A stretch of DNA of 64,000 nt, taken from assembly GCA_039028615.1 (NCBI GenBank), contig JBCCHT010000053.1:1-64000 (forward strand). The letters are read 5' to 3'. Below are positions 1 through 64,000 of this stretch, piece after piece (positions within the stretch are counted from its first letter, which is position 1; each line of letters opens with the position of its first letter). The notes under the pieces are model-generated. The model was not told the origin of the DNA, ran no database searches, and saw only the letters and a program-made list of their open reading frames with translations. A program made the translations under genes and the position numbers. The DNA is from Myxococcota bacterium. Lineage in GTDB: Bacteria > Myxococcota_A > Polyangia > Nannocystales > Nannocystaceae.

Positions 1-23
1 GGGCAGGAGGGATATCGGGGGTT

Positions 24-750
24 GGTGAGAGTTCGAACGTTGGGCTCGCCTGTTGACGGCTGGAACCCTCCCCGGACGTGCTCGGCGGCCGTGACGGCCG
101 AGTGTTTCGCGGCGGCTTTACGGGGCCGCCTCCGCGCGACCGGGCCCCCTCCATCCTACGCGGCTTCGCTTCAGCCCTCCCCGTACGGCTCCCCCCGGGC
201 GGGCGTGGGAGTGGGTCCTGCTTCTCCGGGGGCCGACGTTGCTTCGCGTTTTAGGCGGTGGTGGCTGGATGGTCGGGGGAGGGCTTCCAAGGGTTGGAGA
301 AAGTTCGAATGTTGGGCTCGCCTGTTGACGGCTGGAACCCTCCCCGGACGTGCTCGGCGGCCGTGACGGTCGAGTGTTTCGCGAAGGTTGTACGGGGCCG
401 CCTCCGCGCGACCGGGCCCCCTCCATCCTACGCGGCTTCGCTTCAGCCCTCCCCGCGCGGCTCCTCCCGTGCGGGCGACTGTGGGGTCCTGGTTGGGCGG
501 GCGGTGGCTTGCTTGCAGAATCTTGGTGAGAGTTCGAACGGAAGGCTCGCCTGTTGACGGCTGGAACCCTCCCCGGACGTGCTCGGCGGCCGTGACGGCC
601 GAGTGTTTCGCGGCGGCTGTACGGGGCCGCCTCCGCGCGACCGGGCCCCCTCCATCCTACGCGGCTTCGCTTCAGCCCTCCCCGCGCGGCTCCTCCCGTG
701 CGAGCGTGGGAGTGGGTCCTGCTTCTCCGGGGGCTGACGTTGCTTCGACG
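24..750 (+). repeat. Tandem array of 3 copies of 'element A' (~230-270 bp period)
   Basis: Near-identical block GTTCGAA..GGCTCGCCTGTTGACGGCTGGAACCCTCCCCGGACGTGCTCGGCGGCCGTGACGG..CCATCCTACGCGGCTTCGCTTCAGCCCTCCCC starts at 31, 303 and 532. Internal palindrome CGGCCGT-G-ACGGCCG. May extend left of the window. Confidence 0.95.
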
Positions 751-805
751 AAGGGGTTCGAGGAGTGGCACGCCCACAGCTTGCCGCTCGCCGCGGTTGT
801 CGTAG

Positions 806-1540
806 GCGGCTCGATGTCCCCCGCTGCCCGCCAATTGCCGTAACCGGAGAAAGCGGAGCGCCCACGCAAACCTCAAGGGGCCGCGCCGGGGGGAGGGCCC
901 CGAACCCCGACCGAGGACTTAAGGCGGGCAGACAAACCTCTGCCCTACCCCCTTCCTCTCGCCCGACCCGCTGGGCGGGGTTTGGGAGGGACCCGTCGAC
1001 AGCAGGCCCCGTGCACCGCCGCGGCCCCATGCCTTCGAAGGCTCCGCTGGTGGTCCGCGGCTCGATGTCTCCGCTGCCTGCCGGTTGCCGTAACCGGAGA
1101 AGCGGAGCGCCCCCGCAAACCTCAAGGGGCCGCGCCGGGGGGAGGGCCCCGAACCCCGACCGAGGACTTAAGGCGGGCAGACAAACCTCTGCCCTACTCC
1201 CATCCTCTCGCCCGACCCGCAGGGCGGGGTTTGGGAGGGACCCGTCGACAGCAGGCCCCGTCCACCGCAGCGGCCCCATGCCTTCGAGGACTCCGCAGGT
1301 CGTACGCGGCTCGATGTCCCCGCTGCCCGCCGGTTGCCGTAACCGGAGAAGCGGAGCGCCCATGCAAACCTGAAGGGGCCGCGCCGGGGGGAGGGCCCCG
1401 AACCCCGACCGAGGACTTGAGGCGGGCAGACAAACCTCTGCCCTACCCCCATCCTCTCGCCCGACCCGCAGGGCGGGGTTTGGGAGGGACCCGTCGACAG
1501 CAGGCCCCGTGCACCGCAGCGGCCCATGCCTCCGAGGTCT
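806..1540 (-). repeat. Tandem array of 3 copies of 'element B' (~250 bp period) with REP-like core
   Basis: GCGGCTCGATGTC starts at ~806, ~1057 and ~1306, and the copies are near-identical. The minus strand reads GTAGGGCAGA-GGTTTG-TCTGCCC (GTAG + hairpin, e.g. 948-926). Confidence 0.95.
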
Positions 1541-1607
1541 CCAGCAATGTCGACGAAACCACGAGTACGCTCGCCGGAAGGAGGTATTCCGACGAGCGCT
1601 GGTGAAG

Positions 1608-4600
1608 TCAGCCCGCCGCCGCCGCGGGAACGAGGCCGATTCGGCGGCGGACGACCATGGCGGGCTCGGTCATCCAGGTGCGGAGCAAGTCATCGATGAC
1701 GGGCGAGCGAGCGAGCAGGTCGGCGCCTCGCTCTTCGCCGATGTCGTCCGTACGACGAATGACGCTGACCGTGTTGACGATGTCGTCGGAGACGATGGCC
1801 GCGAGGCGTCCGGTGGTCTGGTGGAGCCAGTGGACCAAGACGTTGGGCTCCAGCGGCTGCATGGCGGCGCAGACCTGGGCAGTGCCCTCGAGCATCTTGC
1901 GTTTGCGACGGGGCACGCCGCGGGTGAGTAGGCGGGCTCGGTCGTCGAGCAGCTCGGCGGGAGCGAGGCCGTTGCCGTAGCCAGGGGCCACGGTGCGGAT
2001 GGCGGCCGCGATGGTCAGGGCCAGGTCGCGAGGGGCCATGAGGTGCACGGGGTAGGTGCCGCGTGCGATGTGGGCCAAGGCCTGGGTGATCAGGAAGATC
2101 TGTTGGCTCTGCGGGAGGTCGCCGAGCCAGATCGGCAGCAACAGCGAGGGGCGACTGGTGTTCTCGACTCCGACGCCGCGGCCCTGGTGACGATGGACGT
2201 AGACGTCGAGCTCGTCGAGGGCGAAGAAGGAGGCGAGACGGTCGACGATCACGCGCATGGGGTGATCGGAGCGGGCGGCGATGCGGTCGCGGCTGGCGAC
2301 GCCCCAGTTCGACAGATCGGCGGGGCGGAGCTTGCCCAGGCCATCGCAGATGGCGGCGAGCAGGTTGCCGATGGCGGTCTGGTGATCGCCGCCGAGCTGC
2401 AGTTCGGCCCAGGCAGCGGGGACGAGGACTCCGGGGCGAATGGCCCGGGTATGCGGGCGCCAGTTGGCCACGGACTCGATCTCGTCGGCGCGGCCGTCTC
2501 CGGTGGCGACCAGGGCGGCCTGGGCGAGCTGCTGCTCGCGGGTACGGCCGATCTCTCCGAAGCATCGCGCCATCAGGCGCCAGCCCTCGGTACGAGAAGC
2601 ATCGTCGGAGACGAGCACCTGCAGCTGGCCGATGGCCTCGGCGGCGCGCCGGGCCTCGGCGAGGCGCTGGGCGAGCAGCAGACGCAAACCGGTATCGCCG
2701 TCGCTCTCGCGGAGGCCCCGGATCAAGGTGCTCATGGCGGCGCTCGGGTTGCCGAGACGCTCGTGCTGAAGCTGGGCGATCTCACCGAAGAGGGTGACGC
2801 GTGCCGGCCCGAGAGCGGCCCGCTCATCGAGATAGGTGCCCAGGGCGTCGACGTAGCGCTGCCAGTGCTCGGGGCCGGTGGCGCGCTCCATCATCTCGGT
2901 AGCAGCGGAGCTGCGGGGACCCTGCAGCCCGACCAGGCTGGCCCACGTGCCCATCGCTTCGTCGAGCTCGCCACGGCCGACCAGGGCTTCGGCGACCCAA
3001 CCGAGGGCCTCGACTCGACTGGCTTCGTCTTTGGACAGCTCGAGCAGCCGCTTGGCGGCATCGGCCGCGGCGGCGTGGTGCCCTTCGTCGAGCTGCAAGC
3101 GCGCGACCCGGCGGAGCAGGTCGACGTCGTTGGGGTCGGCCTCGAGGGCGGCCCCGTAGTGGGTGAAGGCCTCGCTGACCCGACCCGCGGTCTGATGGGC
3201 CTGGGCGAGCAAGGCGTGGGCGGCGTGGACGATCTCGTCGCTGGGCTTGGCAGCGACGCAGCGCTCGAACAGCTCGGTGGCCTCGTCGGCGCGACGATCG
3301 GCGAGGTAGAGCCGACCCAGGGCGAGCATGGCTTCGGCGCAATCGGGTTGCTCGCGAAGCAGCCGCTGGAGCGAGGACTGGGCCGCCCCGGGGTTGTCGA
3401 GCTCGGTCGACTGCAAGGTAGCGATCTGCATCCACAGCGACGCGATGCGACCGGGCTCGGTGGCGGCCTCGGCCGTCTTGACCAGGCGCTCGACCAGCGA
3501 GCGGTGGCGGCCCAGCTCGCGCATGACCTTCGACAGCCGCGTCGCGCCTTCGCGGTGATCGGGCCACTTGGTCAGGGCCCGCTCGAAGTCGGCGATCGCT
3601 CCGTCGTGGTCGGCGAGGCGCTCGGTCTTGATGGACCCCGCCCGCACCCAGGCATCGGCGGCGGGCTCGGGCTCGGTGATGTTCTCGGCCCCGCGCTCGG
3701 CCGCTTCGGCCAGCGCTTCGTCGTCGCGCAGCAGCTCGGCCATGCGAGTCAGGCCACGCAGCGCGCCGCGGTTGCGGGGGTCGAGCCGCAGCACCTCCCG
3801 GTAGACCTTGATCGCCTCCGGGTTGCCGGACAGCTCCATCGCCTCGGCCCGCCGCGTCATGTAGGCGGCGCGCAGATCGGCATGCTGCGACAGGCGAGCC
3901 AGCCGGGCATCGATCCCCGCCAGCGCCTCGGGCTTGCCGCTACGCAGGGCGAGGCGCTCGAGCGAGTGCAGCGCCCGGTGGTCCTCGGTCCGCGAGGCCA
4001 AGATCGTCGAGTACAGCTCGATCAGCTCGTCGGCGTCGTCGGGCCGATGTCGCTCGACGAGCCGTGCTTGCTCGTGCAGCGCGGCCACCCGGGCGCCCGG
4101 GTGGCGGAAGATCGCCACCTGACGATCGTACAGATCAACCAACCCGTCGGTGTCGCCCTTGGCTCGCAGCAGGGGCTCGAGCGCGACCAGGGCGGGCAGG
4201 TTGTCGCGCTGCAGATCGAGCACGCCGCGGAAGCAGGCGATCGCCCCGTCCACGTCACCGAGTCGCTCGGCGCGGATCTCTCCCGCGTAGCTGAGGTCCT
4301 CGATCGACCGTCGCGGATCGGAGTGCTGGGCCGCCTCGTGCTCGAGCTCGTCGGCCAGCGTCGCCCAATCTTTCTGGAGCGCCCGAACCCGGCGCAAGGC
4401 CGCGGTCGCGGGTCGATCGTCGGGGCGCAGCTCGTGCGCGGACGAGTAGTGCGTGGCCGCGGACTCGAGATCGGACAGCTCGTGCTCGTACAGCTCGGCC
4501 GTGGCCAGGGTCAGGCGCAGCTCGTCGTCGGGATGACCGGCGTTCTTGCGCTGCGAGTCGCGAAGCGTGGCCAGCTCGGCCCACTTGTGCTGTTCGTCGA

Positions 4601-7118
4601 GGATCCGCGCCAGGCCACGGGCGGCCATGGGCGCGCGCGGATCGAGCTGCAGCGCCTGTCGGTAGCACTTCGCCGCTTCGTCGGGCTCGGCCCGCTCGCG
4701 CTCGTGAACCTCACCCAAGCGTTGCCACAGGGCCACCGCGGCCTTGCCCTTGGGCTCGAGCTCGAGCTGCTTGCCGTAGATCTCGGTCAGCTCGGACCAG
4801 CGCTTGTCCACCGTGTAAAGCTGCGCGAGCTTGGCCAGCGAGGGCCGGTGCCCCTCGTCGATGGCCAGCGCCCGCCGATAGCGAACCACGGCCTCGCTGC
4901 GCTTGCCGAGCCGCGAGTCCAACACTTCGCCTGCCCGGTGCCACAGCATCACGCGCTGCCGGGGGTCAGTGCCGATCTCGATCTCCTGCTCGATGACCTC
5001 GACCAGCGTCGACCACTGCCCGGAGGCCTCCGCCACCCGACCGATCGCCTGCACCGCGCCCAAGTGGCGGGACTCGATGGACAGCACGCGACGGAAGACC
5101 ACGATGGCCTGCGCTGGATCGGCGAGCGGACCCTCGAGCAAGGCGCCCATCTGCATGAGCGTGTGAATGCGACGCGTCGAGTCGAGCCGGTCGATGAAGC
5201 GCTCGTACAGGTCGACCAGCTTCCGAAACGCGCTCGCCTTGGTGTACAGGCGCACGAGCGCTCGCATCGAGCCCTGCTGATCGGGATCGAAATCGATGGC
5301 GCGCTCGTGGTTGGCCATCGCAGCGGCCTCGTCCCCCATGCGCTCGAGCACTTCGGCCGCATGGGCATGCGCCACCGCGCGCGCGGGCGTGTCGATGGAG
5401 GCCTCGGCCTCGCCCCGGTACACCTCGACCAGCGCATCCCAGCGCTCGAGCTTGGTGTACAGCGGCGCCAGCAGGTGCAGCACGGGCGGATACGCCGGAT
5501 CGATGCCCCGGGCCGCCTCGAGGGCGGTGATGGCCATCTCTTCGTCCTGGATCTGCTCGTGGCATAGCCGCGCGAGCCGGAGCAGGATGCCCAGGCGCTC
5601 GCGCTCGTCGGGCACCAGGTCGACGAGATCGGTCAGGGTCGCGGCGTGGGCATGATGGTCGCCCCCGCGCGCGTGCAGGCGAGCCAAGGCCTCGAGGGTC
5701 TTGGCCCGGGGCACGGACTCGGCCGCGGTCTTCATCGCGGCGATCGCCTCGGTCAGGTTGCCCAGCTGCTCCGCTTGGACCTGCCCGATGCGATAGTACG
5801 CGGTCGCGCGCAGCTCGGGATCGTCGGAGCGATCGGCCTGCCCTCGCAGCACGCGAACCAAGTCGCCCCAGCGCTCGCGCTGCTCGTACAAGCGCTGGAG
5901 CACGGGCAGCACGTCGGGCGCCACCGCGTCCTCGATGGCCAGCGCCGACTCGTACAGCTCGGCTGCCACCCCGGGCTCCTCGAGGTGCACTTCGTGCAGG
6001 CGAGCCCGCTGCACCACCACCGCCGCGCGCAGGGGCGGCGCCTCGTCGAGGGCGTTGGCCAGCGCCTCGAGATCACGAGACAGCGCGGACCAGTCTTTGC
6101 GACGGCGATCGCTCTGCTCGAGCGCCTTGATGAGGGCCGGGTCGGCCTCGATGAGCGAAGTCGCGGCCCGATACGCCGCATGGGCGTCGTCGTGGCGGCC
6201 CAGCGCATCCTCGAGCATGCGCCCCTTGGAAAACCACAGCGCAGCCTTGCGGACCCGGTCGGTGCTCAGCTCGATCTCGCGGTCGTACAGCTCCAGCGCC
6301 CCGGACGGGTTGGCCATGCTCTGGCGAACCCGGCGAGCGGCCACGATGGTCGGCAGGTGCTGCGGCGTGGAGACCAGGGCCCGATCGAAGTGATGGGCGG
6401 CCCGCTCGAAGTTGCCGAGGACCGTCTCGTAGAGCCGACCGATCTCGTAGTGCAGTCGACCCACTCGATCGGCGTCGGCTTCTCCACCGAGCTGGGCTTC
6501 GTACTCGGTGATCGCCCGCAGGGCGTCGTCGGCATAGGCATCGAGCACGGCGGTGGGCAGCTTGAAGCCCTTGACCGAGATCGTCTCTCCGCCTTCGGAG
6601 CTCTTCTGAGGCTGCTGGACGATCATCTCGCCCGAGGCGGGGCGCGGACGATCGTCGGTCTTGGCGGGAGTCGGCTTCTTGGGGCGGCGGGGCGGCAGCC
6701 CCTTGATCTTCCGCGCCGGGAACCCATGCACGGTATCGGCCGCGCGCTCGCGGGCCCCTTGGGCGGCGGGCGTCTTCGTCGTCCCACCGGGCTTGGGCAC
6801 CGGGGTGCCGCCCTTGCGTGCCGGAGGTCGCGGCGGGGGCTTGGGCGCCCCCTTCAGCGTCGGCGACGACGGAGGCGGGGTGCCCTTCGTCTTTCCTTTG
6901 GCCTTCGCGGGCGGCTTGGGAGGCGGTGGGGTCTTGACCCCCGCGGCACGCTTGGCCTTGATCTTGTCGAGCAAGGCCGGCGCCGGAGCACCGTGCAGGG
7001 TCATGCCACCACCTTCGTCCGCTTTGCTCTTGGCGCTGGTGGGTGACGGGGTCGTTCGTCGCCGAGGAGGGGTGGGCGGCGACGGCGGCTTGGGCGGTGA
7101 AGGATCGTCGTTCGACAC
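1608..7118 (-). CDS. Giant tetratricopeptide-repeat protein (myxobacterial AgmK-like architecture), Pro/Lys-rich N-terminus
   Basis: 1836-aa ORF with dozens of TPR-like motifs (A..Y..AL.LDP....A...L..LY) and host-like codon usage. Confidence 0.85.
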   Translation of the reverse strand: MSNDDPSPPKPPSPPTPPRRRTTPSPTSAKSKADEGGGMTLHGAPAPALLDKIKAKRAAGVKTPPPPKPPAKAKGKTKGTPPPSSPTLKGAPKPPPRPPARKGGTPVPKPGGTTKTPAAQGARERAADTVHGFPARKIKGLPPRRPKKPTPAKTDDRPRPASGEMIVQQPQKSSEGGETISVKGFKLPTAVLDAYADDALRAITEYEAQLGGEADADRVGRLHYEIGRLYETVLGNFERAAHHFDRALVSTPQHLPTIVAARRVRQSMANPSGALELYDREIELSTDRVRKAALWFSKGRMLEDALGRHDDAHAAYRAATSLIEADPALIKALEQSDRRRKDWSALSRDLEALANALDEAPPLRAAVVVQRARLHEVHLEEPGVAAELYESALAIEDAVAPDVLPVLQRLYEQRERWGDLVRVLRGQADRSDDPELRATAYYRIGQVQAEQLGNLTEAIAAMKTAAESVPRAKTLEALARLHARGGDHHAHAATLTDLVDLVPDERERLGILLRLARLCHEQIQDEEMAITALEAARGIDPAYPPVLHLLAPLYTKLERWDALVEVYRGEAEASIDTPARAVAHAHAAEVLERMGDEAAAMANHERAIDFDPDQQGSMRALVRLYTKASAFRKLVDLYERFIDRLDSTRRIHTLMQMGALLEGPLADPAQAIVVFRRVLSIESRHLGAVQAIGRVAEASGQWSTLVEVIEQEIEIGTDPRQRVMLWHRAGEVLDSRLGKRSEAVVRYRRALAIDEGHRPSLAKLAQLYTVDKRWSELTEIYGKQLELEPKGKAAVALWQRLGEVHERERAEPDEAAKCYRQALQLDPRAPMAARGLARILDEQHKWAELATLRDSQRKNAGHPDDELRLTLATAELYEHELSDLESAATHYSSAHELRPDDRPATAALRRVRALQKDWATLADELEHEAAQHSDPRRSIEDLSYAGEIRAERLGDVDGAIACFRGVLDLQRDNLPALVALEPLLRAKGDTDGLVDLYDRQVAIFRHPGARVAALHEQARLVERHRPDDADELIELYSTILASRTEDHRALHSLERLALRSGKPEALAGIDARLARLSQHADLRAAYMTRRAEAMELSGNPEAIKVYREVLRLDPRNRGALRGLTRMAELLRDDEALAEAAERGAENITEPEPAADAWVRAGSIKTERLADHDGAIADFERALTKWPDHREGATRLSKVMRELGRHRSLVERLVKTAEAATEPGRIASLWMQIATLQSTELDNPGAAQSSLQRLLREQPDCAEAMLALGRLYLADRRADEATELFERCVAAKPSDEIVHAAHALLAQAHQTAGRVSEAFTHYGAALEADPNDVDLLRRVARLQLDEGHHAAAADAAKRLLELSKDEASRVEALGWVAEALVGRGELDEAMGTWASLVGLQGPRSSAATEMMERATGPEHWQRYVDALGTYLDERAALGPARVTLFGEIAQLQHERLGNPSAAMSTLIRGLRESDGDTGLRLLLAQRLAEARRAAEAIGQLQVLVSDDASRTEGWRLMARCFGEIGRTREQQLAQAALVATGDGRADEIESVANWRPHTRAIRPGVLVPAAWAELQLGGDHQTAIGNLLAAICDGLGKLRPADLSNWGVASRDRIAARSDHPMRVIVDRLASFFALDELDVYVHRHQGRGVGVENTSRPSLLLPIWLGDLPQSQQIFLITQALAHIARGTYPVHLMAPRDLALTIAAAIRTVAPGYGNGLAPAELLDDRARLLTRGVPRRKRKMLEGTAQVCAAMQPLEPNVLVHWLHQTTGRLAAIVSDDIVNTVSVIRRTDDIGEERGADLLARSPVIDDLLRTWMTEPAMVVRRRIGLVPAAAAG

Positions 7119-7217
7119 GCGGTCTAACGATGATACGGCGCCTTGCGGCGACGCGACATGCCTCGAAACCGCGCTTGGGGATCGATCGTCAAACGGTCGA
7201 TGCCGTGGCTGTAAGCG

Positions 7218-7406
7218 CTACCAGGTGAGGATCAGCTGGATGGTCGCCAGGGCCACGAAGCACGTCACGATGAGCGCGGGCAGGGTGACGTTCTCGAGCG
7301 TGGTCGCGCCGCGCAGCGCCTGGGGCTCGACCCGCCGCAGCGGCCCCGTCGCGGGCCTTCGCGAGTCCCACGAGAGCGATGCTCGACCATCGGCTGTCCA
7401 TCCCAT
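7218..7406 (-). CDS. Small (62 aa) protein with C-terminal hydrophobic helix; paralog of 7495-7680
   Basis: ATG at 7406. Ends TGPLRRVEPQALRGATTLENVTLPALIVTCFVALATIQLILTW*, colinear with the neighbouring ORF. Confidence 0.65.
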   Translation of the reverse strand: MGWTADGRASLSWDSRRPATGPLRRVEPQALRGATTLENVTLPALIVTCFVALATIQLILTW

Positions 7407-7494
7407 GGAAACAGCAAGACACGTCGCGAATCGCCATCGCAAATTTCTTGCAACAACGGACAACCGCGAAACGACGCTCAATCGTTATCGATGC

Positions 7495-7680
7495 TCACCA
7501 AGCCAGCGCGACCTGGATGGCGGCCAGAGCGGCCAAGGCCAGCAAGATCGCACCGGGGAGGGCCACCGATTCCATGGTGCGTGCCCCGGTGAGCGCGTCG
7601 GAGGGCAACCGCGTGAGCGGCCCCGTTCGCACCCGCTGGGGGCGACCGACTGCAACCGTGGATCTGCGCAACATCATCAA
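7495..7680 (-). CDS. Small (61 aa) protein with C-terminal hydrophobic helix; paralog of 7218-7406
   Basis: Ends TGPLTRLPSDALTGARTMESVALPGAILLALAALAAIQVALAW*. Confidence 0.65.
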   Translation of the reverse strand: MMMLRRSTVAVGRPQRVRTGPLTRLPSDALTGARTMESVALPGAILLALAALAAIQVALAW

Positions 7681-7835
7681 ACCTAGCCCTACAATTGGTG
7701 TAGGTGCTCCTCGCTCAATCGCAAGCTCGATTCACGAAAAAATTCACGTTTGCACGCGCCGCACGTCTACGTGGCTGGGGGATGCCCCCACCGTGACATT
7801 TTGATCCTACCGATCGGTGGTCGATCGAATGTCGA

Positions 7836-8795
7836 CTATTCGCGACGCAGCTGAACGAGCGGTCCCGCTTCCTCGGCGCCCCGTGAACTCCATTCGGACC
7901 ACGATTCACCGGGGTGTTTGCCGAGTGCATGCACCAGGTCGATGACGTCGCAAGGGCGGTATTGCGGTGCTCCGTCCTCGATGCGCGGGCCAAACCGAGC
8001 GGGGAGCCCCAAGCCGACGTGCACGCCGAGGTTGTCACCCCAACGGGCCAATTCTGCCAGTTGCTCTCGCTCGAGCACGGGAATTTGCCGATGCACTTCG
8101 TCGAGATCGAGCCACGCCGCTGCATTTCGAAATGCACGTGACATGGAGATCGCTTCCGTCCGCGTTCGGTCGGCCGAGTCGAACACCAGCGCCCCAATCA
8201 GGGCCACTGCGGCGGCACCCATCTCGATCGCCTGCGCACCGCTGCGTTGTCCCAAGCCACCGATCGCGACCAAGGGCCGCGACGCGATCCGACATGCATC
8301 GAGCAACTGCGGCATGCCGACGATCGGATCGGGATTCTTCTTCGATCGAGTGGGGGCGATGGGCCCCAGCGCAAGATAGTCCGGGGCGAGTTTCCCCGCC
8401 GCCCGTAGTTGCCCCAAGTCGTGTGTCGACAGACCGATCTGCAGGTTCGCGTGACCGCGTCGCTGAGCGTCGCGACGCAGCGCGGACAGATCGTCGGCTC
8501 CCGGATCACCCTGTCCCAAGTGCAGGCCATCGGCATTCACTGCGAGCGCCGCTTCGAAGTCGTCGTTGACCACCAGCATCGCGTTCGCGTCGCGACACAG
8601 GGGGGCCATCTGTTGCAGCCACTGCACGCGCTGCTCGGTGCTCGCGTCCTTGGCCCGCAGCTGAACCACGGAGGCGCCGTCGGCTCCGCCCTCGAGTCGG
8701 TCACCGAGCACCGCCCGAGTCATCTCGGCCACCGACAGCCCGAAGGGGTGGGGAACGTCGACGATCGCGTAGAGGCCCTGCACCGCCGTGCTCAT
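7836..8795 (-). CDS. thiE: Thiamine-phosphate synthase with ~100-aa C-terminal extension
   Basis: Motifs [49 protein letters not shown]. Confidence 0.9.
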
Positions 8796-8886
8796 ACCAA
8801 CCCCGGCGACCGTCCTGCCACCGTCCTGTCAGGACGGTCGCCACCCGTGCCCCCCGGCACCCAGGGGCGCTGCTACCCTCCGGCCC

Positions 8887-11016
<2,130 letters not shown>

Positions 11017-11080
11017 AGGGCACGGGCGGCACACCTCGCTCCGCCCGCGGCGGTCGATTTTTCGGCCGTCGCGTTTGTCT

Positions 11081-12029
11081 ATGGCCCGGGTCCGCGCCAT
11101 GCTCCCGCCCATGCGCGAGGCGATCTCACGGCGCCAGGCCGGCCTTTTGACGTACGGCATCACGCCGCCCAAGCGCTCGTATCCCGCCGATAAACGGGCT
11201 CGGGTCGCCGACAAACAGACCGAGCGGATCAACGCCCTGCCCGTCGACGGCTTGGTGATCTACGACATCCAAGACCGATCGCACGGCGCAGGAGCGGCCC
11301 TTCCCGTTCATTCACCCCGTCGATCCGGTCGAGTATGCGTACGACGACCTGTCCCGGGTCCGTGTGCCCAAGGTGGTGTACCGCTGCGTCGGTGCACACA
11401 CCGAGGCCTCGCTGCGCGCAGGTCTGCAGCGCATCGACAGCGAAGGGGGACTGAGCGTCTTCGTCGGTGCCGCCTCGAGCACACAAGCCACCACCATGAA
11501 GCTGCCCGAGGCCCATGCTCTGCGGCAACAGCAGTTCGGTGGCCTGCCGCTGGGGGGAGTGTTGATCGCCGAGCGTCATGAAGCGCGCGGAGGCGAAGAT
11601 GCTCGAGTGCTTCGCAAGGTCGACGCGGGCTGCTCGTTCTTCGTCAGCCAGGCCGTGTACTCCGTCGTCGCCAGCAAGAACGTACTGAGCGATCTGTACT
11701 ACCGGGCCCAGGAAGCTGGTCGCCAAGTACCGCCCGTGCTCGTCACCCTGAGTCCGTGCGGATCGACCAAAACGATGGAATTCATGCGTTGGTTGGGGAT
11801 CTCGGTGCCCCGTTGGTTGGACAACGAGCTGACCCACGCCCACGACATCCTCGAGCTTTCGATCGACTTATGTGCGGACATCCTGGCGGACTTGGTGGAG
11901 TTCGCTCGGGGCAAAGGCATTCCGCTGGGGTGCAATGTCGAGAGCGTGTCGCTACGCAAGGCGGAGATCGACGCCTCGGTCGAGCTGGTGCACCGCGCTC
12001 GGGCGATCCTCGACGGCAGCATGACATAG
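11081..12029 (+). pseudogene. 5,10-methylenetetrahydrofolate reductase-like (FAD-linked) protein, frameshifted at ~11276
   Basis: The first frame gives YGITPPK..DGLVIYDIQD. After one extra base (C11276) the next frame continues DRTAQERPFPF..PKVVYRCVG..VFVGA..LGGVLIAERH..FFVSQAVY..LGCNVESVS. Could be a sequencing error. Confidence 0.75.
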
Positions 12030-12117
12030 ACATCAGTACCAAACCTATTTCGAGCGACAATCGAAGGCAGTAGCCAGGGGGCCCCTCCTCGGAGCCGCCT
12101 TGTCGCTGCCCGTCTTT

Positions 12118-13533
12118 CTACTGGGCCACACGGACCTCCTCGGCGCCCTCCCGACAAGCAAGAACCAGGGTGGAATCAAATAGGTACCGACTTCGGTCCT
12201 CGGCTCCTGCCACTATGGTCAGACTTACGTAGCCTGTTTCAGTCACCGAAAAAGCCACTGACTCACCTACCTTACCCGGTCCAAATGTAACGATCTGACC
12301 TTCGGCTTCATACCATCCGCTAATTGCCACGGCATCTCCCGTTCGAGTGAAGCCCTCCACTAGAATTAGCTCTCCGTGGCTCTGCTCGACAACAGCTACG
12401 TCTCCTTGCCGAATCGCCAACACCCGCCCTTCTCCGTCAAGAACATCCAATTCTACTGGATTCTGTCCTGAGACACGAATTACCCACTCTGGATGACAAT
12501 CTTCACGTACAGATGCTGTCACGGACTTCCAAGCTCCAGCTTTGGCTCCCTCTGGAGGTGCAGATCGCCTCTCTTCGTGCCGAGAGACAATCGTAACGTC
12601 AGGCTTGGAGTGTACGATCTCTGGCGCCCCAGCCTTGCTGAGCACACGCAGGCCCGCTTCCTGAAGCTCAGACTTGGGATTTCTCTTCAGGTATTCTCTC
12701 AGCTGCCCAACTCTTCTCGGATCTTCCATTGCCCATAGTAGAAGAGTAGTCTGAAGGTCGCCACTGGAAGCGCAACTCGCCCAGTTCTCAGCTGTCCCGG
12801 GAAGTGTATCTGAGAGTCGTCTTCGTAGCGTCAAGAGAGCCAGAGCACTCGCGCGCTCTCTCGGCATGTTGGCCACAGAAAGCCATCGCAGAATAGTCTT
12901 TGGGTCGCCATACTCAACCCAGACTTGAGCGAGAGCGACCACGGCGGGTGTCGAAGATATTGCCCAGATCTCCCTCTTTATTTCGTCGCCAACACGCTCC
13001 GCACCAGGAGATCTCACAAGAGAATGCGCCCGTAGAAGGCCATCCGCCAACCGTGCAACGGCATCATGCTCATGACACCTCACCAACTCTCGCAATGCAG
13101 CGATAAAGCCTCGCTCCCAACCTTCTCCAACGTGGTCTTCCAGCAGCCATCGAATACCATCTACTGTTGTCGCATCGCGACCCGGGTTCGGCAACACATC
13201 GGGCCAACCGCCTCTTGCGGCATCAAGAAGGTTCTGCCTTGCCACCTCGTCGCTTGACTCAATGCCGGCTTCTTCCAGAGCCTGAGCATCCATTTTACTA
13301 ATGAGATCCGAGAAGAGCCGTCGCTCTCTTTCAGGGGTCAGGGGTTCGAAAAATGCGCCAGCGGCCTCGATGTCATCGCAGTCCAGCCCACGGCGGCTCG
13401 CATCGGAGACCGCCATCTCCATGGCATCTTCGACAGTGACCTCATTCCATGCGACACGGAACCATATTGATGATGCCCAAGTCGATAGAGCTTCGTGTGC
13501 GGCAATGATCTCAGAAGCCTTGTATTCATCCAT
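12118..13533 (-). CDS. Hypothetical protein (471 aa); helical N-terminal part, beta-rich C-terminal part
   Basis: Long ORF in a low-GC region. AAGGA RBS upstream of ATG 13533. Confidence 0.75.
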   Translation of the reverse strand: MDEYKASEIIAAHEALSTWASSIWFRVAWNEVTVEDAMEMAVSDASRRGLDCDDIEAAGAFFEPLTPERERRLFSDLISKMDAQALEEAGIESSDEVARQNLLDAARGGWPDVLPNPGRDATTVDGIRWLLEDHVGEGWERGFIAALRELVRCHEHDAVARLADGLLRAHSLVRSPGAERVGDEIKREIWAISSTPAVVALAQVWVEYGDPKTILRWLSVANMPRERASALALLTLRRRLSDTLPGTAENWASCASSGDLQTTLLLWAMEDPRRVGQLREYLKRNPKSELQEAGLRVLSKAGAPEIVHSKPDVTIVSRHEERRSAPPEGAKAGAWKSVTASVREDCHPEWVIRVSGQNPVELDVLDGEGRVLAIRQGDVAVVEQSHGELILVEGFTRTGDAVAISGWYEAEGQIVTFGPGKVGESVAFSVTETGYVSLTIVAGAEDRSRYLFDSTLVLACREGAEEVRVAQ

Positions 13534-14013
13534 GGCGGTTTTCCTTTTGGCGTCCAACAAGGCTGTACGAAACAGGTTTCTTCCGTTGAAATCTGTTCAG
13601 TTTCCTTGATCGGCGGGCTCTTCGTCGACGTGAGCTTACTTCGTAAGCGTGTGTCCTCGAGCTACACGCTCGGTCTCTCGTGCACTCTTGAGGTCTCTCG
13701 GACGAAAAATCTGACTCTCGATTGGAGATTTTCTAGATCGCGCCTTTTCGGCCTCCGGTGGCCCTTTGAAGACACTTCCGCAAAATGCGCAGGTATCGAT
13801 TGGACCGAAATGTTCCTGGAAGAGATTCCCTGGCTTGATCTGAAACATTGTTCAGGGGTCATAAGGAGTCTTAGTCGGGCCTCGAAAACGAACGACGCGC
13901 AGTACCGAACGGATACCTCGCTGACCCTTTTGACCCACTAGCGCGAAACAAACCAATCAGTCACCCTCATACACTGGCCCGGCAATAGCACATGCCGGTT
14001 CTGGGACGTGACT

Positions 14014-14784
14014 ATGACCGGAGTCCAATTTCTGGATGAGAATCTGGAAAGAGCAATTTCCACACTCATTGCGTGGGTAGGATCAGAAGCGGAAGGCCAA
14101 CTCATCATTGACGGCTGGCGCCGCGAGAGAAGAATACCGAAAGAACACCGCGACAACTTCTTCTCACGTCTTCAGTTGGAGTTTAGGAAAGGGACCAACG
14201 ACCCATCGCTGTCGGTAGCGGTAGCTATACACCCTTCAGATCAACTACTTCTGAGCTGCACAAAGGAATGTACTCCACGACTCCTCGCCAACGTGGGCAC
14301 GGTGGAGAAGTTGTTAGAGCTACTTCGCAAACGTGGCCTTGAGACCGTCAGCCCCGCTGATGCACCGCGATTCTCTCGTTTCCCCAATTGGATTAAGACG
14401 GAGATACTGCATCGGCTCGGGGAAAGGTATCGAAGCACGGGCAAGAAGAAGGACATCGTCTGGTGGACGGACGACGAGATGATATGGAAAGCGGACTCAC
14501 CAGCAAGTCTCGTCGATATTCTTGGACTCTGTCCGGTAGCATACCCTCCAGGGCAGCATTTGTTCGTCACTCAATGCAGAAGCGACGACACAGGCATGCT
14601 GGCCGTCCCGACAGTGCTGGATGCTGGTTGGAACCCTAGATTCATCCCCGAAGACCCAGGTACGTCATGGGGGCGGACTCATCCTCATTCAAAAGACAAA
14701 ACCGGGCTCAAGGAGTGGGTAGGGAGGCCACCACTTACCAACAATGTCGTATTTCGCATATGGGGCAGGATCGATGGGAAGTGA
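14014..14784 (+). CDS. Hypothetical protein, possible ADP-ribosyltransferase-like fold (speculative)
   Basis: 256-aa ORF. C-terminal motifs ILGL..VPTVLDAGWNPRF..WGRT..GLKEWV. Confidence 0.7.
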   Translation: MTGVQFLDENLERAISTLIAWVGSEAEGQLIIDGWRRERRIPKEHRDNFFSRLQLEFRKGTNDPSLSVAVAIHPSDQLLLSCTKECTPRLLANVGTVEKLLELLRKRGLETVSPADAPRFSRFPNWIKTEILHRLGERYRSTGKKKDIVWWTDDEMIWKADSPASLVDILGLCPVAYPPGQHLFVTQCRSDDTGMLAVPTVLDAGWNPRFIPEDPGTSWGRTHPHSKDKTGLKEWVGRPPLTNNVVFRIWGRIDGK

Positions 14785-14974
14785 AAGCAACCTGGAATTC
14801 ATTGTAGCCCTAGGCTATGGCGCCGGACGAGTAGCTCAGCTCTTCCATGAGGCGGGTGGCGGCCGGCGTTGCAGTGAATGTTCGGAGGCTCCAGTCGGCG
14901 CAGGCTGTGGTTCGGGAGATAGGGTGGAGTTTCTGCGCAGGTGCGCCGCTGTCGTCGTGGAGCTTCCGAAATGA
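14774..14974 (+). CDS. 66-aa Cys-rich (CxxC) micro-protein, apparently translationally coupled
   Basis: ATG 14774 lies just inside the end of the upstream ORF. Its TGA overlaps the sigma-factor ATG (ATGA 14971-14974). Contains CSEC..C..C. Confidence 0.4.
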   Translation: MGSESNLEFIVALGYGAGRVAQLFHEAGGGRRCSECSEAPVGAGCGSGDRVEFLRRCAAVVVELPK

Positions 14975-15585
14975 CCGGCGCTCCTGAGTTCGATCGGGAA
15001 TTCCTAGATCGGGTTTTCCTTGGCGATCCGACTGCGTTCAAGGATTTTTATGAACGGTACAGCCCAACGGTAAGATGGGCGGTTGGGATGCGGGTGTATC
15101 GATGGCCGCAACTCGCACCTCTTCTTGACGACATTACACAGGAAGTATGGCTGCAGCTAACACGCAGGAGGTTCAAAGTTCTACGCTACTATAATGCAGC
15201 GTATGGGGCGTCGTTCTCACGGTTTCTCGCGGTCGTTTCTGCTCGGCTTGGATGGAGGATTGCCAAACGGCGCCTCGAGCACCCGGTCGAAGAAATGGGC
15301 CCCAATGATGAACTAGACAACGATGATCTCGCGTCTAGGCTAATTAACGCCGATATATTGAGCAGACTGGTGCGAATGATGAAGAACCGGCTCGAAGCTG
15401 ATGACATCCAGCTATTTACGCGTCACTTCGTAGAAGGCGAACCGCTGAAGGACATCGGGAGAGCAATGGGGATCTCGGACGACGCGGTTTACCAGAGAAA
15501 GCACCGTCTGCAGAAGAAGATTTTGTACATGGCCGATGACCTTATAGAATCTGAACTGGGTAAACCGGCGAAGACCACTTTGTAG
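14971..15585 (+). CDS. ECF (sigma-70 group IV) RNA polymerase sigma factor
   Basis: GDPTAFKDFYERY, DDITQEVW (region 2); EGEPLKDIGRAMGISDDAVYQRKHRL (region 4 HTH). Confidence 0.88.
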   Translation: MTGAPEFDREFLDRVFLGDPTAFKDFYERYSPTVRWAVGMRVYRWPQLAPLLDDITQEVWLQLTRRRFKVLRYYNAAYGASFSRFLAVVSARLGWRIAKRRLEHPVEEMGPNDELDNDDLASRLINADILSRLVRMMKNRLEADDIQLFTRHFVEGEPLKDIGRAMGISDDAVYQRKHRLQKKILYMADDLIESELGKPAKTTL

Positions 15586-15740
15586 GAACAAAGTGAGAAG
15601 GGATGGAACAACATATAGTTCGAATATCAATCAGGGTCTTCGTTTGTGCGGGCTGCTCGCAACGTAATCGACCACAGGATTGGGGGCCGGGAGAATGTCT
15701 GCGGCAGTGCCTCCTCAGAACCGTTGGTCATCACGGCCGG

Positions 15741-18518
15741 TCAGCGAGATGCGACGACGGTGACGTGCTCGTCGAGCCACTGTCGCGCCACGCGTTGCTC
15801 TCCCGCGTAGCGGCTCGGCGCGTCTCGAAGCTCTTCCCACGCGGCCTCGAACAGCGCCCGCGCGCGGTCGGGCTCATCCCCTCGGGCATCCACGGCACGC
15901 GCCAGCGCCAGCCGACTCGTCCCGCGGAGCGGCAACGAGGGCTCGCTGCGCTCCCGCAGCTCCAGCGCGCTCCGCAGGTGCTCCGTGGCGGCCTCGATCT
16001 CCCCCTGCTCGAGCAGGTCGATCCCCAGGTTCGTCCGGGCGTAGGCGGTCACGGGATGCTCGGCGCCAAAGCGCTGCGTCCAGATCGCAAGCGCCCGTCG
16101 GTGCTTTTTCGTGGCCGCGTCAAGTTCTCCGAGATCCCGCAGCACCACGCCGAGGTTGTTGAGCGCCATCGCGGTCTCGTGGTGCTCGGGGCCGAGGGCC
16201 CGCTCCTTGATCGCCAGGGCCTGCTCCGCGTGGGGCCGCGCCAGGTCGGAGGCGCCCGTGGTCTGCAGCAAGATGGCGAGATTGAGCCGGGCCGAGGCGA
16301 CTCGGGGATGCTCGGGGCCGAGGGCTCGCTCGACGATCCCCAGGGCCCGCTGGTGGTGGGCAAGCGCGCGCTCGAAGTGCCCGAGGTCGAAGTCGACGTT
16401 GGCGAGGTTGGCCAAGATGACGGCGACCTGGGGATGATCGGGGCCGTGCAAGGCTTCGGTCTGGGCAACGGCATCGGTCAGGCTCACCGCCGCTTGCGAC
16501 AAGTTGCCGAGCCGTGCCTGGGCGTTGCCGAGGTTGTTGAGGGTGCTCGCTCGCTGCTGCCGCAGCGCGGGATCGGTGGGATCTTCGAGCAGCGCCAAGG
16601 CCTGGGCGTAGTGCTCGCGCGCCTGCACGAGGTCGCCGCTGCGATCGTGGGTCGCCCCCAGGTTGTTCCACAGCCGAGAGCGCTCGGTGGGCCCCGAGTC
16701 GGCGCGCTCGACCGCGGCCGCGGCATGACGAGCCCACACGAGGCCGTCTTCGTGGCGCCCGAGGATGTAGCCGACCAGCCCCGTCTGCTGCACCATGACG
16801 GAGGCGGCCAGGTCGTCCTCGCCCGCCTCGACGGCCAGCGACGCGGCCCGCGACAGGGACGTCTCCGCGTCGGGGTAGGCCCCGTTGCGCAGGTGCAGGA
16901 CCCCGACGCGATAGCGAGCCTCGGCCACGAGGGTGGGATCGCCGAGGGCGTCGGCCCGCTCGGCGGCGAGCAGGGCGAGGCGTAGGCCTGCGGGATATCG
17001 ACCGGCCAGCTCCTGCGCATGAGCCTGGCCCAGTCGCTGGCGGACCTCGGCAGCACCTTCGGGGTCGACGGAGCCGGAGCCTTGCCCCGGTGGCACGGCG
17101 CAGCGCTCGATGGAGGGCAGCCGCACCACGGCCTCGCTCGCCCGCGCCACGACCCCCGCATCGGCTTCGGCGAGCACGTCGACGAGGGCTTCGAGCTCGG
17201 CCCGACGCCCATCGAGACAACCGAGCTGGCGTTCGAACGCCGCGCTCCGCTCACCTCCGTCGTCACCGTCGCTGCGCGCGGCCTGGCATGTCGCGAGGCG
17301 GTGCTCGGACCACTGCTCGGTATAGCGATCGAGGCCGACCTTGACGCGAGACCAGGTATCGCGGGCATAGGGCAGGGAGCTGCCCAGCAGCGCCTCGCGG
17401 ACGGAGTCCTGCTGGGTCGGGCCCCAGGCCTGCTGCGCCCGGGCGGCCACCGTCTCGCAGGGATCGTCGGAGGCCACCACCCGAGGTGCCGCCACCGTGG
17501 CGGCCCCGAGTGCCAACGCCCCGCCTCCCAAAAGCGCGATGACCCGTCGCATCCGCGTGCGACTTCGGTGGCGGGCAATCGTCTGCAGCAGGCTCGGCAA
17601 GTCGGGCCAGCGCTCCGAGGGATCGGCGTGCAGCCCTCGTCGAACGACGCGCAGGAGCCAGCGGGGCACGGGGCGCTCGGCGGAAGGCTCGGCGATCGCC
17701 CCCGCCTCGATCGCCGCCCGCAGCTGCCGGACGTTCGCTCCACCAAAGGGTCGACGCCCGAACAGCGCCTCGAACAGCGCCACACAGAAGCTGAACTGAT
17801 CGGTCCGCGCGTCGGCCTCGAGCCCCGCCATCTGCTCGGGCGCCATATAGGCGGGCGTACCCATCACCGCCCCGGTCATCGTCAGCCGAGCCGAAAGCGT
17901 CGCGCCGTCGGCTGGCGCGGAGACGAGATCGGAAGACTCGGACTCTTCCACGCGACCCACCGCCAGGCCGAAGTCCAGCACCCGTACGCGCCCGTGCGCG
18001 TCGATGATGGCGTTGTCCGGCTTGAAGTCGCGGTGCACGAGGCCCTGGCGATGCGCGGCGGCGAGGCCTTCTCCGGCCTGGAGGTAGACATCGACGATCT
18101 CGGCCCAGCTGCGCGCTCGCGTGCGCTGCCAGTGGGTCAGGGTCTGACCGTCGACCAGCTCCATCGCCACGTAGACCGTGCCGTGCTCGGAGCCGACGTC
18201 GTAGATCGCCACGACGTTGGGATGCGCCAGCCGAGCGAGCGCCCGTGCTTCACGACGCAGCCGCGGCTCGGCATTGATCCCGCGACGCCCCGGGGTATGC
18301 CGCAACACCTTGAGCGCGACCGAACGATCGAGCTCGGTATCGAGGGCCGAGTACACGACGCCCATGCCCCCGCGCCCCAGCACGCCCAGGATCACATAGC
18401 GACCGAGGCGACGCGGTTGCTCTGCCGCCCGCTCGCCCGCGGTGTCGCCCAGGGTCAGGTCACCCAACGGCGTGGTCTCGTCGAGGCGCGTCGTCACGCC
18501 GGCCGTATTGTCCGCCAT
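15741..18518 (-). CDS. Hanks-type Ser/Thr protein kinase with TM segment and C-terminal TPR repeats
   Basis: LGRGGMGVVY, VALK, HRDFKPDN, DFG, GTPAYMAPE, DQFSF; repeated LGPEHP kinesin-light-chain-type TPRs. Confidence 0.95.
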   Translation of the reverse strand: MADNTAGVTTRLDETTPLGDLTLGDTAGERAAEQPRRLGRYVILGVLGRGGMGVVYSALDTELDRSVALKVLRHTPGRRGINAEPRLRREARALARLAHPNVVAIYDVGSEHGTVYVAMELVDGQTLTHWQRTRARSWAEIVDVYLQAGEGLAAAHRQGLVHRDFKPDNAIIDAHGRVRVLDFGLAVGRVEESESSDLVSAPADGATLSARLTMTGAVMGTPAYMAPEQMAGLEADARTDQFSFCVALFEALFGRRPFGGANVRQLRAAIEAGAIAEPSAERPVPRWLLRVVRRGLHADPSERWPDLPSLLQTIARHRSRTRMRRVIALLGGGALALGAATVAAPRVVASDDPCETVAARAQQAWGPTQQDSVREALLGSSLPYARDTWSRVKVGLDRYTEQWSEHRLATCQAARSDGDDGGERSAAFERQLGCLDGRRAELEALVDVLAEADAGVVARASEAVVRLPSIERCAVPPGQGSGSVDPEGAAEVRQRLGQAHAQELAGRYPAGLRLALLAAERADALGDPTLVAEARYRVGVLHLRNGAYPDAETSLSRAASLAVEAGEDDLAASVMVQQTGLVGYILGRHEDGLVWARHAAAAVERADSGPTERSRLWNNLGATHDRSGDLVQAREHYAQALALLEDPTDPALRQQRASTLNNLGNAQARLGNLSQAAVSLTDAVAQTEALHGPDHPQVAVILANLANVDFDLGHFERALAHHQRALGIVERALGPEHPRVASARLNLAILLQTTGASDLARPHAEQALAIKERALGPEHHETAMALNNLGVVLRDLGELDAATKKHRRALAIWTQRFGAEHPVTAYARTNLGIDLLEQGEIEAATEHLRSALELRERSEPSLPLRGTSRLALARAVDARGDEPDRARALFEAAWEELRDAPSRYAGEQRVARQWLDEHVTVVASR

Positions 18519-18712
18519 CGGGGAAACAACTGCTCGCGGAACGGCGAGCGGCTGATTCGACCGTGGGACTCCACCCGACATTCAACCCGAACGAATGATC
18601 GCGGCGTCGTCGTCGGGACGGTCACTTCATCGAACGTCGTCATCGCCCCACGAGGACCAGCCGGGAGGCCGCGCACTCTTGGGGCATGTTGAGCGTCGAA
18701 CAACGCGGCACT

Positions 18713-18726
18713 GTCCCACGTGGGAC
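18713..18726. promoter_or_regulatory. Perfect 14-bp palindrome in the kinase/sigma divergent promoter region
   Basis: GTCCCACGTGGGAC is its own reverse complement. Confidence 0.4.
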
Positions 18727-18811
18727 GTGTTTGACGGCGCAGGGGTCCCATTCCCGTGCTCTGAGGCCTTTCGCTCGTACCGCCTCATGGGGGCTGATAA
18801 GGTGGCCTCGA

Positions 18812-19735
18812 ATGACGACCGAGCTGCGTCAGGCGTTCGTCGCCGCCTTGGACGAGTCAGCGCGCGATGCGTACCTCGATCACCACGGGCTCGACGAGGA
18901 CTTGGCCACGCTGGTCGACAAGGCGGTGGAAGCTCGGGGGCCGCTGTCGGTCACGCCACAGATGCTCGTGACGCACGTCGCCCGGGTGGCCGGGGCCAAG
19001 ACCGACCCCACCGCGCTCGACTCGCTGCGAGCGGGCGACCTGTACCTCGCCTGCGCGTGTTCGATCGGTGAAGACCGCGCGCTCGCGCTGTTCGAGGCCG
19101 AGTACGGGCGCGACATCGACCTGGCCATCGCGCGCTCGGGCAACGTCAACCTGAGCAAGGACGAGTTCCGCCAGCTGCTGCGCAACAAGCTGTTCGTGGT
19201 CCGAGGCGATCGCCCGCCGAAGATCGCCGACTATGCCGGTCGCGGCGACCTCCGCAGCTGGGTCCGCGTGACCGCGCTGCGCATGATCGTCGACATCGTG
19301 CGGCAGAAGAACTCGGGCAAAGAGATCTCGGTCGAGTCCGAGATGCTCGGCGCGATGCCGTCACCCGACGAAGACCCCGAGCTCGACTACATCCAGCGGG
19401 TCTACAAGAACGAGTTCAAGGGCTCGCTGCAGTCGGCGTTCCACAACCTCACCCCGCGCGAGCGCAACTTGTTGCGCCACCAGGTGATCCACGGACTCAA
19501 CATCGACCAAGTGGGTGCGATCTATCGAGTGCACCGCACCACCGCGTTCCGCTGGATCGAAAAAGCCCGCAAGTCGCTGCTGCGGGAGACTCGAGCCGAG
19601 CTGATGAATCGCCTGCGCGTCGGCACGGGCGAGTTGCACAGCATCATGCGCGTGGTCCAGGGCGACCTCGACGTCAGCGTGCGACGGCTGTTGATCTCCG
19701 AGATCGAAGACGAGCCGGGCAAGACCCGCGCCTGA
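18812..19735 (+). CDS. Myxococcales-type ECF sigma-70 factor
   Basis: DLYLACAC, KIADYAGRGDLRSWVRV, DPELDY, LTPRERNLLR..GLNIDQVGAIYRVHRTTAFRW. Confidence 0.85.
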   Translation: MTTELRQAFVAALDESARDAYLDHHGLDEDLATLVDKAVEARGPLSVTPQMLVTHVARVAGAKTDPTALDSLRAGDLYLACACSIGEDRALALFEAEYGRDIDLAIARSGNVNLSKDEFRQLLRNKLFVVRGDRPPKIADYAGRGDLRSWVRVTALRMIVDIVRQKNSGKEISVESEMLGAMPSPDEDPELDYIQRVYKNEFKGSLQSAFHNLTPRERNLLRHQVIHGLNIDQVGAIYRVHRTTAFRWIEKARKSLLRETRAELMNRLRVGTGELHSIMRVVQGDLDVSVRRLLISEIEDEPGKTRA

Positions 19736-19999
19736 GCGTGCAAACCAACGCGCGGCGAGACGACCGCGACGCCGCCCATGAACGCATTGTCGGCTGGCGG
19801 CGATCCGTTACGGATCTTTTCGTAAATCTCGCTTTACGTTCGCGGATCCGGGTATTTGCGATCGGCTTGGCATCGATTGGTCTCGCCGGGTGTCGAACCA
19901 GATGAACCGAATCAAGTGCGACGGCATCGCACCTCTTGACTTGATTTACTCGCACCCAACAACCCAACCCACAAGCACCAATCAATCCACCGGCCTTGG

Positions 20000-20039
20000 A
20001 GCGCCGGTCTTCCTTCGGGGAGACCGGCGCTTGTTTGTT
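20000..20039 (+). terminator. Rho-independent terminator
   Basis: 14-bp stem AGCGCCGGTCTTCC / GGGAGACCGGCGCT (one G-U pair), C(UUCG)G loop, followed by TGTTTGTT. Confidence 0.8.
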
Positions 20040-20046
20040 CAGAGGC

Positions 20047-21240
20047 TCAGCGCTTGGTCTTGCCCTTGGCCTTGGGCGGCTCTTCATCGTCGTCGTCGCT
20101 GATCGGGTTGGTGTGCGTGGCGACGTACTTGAGCGAGCGTCGCGTCTTGATCACCGTGTCCTCGAACTGCTCGAGCTCGTCCTCGACCTCGGCGCGTTTT
20201 TGCGGCGAGTCGTTGCGCGACACTCGGCGGGCGAGGCTGAAGATGAGCGGCAGCATGACCACCTGGAAGATCGTCAGGCCGCCCGCGGCCAGACCGCTGA
20301 CGATCCACACCAGCACCGAGATCGGCGCGGGGACGCGGGCGAGCTCGCGGATCCCCTCGACCACGGCGGGCGGAGCCGACGTCTGACGCGATGTCGCGGG
20401 CAGGTTGCTGCGAATCGGTGCCGAGGGCGCCGCGCTCGGTTTCGACGTCGGGGCGCGAGGTGCCGCCAACGCCGCCTTGAGATCGGCGACCGACTGCACC
20501 CGCTGCTTCGGGTTCGGCTCGAGCATCCGTCGCAAGGCCGGCGCCAATGCCGGCGGAAGATCGAGCGCGGGCAAGTCGATGTGCAGCCCGTCGTGCGGCA
20601 GTTGGTCGGCTTCCGCCCCGGCGTGCAATGCGGTGATGGTCGCCCCGAGCGCGTACAAGTCGGTCGCGGGCGTGGCCTCTCCGTGCAATTGCTCGGGCGC
20701 CATGTAGCCGAAGCTCCCGACCATGGTCGAGTTGCCTTCGGTACGTGCCGCCAACCGCACACCCCCAAAGTCGACCAAGTGCAGCCGACCCTTCGGATCG
20801 AGCAAGACGTTGGCCGGCTTGATGTCGCGGTGAATGACCGGAGGCGACAACCCGTGCAAGTACTCGAGGATCTCGAGTCCTTGGTCGAGCAAGTCGCGGA
20901 GTTCTTTGGCCGTACGACGACGCCCCTCGGCGATGTGCTTGTTGAGGGGCGTGCCCTCGACCAGCTCCATCACCAAGAAGTAGTCACCCGAGGCTTCGCT
21001 CGAGTATCGATCGATGTAACGAGGAATGCCGGGGTGATCGAGAGTCCCCAGCACCTTGGCCTCGCGCTCGAACAGATCGAAGCGCTTCCAATCCTCGAGG
21101 TCCCTCAGCGAGATGACCTTGACCGCGACCTGCCGCTGCGTCGCTCGATCGACGGCACGGAAAGTTCGCCCGCTACCGCCACGACCCAGGGGGCCCATGA
21201 TCTGGTAGCGCTTGAGCGGATCGTCGAAGGAACTGGGCAT
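20047..21240 (-). CDS. Ser/Thr protein kinase with C-terminal TM segment
   Basis: LGRGGSG, VAVK, HRDIKPAN, DFG, GSFGYMAPEQ, DLYALG. Confidence 0.95.
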   Translation of the reverse strand: MPSSFDDPLKRYQIMGPLGRGGSGRTFRAVDRATQRQVAVKVISLRDLEDWKRFDLFEREAKVLGTLDHPGIPRYIDRYSSEASGDYFLVMELVEGTPLNKHIAEGRRRTAKELRDLLDQGLEILEYLHGLSPPVIHRDIKPANVLLDPKGRLHLVDFGGVRLAARTEGNSTMVGSFGYMAPEQLHGEATPATDLYALGATITALHAGAEADQLPHDGLHIDLPALDLPPALAPALRRMLEPNPKQRVQSVADLKAALAAPRAPTSKPSAAPSAPIRSNLPATSRQTSAPPAVVEGIRELARVPAPISVLVWIVSGLAAGGLTIFQVVMLPLIFSLARRVSRNDSPQKRAEVEDELEQFEDTVIKTRRSLKYVATHTNPISDDDDEEPPKAKGKTKR

Positions 21241-21338
21241 GCGGCGAGACCGGGGTTGTATCCCGAAAACGCCGCGTGCTCAGCCCTGCGTGCAGACCCT
21301 AGCGATCAACCCCGCTTATGGGCGGGCTACGCCCTATT

Positions 21339-22004
21339 TCATGCGCTCGGAGCAACCATGCTGCGCACCTCGCTCTCGACGAACGCAGCAATGAACGAGT
21401 CCTCGCTCTCCACGGGGAACCCAGGATGTTGCTCGCTGATCCGGCCGGTGATCATCAACATCGCCAGCCCATGGTTCGCCGCCCACATGAGGAAGGGAGC
21501 GGTCTGCTCGTCGAGGTCCGGCCGCAGGCGGCCTTGCTCTTTGCCCAGCTGGAACGCCCGCCGGATCGCAGTCTGCGAGAAGAAGATGGCCTCACGTTCT
21601 TGATCGCTGAGCGAGCTGAAGTCCAGCTCCTCTCCTTCGAACAAGAGCGAGTAGAGCCACGGATTCGACCTCGCAAAGTTGACGTACAAGAGCGATGTCT
21701 GACGTAGTTGTTCGACGGGATCGTCGGACTCGTACGCCGGAGCAAGCTCCTTATTCATGAGAGTCAGCCCATGGAATCGAATGGCGCGAAGAATCGACGC
21801 CTTCCCCTCGAAATGCTGATAGAGCGCCGTAGCGCTGACCCCCAAACGAGCGGCAATACCGCGCATCGTCAAACCCTCTTCACCGAGTTCCGTCCCCAAC
21901 TCGATGGCGGCTCGCACGATGGCCCCTTTCAATGACCCCTGACTCGGGCCTTGGGCTGGCTTGCTGCTCTCCCTGATTTCACCCACTGCTTCGCCACTGT
22001 CCAC
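21339..22004 (-). CDS. TetR/AcrR-family regulator (WHG-like C-terminal domain)
   Basis: LTMRGIAARLGVSATALYQHF HTH; WAANHG. Start uncertain. Confidence 0.9.
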   Translation of the reverse strand: MDSGEAVGEIRESSKPAQGPSQGSLKGAIVRAAIELGTELGEEGLTMRGIAARLGVSATALYQHFEGKASILRAIRFHGLTLMNKELAPAYESDDPVEQLRQTSLLYVNFARSNPWLYSLLFEGEELDFSSLSDQEREAIFFSQTAIRRAFQLGKEQGRLRPDLDEQTAPFLMWAANHGLAMLMITGRISEQHPGFPVESEDSFIAAFVESEVRSMVAPSA

Positions 22005-22267
22005 ATCGCGACCCTACAACATGAAACACGCGTTGTGGGGCCAATCAAACGGTGTTTGAGGCATTTCAGGGATCCCCTCAGGTGGACCGTTCTGGCACCA
22101 AAACGAGCGGTTTTATTGGCTGAGCAATCGACTCTTTGAGTGACAGTCAGTTGTGAAAAAATCCAAAATTTATTGAGACAAAACCGGTGTCCCATTCCGC
22201 TATCGTGACACCTGGAGATCCTCCTAGATCGCCACCGTCCCGTTCGAGCTGTTAGCCTCCGCGCCCC

Positions 22268-23326
22268 GTGCCGCTTCCCCTCGAGCACCACGTTCCGCTG
22301 GCCCCACGCACGACCCTCGAACTGGGGGGTGCTGCAAAGCACCTGATCGACGTGAGCAACGAACATACGTTGATCGACGCGCTACGCTGGGCTGAAGGCG
22401 AAAATTCGCCGGTTCTCGTGCTCGCTGGGGGTTCCAATTTGGTAATCGGAGACGAGGGTTGGGACGGCGTAGTGCTACAGATCTCGATGCGCGGGATCGA
22501 GCACGAGTGTACGGGAGACCGGGTCCGCGTTCGTGTGGCCGCGGGCGAGCCATGGGACGAACTCGTGGCGCATACCGTGGCGCAGGGCTGGGCGGGTCTC
22601 GAGTGTCTATCGGGCATTCCGGGTTCCGCCGGGGCCACTCCGATCCAAAACGTCGGCGCCTACGGCCAGGAGGTCGCCGACGTCATCACCGCCGTACACC
22701 TGTGGGATCGGCGTTCGGAACAACGTCGCGTCGTTTCGAAAGACGCCTGCGGTTTCGGCTATCGCGACAGTATCTTCAAGCGCGAACCCGACTCGGTCGT
22801 CGTATTGGCCATCGAGCTGGAGTTGCACATCGGCGGAGAGCCGACACTTCGCTACGGCGAACTCTCCCGATCATTCGAAGGTCGCAACAGTCCAACAATT
22901 GCACGAGTGCGTGATCGAGTCCTCGAGCTACGACGTGGCAAGTCGATGGTGATCGATCCCGACGATCCCAACCGACGGAGTGCCGGCTCATTCTTCACCA
23001 ACCCGATCGTCACGCGCGACGTCGCCGAGCACGTGGTCGCGCAGGCGCGTCGCCACGGCGTAGAGCGAGACGTGCCCCAGTACCCGGTGGACGACCAGCA
23101 CGTGAAGATCCCCGCCGCCTGGCTCATCGAGGCCTCCGGCTCGCGCAAGGGCGAACGTCATGGTGCCGTGGGTCTGTCCACGCGCCACGCCTTGGCCATC
23201 GTGCATCACGGAGGTGGCAAGACTTCGCAGCTCGTCGAGTTTGCCCGGGTGCTCGCCGATCGAGTGCAGCAACGATTCGGCGTACAGTTGCGACCCGAGC
23301 CCGTCTTTGCCGGAGTGCGTTGGTAG
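22268..23326 (+). CDS. murB: UDP-N-acetylenolpyruvoylglucosamine reductase
   Basis: GGSNLV, GLECLSGIPGSAGATPIQNVGAYG, FGYRDSIFK, SAGSFFTNP, HALAIV, LRPEP. Confidence 0.97.
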   Translation: MPLPLEHHVPLAPRTTLELGGAAKHLIDVSNEHTLIDALRWAEGENSPVLVLAGGSNLVIGDEGWDGVVLQISMRGIEHECTGDRVRVRVAAGEPWDELVAHTVAQGWAGLECLSGIPGSAGATPIQNVGAYGQEVADVITAVHLWDRRSEQRRVVSKDACGFGYRDSIFKREPDSVVVLAIELELHIGGEPTLRYGELSRSFEGRNSPTIARVRDRVLELRRGKSMVIDPDDPNRRSAGSFFTNPIVTRDVAEHVVAQARRHGVERDVPQYPVDDQHVKIPAAWLIEASGSRKGERHGAVGLSTRHALAIVHHGGGKTSQLVEFARVLADRVQQRFGVQLRPEPVFAGVRW

Positions 23327-24030
23327 GAACCTCGCGTGACACCGCGGCCCGTGATTCCACGGAGGCCGACGAGCAAAGCAACCGACCGCGCTCGAACGCT
23401 CCCCCAAGCTCCAAGGCCGGTTCTGTCACACGCCTGTAACGTAAACGACCGGGGCGAACGGTTCCGATCCCTCGACCCACGACCGCCGCCGTCGACGGCC
23501 GAGGCACGTCCCCTCAGGAGCGCCTGCACGTCGCTCTCAGCGGCTTCCAGACTCCGCCGAGTATCGCCGCCCCCGGAACACGACGAACGCCCACAGAGGC
23601 GACGCTCGGCTCTCGTGGAGCTTGGTAGGGTTCTTTCCGATGCGTTGCCGTATGACCGTGTGTGTACATCAACGCGAGCCACCCCCCGACATGAGGTGAA
23701 ATCCGAACTCCATCGTTCACTCCTGCACATTCTGCGAAACACCGCTCGGATCGATGTCGGGTTTGCACGACGACGTTTCGCGATCTTCGAACACCGATCG
23801 TGCCCACTGCATCGCTTTGCTTTTTTTGTAGTGACCACCGCTCACCAAACATTGGACTGCGAACAGGCGCGGCGGCGCTTCACCGCCCCGCGGCTCCAGG
23901 TTTCACTACCGCGACGTGAGAGTGCCCCACGGCACAGCGCGCAGGCGAGCGAGGTCATCCGGGGCGCCATTGAAAAGGCCGCACGGCAGGTGGCAGATCG
24001 GACGAGCGGTGGAGTTCATTCGAACTGTGT

Positions 24031-24067
24031 GACTCTCACGAGCACTTCATACGACTTCGTGAGAGTC
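24031..24067. terminator. Hairpin downstream of the amidohydrolase gene (putative terminator)
   Basis: 11-bp arms GACTCTCACGA / TCGTGAGAGTC with a 15-nt loop. No clear U-tract. Confidence 0.45.
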
Positions 24068-24089
24068 CGATGATGTTGCCTTCTCGTCA

Positions 24090-25472
24090 TCACTTCTGCG
24101 TTCGATGAATCACCCCACCCTTGATCACCATCATCGGCTGCTCGAGCACCGTGATGTCCGCCAGCGGATCGCCCCCGACCACGACCAAGTCGGCCAACTT
24201 GCCGACTTCGATCGTCCCCACATTGTCCACGCCGAGCAGCTCGGCGGCTCTGGAGGTGCCCGCCACGATGGCGTCCATCTCGGTCATGCCCAGCTCGACC
24301 ATGGTGGTGAACTCTTTGCCGTTTTCGCCGTGGGGGAAGACGCCGGCGTCGCTGCCCAGGGCGATCTTGACGCCGCCGTCGTAGGCGAGGCGGAAGCTCT
24401 TGCGCATCTGGGGGGCAATTTCTCGGGCTTTGGCGGCGGACTCGTCGGAGAGGACCCCCGCGTCGGCCTGGGATTCGACGGCCTTGCCGACGTAGACGGT
24501 GGGGACGAGGAAGGTGCCGCGCTGCTTCATCATGGAGACGGTGGCGCGATCGAGGACACTACCGTGTTCGATGCTGTGCACGCCCGCAACGACGGCTTCG
24601 CGAATGCCCTGGTTGCCGTGGGCATGGGCGGCGACCTTGCGCTCGGCTCGGTTGGCCGCTTCGACGGCGGCGGCGAGCTCTTCGGGATCGAGCTGGGGCG
24701 CCCCCACGGCGTCGCCTTGGGACAACACGCCGCCGGTCGCACAGACCTTGATGACGTCGGCACCGTGCTTGATCTGATAGCGCACGGCCTTGCGGACCTC
24801 CTCGGGGCCATCGGTGACGCCGTGGCGATAGTCCTGCTCGTGCGGCAAGACGTCGGGACGCAGGGCGTTGGTGCCGTCGCAGTGCCCCCCCGTGATGCCG
24901 ATCGCGTGGTTGGCGACGAGCATGCGCGGACCAGGGACGAGACCGTCGGTGATCGCGTCGCGCAGGGCTCGATCGGCAAACGAACCACCGACGTTGCGTA
25001 CGGTGGTGAACCCTGCCCGTAGCGTGGCCTTGGCGTTGCGGGCCCCCTCGAGGGCGTGATCGGCCAGGTTGTCGCGCATGTCGTTGAGCACGCCCTGCGC
25101 GTGACCCCCCGAGGGCGAGTAGGTCAGGTGCACATGGGCATCGATGAAGCCGGGCAGCACGGTGCGCCCTTCGAGCTCGACGACCTGCGCTCCCGCGGGA
25201 GCCATGAGGCCCTCGCCGACCTCGGTGATGACGCCTTCGCTGACGAGGATGTCGATGCCCTCGCGCGCGCCAGAGCCGGTACCGTCGATCAACCGGGCGT
25301 CGTGGAACAGCACGACCTTCGACCGCTCGGGCTCGGGCGTGGGGGCGGCCTCGGTGCCGACCTCGAGGCTCGTCGTGGCCATGGCGGCCACCTGGGTGGG
25401 CGCGAGGCTGGCCGCGCCCGGGGTGGAGGCACAGCCGACGAGCAGGACGAGACTCAGCCAAGAGGTCCGCAT
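24090..25472 (-). CDS. Metal-dependent amidohydrolase (Xaa-Pro dipeptidase-like), lipoprotein
   Basis: LPGFIDAHVH, GFTTVRNVG, IKVCATGG, AAHAHG, SIEHG, ALGSDAG; lipobox LVGC. Confidence 0.92.
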   Translation of the reverse strand: MRTSWLSLVLLVGCASTPGAASLAPTQVAAMATTSLEVGTEAAPTPEPERSKVVLFHDARLIDGTGSGAREGIDILVSEGVITEVGEGLMAPAGAQVVELEGRTVLPGFIDAHVHLTYSPSGGHAQGVLNDMRDNLADHALEGARNAKATLRAGFTTVRNVGGSFADRALRDAITDGLVPGPRMLVANHAIGITGGHCDGTNALRPDVLPHEQDYRHGVTDGPEEVRKAVRYQIKHGADVIKVCATGGVLSQGDAVGAPQLDPEELAAAVEAANRAERKVAAHAHGNQGIREAVVAGVHSIEHGSVLDRATVSMMKQRGTFLVPTVYVGKAVESQADAGVLSDESAAKAREIAPQMRKSFRLAYDGGVKIALGSDAGVFPHGENGKEFTTMVELGMTEMDAIVAGTSRAAELLGVDNVGTIEVGKLADLVVVGGDPLADITVLEQPMMVIKGGVIHRTQK

Positions 25473-25512
25473 GCGCGAACCCTAACGTGTGGCCCAAGCG
25501 GCGTCGATTCGA

Positions 25513-26571
25513 CTACTCGCCGCCGGCTTCGGCGGCGCCTGCCTCAGCACCCGGGGTCGGGCAGGTGCAGCCCCAGCTCTCGGGCATCTGTACGCAGATC
25601 GTCTCGGCGATGATCTGGTGGCCATCCGCGTTGGGATGGATGTGATCGAAGCTCCGCAGCTCCTTTCGCAGGTACCACTGCGGGATCTGGGAGGCCTGAA
25701 GCGCATCGGCCTCGAGCTTGGTCTGACGCTGGAGCTCGTCGAGGTCTTTGTGGGCCTTGTTCCAGCCCTTGCTGCCCTCGAGCAGGGTTCGCATGGCGTC
25801 GATGTCTCGGGGCTCGGCGTCGCGATCACGCAGCCGCGAGTCGTACAAGTCGATGGCGATGTCGGGGATCTCGGTGGGATCCCACGGCGCGTCGGCCCCC
25901 ACGCGGCGCTTCTCGGCGAAGTTGCCCAGCGCCTCGGCGGGCGTCAGCCGGCCCATCACGAAGTCGACGGAGTTGAGGGTGTTGCGTCGCGAGGTCAGCC
26001 CGGCGAGGTCTCGCCAGCGCTTGTCGCTCTCGTCGCCCCAGGGCGAGATGGTCAGGCCGATGGCCTTCATGCCCCGACGATGCGCCAGCTCGAACAGCCG
26101 CCGCATGTGGTGGTTGGTGGAGCGCGGGTTGCCCACGCTGTTGAGGCCGCCGCCGAAGATCAGCCAGTACTCCTCGCCCTCGACCCGCCAGCGCAGACGG
26201 TTGTTGCCGAGCACCTGCTGCTCGAAGTGCTTCTTGAGCGCCCAGGCACCCAGGCCCGTCTGCGAGATGTTCTTGACCTCGATGTTCGAGCACATGCCCT
26301 GCAGCTGCTGGGCATAGGGACGACGCTTGAAGGCGCCGATCGAGCCCGCGAGCACCACCACCTTGACCGGCTTGTCTTCCTTGCGCCAACGCCAGGTGGG
26401 GGGCGCAGGCTCCTCGGCGCCCTCGGCCGGCTGCATCGATGCCGTCGACCGGTCGACCTCGGTGGTGGCGGCCTCGGCCTCGGTCTCGGCGCGGTCGACC
26501 ACGCCCTCGGCGGGGCGGGGGCTCAAGCCGAGCAGGGCGAGGGCGGCGGTGAGGGCGAGGCGGCGAAGCAT
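25513..26571 (-). CDS. Secreted SGNH/GDSL-like hydrolase
   Basis: Signal peptide; LAGSIG (block I), GGLNS (block III), FDHIHPNADGH (DxxH). Confidence 0.7.
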   Translation of the reverse strand: MLRRLALTAALALLGLSPRPAEGVVDRAETEAEAATTEVDRSTASMQPAEGAEEPAPPTWRWRKEDKPVKVVVLAGSIGAFKRRPYAQQLQGMCSNIEVKNISQTGLGAWALKKHFEQQVLGNNRLRWRVEGEEYWLIFGGGLNSVGNPRSTNHHMRRLFELAHRRGMKAIGLTISPWGDESDKRWRDLAGLTSRRNTLNSVDFVMGRLTPAEALGNFAEKRRVGADAPWDPTEIPDIAIDLYDSRLRDRDAEPRDIDAMRTLLEGSKGWNKAHKDLDELQRQTKLEADALQASQIPQWYLRKELRSFDHIHPNADGHQIIAETICVQMPESWGCTCPTPGAEAGAAEAGGE

Positions 26572-26608
26572 CGGCGCTTTGACCGAACAGCGGCGGGTTG
26601 TATTCGCC

Positions 26609-28297
26609 TCAGGGCGCAACGGTGAAATCATGGCGGGCGAGCTCCACGTCGTCGGAGGAGAGAATACGGACGGTCCAGTCGCCGATGTACTCTTCGCGCA
26701 GCTTCAGGTGGCCGCGCGTGCGGTAGGCGTGCTTGGGCTGGACCACGATCTTGCTGCGGCGGGTCGAGCCCCCGTGCTTTTGCCACAGCAGCTGTAGTTC
26801 CTCTTTATTGCGCTGGTGCACCACGCGCACGCAGACGCTGGCCGTCTCGCGACGACTGACGGAAAACCCGTCTGCGCGGCCTTTGCAGGTGCCTCCGACC
26901 ACTTGGGAGCCCATGGCGATATTGTCGATGTGGATGCCCTTGGCGCCAACACCGCCCACGGGAGGACGGTCGGAGGGGCTCACGGGCAGGCGCATGAAGG
27001 CGGCGGCCGCCTCGGGGCTCGTGCCGGGCGGGGCTACGCGGGGCTGATCGCCCAGCGGCGGGCGGGGTTCGGATCCGCCCGTGGAGGTGCCCGACTCGGG
27101 GGGCTCGCCCGCGGTCGAGCCGTCGCCGGCTGGCGTGGGCTCGGTGGGTTCGGGCTGCACCTCGGCGGGCTTCGGATCGACCGGTCGCGGATCGGCGGGG
27201 CGGTCGACGTCCGCGGAGGCGGTCTTGGTCGGGGGCGGGGTCGGCGTTTTGGCGCCGTCGTCTCCGCCCATCGAAAAGGCGATCACCGCACCGACGGCCA
27301 GGATGCCCATGCCGATCCATCCCCACGGCGGGCCGCCCGAGTTGGCGGCGGCCGGCGGCTCGACGGAAGTCTCGACCGGTCGTGAGGCGCGGGGAGGCTC
27401 GTCGTCCTCCTTCTCGACCGCGCTCTCGTTGCTCGAGACCACGCGGAGGGCGGGGCGACTGCTCCGCTTCGACTCGGTGGAGGTGGTCTCGCTCGATTCG
27501 GCCTCGCTGTCGGTGGAGTCTTGGTCGGCGTCGCTCTTCGAGGACTCGTCCGAGGTCGTGTCTGCGTTCGACTCGCTGCCCTCGGGCTTCGCGTCGGGCT
27601 TCGCCGACTCGTCTGCCTTCGACTCGCTGTCCTCGGACTTGTCGTCGTCCTTCGCTTCAGCCGCTTCGGCTTCGCTGCCCTCGGGTTTCGCGTCGCCCTT
27701 CGCGGACTCGTCTGCCTTCGACTCGCTGTCCTCGGACTCCGCCTCGCCCTTCTCTTTGGCTTCGCGTTCCTCGGACTTGTCGTCGTCCTTCGCTTCAGCC
27801 GCTTCAGCTTCGCTGTCCTCGGACTCCGCGTCGCTCTCGTCTTTGGCTTCGCTGTCCTTGGACTCCGCGTCGGACTTCGCTTCGACCTCGCTGTCTTCGG
27901 GCTCCGCGTCGTCCTTCGCTTCGTCGGACTCGCCGCCGCTCGCCTTGGGGTCGGCGTCCGCGTCGCCTTCGCTCGACGCGTCGTCCTTCTTCTTCGGCGC
28001 ACCGAACTTCGGCGGGTCGAACACGCCCTTGGCTGCGGCCTTGCTCGCCGACCCCTTCTTACTCAGCGCAGGAGGAGCGCCGAACATCAGGCGATCCATC
28101 TCGCGCTCGGGGTCGGCGACCCGGTCTTTGCCCACGACGGTATGCCCGCTCGAGTGGGAGTGGTCCTCGGATGCCGAAGAGTCGCTGCTCTCGGCCGTAT
28201 CGGCGCCGTCGAGGAGCTCGTCCCAGGCCGTGTCGACCCGGGCTCGCTCGTCTTCGGGGGTCCGAGCGTCGTCGGACTTGCCCGTCATGGCGGCCAT
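26609..28297 (-). CDS. Membrane-anchored protein: acidic repeat-rich N-terminus, TM helix, Pro-rich linker, C-terminal DUF2914-like Ig domain
   Basis: Repeated EDSE..EAEAAEAKDDDKS units; WGWIGMGILAVGAV TM; C-terminal YRTRG..GDWTVRIL..F.V. Confidence 0.75.
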   Translation of the reverse strand: MAAMTGKSDDARTPEDERARVDTAWDELLDGADTAESSDSSASEDHSHSSGHTVVGKDRVADPEREMDRLMFGAPPALSKKGSASKAAAKGVFDPPKFGAPKKKDDASSEGDADADPKASGGESDEAKDDAEPEDSEVEAKSDAESKDSEAKDESDAESEDSEAEAAEAKDDDKSEEREAKEKGEAESEDSESKADESAKGDAKPEGSEAEAAEAKDDDKSEDSESKADESAKPDAKPEGSESNADTTSDESSKSDADQDSTDSEAESSETTSTESKRSSRPALRVVSSNESAVEKEDDEPPRASRPVETSVEPPAAANSGGPPWGWIGMGILAVGAVIAFSMGGDDGAKTPTPPPTKTASADVDRPADPRPVDPKPAEVQPEPTEPTPAGDGSTAGEPPESGTSTGGSEPRPPLGDQPRVAPPGTSPEAAAAFMRLPVSPSDRPPVGGVGAKGIHIDNIAMGSQVVGGTCKGRADGFSVSRRETASVCVRVVHQRNKEELQLLWQKHGGSTRRSKIVVQPKHAYRTRGHLKLREEYIGDWTVRILSSDDVELARHDFTVAP

Positions 28298-28380
28298 CGT
28301 GCCAGATCACCGGGCGCGGGAAAACGTCGAGAACCGAGCGCGCTTGCCGTTGGCCACGTCTGTAGTCTAAGTCTAGGGCG

Positions 28381-29145
28381 ATGCAGGACAATTCCTGGCA
28401 AAGCGCGGCGTGGGCCCTGGGCTTCGGTCTTCTGACGATTTCAGCCGGTTGCGACCCCAACCTGGCGCCAGAGATCCCGGATACCAAGCCGGTTCCGCGG
28501 GTGTCTCAGCCAGTCCCCATCATCGAGGGGGACGCGAGCCGCAACCTGCTGCAAGGCTTCATCGAGCGAGATCCCGACGTCGCGGGTCAGCGCACCGTGC
28601 CGAATCTGGACGGGTCGCCGGGGCAGACCCAAGTTCCCCTGACATGGGCCGAGGAGTCGCTCGGGTGGAAGTTGCCCTTCCAGGCCAAGCGCGTCGTGGC
28701 GGCGCTGATGATCGCCGCGGCCCACGATCGACTCGACAGCCTCGACTTCATCCTCACTCCCGAGGCGCAGTGGGGCTGGCCCGATCCCCGTCGACCCGGG
28801 GCGCGCTCCATCTTCAACGGAGACGACGGCGAGGCGTTCTTCCAGGCCTTCCGCACCGTGGCTCAGCGCCTGCCCGAGAAGACCAAGTGGACGAGCAAGC
28901 CGGTCCCGCCCGGCATCCAGGTGCTGCATCAAACCGGGGCCGAGCCCATGTGGACCTACTACGCCACCGGGCAAGACGGGATCCTCATGCAGCTGGTGCT
29001 GTACCAGGGCAAGGCTCGCATCGCGTACGTCGGCCTCTACGAAGAGCCGCCCGCAGACGGGCCGCCCGAGGTCAACATCGAGACCTACGGGCCCATCCCC
29101 TCGCTGGTGCCGCCCCGTCGTCCGCCGCCCGCCGTCCCCGAGTGA
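28381..29145 (+). CDS. Hypothetical lipoprotein
   Basis: ISAGC lipobox; host-like codon usage. Confidence 0.75.
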   Translation: MQDNSWQSAAWALGFGLLTISAGCDPNLAPEIPDTKPVPRVSQPVPIIEGDASRNLLQGFIERDPDVAGQRTVPNLDGSPGQTQVPLTWAEESLGWKLPFQAKRVVAALMIAAAHDRLDSLDFILTPEAQWGWPDPRRPGARSIFNGDDGEAFFQAFRTVAQRLPEKTKWTSKPVPPGIQVLHQTGAEPMWTYYATGQDGILMQLVLYQGKARIAYVGLYEEPPADGPPEVNIETYGPIPSLVPPRRPPPAVPE

Positions 29146-29208
29146 GTCGCCCTCGAGAGCCATCCCGCGCCGACGAGCCCTTCGTCCGCGTGGGGTGACC
29201 GGTGCGCG

Positions 29209-30108
29209 CTACTCCGATGCGGACACGGAGTCGGCGATGCGCCCGAGCGCTTCGACCCGGCGGCGATAGGGCGACCAGCGATAGCGGTCGAGGAACGAGC
29301 GCGCGGGCAGCCTGCCCCGTCGCACGCGCTGGTAGTCCCGCTCCTGTCGTGCGAGCTGGGCATCGGCGGCCAAGGTCCGCGCTTCGTCGGCCCCGGGGTG
29401 CTCGGGATGCTGCACGGCAAAAAGCCCCGGAGACCCTCGCCCGCGGGCGACCCAGGCCAAGTGCCAGTCGGCGCGAAAGCGCAGCAGCTGACTGAGATCG
29501 ACGTAGCCCGCCCACGCCTGCTCGCCCAGCTCGATGCGAGCGAAGTCGTGGAGCGAGCCCACTCCCAACGCTCGCAGCGCACGGTCGAGGGTGGCGAAGC
29601 GCAGCTCGAGCTTGCCGTCGAGATCGGTCCGCACGGGGGGCAGGGGAGTGCTGCGCCGACCCTCGTGATCGATGAAGGTCAGCGTCACCTCGCCCTGAAA
29701 GCGCCGCAGCCGACAGCCGGCCTCGTGGGCATCGTTGCGGCGCAGCACGTCGCGCCCGGGGCTTCGCAGGGGCCACTGCCGACAGCGCTTGGCCAGGCCC
29801 AGCACCAACCGTAGGGAGGCCAGGTCGACCTGGCGCCGCTCCACGAAGCCGAACACGTCGCGTCGCCGAACGACGGCCTTGCCCGCCCGCTCGCGATCGT
29901 TCGCACAGGCATCGTCGAGCCGTTGCCCGTCGCGAAGCTCGGCCCGAACCTGGCGATCGCACTCGGCCGACGACCCCGCGCGCAGTTGGTCGATCGCGGC
30001 CGCATCGGCGCCCACCGGCTGCAGCTCGGGCCCGCGGCCACCCGCCTGGGCCGTCGAGCCCGCCAGCGCCACTGTGAGGACCAGCGGCCATGAACGCCTT
30101 CGCAGCAA
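29209..30108 (-). CDS. Hypothetical secreted protein
   Basis: Signal-peptide-like N-terminus; fills the gap between neighbours. TTG start uncertain. Confidence 0.6.
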   Translation of the reverse strand: MLRRRSWPLVLTVALAGSTAQAGGRGPELQPVGADAAAIDQLRAGSSAECDRQVRAELRDGQRLDDACANDRERAGKAVVRRRDVFGFVERRQVDLASLRLVLGLAKRCRQWPLRSPGRDVLRRNDAHEAGCRLRRFQGEVTLTFIDHEGRRSTPLPPVRTDLDGKLELRFATLDRALRALGVGSLHDFARIELGEQAWAGYVDLSQLLRFRADWHLAWVARGRGSPGLFAVQHPEHPGADEARTLAADAQLARQERDYQRVRRGRLPARSFLDRYRWSPYRRRVEALGRIADSVSASE

Positions 30109-30200
30109 CGTCCTCCAAGGCTAGCAGCCTCCGCGACCGCGGCAGTAAATCTCTGATCTCGTTGACGATTGCGAGCCGTTTGGCATCGCCGAGGACTGTT

Positions 30201-30893
30201 TCAGGCCGAAGCGGCCGCGGCGTGGCGCAGGGCGGACTCGGTCTTGCCCCCGACGATGGCGGGCGCCTCGCGGACCAGGGTGTCGTCGGTCAGCGCGTGC
30301 ACCATGAACAGCGCGAAGTCGGTGCGGCGGGTTCGGTTGCTCGCCAAGATCGGGTCGCCCACGTGGCGGCTCCACACGGGCAGGCCCTCGCTGTCGCCTT
30401 CTTCGAGGTCACTGCCCCGCACCACCGTCCAGCGCCGCTCGCTCGCGAAGATCCGGTCGCAGGCCTCCACCTGGTCGTGCAGGTCGACCCAGCGAAACAG
30501 CCGAGCGATGAAGCCACCCACGGTCACCAGGGCCCGCACCTTCAGCGAGTAGACGTCCTGGCCGTCGCGGGTGATGTGCCAGCCGCACGAGAACACCAGG
30601 CGCGCGTGGTCCTCGGCGTGGTCGAGCACGGCCAGGGCGGTCCCCGACGCGTAGTGCTGCATGCCGTAGGGCACGAGCACGGTCAGCACGCCGTCGCAGC
30701 CCGCCACCGCACGGCGGATGACCTCGCGGTCGTCCGTGGCCCCCGGAACGATGGTGATCCGCCCCGCGAAGCGCTCCAGCTTGGCCACGCTGCGTTCGCG
30801 ACAGACCCCTACCACCTCGTAGCCACGGGCCAGCGAGTGCTCGATCATGTATTGCCCGAGCTTGCCCGAGGCGCCAACGATGCAGACCTTCAT
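30201..30893 (-). CDS. NAD(P)H-binding atypical SDR / flavin-reductase-like protein
   Basis: MKVCIVGASGKLG Rossmann motif; WTVVRG; divergent from a LysR gene. Confidence 0.88.
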   Translation of the reverse strand: MKVCIVGASGKLGQYMIEHSLARGYEVVGVCRERSVAKLERFAGRITIVPGATDDREVIRRAVAGCDGVLTVLVPYGMQHYASGTALAVLDHAEDHARLVFSCGWHITRDGQDVYSLKVRALVTVGGFIARLFRWVDLHDQVEACDRIFASERRWTVVRGSDLEEGDSEGLPVWSRHVGDPILASNRTRRTDFALFMVHALTDDTLVREAPAIVGGKTESALRHAAAASA

Positions 30894-30963
30894 GCCCTTG
30901 GTTGTAGAGCCTCAAATTTGAATCGGCCATCGCATGTTTTGCATCTGCGCTATACATATTTGA

Positions 30964-31863
30964 ATGAGGCCATCGCGTGTGACCTTCGACTGGACTCGGG
31001 CCCGGGCGTTCCTCGTGGCGGCCGAGGAGGGCTCGTTTTCCGCGGCGGCGCGGGTGCTGGGCGTCTCTCAGCCCACGCTGGGGCGCCAGGTCGCGTCCCT
31101 CGAAGAAGAGCTGGGCGTGGTGCTGTTCGAACGGATGGGGCAGGGCGTCCAGGTCACGCCGACCGGCATCGAGCTGCTCGAGCAGGTGCGGCAGATGAAC
31201 GACGTCGCCGACCGCATCGGCCTCATTGCGGCCGGGCAGTCTCAGCAGGTCGACGGCACCGTCCGGCTCGCGGCCAGCCCCGCCGTGGCCGCGCACGTGC
31301 TGCCGCCCGTGCTCGAGGCGCTTCGCAAGCAGCATCCCGGCATCGACCTCGAGCTGGTCGTCTCCAACTCCAGCAGCGACCTGCGGCGCCGCGAAGCCGA
31401 CCTCGCGATCCGGCACTACCGGCCGCAGGGTGACGACCTGTTCGCCCGCCTGCTCGAGGCCGAGACCGAGGCGCACCTGTACGCGACCCCGAGCTACCTG
31501 CGGCGCATCGGCAACCCAACGACGCCCGAGGCCCTCGCCGAAGGCGGGCAGATCATCGGCTTCGAAGACATGAGCGGGATGCTCCCGGGGCTGCGCGCGG
31601 CCGGCTATCCCTTCGGCGACGACTGTGCCCCCGTCCGCACCGACGACCACCTCGTGCAGTGGGCCCTGGCCAAGCGCGGCCTGGGTCTGTGCGTGATGAT
31701 GCAGGCGGTCGGCGATGCGGAGCGTCGCGTACGAAGGGCGTTACCCCAGGGCCCCCCGGTGGTGTCGCTGCCCGTGTGGCTGGTCAGCCACCGCGAGCTC
31801 AAGACGAGTCGGCGGATCCGGGTGGTCTTCGATGCGCTCGCGCAGGCACTGAGCGCCGCCTGA
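30964..31863 (+). CDS. LysR-family transcriptional regulator
   Basis: EEGSFSAAARVLGVSQPTLGRQVASLEEELGVVLFER; READLAIR. Confidence 0.96.
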   Translation: MRPSRVTFDWTRARAFLVAAEEGSFSAAARVLGVSQPTLGRQVASLEEELGVVLFERMGQGVQVTPTGIELLEQVRQMNDVADRIGLIAAGQSQQVDGTVRLAASPAVAAHVLPPVLEALRKQHPGIDLELVVSNSSSDLRRREADLAIRHYRPQGDDLFARLLEAETEAHLYATPSYLRRIGNPTTPEALAEGGQIIGFEDMSGMLPGLRAAGYPFGDDCAPVRTDDHLVQWALAKRGLGLCVMMQAVGDAERRVRRALPQGPPVVSLPVWLVSHRELKTSRRIRVVFDALAQALSAA

Positions 31864-32000
31864 CCGCGGGGGCCCTCTGAGCGCCTCCGAACCCCCGTAG
31901 GCCGTCGGCGGTGCGCTCCGATGGAGTGAACGCGGAGTTCCCGCGGGTCCCGACCACACCGCCCTTGACGACCCGGTGACCCCGGGCAAGCCTGCGTCGC

Positions 32001-34115
32001 GTGCGACGCTATGCGTTCCCGTTGGCCGCGTTGATCGTGATCGGAGCCCCCGCCGGGTGTCTGAAGATCCCCCCCGAGCTGCCGGAGGAGCCCGATGCGA
32101 CCCCAGGTGCGCCGAGCACCGCGGCCGACATGCTCGATCGCTACGTCGAAGGCTCGGGCGGCGAGGCGACCCTGCGGGGAATCGCGGCGCGGTCGATCGA
32201 GGCGCGGATGATCGTGCGCGGCCAAGCCGAGTGCGCGCCCGAGGACGAAGCCTGCTCCACCGACGACCAAGTGGGCTCCTTCCTGCTCAAGACCACGTCC
32301 GACGGCAAGCTCTACCGCCGCACCGTGCTCAACGACCTCGTCGAAGAAAAGGGCTTCGACGGCAAGGTCGGCTGGCAGCTGGCGGGTGAGCTGCTGCGCC
32401 TCGAAGACCGGAACGAGCTCGAGCTGTCGCGCGAGGACGCCATTCTCCACTGGTACTTCGACCTCGAAGAGCGCGGCGTGCAGGTCACCCTGGCCCGGCC
32501 GCGCAAAGAAGACAGCGACGGCAACGTGGCCACGCTGGACGGGATCCACTGGGAGGGAGGCACCGTCGCCACCAGCCCCAAGACGATGTGGTTCGACCGC
32601 TCCACCGGCCTGCTCCGCGAGGAGATCGTCGAAGAGAGCATCGAGGACATCGTCCAGCGCCAGACGATCATCTACGACGACTATCGCGAGATCGACGGGG
32701 TCCAGGTGCCCTTCACCATCCGCGTGGTCAACGTGCTCGGCGAGCAGGAGCAGGTGGTCGAGTTCGTGACCCAGCGGATCGACCACGAGGCGGTCGAGGC
32801 CACGCAGTTTGCGATGCCCGTGCTCCCGCCGCCCAAGCCCGTGCCCGATCAGCGCCTGGCCGCGCTGCGCCAGGCCGAGCAGGGCGCCAAGGAAAAGCCC
32901 AAGGACTTGGGCGCCCAGGTCGCCTTGGTCCGCGCCTCCTGGGTGGCGGGGCACTTCGACACCACCGTGTCCGCGGCCAAGGCCGCGCTGGCCATCGACG
33001 CCAAGGAGCCCGAGGTCCTGCTGCTGCTGGCCCGGGCCCACGTGCTGCGGGGCGAGACCAAAGAGGCCTCCGCCGTGCTGCGCAAGCTGGAGTCGCTCGA
33101 GATCGTCAAGCCGGAGATCATCGCCCTCGAAGAGGCGTGGATCCACTACCGTCGCCGCGACTACAGCAAGCTCGCCAAGGCCCTCGACGCCGTCGGCAAC
33201 CCCGTGTTCGCCGGGCGCTTCCGCAGCTTCGTGGGCAAGCCCCTGCAGTCGAAGGTGGCCAAGAACGCCTGTGTGACCACGCTGCCGCTGGTGGCCACCT
33301 CGCCGCTCGCGGTGGTGGAGATCGAGGTCGAGGGCTCGCCCGTGCAGGCGATCATCGACAGCGGGGCGTCGGACCTCATCCTGTCGCAGTCGTTCACCGC
33401 CGCGCAGGCCATCTCGACGCGCCCGCTGTCCGCGGGAGCGCCTCAGGGCACCCCCACCGTCGGCTACGCCCAGGCCGAGTCGATGACCCTCGACAACCTC
33501 ACCATCTCCAACGTGCCGATCGACGTGTTCAACGATCTGGCCATGTCGGAGATGGCCGGCCAAGACCTCGACGAGGTCCAGGCGGTGCTCGGCCTGAGCA
33601 TGCTGTCGGATTTCCAGATCACCCTGGACATCCCCGGCAAGTCGCTCGAGCTGGTGGGCAAGGGCAACCGCTGCAAGAGCGAGCGCGCGGCTCGACGCTC
33701 CGGCGACGGTATGCCCTTTTGGCAGCACGAGACCCACTACATCTACGTGCAAGGGGCCATGAACGGCGCCGAGGGCCTATACCTGCTCAACACGGGCATG
33801 CGCGGGGCCGACATCACCGCCAACCTGCTGGCCTACGGCCACGCGGGCGTGGGCATCCCGCCCATGAAGGACGGCGCGGCCATGGGCACCATCGGCTCGT
33901 TCGCGCTGGGCGGCGTCGAGCAAAAAGGCCTCGCCTCCGCGGTGGCCTTCGTCGATCCCAACGGCCAGGTCCGCGGGTTCTTCGAGCGCATGGAGACCAG
34001 CGGCGGCTTCCGTGAGGACGGCATGCTCGGGCTCGCCGTGCTCGGCGAGCAGCGGATCACCATCGACTTCGAAGACCGCCGCATCTACCTCGCCAAGTCC
34101 GAGCCCGCGTCATGA
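32001..34115 (+). CDS. Lipoprotein with LolA-like N-terminal domain, TPR region and tandem retropepsin-like aspartyl protease domains
   Basis: Lipobox APAGC; YDDYREIDGVQVPF; IIDSGAS..AVLGLSML; LLNTGMR..DGMLGL. Confidence 0.8.
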   Translation: MRRYAFPLAALIVIGAPAGCLKIPPELPEEPDATPGAPSTAADMLDRYVEGSGGEATLRGIAARSIEARMIVRGQAECAPEDEACSTDDQVGSFLLKTTSDGKLYRRTVLNDLVEEKGFDGKVGWQLAGELLRLEDRNELELSREDAILHWYFDLEERGVQVTLARPRKEDSDGNVATLDGIHWEGGTVATSPKTMWFDRSTGLLREEIVEESIEDIVQRQTIIYDDYREIDGVQVPFTIRVVNVLGEQEQVVEFVTQRIDHEAVEATQFAMPVLPPPKPVPDQRLAALRQAEQGAKEKPKDLGAQVALVRASWVAGHFDTTVSAAKAALAIDAKEPEVLLLLARAHVLRGETKEASAVLRKLESLEIVKPEIIALEEAWIHYRRRDYSKLAKALDAVGNPVFAGRFRSFVGKPLQSKVAKNACVTTLPLVATSPLAVVEIEVEGSPVQAIIDSGASDLILSQSFTAAQAISTRPLSAGAPQGTPTVGYAQAESMTLDNLTISNVPIDVFNDLAMSEMAGQDLDEVQAVLGLSMLSDFQITLDIPGKSLELVGKGNRCKSERAARRSGDGMPFWQHETHYIYVQGAMNGAEGLYLLNTGMRGADITANLLAYGHAGVGIPPMKDGAAMGTIGSFALGGVEQKGLASAVAFVDPNGQVRGFFERMETSGGFREDGMLGLAVLGEQRITIDFEDRRIYLAKSEPAS

Positions 34116-35440
34116 GTGATTCGTCGACCCTGGTCGTTTATCGCGGAGCCCACGGGGTCCTCGACGGGGCTTGGGTCGACGCCCCCTGGCTGGCCGTCGA
34201 CGAGGACGGCACCATCACCGCCACCGGTCACGCGGGCACCGAAGCCGTCGCGCCTCCGGCCGGGGCCATCGTGCGCGACCTGGGCCCGGTGATGGTGCTG
34301 CCGGGCATGGTCAACGCCCACAGTCATGCGTTTCAGCGGGCGATCCGCGGCGCCACCCATCGGCGCGGGGCCAATGATCCCTCGTCGTTCTGGAGCTGGC
34401 GCGAGGCCATGTACCGCTGCGCCCAGCAGCTACGGCCCGAAGACGTCTACCGGGTCACCCGCCAGGCCTACGCCGAGATGCTGGCCGCGGGCATCACCTG
34501 CGTGGGCGAGTTTCACTACGTGCACCATCAGCCCGACGGGCAGCCCTACGACGACGCCAACGAGCTCAGCGCCCAAGTGGTGCGTGCCGCGGCCGACGTG
34601 GGCATTCGCGTCGTCATGCTCGAGGTGCTCTACCTGCGGGCGGGCCACGGACGCGATGCCCTGCCCGAGCAGCGCCGCTTCTGCGATGCAGGGGTCGACG
34701 CCTATCTGCAGCGCATCGACGACCTGCGCGGGCGAGGCATCGAGGTCGGGCTCGCGCCCCACAGCATGCGCGCCGTCCCCGGCGAAGCCCTGCAGCAGGT
34801 CGCGCGCTACGGCCACGAGCACGGCCTCGTGCTGCATACCCACCTGAGCGAGCAGCCGCGCGAGAACGAGGAGTGCCAGGCGGAGCACGGGATGACGCCG
34901 AGCCAGCTGTACTCCGAGGCCGGCTTCTTCGAGCGCCCGCGCAGCTTCACCGCCGTGCATGCCGTCCACACGACCGCGCAGGACCAGGCCTTGCTCGCCC
35001 CGCAGCACGTGTGTGCCTGCCCCACCACCGAGGCCGATCTCGGCGATGGCATCGTGCCCGCCACCGACCTGCTCGCAGCCGGGGGCGAGATTTCCCTGGG
35101 CAGCGACAGCAACTCCGTCATCGACCTGGTGCAGGAAGCCCGGCTGCTCGAGATGGACGAGCGCCTGCGGGTGCAGGCCCGGCTGCAGCTGTGCGACGAC
35201 CAGGGGCAGCTCGGCCTCCCGCTCTTGCACGCCGCCACCGCGGCCGGGGCCTCCTCGCTCGGTCGCTCGAACAGCTCCGGTCGGCTCGCCGTGGGTCGCC
35301 CCTTCGACGCCGTCACCATCGGCATCGATCGGCCCTTCTTTGCCGGGATCGACGGTGCCCACCTGCTCGATGCCCTGATGTGCGCGGGCACGGCCGCCCA
35401 GGTCCGCGACGTCTTCGTCGGAGGCGTATGCCGAAGCTGA
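34112..35440 (+). CDS. hutF: Formimidoylglutamate deiminase
   Basis: PGMVNAHSHAFQR, SFWSWREAMY, GEFHYVHH, APHSMRAV, CPTTEADLGDG, GSDS. ATGA overlap with the upstream gene. Confidence 0.92.
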   Translation: MSDSSTLVVYRGAHGVLDGAWVDAPWLAVDEDGTITATGHAGTEAVAPPAGAIVRDLGPVMVLPGMVNAHSHAFQRAIRGATHRRGANDPSSFWSWREAMYRCAQQLRPEDVYRVTRQAYAEMLAAGITCVGEFHYVHHQPDGQPYDDANELSAQVVRAAADVGIRVVMLEVLYLRAGHGRDALPEQRRFCDAGVDAYLQRIDDLRGRGIEVGLAPHSMRAVPGEALQQVARYGHEHGLVLHTHLSEQPRENEECQAEHGMTPSQLYSEAGFFERPRSFTAVHAVHTTAQDQALLAPQHVCACPTTEADLGDGIVPATDLLAAGGEISLGSDSNSVIDLVQEARLLEMDERLRVQARLQLCDDQGQLGLPLLHAATAAGASSLGRSNSSGRLAVGRPFDAVTIGIDRPFFAGIDGAHLLDALMCAGTAAQVRDVFVGGVCRS

Positions 35441-35474
35441 GCCGACCGGGTCCCCGACCTGCTCGCGGGGGCCC

Positions 35475-36146
35475 GTGGCGAGGCTGAGTCGCACCCGCTG
35501 GCTCGCCGGACTCGGCGTGGTCGTGCTCGTGGCCTGTGCCTCGAAGACCGACGAGCGCGTGCGTCAGGCCTGGGGTGGCGCGTCCGAGAACCCGGACGAC
35601 GTCGTAGGCGGACCGACCCGAGACCGCGAGGTCAACGAGGACGGCACCCCCCGCACCCCGACCCTGTACGGGTGGGACCGGGTCGACGAGATCCTCGACG
35701 TCGCCATCGCCGAGGTCAGCCTGGGCACCGACGACGAGGTCTTGGCGCGTCTCGCGAAGCGGTGGTGCAACGTCGAGCCCGTCGCGAAGGATGTCGAGAA
35801 AAACCTCGTGTGGGTCTGTATCCCCAAGCCGCAGGTCCTGATCGAGGGTCACTCGTTCACCCTCGAACTGAGCGGAGAGGGTGTGATAGGTCTCGTGGCC
35901 GCCGAGCTCTCCGCCGACGAGAGCACCCGGTTGGCCGCCGAGGCCCGAGAACGAACCGAACGCTGGTGCGCCCAAACATGGACCCCCAGTCCCCGCCCTT
36001 CCCCCGAGCAAGCTCCGCTGGCCGAGACCGCACCGCAGATCGACACATGCGTGGTCGAAGGCAGCGCGTTGCTCAGCGTCGCCCGCTACCTCGAGGGCGA
36101 AGGACCGAGCTGGCGAGTCTCCATGGCCGTCATCGATGCGAGCTGA
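35475..36146 (+). CDS. Hypothetical lipoprotein
   Basis: VLVAC lipobox; operon context. Confidence 0.7.
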   Translation: MARLSRTRWLAGLGVVVLVACASKTDERVRQAWGGASENPDDVVGGPTRDREVNEDGTPRTPTLYGWDRVDEILDVAIAEVSLGTDDEVLARLAKRWCNVEPVAKDVEKNLVWVCIPKPQVLIEGHSFTLELSGEGVIGLVAAELSADESTRLAAEARERTERWCAQTWTPSPRPSPEQAPLAETAPQIDTCVVEGSALLSVARYLEGEGPSWRVSMAVIDAS

Positions 36147-36150
36147 AGCC

Positions 36151-37326
36151 ATGATCGATCTGTCTTCTCCCACCAAGCACGCGGGGGTCCTGATCCCGCT
36201 CGACCCCTTCCGAGTCAGCCACCTCGCGGCCACCGCCGCCGAGCTGCTGGTGAGCAAGGCGCGGAACATCACCGACGCCAAGCTCGTGCTCACCCGGCAC
36301 CCGCAGGCACAGCTGGTCATCGGGCGCATCGAAGGCTCGGTGGTCGAGGGCGATCCTCCCACCTTCTGGCGACAGAACGCCGACATCGCCATGGCCATGA
36401 GCCAGGTCGTGCCCCGCCAGCTGTTCATGTACTACGTGCAGAGCGCCCCGCCCGAGGAGCGCCGCGAGGGCTTCGTCGTCGCGCAGCGCGGGCAGGTCCT
36501 CGCCGCCGACGAGAGCAGCGCAGAAAGCCAGACCGAGGGCGCCGAGGTGTGGGCCGTCGAGCAGCTGTGCTCGCAGCTCCGCCTCGACCCCGCCGAGCTC
36601 GCCAGCGGCTTCGAAGGTGGCCCCAGCGTCGAGATCTCCCTGCTGGAGCCCAACGTCGACGACCAGGCCATGCTCATGACCCTCGCCGGTCAGCCGCCCG
36701 AGGGCGACCCCGGCGAAGGTGCCGAAGACGGCCCCACCCAAGCCGCGCCGCCCCCCGGAGGCCCCGCCGGCCCCGGTGGACCCGGCCCCGCTCAAGGGCA
36801 GCCGCAGGCCCCCGCCAAGCCCAAGCTCTCCGTCGCCGACGACATCAAGCGCCGCGAAAAGGAGCGCGCCGACGAGGTCGAAGAGCAGCGCCGCCGCGCC
36901 GACGAGGTCAAGTCCGACCTCCCCTTCCTCGTCGACGACCTCGGCATCGTCGTCTGCCCCAAGGCCGAGCTGTCCGAGCCCGACATCATCGACCCGCTCA
37001 TCGTGGGCAAGATCTCCGGTGATCTCCCCCCCGGCCTCCCCGGCAAGCTCACCGAGGACCTCCAGGGCAAGCGCTGCGACGTCGCCCTCCGCGTCGACTT
37101 CTACAGCGAGGTCTTCCTCGACAGCACCCCGCTGTCCCGCCCGGCCATGGAAGAGCGAGCCGAGACCCGAACCATCGGCGGCAAAGAGATTCGAGTCATC
37201 GAAGCCCTGGCCCCCCGCCTCGGGTACGGGACCTTCCTGACCACGGGCAAGGCCCCCCACGTCTTCGTCTCCCGCAAGCCCGACCTGGCCCTCCCCGAGG
37301 ACCTCATCCTCGACCTCCTGGGCTAG
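36151..37326 (+). CDS. Hypothetical protein
   Basis: 391-aa ORF with strong GC3 bias, starting 5 bp after the upstream stop. Confidence 0.8.
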   Translation: MIDLSSPTKHAGVLIPLDPFRVSHLAATAAELLVSKARNITDAKLVLTRHPQAQLVIGRIEGSVVEGDPPTFWRQNADIAMAMSQVVPRQLFMYYVQSAPPEERREGFVVAQRGQVLAADESSAESQTEGAEVWAVEQLCSQLRLDPAELASGFEGGPSVEISLLEPNVDDQAMLMTLAGQPPEGDPGEGAEDGPTQAAPPPGGPAGPGGPGPAQGQPQAPAKPKLSVADDIKRREKERADEVEEQRRRADEVKSDLPFLVDDLGIVVCPKAELSEPDIIDPLIVGKISGDLPPGLPGKLTEDLQGKRCDVALRVDFYSEVFLDSTPLSRPAMEERAETRTIGGKEIRVIEALAPRLGYGTFLTTGKAPHVFVSRKPDLALPEDLILDLLG

Positions 37327-37377
37327 AGCCTCCGAAAACGTACGTCGTTGCGCCCCGCTCTTCGCCAAAGCTCCCCC

Positions 37378-37560
37378 ATGAGCTTCGAGCGAAGACGGGC
37401 GCACCTCGTGCTCGCGCCGCCCGTTCGAGCGTCGTGAGGGTCGGATATCAGCTTCGAGCAGGGGCGAACGGCCGTCCTGCTGGCGCCGTCTGTTCGAGCG
37501 TCGCGGACGTTTCTCATGAGCTTCGAGCGGAGACGGGCGGGCGCCTGCTGACGCCCGGCC
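37378..37560 (+). repeat. Degenerate 69-bp tandem repeat (x3) leading into an element-A-like copy
   Basis: AGCTTCGAGC at 37381, 37450 and 37519. Confidence 0.8.
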
Positions 37561-38084
37561 TCCTTCCCACTCGTGCTCGTCGGGGAATTGGAGCACTGGG
37601 TGCTTGTAGCGGCGCATGAGTCCCCTCCTGCGCGCGACCGGGCCCCTGCCGTGCTGCGCGGGCCCGCCCGACCTGGGCAGCCATGCCGTCCTCGACTCCG
37701 AGCGGCCGTCCGAAAATCGACTCTGAGGCGATGGCTCCGCTCCTGACGCCTACACGACGCAGCGTCCAACTGCAACCAACGACCAGGGCAGAACAAGCCC
37801 CCGAAGCGCCACCACTCTACGCCCCAACAGCGCCCAACGACCCCGGGGCTGCAACCCACCCAAGAGCCCTTCACCGCCCCACGCCCCCCGAGCAACCACC
37901 AACCAGCGCAGCAGAGCGCACCAGAAGCCCGGAGAGATCCCGCCTTCGAGTTGCGGGGGGCACCCGCGTAGCCGGAAGGGGCCCCCGGTCGCGCGCAGGA
38001 GGGGACTATGCGCCCCTACAAGCACCCAGTGCCCCAATTCCCCGACGAGCACGTCCGGGGTAGGCGTCTGGCGTCAACAGGGCC
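37521..38084. repeat. Convergent inverted pair of element-A-like copies (37521-37660 +; 37963-38084 -), REPIN-like
   Basis: CGTGCTCGTCGGGGAATTGG.GCACTGGGTGCTTGTAG.GGCGCAT..GTCCCCTCCTGCGCGCGACCGGG on both strands. GTAG at 37606 (+) and 38019 (-), each followed by a hairpin. Confidence 0.9.
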
Positions 38085-38223
38085 CCCCACCCCCCAACGA
38101 AGCCGAGCTCTCCACTCCCCAGGTCCCTCCACTCCCCAGGTCCCTCCACTCAATCAACCTCTCAACCAAAAGGAAAAACGAGAACCGCCCAGCAGCCCTC
38201 GCCCATCCCCAAATTCAGCCCCC

Positions 38224-39273
38224 CTAAAACCGAACCGTAGCCTGCACCCCAAAGTTCGTGAGCGAAGCCGTAGGCGTAATACTCACCCGCTCCAACCGCG
38301 GCCGATTCACCAACAACGAAATCCCACTCGCCAAAAACACCGGCGAAGCCACCAACACCATCAACCCCACCCGAGCGTTCTTCACTTCCCCCAGCGCCTC
38401 ATCCGCCAACGCCAATTCCTCGGGACTCAGCTGCGTCGTCGCCGGATCAAAACTATTCGCAATCCGCAGACTCCGAACCGACCCGAGCCCCACCATCGAC
38501 GACCCCACCGCGATCCCCGTCAGCCCCGCCAACATCGAAGTCGCCCCGAGCCCGATCGCAATCCGCCGCCGCCTCTCGAGCGGCAGCCGAGTCCCTTGCT
38601 GAAGCAGCTGCCCGATCTCCCGAGCACCAAACGCCCCGAACGCCGCCCCGCCGATGCTGAACCCGATCGTCCCGAACAGCCGCCCCGATCGAAGCCCGAT
38701 GTCTCCCGCATCGGGCACCGAGCAAGTATTCAGGTCGTTCTGATCGTCACAATCCGGCAACAGCACCGATCGCGCCGTGATCGTACTCGCCGCAGCAAAA
38801 CCCGCGCCGAGCCCCATCAACACCACCGCGTCGACCGGTCGCGCCCGCTTGGGCTTGTCGGGAAAGGGATCGTTGACCCCCTCGCGGCTCATGTAGCGCC
38901 GAGTCGTGGGCGGATTCCACTTCTTCGCGTCCGCCCCCGTCTGCGCCAAGAGCTCCGACGCCGACAGCGTCGTGTCTTCTGGTTCTTCCGATGCCCAGTC
39001 GTCGTCGAGCATCATGATCTCGTCCCCGTCTTCGTCGAGGATGACGATCTCGTCCCCGTCGTCGTCGTAGATGACGCCGCTTTCGTCGGCCTGCTCTGCA
39101 CTTCCTCGCGGCTGCAGCGGCACGGAGGCCTCGTGTTCATGCTCGTGATCGTGGCCATGACCGTGACCGCCGGGGTGCCCCCACGCGGTCGCGGAGGTGA
39201 ACGCAACGGCCATCCCCACGAAGCACGCGAGAGACGAAGGGCGAAACCAACGATGAATCCGATGACGCGACAA
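38224..39273 (-). CDS. Hypothetical exported protein with His-rich and acidic N-terminal motifs and C-terminal beta-signal-like end
   Basis: HPGGHGHGHDHEHEHE; DDDGDEIVILDEDGDEIMML; Gly-rich hydrophobic helices; ends SITPTASLTNFGVQATVRF. Start uncertain (39273 TTG or 39213 ATG). Confidence 0.75.
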   Translation of the reverse strand: MSRHRIHRWFRPSSLACFVGMAVAFTSATAWGHPGGHGHGHDHEHEHEASVPLQPRGSAEQADESGVIYDDDGDEIVILDEDGDEIMMLDDDWASEEPEDTTLSASELLAQTGADAKKWNPPTTRRYMSREGVNDPFPDKPKRARPVDAVVLMGLGAGFAAASTITARSVLLPDCDDQNDLNTCSVPDAGDIGLRSGRLFGTIGFSIGGAAFGAFGAREIGQLLQQGTRLPLERRRRIAIGLGATSMLAGLTGIAVGSSMVGLGSVRSLRIANSFDPATTQLSPEELALADEALGEVKNARVGLMVLVASPVFLASGISLLVNRPRLERVSITPTASLTNFGVQATVRF

Positions 39274-39595
39274 TGATCTGTTTCTCTTCCGGGGGCGAAC
39301 GACTCTGTGAATGAGTTGCCCCGAAGCGGCAGAACATTGCTGAATTCTTTTTTCTAGAAGAGATCCGTAATGAAGGGCGGTTGAGGTGACGAGGCAATTG
39401 CAGTGTTCGCCGCGCCGCTGCGGTTTGTGCCGGCAATTTTCGCCGGCGTTCGAACGAAGTTCGGGCCGCGCATCCACTCGGGTCTCGAGGGATGGCGGCC
39501 CGACCAAGTCGGCATCGCGGGGCTTTTTGTTTCGACGAGCGGATGGCCCGAGTCTCGGCTAGACCCGGGCCACCACGCGATTAGGGCTCTTTCGG

Positions 39596-40042
39596 CTACG
39601 GAGCGAGGCGTGTACGAAGCTTGGAGAGGATCTCCTCTTCGCGGGCGCTGCTCTCGGGCTCGGCGAGCTGGTTGCGAATGAGCGTATCGAGGACGTTCTC
39701 GCGCTCCGGGTGTGGCGGAAGGTGCTCCGACAGGCCGAGCTTGCGGCTGGCGAGGACCTTCAGGAAGGGCTCGATCTTGCGGATCTCTTGTGCGATCCGC
39801 ATGGTTACGGCTTTACCTTCGCCACGACGGGCGGGGTACTTGGGTGCACATCGTTCGACTGCGGCAACGAGATCGCGTGCGAGCTCGAGGTCGACTTTGT
39901 CTTCAACGCCGAAGCTGGCTACGACAATCGGTCGGCTCTGCGCCTTCCGGGTGCCGTCGCCGGACCACCAAACGTTGTGTGCGATGGAGAGGTAGGTGCG
40001 GCGGGTGTCGCCACATCGGACTCGGTTCCTGCGTAGGTACAT
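39596..40042 (-). CDS. 148-aa protein resembling the N-terminal domain of IS1634-family transposases; no DDE domain
   Basis: MYLRR..YLSIAHNVW..SRPIVVASFG.ED.VD...ARDLV; GGGGA RBS; clean stop. Confidence 0.7.
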   Translation of the reverse strand: MYLRRNRVRCGDTRRTYLSIAHNVWWSGDGTRKAQSRPIVVASFGVEDKVDLELARDLVAAVERCAPKYPARRGEGKAVTMRIAQEIRKIEPFLKVLASRKLGLSEHLPPHPERENVLDTLIRNQLAEPESSAREEEILSKLRTRLAP

Positions 40043-40433
40043 TGCTAATCCCCGTGGTTGAGGGCCTGGATGGGTCTTCTCACCACCGGCCTTGCTGGTC
40101 GTCTGGTTCGACGGACGCCCAGTGCAAAGCTTCAATCGCTCGAGAGACGGCTCGTCGGTGTGTTGCAGGCTGCAACACCTCTAAAAGCCACCCAGAGGCC
40201 ATAAAAAGCACGAATTCCAGGCTAGCCCGGGCTTGGGCGTGCGGCCACTCGCATTTGCTCTTGGGAAATGTATCTATTGGGAATCATTGATCAAAAATAT
40301 TGACAGTGGTGGAGCTTACCCCCGTGGAAACCCTTGATGGAAACCCCTGACACCCGCGACACGCCCGATGCGCCAGTGGTTTGAAAAACCGGGTCTCACT
40401 TCGAGCGTTTTGGATTGCTACGGTGTCGATTAA

Positions 40434-41489
40434 ATGAAGATCACCCGCGTCTTTGCGACCGTCTTCGTCGCCGCGTTTGCCACCGCATGCAAGCCCACAG
40501 AAGGTGCAACCGCGACGCCCGGGGACGTGAACGCCGATGGTCCGGTGGTGGCCACTGCGCCAACCGAAGCACCGTCGACGGGTGACGATCAGGGCCGCGA
40601 CAATCAGCCGCAGATCGATGACGAAGGGCCGTCGGACGATCTCGCGCCGTCGGGGAATTCCGACCCGAATCCCTATATCGCCCCACTTCTCCGCCACGCA
40701 GGAGATCTCACCGTGCACGCTCCACCACAGGCGCGCACCGACTTCATCGCGGGACGACTTCGCTCCCACATCGAGGGCGCGCTGTCCAAGGGTCGGGGCC
40801 GAGTGTGGGTCGGACCCCAGGTGCCGGGCTTCGTCGTACTGATGGAAGGGAGCATGGAGCTCTTCCTGCTCGACCGTGTGGGCGACGAATTCCTCGCCTT
40901 TTATCGCGACCCCTACGGCGCGGGCAGCTGCCAGCTCGGTGACGAGACAAACTGTCACTTCTTCGCACGCCTGTACGACATCGAGGGGAAGGTGCAGTGG
41001 GAGCGACCGCTGCACGAGGCGCTGTCGGCCCCGAGCTACCTCGAGATCCAGGACGTTCGCTACGCCGACGGCACGCTGTACTTCAACGAGGCGTGTCAGA
41101 GCTACTCGCGCCGGGTCAAGGGCAAGTGCTCCTCGCTCGTCGCCATGGACCCGACCACGGGTGAGGTCCGCTGGCGCACCGATCCCTTGGTGTCCAACGG
41201 CGAGTTCCTCGTGCACGGCGACTACATCATCAGCGGCTACGGCTTCACCGAAGAGCGCGACCACGTGTTCGTGGTCTCTCGTGCGGACGGGACGATCGAG
41301 CAGCGGATCAAGGTGCCCAAGTCACCCGAGACCTTCGCCGTGAGCGAAGACGACGGCGTGCTCGAAGTGCGGATCTATTCCTCGCCCGCGCGAGTGTTTT
41401 CCATGAAGGACTGGGACACCGAGCGGCCGCGGCTGGTCGAGCTGGGCCGCGCGTCGGGAGGCAAGGGAAAGTCCCGGCGCCGCCGCTGA
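40434..41489 (+). CDS. Lipoprotein with PQQ-type beta-propeller repeats
   Basis: FATAC lipobox; GKVQWE, LVAMDPTTGEVRW. Confidence 0.8.
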   Translation: MKITRVFATVFVAAFATACKPTEGATATPGDVNADGPVVATAPTEAPSTGDDQGRDNQPQIDDEGPSDDLAPSGNSDPNPYIAPLLRHAGDLTVHAPPQARTDFIAGRLRSHIEGALSKGRGRVWVGPQVPGFVVLMEGSMELFLLDRVGDEFLAFYRDPYGAGSCQLGDETNCHFFARLYDIEGKVQWERPLHEALSAPSYLEIQDVRYADGTLYFNEACQSYSRRVKGKCSSLVAMDPTTGEVRWRTDPLVSNGEFLVHGDYIISGYGFTEERDHVFVVSRADGTIEQRIKVPKSPETFAVSEDDGVLEVRIYSSPARVFSMKDWDTERPRLVELGRASGGKGKSRRRR

Positions 41490-41649
41490 GGCCGGTCTGG
41501 CTGGGCACCGAGCCCCGCGCAATCGGCGTCCCGAGCACGATTGGGGACTTTGTCGCGCCCTGCGATCGTTGGTTGTAGGCTGCGGCGGACCCGAGCCTGC
41601 TCGGGGGTGTCGCGGGCTTCCGAAGCCCCTGCCGAGACGAGACACGCAC

Positions 41650-42843
41650 GTGAGACGCTCTGCTCTTTCCCGAGTCGTTCCGATGGGCCCGCTGTGGGCA
41701 CTGGCCCTGGCCGCCTGTTCGCCGCTGTCGGACACCACGACCGACAACGACCCCCCGACGGGCGCGACCCCGAGCCCGGCCGCTGCCAAGCCCAAGCCCG
41801 CGCCGGCCGACGACGCCGAGGTCGCCCACGCCGACGGCACCAAGACTCCCGCCGCGGAGGCGGCACCCGAGCCCGAGCCCGAGCCCGAGCCCGCGGTCGT
41901 CGACCCGCTCGCACCGCTGCCCGCCGAGGTCGCCGATCGCTTCGCCAACCTCCCGAGAGACCCTCGTCCCGACTCGCTGATCCGCAACTCGCACTACTGG
42001 ATCTCCAACGAGCTCAACCAGCAGCTTTGGTACGACCACATCCAGGATCAAGGCGGGGCGTATCTCGGAGTCGGCACCGACCAGAACTACATGCTGGCGG
42101 GTTGGGCCAAGTCCGACCTCATCGTGGTCGTCGACTTCGACCTTTCGATCATCGACCTGCATCGCGTCTACACCCTCTTCTTCGAAGAGGCCGACACCTT
42201 CGAGGACTTCATCTCGCGCTGGTCGGCCGACCGTGAAGAGGAAGGCCTGGCCCTCATCGACGAGCGCTACGCCGAGCGGCCCGACTACGAGCGCATCCGC
42301 AAGGCCTACAAGATCGCCCGGCAGCTGGTCTCCGCCCGGCTCCGCAACGTTCGCAAGGCCTACGACAAGCGGGGCATCCCCACCTTCGTCAGCGACCAGG
42401 CCCAGTACGAGCACATCCGCACCTTGTCTCGCAACGGGCGGATCTACGCCGTGCGCGGGGACTTCACCGCCGACGAGACGATGGTGGCGGTGCGCAAGGC
42501 GATGGCCGACTCCGGCTTTGCCTTCAACGTGATCTACTTGAGCAACGTCGAGCAATACATCGACTACACCCCCGAGTTCCGTCGCAACCTGGGCGGCCTG
42601 CCCGTGGGCGACAAGGGCGTCGTGGTGCGTACGCTGGGCTGGAGCGCGTTCGGCTTCGCCGAGGGCGAGGAGTACCACTACAACGTGCAGCCCCTGCCCA
42701 AGTTCGTGCAGTGGCTCAATGAGAGTCGCACCAAGAACTTGCCCGCGATGCTCCATCACCGCACTCGAGTCGACACCGTGGGGCTGTCGCTGCTCGACGG
42801 CGAGGTGAAGGTGTCCAAGCGGCCGCCCGTGGTCGCCGAGTGA
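41650..42843 (+). CDS. Conserved lipoprotein (LIC_10091-like)
   Basis: LAAC lipobox; ISNE, GGAYLGVGTDQNY, VIYLSNVEQY. Confidence 0.75.
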   Translation: MRRSALSRVVPMGPLWALALAACSPLSDTTTDNDPPTGATPSPAAAKPKPAPADDAEVAHADGTKTPAAEAAPEPEPEPEPAVVDPLAPLPAEVADRFANLPRDPRPDSLIRNSHYWISNELNQQLWYDHIQDQGGAYLGVGTDQNYMLAGWAKSDLIVVVDFDLSIIDLHRVYTLFFEEADTFEDFISRWSADREEEGLALIDERYAERPDYERIRKAYKIARQLVSARLRNVRKAYDKRGIPTFVSDQAQYEHIRTLSRNGRIYAVRGDFTADETMVAVRKAMADSGFAFNVIYLSNVEQYIDYTPEFRRNLGGLPVGDKGVVVRTLGWSAFGFAEGEEYHYNVQPLPKFVQWLNESRTKNLPAMLHHRTRVDTVGLSLLDGEVKVSKRPPVVAE

Positions 42844-44225
42844 GGCACGCGGGGTCGAGCCGACCGCGGTGGGCCCTGGGCCCGGGCTTGGCCCTAGCCC
42901 TGGCGGCCTGCTCCGGCTCCGCGCCGCCCAGCGGCCCGGCGACGGCGCCCGTGGCCCACGTCGAGCCCGTCGACGACCCGGTCGAGACCGACGACCCCAG
43001 TCCAGACAGTCCCGCTCAGGCGAGCGCACAGACGCCCGAGGAGCCCGCAGCCGAGCCCGAGCCCGCGCCGCCCGTCGAAGATCCCTGGCTGCGCGATCTG
43101 CTGGCCGCGCGACCCCAGCGATTCGGCACGGTGCTCGAGGACCCGGCACGCTACCGGCTCCAGATCCTCGTGACCGTGATCCAGCCGGGCGCAGACGGAC
43201 CGACCGTCGTCGAGCACCCCTATCGCGTCGACGCCGAGTACGTCTATCCCGCGTCCGCCATCAAGACCTTCGCCGCCGTCGGAGCCCTCAAGGTGCTCGC
43301 CGAGCTGCGCGGGCAGGGGCATCGCGTCGGGCTCGACACGCCGCTGGCGTACTGCGAGGGCGAAAAGGGTCCCTGCGACATCGAGACCGACGACTCCAAC
43401 GTCGACAGCGGCACGATCACCGTCGGGCACGAGATCCGCAAGATGCAGCTCGTGTCCAACAACGTGTCGTTCAATCGGCTCTACGAGCTGGTCGGGCACC
43501 GCGAGCTCAACGAGATGATGTGGGCCATGGGGTTTTCCACCCTGCGGGTCCAGCATCGGATGTACGGGGTCAAGGATCCCGCGATGCAGCGGATCACGCC
43601 GCGGATCGAGCTACGGCCCCGACGCGGCAAGAAGGTTCTCGTGCCGCGGCGGGTCAGCGATCTCGAGATGCCGCCCGCCGAGTTCGACGAGCTCGAGCTC
43701 GGCATCGCGTACATCGACGACGCGCTGGACGAGCGCGTGGAGACGCCGCTGGACTTCAGCACCAAGAACTACGTCTCCATTCGCGACCTGCATGCCCTCG
43801 CGCTGGCCATCGCTCGGCCCGGCCTGCCCGGCGTGCCCGATCTGAAGCTCACCAAGAAGCACCGCGCTCACCTCGTCGCCGCGATGGCCGACAACCCGGC
43901 CGAGTCCGACAACCCGGTCTACCCCGACATGCGCAACGGTCTGCGCTACAAGACGATGATCGGGGGCATGAGCAAGGTCGTGCCGCTGCCCCGGATCCGC
44001 TACGTCGGCAAGGCCGGGCGCGCCTACGGATTCCACCTCGATAACGCCTATGTCGAAGATCGGCAGACCCACCGTGCGATGGCGATTACGGTGGTGATCT
44101 ATGCCAATGAAAACCGTGTGCTCAACGACAACGTCTATGAGTACGATGGTGTGACGCGTCCCTTCTTGAAGGCCCTGGGCCGGACGCTCGCGCAAGCCGT
44201 GTTCGTCGACGGCAGTGGTGTCTAG
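42840..44225 (+). CDS. Serine hydrolase (class A beta-lactamase-like fold) lipoprotein
   Basis: YPASAIK (SxxK), VSNN, KAG triad; GTGA overlap with the upstream gene. Confidence 0.85.
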   Translation: MRHAGSSRPRWALGPGLALALAACSGSAPPSGPATAPVAHVEPVDDPVETDDPSPDSPAQASAQTPEEPAAEPEPAPPVEDPWLRDLLAARPQRFGTVLEDPARYRLQILVTVIQPGADGPTVVEHPYRVDAEYVYPASAIKTFAAVGALKVLAELRGQGHRVGLDTPLAYCEGEKGPCDIETDDSNVDSGTITVGHEIRKMQLVSNNVSFNRLYELVGHRELNEMMWAMGFSTLRVQHRMYGVKDPAMQRITPRIELRPRRGKKVLVPRRVSDLEMPPAEFDELELGIAYIDDALDERVETPLDFSTKNYVSIRDLHALALAIARPGLPGVPDLKLTKKHRAHLVAAMADNPAESDNPVYPDMRNGLRYKTMIGGMSKVVPLPRIRYVGKAGRAYGFHLDNAYVEDRQTHRAMAITVVIYANENRVLNDNVYEYDGVTRPFLKALGRTLAQAVFVDGSGV

Positions 44226-44288
44226 AAGCGAGCGAACGCACGATACCGCCTCAGTGCACTTTGCCGTCAGTCGCGAGACTCTGGCGGC

Positions 44289-45911
44289 ATGCGGAATGGA
44301 TACTCGAAACTCGTGGGTATGGGGGCAGTGCTGTGCGCCCTGAGCCTCGGCTGTAACGACGGCTCGTCATCGAGCCCCTTCGACACCAACGCGAGTTCCG
44401 GCGGCAACGCACCTCCGGCCACCAGCGCAGCGAGTTCGGACGGTCCCGCCGACGAGACCGCGGGCGCCCTGCTCGACCTGGCCAATGGCGACATTCCGCC
44501 GCCTCCGCTGCCCACCTGCGAGATCGTCGACGGCATGGATGCGGTGGGCGACTGCAGCGACGAGGCGCCCGCCGATTCCTTCGATCCCGAGGTGCAGTGG
44601 TCGTGGAACGGACCGGCCTCCAGCGTCACCCCGCTGGTCATCAACCTCACCGACGACGACGGCGACGGCAACCCCACGCCCTGCGACATCCCGGACATCG
44701 TGGTGACCACCGAGGGCGGGAGCATCGTGGTGCTCGACGGCGAGACCGGGGCCGAGCACTTCACCATTCCCACCCTCGTCAACGGGCAGGTGACTCCGGC
44801 CGCGGGCGACATCGACGGGGACGGCCTGCCCGAGATCGTCTCGGCCGTCGGCTTCCCGCTGACTCCGCTCGCGCTCGTGGCCTTCGAGCACGACGGCACC
44901 CTCAAGTGGCAGACCGAGCCCGTCTGGGAGCAAGACCAGGGGGGCGCCCTCGCCATCGCCGACCTCGACAACGACGGCTCGCCCGAGGTGTTCGCCGAGG
45001 GCATCATCGTGAGCGCCGACGGCATGGTGCGCTTCGACGCGCCCGCGCAGACGGGGTGGTTCATCGGTCAGCGCAACACCGCGTCGATCGCCGCCGACCT
45101 CGATGGCGACGAAGACCTCGAGGTCATCTTGGGGCAGTCCGCCTACCACCACGACGGCACCCTCTATTACGAGCTGCCCGAGGTCGTGCCCGGCTACCCG
45201 CAGGTCGCCAACCTCGACGGCGACGACGACCCGGAGATCATCGTCAACAACGACCAGGGGATCACCATCCTCGAGCACGACGGCACGATCAAGAACTTGA
45301 ACATGCGGCCCACCGGAGACCCGGCGGGCTTCGGCGCGTGGTTTCGGCCCGCCACCGTGCACGACTTCGACGGCGACCAGGTCTCCGAGTTCGCGGTCAG
45401 CTCCGCGTCGAGCTACAGCGTCTTCGAGCCCAACCTCATCGTCAATTGGAGCACGCCCGTGCAGGACGGCAGCGGGTGGGCGGCAGGGACCGCCTTCGAC
45501 TTCCTCGGCGACGGGGGAGCGGAGGCCATGTACGCCGACGAGAGCACGCTGTTCGTCTTCGACGACACGGGCAACGTCGTGCTCTCCGTGCCGCGGAGCT
45601 CCCGGACCCTCATCGAGTATCCCGTGGTGGCCGACGTCGACAACGACGGCTCCGCGGAGATCGTGGTGGTCTCGAGCAACGACTGGGACGACAACCAGAC
45701 CTCGCCCACCGTACAGGTCATTCGCGACGCCGAAGATCGCTGGATTCAAGCGCGGAGGATCTGGAACCAGCACACCTATCACGTCACCAACGTGCGAGAG
45801 GACGGCACCATCCCCGAGGTCGAGCCGCCGAGCTGGCGTCTGCTCAACACCTATCGCACCAACGCGCAGATCGAAGGCGGCATCGTCTGCCAGCCGCCCG
45901 TCGAGGGCTGA
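44289..45911 (+). CDS. FG-GAP/VCBS repeat beta-propeller lipoprotein
   Basis: Repeated GDIDGDGLPEIV, ADLDNDGSPEV, ADVDNDGSAEIV; WNQHTYHVTNV. Confidence 0.9.
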   Translation: MRNGYSKLVGMGAVLCALSLGCNDGSSSSPFDTNASSGGNAPPATSAASSDGPADETAGALLDLANGDIPPPPLPTCEIVDGMDAVGDCSDEAPADSFDPEVQWSWNGPASSVTPLVINLTDDDGDGNPTPCDIPDIVVTTEGGSIVVLDGETGAEHFTIPTLVNGQVTPAAGDIDGDGLPEIVSAVGFPLTPLALVAFEHDGTLKWQTEPVWEQDQGGALAIADLDNDGSPEVFAEGIIVSADGMVRFDAPAQTGWFIGQRNTASIAADLDGDEDLEVILGQSAYHHDGTLYYELPEVVPGYPQVANLDGDDDPEIIVNNDQGITILEHDGTIKNLNMRPTGDPAGFGAWFRPATVHDFDGDQVSEFAVSSASSYSVFEPNLIVNWSTPVQDGSGWAAGTAFDFLGDGGAEAMYADESTLFVFDDTGNVVLSVPRSSRTLIEYPVVADVDNDGSAEIVVVSSNDWDDNQTSPTVQVIRDAEDRWIQARRIWNQHTYHVTNVREDGTIPEVEPPSWRLLNTYRTNAQIEGGIVCQPPVEG

Positions 45912-45914
45912 GCC

Positions 45915-46556
45915 TCAGGCGCCCGGCATCGAGTCGAGCTGGGTCACCAGCGAGGTCGGGTCGACCACCGTCAAGGTCGGCCCGCTTCGTCGCAGCTTCA
46001 CCGGGTCGTTGCGATCTTGGAACAGCACCAGGTTGTGCAGGCGGGGGAAGCCGGGGTGAAAGACCGGCCCCAGCGCGGTGGGGACCTTGATCCCGTCGCA
46101 ATCGGGCCGCTGACGGATCGCGTCGCCCAGCATCTGCGTCTGCGACGGGGCGCCCGCCGCATTGAGCCCCGTTCGCACCACCCCCGGCTGGACCAGGTCG
46201 TGCTGATCGATGCCCAGCGCGTTTCGGACCACCACGTTGGTCAGGTCCAAAAGCTTCGCGCCCACCACCTCGACCCCGCACATCAGGCGGGTAGGCGTGC
46301 CTTGGATGAGGCCGGCGAGCAGCAAGTCTTGCTCGACTTCGAAACTCGCTAGAGTTTGGGAACCGGCCAAATATAGGGTTGGTGCACTCCCGGGTGAATT
46401 GTATCGACCCCCCAAAGTACCCGCATGTTCACCGCTGAGGAACTTGGCGCGCTCGATCTGCATGAGCGCAGTGACCAGCACCGACCGATAGTAGGTCTCC
46501 GTGCCCTGCACCTCGAGTAACGGTACTCGGGCGAGTGCGCCAAGCTGAAGGCTCAT
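45915..46556 (-). CDS. RES-domain toxin (NAD+ phosphorylase / mART family)
   Basis: YYR..GGRYN..TLYLA..FE..LLDL..TQMLG..DGIKVPTA..NLVLF. Confidence 0.85.
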   Translation of the reverse strand: MSLQLGALARVPLLEVQGTETYYRSVLVTALMQIERAKFLSGEHAGTLGGRYNSPGSAPTLYLAGSQTLASFEVEQDLLLAGLIQGTPTRLMCGVEVVGAKLLDLTNVVVRNALGIDQHDLVQPGVVRTGLNAAGAPSQTQMLGDAIRQRPDCDGIKVPTALGPVFHPGFPRLHNLVLFQDRNDPVKLRRSGPTLTVVDPTSLVTQLDSMPGA

Positions 46557-46608
46557 GGACGTCGTTCGGTCCTCCGAAACGGGTGATGTGGGGCCGGACC
46601 ACCCACGC

Positions 46609-47076
46609 TCAGGCGTGGCTGGTACCGGCGGGGGCGGCCGCAAGCGGCATCTCTTCGGCGGTCATCGGCATCGGGGAGGGGGACATGCCCGCGCCTCCCA
46701 TGGCGATTGCCAACAACATGTCGATGAGCGTGCGCCCTTGCTGGTTTTGAATGACTTGCAGCGGATTCCGCCCGCCGAACGTGGGGCTGGGCGTACGAAA
46801 CCACGATTGTGCAGTTTCGGGGGAATAGCCAAAGTCGCTCAAGAGGCCGACCAGCTCGACCAACTCGTTCGCCACCCGGCGTGCGCCGTCGTGCCGAAAG
46901 AGTACCGACTCCTTGCCAAAGTTGCGGGCGACCGACTCGGTGCGTTGGCCAGTGGCCTCGGCGAACTCGGCGGGTCGCAGGTTCAACCATTGAGCGACCT
47001 CTCCCAGACGTATCTCGCCCGTCGGGGTGACGAACTTGGAGCTGTTCGCCGCGAGTCGTAGGACGAGGTCGGTCAT
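46609..47076 (-). CDS. Xre/MbcA/ParS-family antitoxin
   Basis: HTH-like N-terminus; AQSWFRTPSPTFGGRNPL toxin-binding motif; directly upstream of the RES gene. Alternative start 47112. Confidence 0.85.
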   Translation of the reverse strand: MTDLVLRLAANSSKFVTPTGEIRLGEVAQWLNLRPAEFAEATGQRTESVARNFGKESVLFRHDGARRVANELVELVGLLSDFGYSPETAQSWFRTPSPTFGGRNPLQVIQNQQGRTLIDMLLAIAMGGAGMSPSPMPMTAEEMPLAAAPAGTSHA

Positions 47077-47157
47077 GACAGTGATCGTAGAGCTCGGGTG
47101 GAGCTCGCTCAAGATGGAGTCGGCGCTGCTCGCGGGGGGCGGGCATGCGATGGGGTT

Positions 47158-47185
47158 AGTTTACGACGAGGGGTGGGCGAGTCAA
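47158..47185 (-). promoter_or_regulatory. Putative sigma-70 promoter of the TA operon
   Basis: TTGACT-N16-TAAACT on the minus strand. Confidence 0.5.
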
Positions 47186-47386
47186 AGACTAGTTGTGGGC
47201 TAGTGCTGGGAGTGGAGGTGGTGGGGTCGCTCGCGAGGTTAAGATACTGGGATCAAACGGGAATTGTGTGAAGTTGGTCGGTTGTGTGCTTTGGGGGTAA
47301 GGGGGCGCTCTGAACGCGGGGAGTGGGTTTGCTGCTCGGTTTGGATTTCTTGGGGGTGGGGTTGGGTGGTTGCGTAGGTGGTGCTT

Positions 47387-47540
47387 GTTCGAACGAACGG
47401 CTTGCCTGCTTAACGGCTGGCACCCCTCCCGCACGTGCTCGCGGCGATGTTGCATCTGGGTGCTTGTAGGAACGGGTCGTCGCCGCTGTGCGCGAGCGGG
47501 CCCCTCCCATCCTGCGCGGCTTCGCTTCAGCCCTCCCCCC
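47387..47540 (+). repeat. Diverged element-A copy
   Basis: GTTCGAACG..GCCTGCTTAACGGCTGGCACCCCTCCCGCACGTGCTCG..CTGGGTGCTTGTAG..CCATCCTGCGCGGCTTCGCTTCAGCCCTCCCC. Confidence 0.85.
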
Positions 47541-47552
47541 ACTCGGTCCCCC

Positions 47553-47765
47553 GTTCGAACGGCGTGTGCGTCCTGCTTGGGTGGCGGGCGGCTTGTTGGT
47601 TGGGGCTTCGTGCTCGGTCGAATGGCGAGTGGGTCCTGCTTGGTGGCGGGCGGCTTGTTGATCGGGGGTTGGTGCTTGTTCGAACGGCGTGTGCGTCCTG
47701 CTTGGGTGGCGGGTGGCTTGTTGGTCGGGGGTTGTTGGTTGGGGCTTGGTGTTTGTTTGAGCGGT
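47553..47765 (+). repeat. ~62-bp G/T-rich tandem repeat (x3)
   Basis: GTTCGAACGGCG..GTCCTGCTTGG.TGGCGGG.GGCTTGTTG at 47553, 47616 and 47678. Confidence 0.8.
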
Positions 47766-48043
47766 GAACGAACTCGGTGTGTTGACGATGGGGGTCGTCG
47801 TCGCTGCTCGAGTTGGGGACCTTCTATCCCTGCGCGGGTCGGTTCTGTTCTGCGTCCGCGGGGAGTTCGAGTGCTCGAGATCACTGGTTGGGGTGGGAGC
47901 GTTTGTTGAGAGGCAGGGGGTTTTCGAGGGAGCGAGGGTGGGAGTGCGGGGATCTACTCTAGTGGGGTGGGAAGGATCCCCTGTTGATTTCGGGCTCGAA
48001 GTACCCTGATGGAATTGGCGTTTGTCCCCTAAGGTGGTGGAGC

Positions 48044-49042
48044 ATGCGTAGTTACGCCCTCGGTTCGATCCCCGTACTGCTCGCCCTGACCACTCTTTCT
48101 CAGCCGGCCCATGCGGCCTCCGAACCGAGCCCCCCGCCGGAACCCGAACTTGCGCCGATTGCCGTTGATGTTGCCCCGGTGGAGTCGAACGCCGAAGGGG
48201 AGCTCGAGGCGGGATTGGACGCCGATGTGGTCGCCGACGCTGAAGTGATGGTGGAGGAAGAGGGGCCGTCGGAGGAGGCCGTGGTGGCAGAGGCAGAGGA
48301 ATCGGCGTCGGTTGGTCCGTCGGCGGAGGTGTCGCCATCGACGGAGGCTCCGGTCGTCGTTCCGCCGGTCTTGTCTCCGCCCGCGCCTACGTGGGGGCCG
48401 GTTCGGCCGACCCCTCCGCCGCCGCCGGATCCGGCTCGTACGGATCGAACCATGCGGAAGTTCCGACGTGGTGGCATCGGGATTCTGGCGGTGGGCGGGG
48501 CTGGATTGGCGCTCACGGCGGGTCTGCAGGCGGGTCGTGGGGCGGCGCTCAAACGTTGCGCGCGCACTGGCGATCCACTGTCCGATGCCTGTGTCACCTC
48601 GGACGTGCTCGAGCGTGAACTGTCGACCTACGGCGCCCTCGGCCTCGCTGCTCTCGTCACGGGCAGCGCGGGCGCGGGCGTCATGTTCGGCAACGCGGCA
48701 GCCACCCGCGACGTCGAACGCCACGGCTCCCTCCGTTCCCGCAGCGCCGCCCGGTTCGCCGGCATCATCGCCATCGGAGTCGCCTCCTCCGTCCTGCTCG
48801 GCACCAACATCCACTTCGGCCGCGCCGAAGCCCGCTGCGAAGGCGACCCCAACTGCATCGCCCGCCAACGCCCCCTTCGCTGGATCGCCAACGACGGCGC
48901 CGCCCTGGGCCTCGCCGCCGGAGCCGGCCTCCTCGGCTACTCCATCGCCTACGACAAACAAGGCAAAGCCCTCATGAAACTCCGCGCCGCCCCGACCATG
49001 ACCCCCCAACAAGCCGGCCTCTCCGTAACCGTAGCCTTCTAA
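48044..49042 (+). CDS. Hypothetical exported protein with Gly-rich helices, Cys pairs and C-terminal beta-signal-like end
   Basis: Signal peptide (..PAHA); acidic/Pro linker; ends AAPTMTPQQAGLSVTVAF. Confidence 0.8.
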   Translation: MRSYALGSIPVLLALTTLSQPAHAASEPSPPPEPELAPIAVDVAPVESNAEGELEAGLDADVVADAEVMVEEEGPSEEAVVAEAEESASVGPSAEVSPSTEAPVVVPPVLSPPAPTWGPVRPTPPPPPDPARTDRTMRKFRRGGIGILAVGGAGLALTAGLQAGRGAALKRCARTGDPLSDACVTSDVLERELSTYGALGLAALVTGSAGAGVMFGNAAATRDVERHGSLRSRSAARFAGIIAIGVASSVLLGTNIHFGRAEARCEGDPNCIARQRPLRWIANDGAALGLAAGAGLLGYSIAYDKQGKALMKLRAAPTMTPQQAGLSVTVAF

Positions 49043-49189
49043 CCTCCCACCCCACGAGCCCTCACCCACCGTCGACCAACCTCGAACGCTCCAAGTGAGG
49101 GCTCACCCCGCCCCCTCTCCCAAACGCTGGCGGCTCAACCAAACCCCATACACTCGAGCCGCCAGCGACCCCCTCTCTGCTTCATCAAC

Positions 49190-49505
49190 TACCGTAGCCG
49201 AACGAGCGCCCGCTCCCCCCACCGCCAACTGCCGTAGCGAACCAGCGATCGCTCCCCGCACCACCAACTTGCCGTAGCCAACGAGCGATAGCTCCCGCAC
49301 CACCAAACTGCCATAGCGAACCAGCGCCTGCTCCCCGGCAACGGCGAATACCGTAGGCGAACGAGCGCCGCTCCCTGCCCCAACCTCCGCCGTCCGCCAA
49401 CTGCCGTAAGCGAACGAGCGCCAACTCCCCGCCTCGCCGACTGCGGTCAGCCAACGAGCGACCGCTGCCCGCCGATTGCCGTAAGCGAACGAGCGCCAGC
49501 TCCCC
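49190..49505. repeat. About 8 degenerate ~40-bp tandem units
   Basis: Recurrent (A/G)CCGTA(G/A)C.AAC.AGCG..GCTCCC motif, resembling the TGCCGTAACC..GAGCGCC end of element B. Confidence 0.8.
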
Positions 49506-49515
49506 CGCCCAGCAA

Positions 49516-49665
49516 AAGGGGCCGCGCCGGGGGGAGGGCCCCGAACCCCGACCGAGGACTTAAGGCGGGCAGAAATACCTACGCCCTACTCCAACCGCCA
49601 CGCCCGACCCGCAGGGCGGGGTTTGGGAGGGACCCGTCGACAGCAGGCCCCGTGCACCGCAGCGG
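49516..49665 (-). repeat. Element-B copy
   Basis: AAGGGGCCGCGCCGGGGGGAGGGCCCCGAACCCCGACCGAGGACTTAAGGCGGGCAGA..GGGAGGGACCCGTCGACAGCAGGCCCCGTGCACCGC, near-identical to the copies at 806-1540. Confidence 0.95.
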
Positions 49666-49749
49666 GCGCCTGCCACCGAACACCCCCAGCAGACCCCCCG
49701 AGCACCCCCCGACACCGCTCAACTCACCCCACGAAGCCCGCAATTCGAC

Positions 49750-52074
49750 TCACCCCGCCCCAGCCACCGCCTCAATCCGAGCCGGCACACTCTTATGCCA
49801 AGGCGTCCCCGCAATCGGATCCCGATCCTCCGCCCGAGTGAGCTCATTCGTCGACAACCCCCGCGGCGCCGCCCCAGCATCCGGCCCGTCATAGTCGAGC
49901 CCATACCCATTGGGCAGCGACACATGCCCCGGCCGCATCATCTCCGTGACCTCGACCGACACCACCCCCTCCCCACGCCGCGTGGTGAGCCGAGCGAAGT
50001 CCCCCGTCGACAGCCCGAGCGCTTCGGCATCCGCTGCGCACATCCGCAGCGCCGCCCCCTTGGCCTTGGGCCGCGCCTTGGGATTCCGAACGATCGTGTT
50101 GGTCGTCTCGGAGCGCCGCTCCCCCGCCGAGAGCACGAAGGGATAGTCCGGCTCCGGCTCCGGCCGCTCGTAGGAGAGCCGAACGAGATCGGCAAAGAGC
50201 TCGGGAATGGCGAGCTGAATGCGATTGCCCGGCCGACGCAGGCGCGTCCAACCATCCTCGTAGTTCTTCATCGACGCATAGACGACCCCCGAGGGCTGAC
50301 CGAGGATGTCGTCGAAGAGCCGCTCGCCGATGGCCAGCGCGGGACCGCGGTACCCGGCCTGCTGAGCCGCTTCGGTCTCCCCTTGGGCATACAGGTGGCT
50401 CAAGGCCCACACCACGGCGCCTTCACGAAGCTCGGGCGGCAACGAGGGCCCTAGACCCCGGTAGATCAGCACGGGCAGGTAGTCGAACCAATTGGAGTGC
50501 CGCGCGAGCAGAGCACCGATGGCCGCCGCGAGGGCAGGGCGACCGAGCTTGGCCGCAGCCTGCAGGGTCTTGATGTGCCGCGGCTTGATCCCGACGAGGC
50601 GACTGACCAACCGCGAGTGAATCTCGGCCTCGGGCAAGGTGCCCGGCAGCGCGTCCATGAGCGCGGGGCGGAGCTGGAAGACGTTGTCCGGGAACTCGAG
50701 GTTGAAGAAGGTGCACTCGGTCTTCTCGAACTGACTCGCCGCCGGGAGCACGTATTCGGCACAGCGCGCGGTCTCAGTCATGGCGACGTCGATGACCACG
50801 GAGAGCTCGAGGGCGGCCATCGCCTCGCGCATCTGGGGACTGTCGGCGACGGAGTGCACCGGGTTGCCGCTCTCGATGAGCATCGCGCGGAAGCGGTCGG
50901 GGTGATCGGTGAGGATCTCCTCGGCCATCACGTTGCACGGCATCAAGCCGATGATGATCTTGGAATCGGTGACGGGGGTAGTGCGCCGCCGTCGAGGGCG
51001 ATCGGGATCGGGTCCGCCCCCGGGGCGCACGTCCCCTTTGCTCGCCCGCGCCAGCGACAAGAAGGGCACGAACGCGTTGTTGCTGCCCTTGGTCCCGAAG
51101 TGCCCGGTGAGGGTCCAGCTCAGGCGCTGCAGGTACGAGCCGAGCGTGGAGTGTCGGTTCATCTGCATGCCGAGATCTTCGAAGACCGAGGCGCTGCCGG
51201 CCTCCGCGAGCCAGCGTGCGACCTGGTGCAGCTGCGCCTCGGGGACCTCGCAGACGGCCGCACAGTGGGCGATGTCGACCTGCTCGAGGATCGGCTCCAC
51301 CAGGTCGATGCCCTGCGTGTGCTCGTCGACCCACGGCCGCTTGACCCACCCGCCCTGCACGACGGCGGCGGCAATGCCCGCCAGGCACCACGCGTCGGTG
51401 CCCGGCTTGAGCTGCAGGTGCAGGTCGGCCATGGCCGCGGTCTCGCTGACCCGCGGATCGATGACCACCATCTTGCGCTTCGGGTCCTTCTGGATCTCCT
51501 TGAGCACGATCCGCGCCCGCGCGAAGCCGTGCGACTGCCACGGGTTCTTGCCGATGAAGATCGACAGCTCCGCGTGTTCGAAGTCGCCGTGGACGCCCGC
51601 GCCGAGCATGCGGCCGTTGACCCAGAACTCACCCGTCTTCTCCTGGGCCAGCGCGTTGGACCGATACTTCACGCCCAGCGCCTTGAGCGTCGCATCACCG
51701 TAGGCCCCACCGAGATGGTTTCCCTGCCCGCCGCCGCCGTAGTAGAGGATCTTGTCGCCGCCGTACTTGGACTGGATCGCCTCGAAGCGCGTCGCGATCT
51801 CCTCGATGGCAGTGTCCCAGTCGATCTCCTCGTAGCTGCCGTCGGGACGCCGCCGCAGCGGGCTGGTGATGCGATCTTTGGCCGTCTGATAGGCGTTGAG
51901 CCGCTTCGGCTTCTCGCACAGGTAGCCCTTCGACTCGGGGTGCGCCTTGTCGCCGCGGACCCGGACCAGCTCGCGTCCGCCCTCACCCCCGAGCTGAACC
52001 TCGAGCCCGCAGTTGAGGCTGCAAAAGATGCACGCCGTCTTCTTCCACTCGCCCTCGTTCGTTCGTGCGTTCAT
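49750..52074 (-). CDS. Molybdopterin-dependent oxidoreductase (DMSO reductase superfamily)
   Basis: CIFCSLNCG..GYLCEK [4Fe-4S] motif; VIDPRVSETA; LKPGTDAW; GNPVHS; ETARCAEYVLPA. Confidence 0.93.
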   Translation of the reverse strand: MNARTNEGEWKKTACIFCSLNCGLEVQLGGEGGRELVRVRGDKAHPESKGYLCEKPKRLNAYQTAKDRITSPLRRRPDGSYEEIDWDTAIEEIATRFEAIQSKYGGDKILYYGGGGQGNHLGGAYGDATLKALGVKYRSNALAQEKTGEFWVNGRMLGAGVHGDFEHAELSIFIGKNPWQSHGFARARIVLKEIQKDPKRKMVVIDPRVSETAAMADLHLQLKPGTDAWCLAGIAAAVVQGGWVKRPWVDEHTQGIDLVEPILEQVDIAHCAAVCEVPEAQLHQVARWLAEAGSASVFEDLGMQMNRHSTLGSYLQRLSWTLTGHFGTKGSNNAFVPFLSLARASKGDVRPGGGPDPDRPRRRRTTPVTDSKIIIGLMPCNVMAEEILTDHPDRFRAMLIESGNPVHSVADSPQMREAMAALELSVVIDVAMTETARCAEYVLPAASQFEKTECTFFNLEFPDNVFQLRPALMDALPGTLPEAEIHSRLVSRLVGIKPRHIKTLQAAAKLGRPALAAAIGALLARHSNWFDYLPVLIYRGLGPSLPPELREGAVVWALSHLYAQGETEAAQQAGYRGPALAIGERLFDDILGQPSGVVYASMKNYEDGWTRLRRPGNRIQLAIPELFADLVRLSYERPEPEPDYPFVLSAGERRSETTNTIVRNPKARPKAKGAALRMCAADAEALGLSTGDFARLTTRRGEGVVSVEVTEMMRPGHVSLPNGYGLDYDGPDAGAAPRGLSTNELTRAEDRDPIAGTPWHKSVPARIEAVAGAG

Positions 52075-52078
52075 CGCC

Positions 52079-52540
52079 TCACTCCTCGTTCGCTCGCGGT
52101 GCACCCAGGCGCCACCGAAGCCGCGCCGGATCCACCGGGTTGCCATCGGCATCGGCCGCGATGACCTTGGCCACCCGCTTGCCCGTCGCCGTATCGATCG
52201 CCACCAGCGGCGCGTTTTCTTCGCCGAACACCCACTTGTCCGACCACAGCCGCATCGCCGTGAGCACCACCCACAGGTCGCGCCCCTTCTTGGTCAGCGT
52301 GTACTCGTACCGTTGCCCGGGCTCCTCGAGTCGCCGTCGCTCGAAGATGTCGAAGTCGACCAACTTGCGTAGCCGAGCCGCGAGGATGTTCTTCGAGATC
52401 CCCAGGCTCTTTTCGAACTCCGAAAATCGCTTCATGCCGAAGAAGGCATCCCGAACGATCAACAACGTCCACGTGTCGCCCATGCGCATCAGCGCCTGAG
52501 CGACTCCACAAAACGCATTGACGTCGGCCTTCTTCGCCAT
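52079..52540 (-). CDS. HxlR-family winged-helix regulator
   Basis: CGVAQAL..GDTWTLLIVRDAFFG..RFSEF..LGISKNILAARL..YEYTLTKKG. Confidence 0.93.
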   Translation of the reverse strand: MAKKADVNAFCGVAQALMRMGDTWTLLIVRDAFFGMKRFSEFEKSLGISKNILAARLRKLVDFDIFERRRLEEPGQRYEYTLTKKGRDLWVVLTAMRLWSDKWVFGEENAPLVAIDTATGKRVAKVIAADADGNPVDPARLRWRLGAPRANEE

Positions 52541-52572
52541 TCGGACAACCCCGGCCTTCGAGAGCTTAGAAC

Positions 52573-52597
52573 TACAGGTTTCAAAGTGCAACCTGTA
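52573..52597. promoter_or_regulatory. Putative HxlR operator
   Basis: TACAGGTTTCA-AAG-TGCAACCTGTA: 11-bp arms with one mismatch, just upstream of the HxlR gene. Confidence 0.6.
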
Positions 52598-52734
52598 ATT
52601 TTAGCGAGTAATTTCAAATCATTGCATGACGTCGCGGTGACGACCGCCATGCCCTTCATCCAGCGCTCGGACAACTCGGCCTGAGCCGTTGCGACGGCGT
52701 GCCCGGCGAGGCGTTCTCGCCGGGCGACGCCCGC

Positions 52735-54207
52735 TCAAGTGTTGCAGTGCGTCGAGTAGGGCCCGAAGTCGGGCGGGGCCGGCTCGGCATAACTCTCGCG
52801 CCCCGGCTGCTCTTCGAAGGGCCGCGACAGCACTTCCATCAGCTCGTTCGTCGGCCCCATGTCGCCTTCGATCGCCGCGTCGAGGGCCGCTTCGATCTTG
52901 TGGTTTCGCACGATGTAGATCGGGTTCACCCGATCCATGGCGGCCGCCGTTTGCTGCGGATCGGCGTCACCCAGTCGCGAGTGCCAGCGCTCGTTCCACG
53001 CCGCGAACTCTTCCCCCTCGAACGCCACGCCCCCGTTGACCAACGACCGACTCAGCCGACGAAACGCACTCGTGTAGTCCGTCTCGGTCCTCGTCATCCA
53101 GTCCAGCAGGTCCTGGACCAGCGGCTGGTCGCCGCCGTCGACCCCGACCAGGCCGAGCTTCTTTCGCATCCCGTCGAGCCAGCGGCCTTCCACCGTCTCG
53201 CCGAAGTGTTTCAGCGACTCCTGGGCCATGGCCACCGCCTGATCTTCGTCGACCGCGAGCAGGTTCAGCAGCGCCTCGGCCATCCGAGCCAGGTTCCAGG
53301 CCCCGATCCCCGGCTGGTTGCCGAACGCATAGCGCCCGCGATGATCGATCTGGCTGAAGACCGTGCGCGGGTTGTACTGCTCCATGAACGCACACGGCCC
53401 GTAGTCGATCGTCTCCCCGGAGAGCGTCACGTTGTCGGTGTTCATCACTCCGTGCACGAACCCGATGAGCATCCACTGCGCCACGAGCTCGGCCTGTGAA
53501 GTCCCCACGGCATTGAGCAGCGCCTTTGCTTGGTTGGGCGCATCCGCCTCGTCGGGGTAGTGACGCCGCAGCGTGTAGTCCACGAGGCGTCGCAGCTCGC
53601 TCTTTTGCTTGCGCGACGCAAAGAACTCCAGCGTGCCCACGCGGATGTGGCTCGCCGCCACCCGGGTCAGCACGCCGCCGGGGGCCACCCGCTCCCGCAC
53701 GACTCGCTCCCCGGTGGTCACCACGGCCAGCGATCGCGTGGTGGGGATCCCCAACGCATGCATCGCCTCGCTCACGATGTACTCGCGCAAGGCCGAGTCG
53801 AGCGCCGCCCGCCCGTCGCCGTTACGAGAGTACGGAGTCGTGCCCGCGCCCTTGAGCTGGATGTCGAAGCGACGTCCCTGCGGATCGACGACCTCGCCGA
53901 GCAGCACCGCCCGCCCGTCGCCGAGCTGCGGGTTGAAGTGCCCGAACTGGTGCCCCGCGTAGACCTGCGCCAGGGGCCGCGTGCCCGGCAGGAGCTCCGA
54001 GCCGGACAGCGCCGCCGCCCCGTGCTCTTGCAACCACTCCGGGTCGAGGCCCAGCTCCGTCGCGAGTTCTCGGTTGAGCAGGAGCAGCGAGGGCGCCTTG
54101 AACCCCGGCGGCTCATGGGCGGTGTACAGACCCTCCAGCTCGGAGGCGAAGGTGTGCTCGAGGACTGGTGCGTTGGCGGTACTCACGGGAGGCGCGTCCT
54201 GGGCCAC
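52735..54207 (-). CDS. selO: Protein adenylyltransferase SelO (YdiU/UPF0061)
   Basis: YAGHQFG..LGDGRA, QLKGAG.TPYSR.GDGRA, GFVHGVMNTDN, ETIDYGP; C-terminal Cys. GTG start. Confidence 0.95.
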   Translation of the reverse strand: MAQDAPPVSTANAPVLEHTFASELEGLYTAHEPPGFKAPSLLLLNRELATELGLDPEWLQEHGAAALSGSELLPGTRPLAQVYAGHQFGHFNPQLGDGRAVLLGEVVDPQGRRFDIQLKGAGTTPYSRNGDGRAALDSALREYIVSEAMHALGIPTTRSLAVVTTGERVVRERVAPGGVLTRVAASHIRVGTLEFFASRKQKSELRRLVDYTLRRHYPDEADAPNQAKALLNAVGTSQAELVAQWMLIGFVHGVMNTDNVTLSGETIDYGPCAFMEQYNPRTVFSQIDHRGRYAFGNQPGIGAWNLARMAEALLNLLAVDEDQAVAMAQESLKHFGETVEGRWLDGMRKKLGLVGVDGGDQPLVQDLLDWMTRTETDYTSAFRRLSRSLVNGGVAFEGEEFAAWNERWHSRLGDADPQQTAAAMDRVNPIYIVRNHKIEAALDAAIEGDMGPTNELMEVLSRPFEEQPGRESYAEPAPPDFGPYSTHCNT

Positions 54208-54301
54208 GGTGGGCCCGGGTGACCATACGCCGGAACGCCCCGACGTGCCCGCACCCCGACGTTCACGGGCGCTCAGGGGCCGTCCGCTCGGTACCGTGCG
54301 C

Positions 54302-55561
54302 TCAGAGGTCGCCGACGGGGAAAAAGCCCGCCTTCATCGCCGCCACCTGATCGTCCGTAAAGGGCGCCTCGCACAGCCGCTGATTTTGCTGCCGCGAGCG
54401 GAACAACGCGAAGATGAAACGCATGCGCTCGCCCAGCGCCGACCAGTCGCGCGCCCCCGTGCCCTGCGCCTCCGGCGAGCCGATGCTCAGCTTCGAAAGG
54501 ATGCCGTCGAACCATCCCTCCACGCGGTCGGTCCAGTCGAGGTTCGCCTCGCGGGTCTCGTAGGTCCCCAGCTTCACCGTCAGCGCGACCAGCTCTGGTT
54601 CCTCGAGGTGCTCCAGCTCCTCGGGCCACAGCGACTGGCCCGGCGCCGCCTCGAGATCGCGACCCAGCTGGATCGTCTCGTCCGGCAGCCGCATCGTCAT
54701 CATCAGCTCCGTCGTCAGGTTGCGGACCAGCGTCTCCAGCTCGCGTCCCATCGACCCGAGCTTGGCCTGTGCGTCCGCGGGGCTCATCCCGCGGCGCTCC
54801 ATGTTGCGCAAGAACAACGCCTCGACCGGCGCGTTCTGGGCCCCCTCGATGTAGACCTGCAGGCGGATCTGCTCGTGCAGCCCGAACTGCGAATTGCTCA
54901 GCAGGATGAGCTCGGCCCGCTTGTTGGCGTCCTGCTCGAACAGCGCGCGATAAAGGTGGGTCATCGCCGTGCGCAGCAACGACCGGCCGCCGTTCATCGA
55001 GCGTCGGACGGTGCCGTCGGCGTCGACCGTCGCCGTGTCCTCCAGGCTCGGTCCTTCGGCGATCGGCTCGAGGAACGCATCGAGGGCAGCCTGGTCGTAC
55101 TCGGTGGCCCCGCGGAACGACTGGATGAAGCGAGAGAACAGGTTGCCGAGTTCCTCGAACACGATGCGATTGCCCGTCCCCACGAAGATCGACACTCGAT
55201 CGATGATGTCGTCGATCGCATCCAGCGGATCGAAGTCCAGCGTGTCGTCGTCATCGATAGCCGCCTTGTGCTCGCGGACTCGTTTGCTCCCGTCCATCAA
55301 GCGAGGGCGGCGGGATCGCTCCTCGGGATCGTCCTGCACCAGACGACGGATGATCGCCGGAATCTCGTCCTGGCGGATGAACGCGCCCGCCTGCCGAGAA
55401 GCCCAGCACGCAAACGCCGGCCAGAACACGTTGGTCGGACCGAACAGCTCCCGCATGCCCAGCGAAAGCTCATGATAGCTGTGAGTGATCAGCAGGTTGC
55501 GCAGCGCGGGCTTGTCCTCCATCGCGGCGATCCGGCGGATGTCTTCCGGGGCTAGGGGCAT
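54302..55561 (-). CDS. Conserved hypothetical protein
   Basis: 419 aa; conserved-looking blocks LRNLLITHSY, WPAFACWASRQAG, GNRIVFEELG, GLHEQIRLQ. Confidence 0.75.
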   Translation of the reverse strand: MPLAPEDIRRIAAMEDKPALRNLLITHSYHELSLGMRELFGPTNVFWPAFACWASRQAGAFIRQDEIPAIIRRLVQDDPEERSRRPRLMDGSKRVREHKAAIDDDDTLDFDPLDAIDDIIDRVSIFVGTGNRIVFEELGNLFSRFIQSFRGATEYDQAALDAFLEPIAEGPSLEDTATVDADGTVRRSMNGGRSLLRTAMTHLYRALFEQDANKRAELILLSNSQFGLHEQIRLQVYIEGAQNAPVEALFLRNMERRGMSPADAQAKLGSMGRELETLVRNLTTELMMTMRLPDETIQLGRDLEAAPGQSLWPEELEHLEEPELVALTVKLGTYETREANLDWTDRVEGWFDGILSKLSIGSPEAQGTGARDWSALGERMRFIFALFRSRQQNQRLCEAPFTDDQVAAMKAGFFPVGDL

Positions 55562-55787
55562 GTTGTCATGATGGCAGAGATCGAACGGGCCTGCCGGCCC
55601 GAGCGCCACGAGTCGAAGACCCTCGTTGGTGCACCGCACCTCGGCTCCGTGTGCGAGGACGCCCGAGCACGAGTAGACTGCCCTCGCTCCCATGCACGCC
55701 TCGCCCTCGCAGCTCGCCGAACCGTCGACTCGGTGCCCTTCCGATGCCGAGCGGGTGTCGTCATCGGGCTCGGGTCGTCGCGTGAAC

Positions 55788-56624
55788 ATGGCTCCGCGAT
55801 GGATTGCCGGGCTGTGGGGCGTGGCCTTGGCGATGTCGGCTGGTTGTCGCCCAACGACCCCCGCGACTCCGACCCAGGCCCCCGCGCCCACGGCCACCCA
55901 CGAGGACGGGGCAATCGAAGACAGCGAGGCGAGCAACGACGAGCCCGAGCTCGAGCCGTCCGAGCCCGAGGTTTCCGTCTCCGCGGAGGCGACGGCCGTG
56001 TCCGCGCCGACCCATCGGATCGACGGAGGCCGACTCGAGTCGCACCCGCTGGCGCCTTTCGAACTCGACCGCACCGAGGTGACCGTCGGGGCCTACCGAG
56101 CGTGCGTCGAAGCGGGCGCATGCTCGGCGCCCGAGCCCACCTTCGATCGCGGCAACTACCACCGCGAAGGCCACGAAGATCATCCCGTCACGCACGTGCG
56201 AGCGGACCAAGCCGAAGAGTTCTGTGCGTGGGTCGGCAAGCGACTGCCCACCGAGTGGGAGTGGCAATGGGCCGCCCAAGGCGGGACGCGGGCGTCGCTG
56301 TATCCGTGGGGCAACGCCGAGCCCACGTGTGACCTCGCCGCGTTCGACGATCCCTCGGTCTCCGTCACCGAAAAGAGCTGCGGACGCCATGGACCGTGGC
56401 CCGTCGGAAGCCGGCCGAAGGGGGCGAATCCCGATGGCGTGCTCGACCTGGCGGGCAACGTGCGGGAGTGGACCGCCTCCCCGGGCGAGCCGGGCAAGCG
56501 GATCGTGCGAGGGGGCGGCTGGTTCATGCGAGCGTCGGCCCTCGAGGTGCGCAAGCGCGACGGGATCGACCCGACTCGAGGGAGCAACGGCGTCGGCTTC
56601 CGCTGCGCCCGCTCGGCCGAATGA
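55788..56624 (+). CDS. Formylglycine-generating enzyme (SUMF1)-family lipoprotein
   Basis: TEVT, HPV, RLPTEWEW..AA, DLAGNVREW, RGGGW, GFRCA. Confidence 0.9.
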   Translation: MAPRWIAGLWGVALAMSAGCRPTTPATPTQAPAPTATHEDGAIEDSEASNDEPELEPSEPEVSVSAEATAVSAPTHRIDGGRLESHPLAPFELDRTEVTVGAYRACVEAGACSAPEPTFDRGNYHREGHEDHPVTHVRADQAEEFCAWVGKRLPTEWEWQWAAQGGTRASLYPWGNAEPTCDLAAFDDPSVSVTEKSCGRHGPWPVGSRPKGANPDGVLDLAGNVREWTASPGEPGKRIVRGGGWFMRASALEVRKRDGIDPTRGSNGVGFRCARSAE

Positions 56625-56657
56625 GCGAGGCCACCGAATGGCTCAAAACCAGCACTC

Positions 56658-57281
56658 TCAACCCGTGACAAACCGAAACTCGAGTTCACGAAACAAACCG
56701 GCGGCGTTCTTTCGCATTCGGTCCGGCACCACTCGGATCCCGCGACCGTCCCAATGGATGCGTTGCAACTCCGCCAGTAGGAGAATCTCGAACGCCGCGG
56801 CCTTGAGCCAGTCGGTGTCGGATCGGTAGCCGCAGATCGCTAGCGCTCCCGTTCGACGCACAAACCGGTTGAGCCTCTTGCCGTGAAGATCGAGCGTCCC
56901 GCACCCGCCGAAGTGAATCACCCGTTTCGCACATTTCCCCTCAAGGCGTTCCTCAAGCCAGTCGAGGCTGACGTTGGACTCCTTCCGACGCGCATCTCCG
57001 ACATCGATGTACCCAGGCGAACCGTGAAAACCCAGATAGAGAATCGGGTATCGAGCCAAGCCACGTTGCGTCCACTTGTTGAGGTAGTGTTCGAACTCTT
57101 CGATGACGCCTACGTCTCGATGGAGGTACTCGAAGTTGAACTCGCCGTTGGCCTGGAGGAGTTGGAGAGCAGGCTCGATCGTGGTTCGATCGGTGATGTG
57201 CCACCAATCGCCCTCCAAGCAAAACACACCATGGCCTCGTTTGCGGCCACGGGAGGAAGTCGACGTCTTGGATTTGGTCAT
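56658..57281 (-). CDS. DUF6642-like protein, probable caspase/CHAT-fold
   Basis: VFCLEGDW, ILYLGFHG, IHFGGCGT, ICGY; lower GC than the flanks. Confidence 0.7.
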   Translation of the reverse strand: MTKSKTSTSSRGRKRGHGVFCLEGDWWHITDRTTIEPALQLLQANGEFNFEYLHRDVGVIEEFEHYLNKWTQRGLARYPILYLGFHGSPGYIDVGDARRKESNVSLDWLEERLEGKCAKRVIHFGGCGTLDLHGKRLNRFVRRTGALAICGYRSDTDWLKAAAFEILLLAELQRIHWDGRGIRVVPDRMRKNAAGLFRELEFRFVTG

Positions 57282-57349
57282 GGCTGCAGCCGTGGGTCGG
57301 ACCCGGCTGAGCTTACCCAAATGGCTCGAATTCGGCACCTAATAGCCAT

Positions 57350-57400
57350 TTTACACAGTTGACTAAATTTCCCTGGCACGGATTTAGACACTCGACTAAA
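57350..57400. promoter_or_regulatory. Two 18-bp imperfect palindromes, putative TetR operators
   Basis: TTTACACAGTTGACTAAA (57350-57367) and TTTAGACACTCGACTAAA (57383-57400). Confidence 0.65.
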
Positions 57401-57408
57401 TTACCTCC

Positions 57409-57969
57409 GTGGCCACCGCATTCCGAGGCCCCGACGCCGTCAAGGCGGCGCTCATCGAAGCCGCGACCGATCTCTTCGCCGGCCAAGGCGACGCGTCCAT
57501 CCGTGCCGTCGCGGCTCGGGCGGGCGTCAACCATGGCCTCGTGCACCACTACTTCGGCGGCAAGTCGGGGCTGCGTGCGGCCGTGCTCGATCGCCTGGCG
57601 AAGGGCATGCACGCGAGCCTCGACGTCCCGCCCAGTAGCGACACGGCGCAGGTCGGTCGCGCGGCGCTGCGGGTGACGGAGCAGGACCCACGCATGGTCA
57701 AGATCCTCGCTCGGGCGCTGCTCGATGGCGAGCTGCCGCAGCAGCTGCAGTCGGTCTTTCCCGTGGTGGCGCGACTTTTGGCGGCACGCTCTCCGGTCGA
57801 TCGGGGGCGCACGAAGGCGGCGATTGCCGAGGGGTTGGCGATGGCCCTGGGCGCGGTGGTGTTCGGCTCGTGGATCCGGGTGGCGCTGGGGCTGAGCGAC
57901 GCGGAGTTCGAGCAGATCCGCGACGAGGCGATCCAGCGGGGCATGGAGCGCTTGGAGGGTGAGCCGTGA
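57409..57969 (+). CDS. TetR/AcrR-family regulator
   Basis: SIRAVAARAGVNHGLVHHYFGGK. Confidence 0.92.
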   Translation: MATAFRGPDAVKAALIEAATDLFAGQGDASIRAVAARAGVNHGLVHHYFGGKSGLRAAVLDRLAKGMHASLDVPPSSDTAQVGRAALRVTEQDPRMVKILARALLDGELPQQLQSVFPVVARLLAARSPVDRGRTKAAIAEGLAMALGAVVFGSWIRVALGLSDAEFEQIRDEAIQRGMERLEGEP

Positions 57970-58769
57970 GCTACAAGGTCGTAGTTGCGCTGATCTTCGT
58001 GGCGTTCGCGTTGGTGGAGCTGGGCGCGGGCCGGCTCTTCGACATGGCTCGCACTACGAAAAAAGACATCATCGTGGAGCTGGGCTCGGGCCTGTGCCTG
58101 CCCGCGTTCGTGGTGCCGGGAGTGACGCTGGCATCGGCGGGGCTCATCGAGATGCTGGTGCCGGGGTCGGCGGGGCGCCTGAGCCATTGGCCGGTGTGGC
58201 TGATGTTCCTGACGATGCTGGTGGTCGACGATCTCGGGCAGTACCTGTGGCATCGGCTGACGCACTCGGTGCCGTGGCTGTTCGAGCTGCATCGCGCCCA
58301 CCACTCGGGCGAGTACATGTCCGTACGGGTCGTGTACCGCAACAACGTGCTCTACTACGCGTTCATGCCCAACCTGTGGGCGTCGGGCATGCTGCTGTAC
58401 CTCGGCTTCGACCAGATCTACTTCGCCTACTACATCTCCAAGATGGCGGTCATCACGTCGGCGCACTCGAGCGTCCCGTGGGACGAGCCGCTGCTGAAGA
58501 TCCGCTGGCTTCGCCCGCTGATGTGGGTGGTGGTCCGGGTCATCTCGACGCCCTCGACCCACTCGGCTCACCATGGCATGCACGCCGACGACGGCGTCAC
58601 GCACTACAAGGGCAACTACGGCAACTTCTTGTTCCTGTGGGACGTGCTGTTCGGCACGGCGAAGATCACCGGTCGTCGCCCGAAGGAGTTCGGCCTCGAG
58701 AACATCGCACCAGTGACCTGGCAGCAAGAGCTGCTGTGGCCGTGGCTCGGTCGCTCTTCGCGGTCCTGA
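57966..58769 (+). CDS. Sterol desaturase / fatty-acid hydroxylase family protein
   Basis: His boxes YLWHRLTH, LHRAHHS, HSAHH; NYG..LWDVLFGT; GTGA overlap. Confidence 0.92.
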   Translation: MSYKVVVALIFVAFALVELGAGRLFDMARTTKKDIIVELGSGLCLPAFVVPGVTLASAGLIEMLVPGSAGRLSHWPVWLMFLTMLVVDDLGQYLWHRLTHSVPWLFELHRAHHSGEYMSVRVVYRNNVLYYAFMPNLWASGMLLYLGFDQIYFAYYISKMAVITSAHSSVPWDEPLLKIRWLRPLMWVVVRVISTPSTHSAHHGMHADDGVTHYKGNYGNFLFLWDVLFGTAKITGRRPKEFGLENIAPVTWQQELLWPWLGRSSRS

Positions 58770-58868
58770 GCGGGCATCGGAGTCCACGTGGGCCCTCGCG
58801 CCGCGTGGCCCAAGATGTTCCCCGAGCCGCCAGGAATATCGCCGTGCGTCCGATGTACCCTAGCCGTC

Positions 58869-59939
58869 GTGATTCGATCGGTGTCCAAAGATGTGGGTCG
58901 GTTGGCCCTCATTTACAAGGTCATCGGCATCCTCTCCATCGTCGGCGGCATCCTCCTGGTCGTGCTGGGGTGGGCCGGGGGCTTCATCTTCGCGTGGCAA
59001 GGTGAGTTCAAAGGCGGCTTCGGGTTCGGGACCCTGCTGACGATCATCGGCGTCATCGTGGCGGTGGGCGGCCTGCCCGAGCTGCTGTTGGCGTCGGGCC
59101 TGCGGGCGCGCAAGCCGTGGGCGCGGTGGCTGGGCATCATGTTCAGCGTGATGGGCCTGCCCGTGTTTCCCATCGGCACGATCTTGGGGGCGTACGGGCT
59201 GCGGATCCTGATGTCCGACGCCTGCCTCCGCGAGTTTCGAGTGGAGCGCTCGTGGCTGGCCGACGGCAGCGCCATCGCGCTCGGCTGGATGTACCGCGAC
59301 GGCAACCGTCGTCGAAAACGCGGTGGCTCGGCCTTGTCCCAATTCTTCGCGTTCGCGTCGCTGCTGGTCTTGCTGGCGTGCCTGCTCGTGGGGCTGGCCA
59401 TGGTGAGCATGGTGATCCGCTTCGCGACCGGGGACTACGACCGCCCCTCGCCAAAGGCCGACGTCGAGTCGTCCCGCGAGCGTCCGAGGGCGCGCCGCGT
59501 GGGTCCGGCCACCGACCGGCCGGGCGCCGGGGCACAGCCGATCGTCGGCGACCCCCCGTACAACCCCGCCTATCAGCCTTCGCTCCCCGCGGTACCGCCT
59601 CCGGCCCCACACGGTGCGGAGCCACCGCGCCCGGCTCCGCCCCCCGCCGTGGCCATACCCGCCGAGCCGGCCCCTGCAGTGGAGACCGAAGCCGACCCGG
59701 TCTCCGAGATCGAAGTGGTCGCCATCGCCGGGGCCAAGGGCGCACGCGATCGCATCGCGACGCTTCGACTCGTGGACGGCACCACGAAGAACGTCCACAT
59801 GGGCGACCGCATCCGCAGCCTGGATGCCCGAGTGGTGGGCATCAACCCCACCAGCGTGCTGCTGCAGGTCAAGCAGGGCCGCGAAGCGCCGCGCGTCGTT
59901 CGACTCGAGTTCGAACGCGGTCGCGCCAAGGCCCGATGA
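58869..59939 (+). CDS. Multi-TM membrane protein with Pro-rich linker and C-terminal PilP/GspC-like beta domain
   Basis: Several hydrophobic helices (FPIGTILG motif); C-terminal IATLRLVDG..VHMGDRI..DARVVGINPTSVLL. Start uncertain. Confidence 0.7.
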   Translation: MIRSVSKDVGRLALIYKVIGILSIVGGILLVVLGWAGGFIFAWQGEFKGGFGFGTLLTIIGVIVAVGGLPELLLASGLRARKPWARWLGIMFSVMGLPVFPIGTILGAYGLRILMSDACLREFRVERSWLADGSAIALGWMYRDGNRRRKRGGSALSQFFAFASLLVLLACLLVGLAMVSMVIRFATGDYDRPSPKADVESSRERPRARRVGPATDRPGAGAQPIVGDPPYNPAYQPSLPAVPPPAPHGAEPPRPAPPPAVAIPAEPAPAVETEADPVSEIEVVAIAGAKGARDRIATLRLVDGTTKNVHMGDRIRSLDARVVGINPTSVLLQVKQGREAPRVVRLEFERGRAKAR

Positions 59940-60136
59940 ACTCTGCCACCAAGTGGCACTTGGAATAGATCGCGGCCGGCCCAGGTTGTGGCGTCGCGAC
60001 GGTAGTGTCCCGTGTCGGGTGTCGGCCCGTGCCGTCGTCGTGGTGTTGGGTTGGTTCGACGGTGAGCACTCGCGCTCGCCTTGATGCCGAAGGGTCGACG
60101 CGTAAACAACCAGTGGAACGATAAAGGGGGCCCGCA

Positions 60137-61249
60137 TTGGTGGAACCAATCGAGCTGAAGCCGAAGGAATCCAAACGACTCATCAACCTCGTCATTCGCG
60201 ATCATCGTCAGGCCGAAGCCAAGCGCGATCGCCTGATGGCGTGCAACGACCTGAACACGCTACGGCTGATTCTCATCGAGGCGGGCATTCCTCGTCACGA
60301 CGTGGATGCGACGCTGGGTCGGTTCCGCCGCAAGATCGAGCGCCGACGCCGAGCGAGGAAACGGGTGCCCTATGTGATCGGGGCCCTGGTACTGCTGCTC
60401 ACCGCCATCGGCTACTACGGCGTAGGCTGGGTGGTCCCGCGCTACGACCAGCTCGTCGCTCAACGAGAGGACGTACGACGAGACTGGGCGCAGATCGATA
60501 CGCTCTTGCAGCGCCGCTACGACTTGATCCCCAACCTGGTCGAGGCCACGCGCGGGCTCGCGAACCACGAAGCCACGGTGCTGACGGACATCGCCGACGC
60601 ACATGCGGGCTACGTGAGCGCACGGACTCCCGGTGCGAAGATCGAAGCGTCGTACGCCGCCGAGCGGGGCATTCGAGCGTGTTTGCTGCTGGGCGCGCGG
60701 TATCCCGAGCTCGAGGCCGACCGGGCGTTCATGCGGTTGATGGACGAGCTCACCCAGGCCGAAGACCTGCTCGCGCAGCGGCGGCTGACCTACAACGAGA
60801 CGGTTCGAGAGTTCAACACCGGGCTGCAGACGGTCGACGGTCGCATCGTCGGTGCGCTGACCGGTCTGGAGCTGGCCGAGTACTACGAGCCCCCGTCGAC
60901 GACCGAGGCCGCGCCCTTCGTGAAGTTCGTGGAGCCGCCCCCGGCCCCCGTGGCCGTCGCCCCCGAGCCGGTCGACGCGGCGGCCCCCGCCGTCGCCCCC
61001 GTGGAGGTCGTCGATCCCCTCGAACGACTGGTGGTGTCGGCCATCCATCGGTCGAAGCGCGGGCGCAAAGCCACGCTCACGTTCCCCAATGGGGCGACGC
61101 GTCGGGTGAAGATGGGCGACACGGTGCCGGGTTTCGACGCCCGGGTGGTGGGCATCAACCCGCGCTCGGTCTTGGTCGAGGGCCCGCACGTCGACGACGA
61201 TGGGCGAACGGTGCGACGCACGGTCCGCCTGACGCTGGAGCCACGATGA
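60137..61249 (+). CDS. LemA-family protein fused to a C-terminal PilP/GspC-like domain
   Basis: WAQIDTLLQRRYDLIPNLVE, YPELEAD..F..LMDEL, YNETVREFN; C-terminal ATLTFPNG..VKMGD..DARVVGINPRSVLV. Confidence 0.85.
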   Translation: MVEPIELKPKESKRLINLVIRDHRQAEAKRDRLMACNDLNTLRLILIEAGIPRHDVDATLGRFRRKIERRRRARKRVPYVIGALVLLLTAIGYYGVGWVVPRYDQLVAQREDVRRDWAQIDTLLQRRYDLIPNLVEATRGLANHEATVLTDIADAHAGYVSARTPGAKIEASYAAERGIRACLLLGARYPELEADRAFMRLMDELTQAEDLLAQRRLTYNETVREFNTGLQTVDGRIVGALTGLELAEYYEPPSTTEAAPFVKFVEPPPAPVAVAPEPVDAAAPAVAPVEVVDPLERLVVSAIHRSKRGRKATLTFPNGATRRVKMGDTVPGFDARVVGINPRSVLVEGPHVDDDGRTVRRTVRLTLEPR

Positions 61250-61290
61250 GCCAGAGGGCGGAAAAATAAAGAGCGATCGCTCCAATTCGG

Positions 61291-62706
61291 GTGAAAGAAT
61301 CGCGGACGCCAGGTCATCCCACCCCCGACGTGACCTCCCAGCGCCGACCTGAACGACCGATGCTCGCGGGATGCCCTGGTGGCACTCGCAACCACCTCAC
61401 GGCCACCGCGGCGACGCCGGGAAGACGACACTGCGCGCTCCCGCTGGCACTTGCCATGCTCACGGGTCTCGCCGCGGGCTGCGACTCCTCGAAGGCCAAA
61501 CCGGACTCGAGCGTGGCCGAGTCGACGGCCAAGGACGCCAGCAAGAAATCCGAAGGTGACGCCAAGGCAGACCCCGCCCACAAGACCGCGCCCGCCAAGG
61601 CCGACGACGAGGCGAAGGCACCCGCGGACGGAGAGCCGCCCGAGGCCGACGACGAGACGAAGCCGCCCGCGAACGGAGAACCGCCCGAGGCCAACGCCGC
61701 GCCCGATGCCGCGGACGCCGACGAGCCCGACGAAGGGCCTGACGAGGGCCCCTTCCCGCCACCGAAGGGCTGGAGCACCGACCTCGATCCCAACTACCTC
61801 GTGTGGGAGCAGCTTCCGGGCGACCCCAACAAGCCGCCACGCTATCGGACCACGTGGCTGGTCGGGGGCAAGAGCGCGGGCGAGGCGGCGGGCTTGTTCC
61901 TCGGCGACGTCGATCGACTGCTGCTGGCCGAGGGCGACTACGTGTACGAGTGGCAAGCGCAGACCTTCCGGGCCAAATCGGAGAGCTGCGGCTGGTCCCC
62001 GGGACAAAAGGAGATCCCGCAGTTCGAGACCTTCGACGACCCGCGCAGTCGATTCCTCGTGACGAGCACCTACGAGGCCCCGTTCCCCGTGCATGGATCG
62101 TTGGCGGCCCCCACCGAAGGCGTCGAGAACTTCTCCCGCACGATGGAGATCACGGGGAACATCGGGCGCTACGTGTTCACCAAGGAGTACCTGTACACGA
62201 TGGAGTGCGACAGCGCGAACGGGTGGACGGAGGCCGCGGCGAAGATCATCGATCTCCATACGCGCTCCACGGTGGACCTGCTCCGTCCGCTGAACGACGG
62301 GAGCTTCGCTGCGATTGAGGCCCCGCTCATCGCCGCGCTCGAGAAAAAGGACCCCGAGGGGGAGTTCTCGCGCCCCAGTGGCCCGGGGGACGTGGTGGTC
62401 GCCGCGCTGCGGCCCGCGTTCGGCCGGGAGCACATGACGGTGGAGCAGCAGCTCGCGGTCGAGACCTGCCACGCCTGCCAGGACGGCGAATGGGAGGACA
62501 GCACGATCTCGGTCTACCTGCCGTTTTCCACGCCGAAGATCGCGGTGAAAGACCTGAAGGTCCCGCCCATCGTGAACCTGCACTACCTCAACTACGACGA
62601 GTCCCGTCCGCACGGGTTCACCGAGCTGAAGACCGCGAAGGCCAAGGAGACGATCCGCGAGTTCTTCCGGGCCAAGGCCGCGGTGGAGGCCATGGACGCC
62701 AAGTAG
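61291..62706 (+). CDS. Hypothetical lipoprotein
   Basis: LAAGC lipobox; acidic linker; CHAC motif. True start probably further downstream. Confidence 0.75.
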   Translation: MKESRTPGHPTPDVTSQRRPERPMLAGCPGGTRNHLTATAATPGRRHCALPLALAMLTGLAAGCDSSKAKPDSSVAESTAKDASKKSEGDAKADPAHKTAPAKADDEAKAPADGEPPEADDETKPPANGEPPEANAAPDAADADEPDEGPDEGPFPPPKGWSTDLDPNYLVWEQLPGDPNKPPRYRTTWLVGGKSAGEAAGLFLGDVDRLLLAEGDYVYEWQAQTFRAKSESCGWSPGQKEIPQFETFDDPRSRFLVTSTYEAPFPVHGSLAAPTEGVENFSRTMEITGNIGRYVFTKEYLYTMECDSANGWTEAAAKIIDLHTRSTVDLLRPLNDGSFAAIEAPLIAALEKKDPEGEFSRPSGPGDVVVAALRPAFGREHMTVEQQLAVETCHACQDGEWEDSTISVYLPFSTPKIAVKDLKVPPIVNLHYLNYDESRPHGFTELKTAKAKETIREFFRAKAAVEAMDAK

Positions 62707-62821
62707 GTTTGCCTGCGGGTGTTGGGGAGGGCCCGTCGGTCGCTCGAGTCCGCGCTGCTGTCGGGGGGTCGACCGGGGCTCGCGGCCGCTCGAGCCCTCC
62801 CCCGCCCGCGGGCGTTTTGGT

Positions 62822-63625
62822 CTACCAGTCGCATCCGTAGCGGTGGTAGTCGCCGCGATCGAAGGTCCAGCGGTCTTTGTCGAGCCACAGCCATCGGTTC
62901 TCGGCCTCCGAGCGCTCGCCCTCGGCGTCGGTCATCACGTAGACGACTCGAACGTCGCGATGACCGTCACCGTCGAGGTCCTCGAATGCCACGCTGGCTT
63001 GGGTCACGGTGTCGCCGGCCAACATCTCGTGGTCGAGCTCGATCTGTAGCCCCTTGGCCAGCTTCGGCTCGGTGTCGAACAACATCATGGTGCGGATGAC
63101 GTTCGGACCACCGCCGGGGCACATGATCTCTTCGGTCAGCACCATCCGTACTTCGGGGCGGCCATCGTCGTCGTAGTCGTCGACCGTCAGCGAAGGATCG
63201 ATGTGCGGCGGCTCCTCGCCGAGCCACGGCGTCGCCACGTGGTGGGCGAACACCAAGTGCTGGACGCCATCGGGACCCACGATGGCCAGCACGATGTCGG
63301 CCTCGCCCGGCACCTGCGGATCGAAGCGCCGCCACGCGCCCACGACCCGGTCGGCGTCGAGCTCGACGGTGGACCCGAGCGGAGTGACTTCGCCGGTCAC
63401 GAGTTCGTGCACCTGCTTGCCCGACGGGTTCGTCTCGGCGGGCTCCTGTGCGGGTGGCGAGACCTCGGTCGGCGCCGCTTCGATCGGCGGTTCCTCGTCC
63501 GGGCTCACCGCCGGGTCCGGCGAGGGCTCCGGGCTCACCACCGTCGCGCCCGGACCCGGCCCGCTCGTCCGCGCACAGCCGAGCACCGCAACCCCGAGTC
63601 CGAGCCCCACCGCCGCCAGCCTCAT
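62822..63625 (-). CDS. Hypothetical lipoprotein with DxDxDG Ca-binding motifs
   Basis: VLGC lipobox; DYDDDGRPE, DLDGDGHRD. Confidence 0.75.
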   Translation of the reverse strand: MRLAAVGLGLGVAVLGCARTSGPGPGATVVSPEPSPDPAVSPDEEPPIEAAPTEVSPPAQEPAETNPSGKQVHELVTGEVTPLGSTVELDADRVVGAWRRFDPQVPGEADIVLAIVGPDGVQHLVFAHHVATPWLGEEPPHIDPSLTVDDYDDDGRPEVRMVLTEEIMCPGGGPNVIRTMMLFDTEPKLAKGLQIELDHEMLAGDTVTQASVAFEDLDGDGHRDVRVVYVMTDAEGERSEAENRWLWLDKDRWTFDRGDYHRYGCDW

Positions 63626-63701
63626 GCGTCGACGATAGCAGCCCACGCGACGGCTCCGGCCCACGCGGGCCGGACCGATTCGGAGACGGCGACGCGACGC
63701 C

Positions 63702-64000
63702 TTACTTCTTGGCGCGACGGGCCTTGGCGTCGGCTCGCACTTCGAGCTGCTCGCGAATGTCGGCCTCGAGCTGGCCCATGCACTCGGGCTTGTAGCCGCG
63801 ATACGACGCCTGGATCACGCCCTTGTAGTCGACGATGAACGTAAAGGGGAACTTGGGGCTGCCGTAGGTGCCCGCGTAGTCCTCCCCGGCGATGGCGATC
63901 TTGGCCGCGATCTTGCGCTTGGCTACCAAGTCGGCCACCGCCTCGGCGTCTTCGTCGGTGGCGATCGCCAGCAGGGTCATGCCGTGCTTGCGATAGCGAC
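63702..64000 (-). CDS. TlpA/redoxin-family protein (3' part; truncated by the window edge)
   Basis: YRKHGMTLLAIATDE..FPFTFIVDYKGVI thioredoxin-fold C-terminal pattern. Confidence 0.7.
   Translation of the reverse strand, partial: RYRKHGMTLLAIATDEDAEAVADLVAKRKIAAKIAIAGEDYAGTYGSPKFPFTFIVDYKGVIQASYRGYKPECMGQLEADIREQLEVRADAKARRAKK

What the first reader, a model, noticed from the sequence alone, without database searches (positions are those of the whole stretch)
47150..50000. Strand-polarised G/T 'halo' around the elements that flips synonymous codon usage mid-gene
Seen: near the + element the top strand is G/T-rich (47281-47340: 46/60 G+T by hand count). Near the - element it is A/C-rich (49681-49740: 49/60 A+C). 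The gene between them (48044-49042) switches at ~48600 from G/T-ending codons (GCG GGT CGT GGG TTG) to C/A-ending codons (GCC CTC, and AAA/CAA, uncommon elsewhere in this window) while staying open. Inference: a local strand-specific mutational process tied to element orientation, acting over ~1 kb. Candidates are C->T/A->G changes on DNA left single-stranded after nicking at the REP core, or error-prone resynthesis. That would be an element-directed local mutagenesis system.
Basis: partly seen in the sequence, partly recalled or inferred. Interest (0 to 1): 0.8.

Follow-up and report, generated by a model that had tools for sequence, protein, structure and literature searches.

The report
Hairpin repeats recode neighbouring genes one-sidedly
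In this marine bacterium, small repeated DNA hairpins sit inside a zone of about 2 kb where one DNA strand has lost much of its freely changeable C and A, silently rewriting the codons of neighbouring genes; the pattern is real and follows the hairpin's direction, but its cause is inferred, not shown.

Summary
Confirmed. The hand counts are exact. The gene's codon switch (~48628) is the strongest of 3325 comparable genes. The elements are ~190-bp hairpin repeats (families A, B, C; 136 hits, 100 clusters). Upstream of 84 of 94 clusters the element strand is G/T-rich. The synonymous shift peaks at +0.34, about ten times the replication skew, and reaches ~0.8 kb upstream and ~1.5-2 kb downstream, whichever way the gene or replichore runs. 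Orthologs without elements lack the switch. Recently copied loci have weaker halos, and a young expansion in a relative has none. So a mutational footprint laid down after insertion is likely (~0.8). A dedicated mutagenesis system is not supported: no cognate enzyme was found, there is no dinucleotide preference, trpS protein change is not raised, and halos also flank parS and RAYT repeat arrays. Rho was not found in 25 of 25 family genomes. Best guess (0.4): R-loops held open at the hairpin leave the element strand unpaired. Nick/gap repair and error-prone resynthesis stay open. Closest published case: GRINS, whose duplication criterion fails here.

The parts
47150..47378 (+). Upstream halo of element A; intergenic, G/T-rich top strand
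   Evidence: GC skew +0.61, TA skew +0.30
47379..47563 (+). Family A hairpin element (~185 bp; 101 nhmmer hits in the genome including fragments and the diverged A' subfamily)
47553..47780 (+). Degenerate ~62-nt G/T-rich direct repeats beside element A, inside the downstream halo
   Evidence: families D10, D12; 47564-48043 GC skew +0.41, TA skew +0.51
48044..49042 (+). 332-aa gene with no Pfam match, orthologs in four congeners; G/T-ending codons up to ~48628 (downstream halo of A), C/A-ending codons after it (downstream halo of B)
49175..49505 (-). Degenerate ~40-nt repeats downstream of element B, C/A-rich on the top strand
   Evidence: families D7, D14, D15; 49043-49494 skews -0.36/-0.31
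49495..49679 (-). Family B hairpin element (15 hits in the genome; not found in 24 relatives searched)
49680..50100 (-). Upstream halo of B, covering the 3' end of a molybdopterin oxidoreductase gene (49750-52074, -): four-fold sites of the last ~75 codons are G 0.80, C 0.10 against about 0.4/0.5 mid-gene
21..714 (+). Three tandem family A copies (21-212, 293-483, 523-714)
845..1535 (-). Three tandem family B copies (845-1038, 1094-1287, 1343-1535), converging on the A copies
37520..38081 (.). Convergent pair of A' copies (37520-37661 +, 37964-38081 -); the - copy carries a C/A-rich top-strand halo on both sides, the + copy shows none of its own

Best explanation
The halo is a mutational footprint that builds up after a hairpin element arrives (about 0.8 for this layer). 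SHOWN: on the strand that reads the element in its + sense, free sites shift from C and A to T and G from about -0.8 kb to +1.5-2 kb, while GC content and protein sequence stay put; the mid-gene switch is where the downstream halos of a + and a - element meet. INFERRED: that strand is repeatedly left unpaired, so C>T and A>G accumulate, and the genome's strong GC preference at four-fold sites turns many T into G. MOST LIKELY TRIGGER (inferred): this family lacks Rho, so read-through and antisense RNA is not terminated; the hairpin, in the RNA or in the displaced DNA strand, holds an R-loop open that extends back behind the element and forward with the polymerase. A palindromic roadblock such as ParB on parS would stall polymerases from both sides and give the convergent halos seen there. 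It is a by-product, not a diversification device.
For: Orientation rule: 84 of 94 clusters positive upstream, 58 of 94 above 0.15 against 1.3% of 2129 element-free gene ends (sign test p=1e-15). Kernel +0.34 upstream and +0.23 to +0.10 out to 1.5 kb against a replichore background of about 0.03; same sign for sense and antisense genes and on both replichores. Derived: four orthologs show no switch; trpS 3' half has 21 private synonymous changes, all C>T or C>G, against 0, 1, 2, 0 in four congeners. Age: rho=-0.38, p=0.014, n=41; young copies in G023 have upstream means 0.02 and 0.00 and host flanks -0.013, n=16, while diverged copies in the same genus (G066) average 0.32, 7 of 7 positive. Hairpin covaries, with a U.G pair in 15 of 17 rows on the G/T strand. 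67 of 80 elements lie behind a co-oriented gene. Rho above cut-off in 0 of 25 family genomes and 12 of 16 others. Convergent parS halos in 4 of 4 family genomes, mild in 1 and absent in 4 of 5 Rho-bearing relatives. Element-free halos favour the sense strand, 44 to 24, p=0.02. Rho loss raises R-loops in other bacteria (PMC11551753, abstract and introduction).
Against: The upstream halo is as strong when the upstream gene is antisense (10 clusters against 54, p=0.70), so antisense transcription has to be assumed; there are no RNA data. RNase H is present. Only 4 of 87 tRNA/tmRNA calls have an upstream skew of 0.25 or more, and the 96 most stable generic 3' hairpins of 1852 have no halo, so untranslated RNA alone is not enough. 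Recent changes in duplicated flanks show A>G over T>C (14/349 against 9/1383) but no C>T excess (12 against 20 G>A), and element cores show no asymmetry (small, pseudo-replicated counts). Folding energy does not favour either strand for family A. The Rho/parS contrast is one clade against others, so it is confounded by kinship. A weak reverse zone (-0.04) 1-3 kb upstream is unexplained. 10 of 94 clusters have no positive upstream skew and family B is weak on average. G072 copies show no halo (2 informative rows of 3).
Confidence: 0.4

Rival explanations
1. DNA-level nick or gap. A nuclease (an unidentified HUH/RAYT-type enzyme or a host structure-specific nuclease) cuts at the hairpin, the C/A-rich strand is excised on both sides, and the G/T strand waits unpaired as template and is deaminated.
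For: Independent of gene direction and replichore. Families A and A' carry GTAG on the C/A-rich strand at the foot of the outer stem (consensus). Both RAYT loci of the genome have convergent halos. TnpA-REP cuts single-stranded REP substrates 5' or 3' of the hairpin (PMC8266576 passages).
Against: No shared gene between paired elements. The RAYT query found nothing in G001, G002, G004 and Y1_Tnp nothing in G004, which is 88% complete. RAYT-flanking repeats differ from A/B/C and lie on the G/T strand, opposite to A's GTAG. RAYT loci of G003 and G005 have little halo. No CT/CA-specific loss. Does not explain parS.
Confidence: 0.27
2. Error-prone resynthesis. The G/T strand itself is repeatedly re-made from a nick or primer at the element by a polymerase whose G.T wobble and G.G or T.T errors escape mismatch repair, giving C>T, A>G, C>G and A>T on the new strand.
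For: G/C and T/A both rise about 4.5-fold with GC content nearly unchanged. The longer downstream reach fits 5'-3' synthesis. Flank changes: A>G 6-fold over T>C, C>G 15 against G>C 8 (p=0.10). The GRINS paper proposes tautomer errors of this kind (PMC8256042 discussion).
Against: MutL is present. Element cores, which such synthesis must cross, show no asymmetry. No primer or nick source identified.
Confidence: 0.15
3. Selection on base composition keeps the flanks of a functional structured element free of competing pairing, or tunes RNA decay or termination.
For: The elements are structurally conserved across congeners and sit at gene 3' ends.
Against: Rho-site selection is excluded if Rho is absent. 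The effect spans 2-3 kb, covers antisense genes equally and appears at parS. Young copies persist without halos.
Confidence: 0.1
4. Reverse causation: skewed patches form for another reason (GRINS-like) and elements insert or survive there in a matching orientation.
For: 49 of 104 strong skew peaks have no A/B/C element within 2.5 kb. A paralog of the window gene has a C-rich 3' half (21 of 94 G/T) with no element found nearby.
Against: Young insertion sites in G023 are unskewed, though there the copies travel inside an IS1380-like unit. Halo strength rises with divergence. Several element-free peaks hold element remnants, contig-end fragments, RAYT arrays or parS.
Confidence: 0.08

Closest known systems
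[quoted passage not shown] 2021, PMC8256042; main text parts 1-4 of 5 read, supplements not seen)
   Same: About 1-kb patches of correlated GC and TA skew, strongest at third codon positions, switching abruptly within 1 kb, in working genes; mechanism unknown; the authors also saw single-copy skewed regions.
   Different: GRINS are duplicated coding regions (>80% identity, >500 bp), mostly in PKS clusters; in the parts read no anchoring element or orientation rule is described. Here the skewed genes are not duplicated, and sign and range are set by an oriented non-coding hairpin.
REP / REPIN elements with RAYT (TnpA-REP) (PMC3116915, PMC8266576, PMC6006769; passages read)
   Same: Extragenic structured repeats at gene 3' ends, inverted doublets whose arms resemble each other most, tandem clusters; a GTAG lies next to the stem in A and A'.
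   Different: Units are 150-190 bp irregular hairpins with arms 0.13-2.7 kb apart; no cognate RAYT is flanked by them; no compositional halo appears in the passages read.
Replication- and transcription-associated strand asymmetry (general knowledge; recalled)
   Same: Same direction: the strand that spends time unpaired gains G and T.
   Different: About ten times the replichore skew, local, and independent of replichore and gene direction.
Strand-coordinated mutation clusters at resected breaks (kataegis-type; recalled, not read)
   Same: The convergent pattern at parS and RAYT arrays has the polarity of 3' single-stranded tails.
   Different: Single elements have one polarity on both sides, and there is no deaminase sequence motif.

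Membership tests
GRINS | [quoted passage not shown] | tested here: met
   47150-48600: 0.28/0.36; 48601-50000: 0.31/0.27
GRINS | Region duplicated at >80% identity over >500 bp | tested here: not met
   Window gene: best other hit 72% over 383 bp; oxidoreductase end 66%; trpS and rsmG single copy
GRINS | Gene conversion between the skewed coding copies | not tested
   No duplicated skewed coding copies to test; only the element arms look homogenised
REP/REPIN-RAYT | Extragenic, repeated, hairpin-forming | tested here: met
   136 hits; 93.5% of cells paired, 9 of 21 pairs with changes on both sides
REP/REPIN-RAYT | Inverted doublets with co-evolving arms | tested here: met
   30 convergent, 36 tandem, 0 divergent neighbours within 3 kb; partner is best match in 16 of 23 (A) and 7 of 7 (C)
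REP/REPIN-RAYT | GT[AG]G tetranucleotide 5' of the hairpin on the folded strand | tested here: inconclusive
   A and A' have GTAG on the C/A-rich strand, while the conserved U.G pair points to the G/T strand; not consistent in B and C
REP/REPIN-RAYT | Cognate RAYT gene flanked by the same repeats | tested here: not met
   Two RAYT-like genes are flanked by other short repeats; A/B/C models do not hit those loci; contig ends could hide another gene
REP/REPIN-RAYT | Cleavage of the single-stranded element by the transposase | not testable with these tools
   Needs biochemistry
Known Rfam RNA | Match at gathering score | tested here: not met
   0 matches in the window; one chance match at E 0.75 in 47200-49900
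Retron / DGR-type RT mutagenesis | RT locus sharing sequence with the elements; adenine-only change | tested here: not met
   One RT in the genome, no A/B/C hit at its locus; C is lost as much as A

The most novel reading that the evidence does not exclude
The hairpin repeats are oriented cis-acting mutator sites: a dedicated, still unknown protein or RNA-primed process opens or re-synthesises one strand for about 2.5 kb around each copy, raising the local mutation rate many-fold, and the same process is what creates GRINS.
Probability: 0.2. Interest if true: 0.9.

Novelty: new variant of a known kind. Interest (0 to 1): 0.7.

Why it matters
The origin of intense local GC/TA skews that recode genes (GRINS) is an open question in print. 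Here the skew has a defined anchor, a sign rule, a measured range, an age gradient and natural negative controls, so the question becomes testable: move one 190-bp element and measure strand-specific damage. If R-loops are the cause, synonymous sites give a fossil map of R-loops in Rho-less bacteria. Such halos also distort codon-usage, dS and horizontal-transfer inferences for genes near repeats and parS.

Tried and rejected
Assembly artefact: frames stay open and the eight listed contig pieces of run X1 match without differences, but X1 may be the source, so this is not independent; it gave no polymorphism. No RNA holder listed. Close relatives for a mutation spectrum: none; the best of 80 metagenome loci were 52-68% identical, congeners 74-77% in TrpS. 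High transcription alone: rejected. Any repeat or strong hairpin: rejected; a 10-copy palindromic family, two smaller repeat families and coding repeats have no halo, nor generic hairpins. Gene-end codon effect: none in background genes. Deaminase motif or RAYT-site erosion: none. Cognate enzyme between paired elements: 15 proteins scanned (13 at element loci), unrelated families; DUF559 not found, three GIY-YIG hits not followed up. Repair loss: MutL, RNase H and UDG present in 6 of 6 genus genomes. The subgroup fits left out partner elements and were replaced by joint fits. The z-track is over-dispersed (SD about 2), so its weaker peaks were not used. Literature searches that showed no description of element-anchored halos in their listings; most subscription papers are outside the library.
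Full report
Setting. The window is contig C53 of G000 (12.27 Mb, 94 contigs, 96.7% complete), held by a marine metagenome run. The taxon was not established; named records that carry the element are mostly labelled Myxococcota or Myxococcales, so a myxobacterium is my inference. Genes were called with my own amino-acid-level scorer (8875 genes).

Observation. The two hand counts are exact. In gene 48044-49042, G/T at four-fold sites falls from 97 of 142 to 12 of 96 at 48628, the strongest change point of 3325 genes of 250-450 aa. The gene has no Pfam match. The oxidoreductase on the other side of element B shows the mirror effect in its last codons (G 0.80, C 0.10).

The elements. Three dispersed families were found: A (101 hits, including a diverged subfamily A'), B (15) and C (20). 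A and C share inner motifs by eye. Seventeen A/A' rows fold into one long irregular hairpin: 93.5% of cells paired, 9 of 21 pairs with changes on both sides, slid controls 38-58%, and a U.G pair in 15 of 17 rows that is a standard pair only on the G/T-rich strand (rows are related, so this is not a probability). Folding energy does not separate the strands for A. Rfam has no match. Neighbours within 3 kb are convergent (30) or tandem (36), never divergent; 67 of 80 elements with gene calls on both sides follow a co-oriented gene. The partner arm is the best match in 16 of 23 A and 7 of 7 C cases, as for REPINs (PMC3116915 passages). Genes between arms are unrelated.

The halo. Upstream skew on the element strand is positive at 84 of 94 clusters with data (100 clusters in all); 58 exceed 0.15, against 1.3% of 2129 element-free gene ends. 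A regression on synonymous sites gives -0.03 to -0.05 at -2.6 to -1 kb, then +0.05, +0.15, +0.29, +0.34 over the last 800 bp, and +0.23 falling to +0.10 at 1.2-1.5 kb and about 0 beyond 2.5 kb; contig backgrounds are about 0.03 either way. Joint fits give the same sign for sense and antisense genes and on both replichores; A, A' and C are strong, B is weak on average. Both C and A fall and both G and T rise: four-fold C 0.16, G 0.71 near elements; at two-fold sites T and G rise in every next-base context, with no CT or TC preference. Amino-acid composition shifts little.

Derived, and younger than the element. Four orthologs of the window gene have 36-48% G/T in both halves and no A/B/C hit in their loci. 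For trpS beside a RAYT locus, G000 has 21 private synonymous changes in the 3' half, all C>T (11) or C>G (10), against 0, 1, 2, 0 in four congeners; private amino-acid changes are 7 against 12, 3, 11, 4. Halo strength falls with likeness to the nearest copy elsewhere (rho -0.38, p 0.014, 41 clusters). Congeners show halos too: G004 8 of 10 positive (mean 0.23), G002 11 of 15 (0.10), G001 4 of 4 (0.14), from 30 of 50 model hits; family C 16 of 18 rows in G002, G004, G005. The model hit 6 of 60 family genomes. In G023 near-identical arms form the ends of a ~1.3-kb unit with an IS1380-type transposase fragment (PF13701, below the curated cut-off); 27 and 22 partly overlapping arm hits average 0.02 and 0.00 upstream, and 16 host flanks -0.013. 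Diverged copies in G066, same genus, average 0.32 (7 of 7). Against: G072 copies have no halo; a paralog of the window gene is C-rich in its 3' half with no element found; 49 of 104 strong peaks lack an element within 2.5 kb, some of them being remnants or contig-end fragments.

Other centres. Convergent halos (G/T on the strand reading toward the site) flank both RAYT-like genes of G000 and the parS cluster 11 kb from dnaA. The parS pattern recurs in G004, G005 and G017, is mild in G027 and absent in G025, G030, G036, G039; 9 of 41 genomes had the exact motif (the name parS is recalled). Most tRNAs (83 of 87 calls below 0.25 upstream), other repeats and generic strong hairpins have none.

Trans factors. 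No cognate nuclease was found. One retron-type RT locus is unrelated to the elements. MutL, RNase H and UDG are present in 6 of 6 genus genomes. Rho was not found: PF07497 in 0 of 6, TIGR00767 above cut-off in 0 of 25 family genomes and 12 of 16 others, and a relative's Rho gave only a 27% ATPase-type hit in G000.

Mechanism. Shown: an oriented, two-sided, context-free shift toward G/T on one strand that postdates the element and spares the protein. Inferred: that strand is repeatedly unpaired or re-made. An R-loop model covers the polar halos, the convergent parS halos (both flanking genes point at parS in G000), the 3'-end placement and the missing Rho (PMC11551753), but needs antisense transcription because antisense-context copies are as strong. 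A nick/gap model needs no transcription but has no enzyme and does not cover parS. Recent changes in duplicated flanks show A>G excess (p 2e-5) but no C>T excess, from few and pseudo-replicated events; this fits neither model cleanly. Odds: R-loop 0.40, nick/gap 0.27, resynthesis 0.15, selection 0.10, reverse causation 0.08.

Comparison. The composition meets the GRINS skew threshold but fails the duplication criterion (PMC8256042; its supplements were not seen and may list such loci). The elements behave like REPINs but no cognate RAYT was found. The listings showed no paper on element-anchored halos; I read only the papers named. Seven unchecked notes of this scan report similar halos in other genomes, two with C/A on genes facing the repeat and one rejecting the repeat as cause; they are leads, not support.

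Verdict. Real, genome-wide and shared within the family; a new variant of GRINS-like recoding with a defined anchor; cause unresolved. Interest 0.7.

Noticed in passing
family f1 (G000-G024): Rho above cut-off in 0 of 25 genomes of this family but 12 of 16 other genomes of the class: probable family-wide loss of Rho.
   Followed up: partly
G000:C18:17250-20550 (L017): parS cluster (four sites) with convergent G/T and C/A halos; rsmG is recoded; same pattern in G004, G005, G017.
   Followed up: partly
G000:C13:40464-41393 and C8:231440-232330 (L003, L015): Two RAYT-like HUH genes, 66% identical, flanked by short inverted repeat arrays with strong convergent halos; trpS is recoded beside the first.
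   Followed up: partly
G023, e.g. L320, L333: Young ~1.3-kb unit with long inverted arms that contain the hairpin, an IS1380-type transposase fragment and CTAG at the ends; at least 40 arm hits.
   Followed up: partly
G000:C11:155697-155787 (L018): One tRNA-Ser followed by an extra hairpin has a two-sided halo like element A; three other tRNAs have upstream-only halos.
   Followed up: no
window:45915-47112: RES-domain and Xre/MbcA genes, a probable toxin-antitoxin pair, transcribed away from element A.
   Followed up: no
L110:2474-2575: A distant match to the element core among REP-like palindromes behind gyrA in a contig labelled Patescibacteria; no halo.
   Followed up: no
G000:C16:158387-162022 (L030): Single retron-type reverse transcriptase beside small WGR-like genes (label recalled).
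   Followed up: no
1-3 kb upstream of elements, genome-wide: Weak reverse-polarity zone (-0.04) in all four gene/replichore classes; unexplained.
   Followed up: partly
G000:C31:71543-72914 and C1:667178-668272: Strong skew peaks inside long genes with no element or duplication found.
   Followed up: no
window:27522-27989 and 12000-15500: Degenerate 39-51-nt tandem repeats with strong AT skew, and a low-GC (52-58%) island.
   Followed up: no
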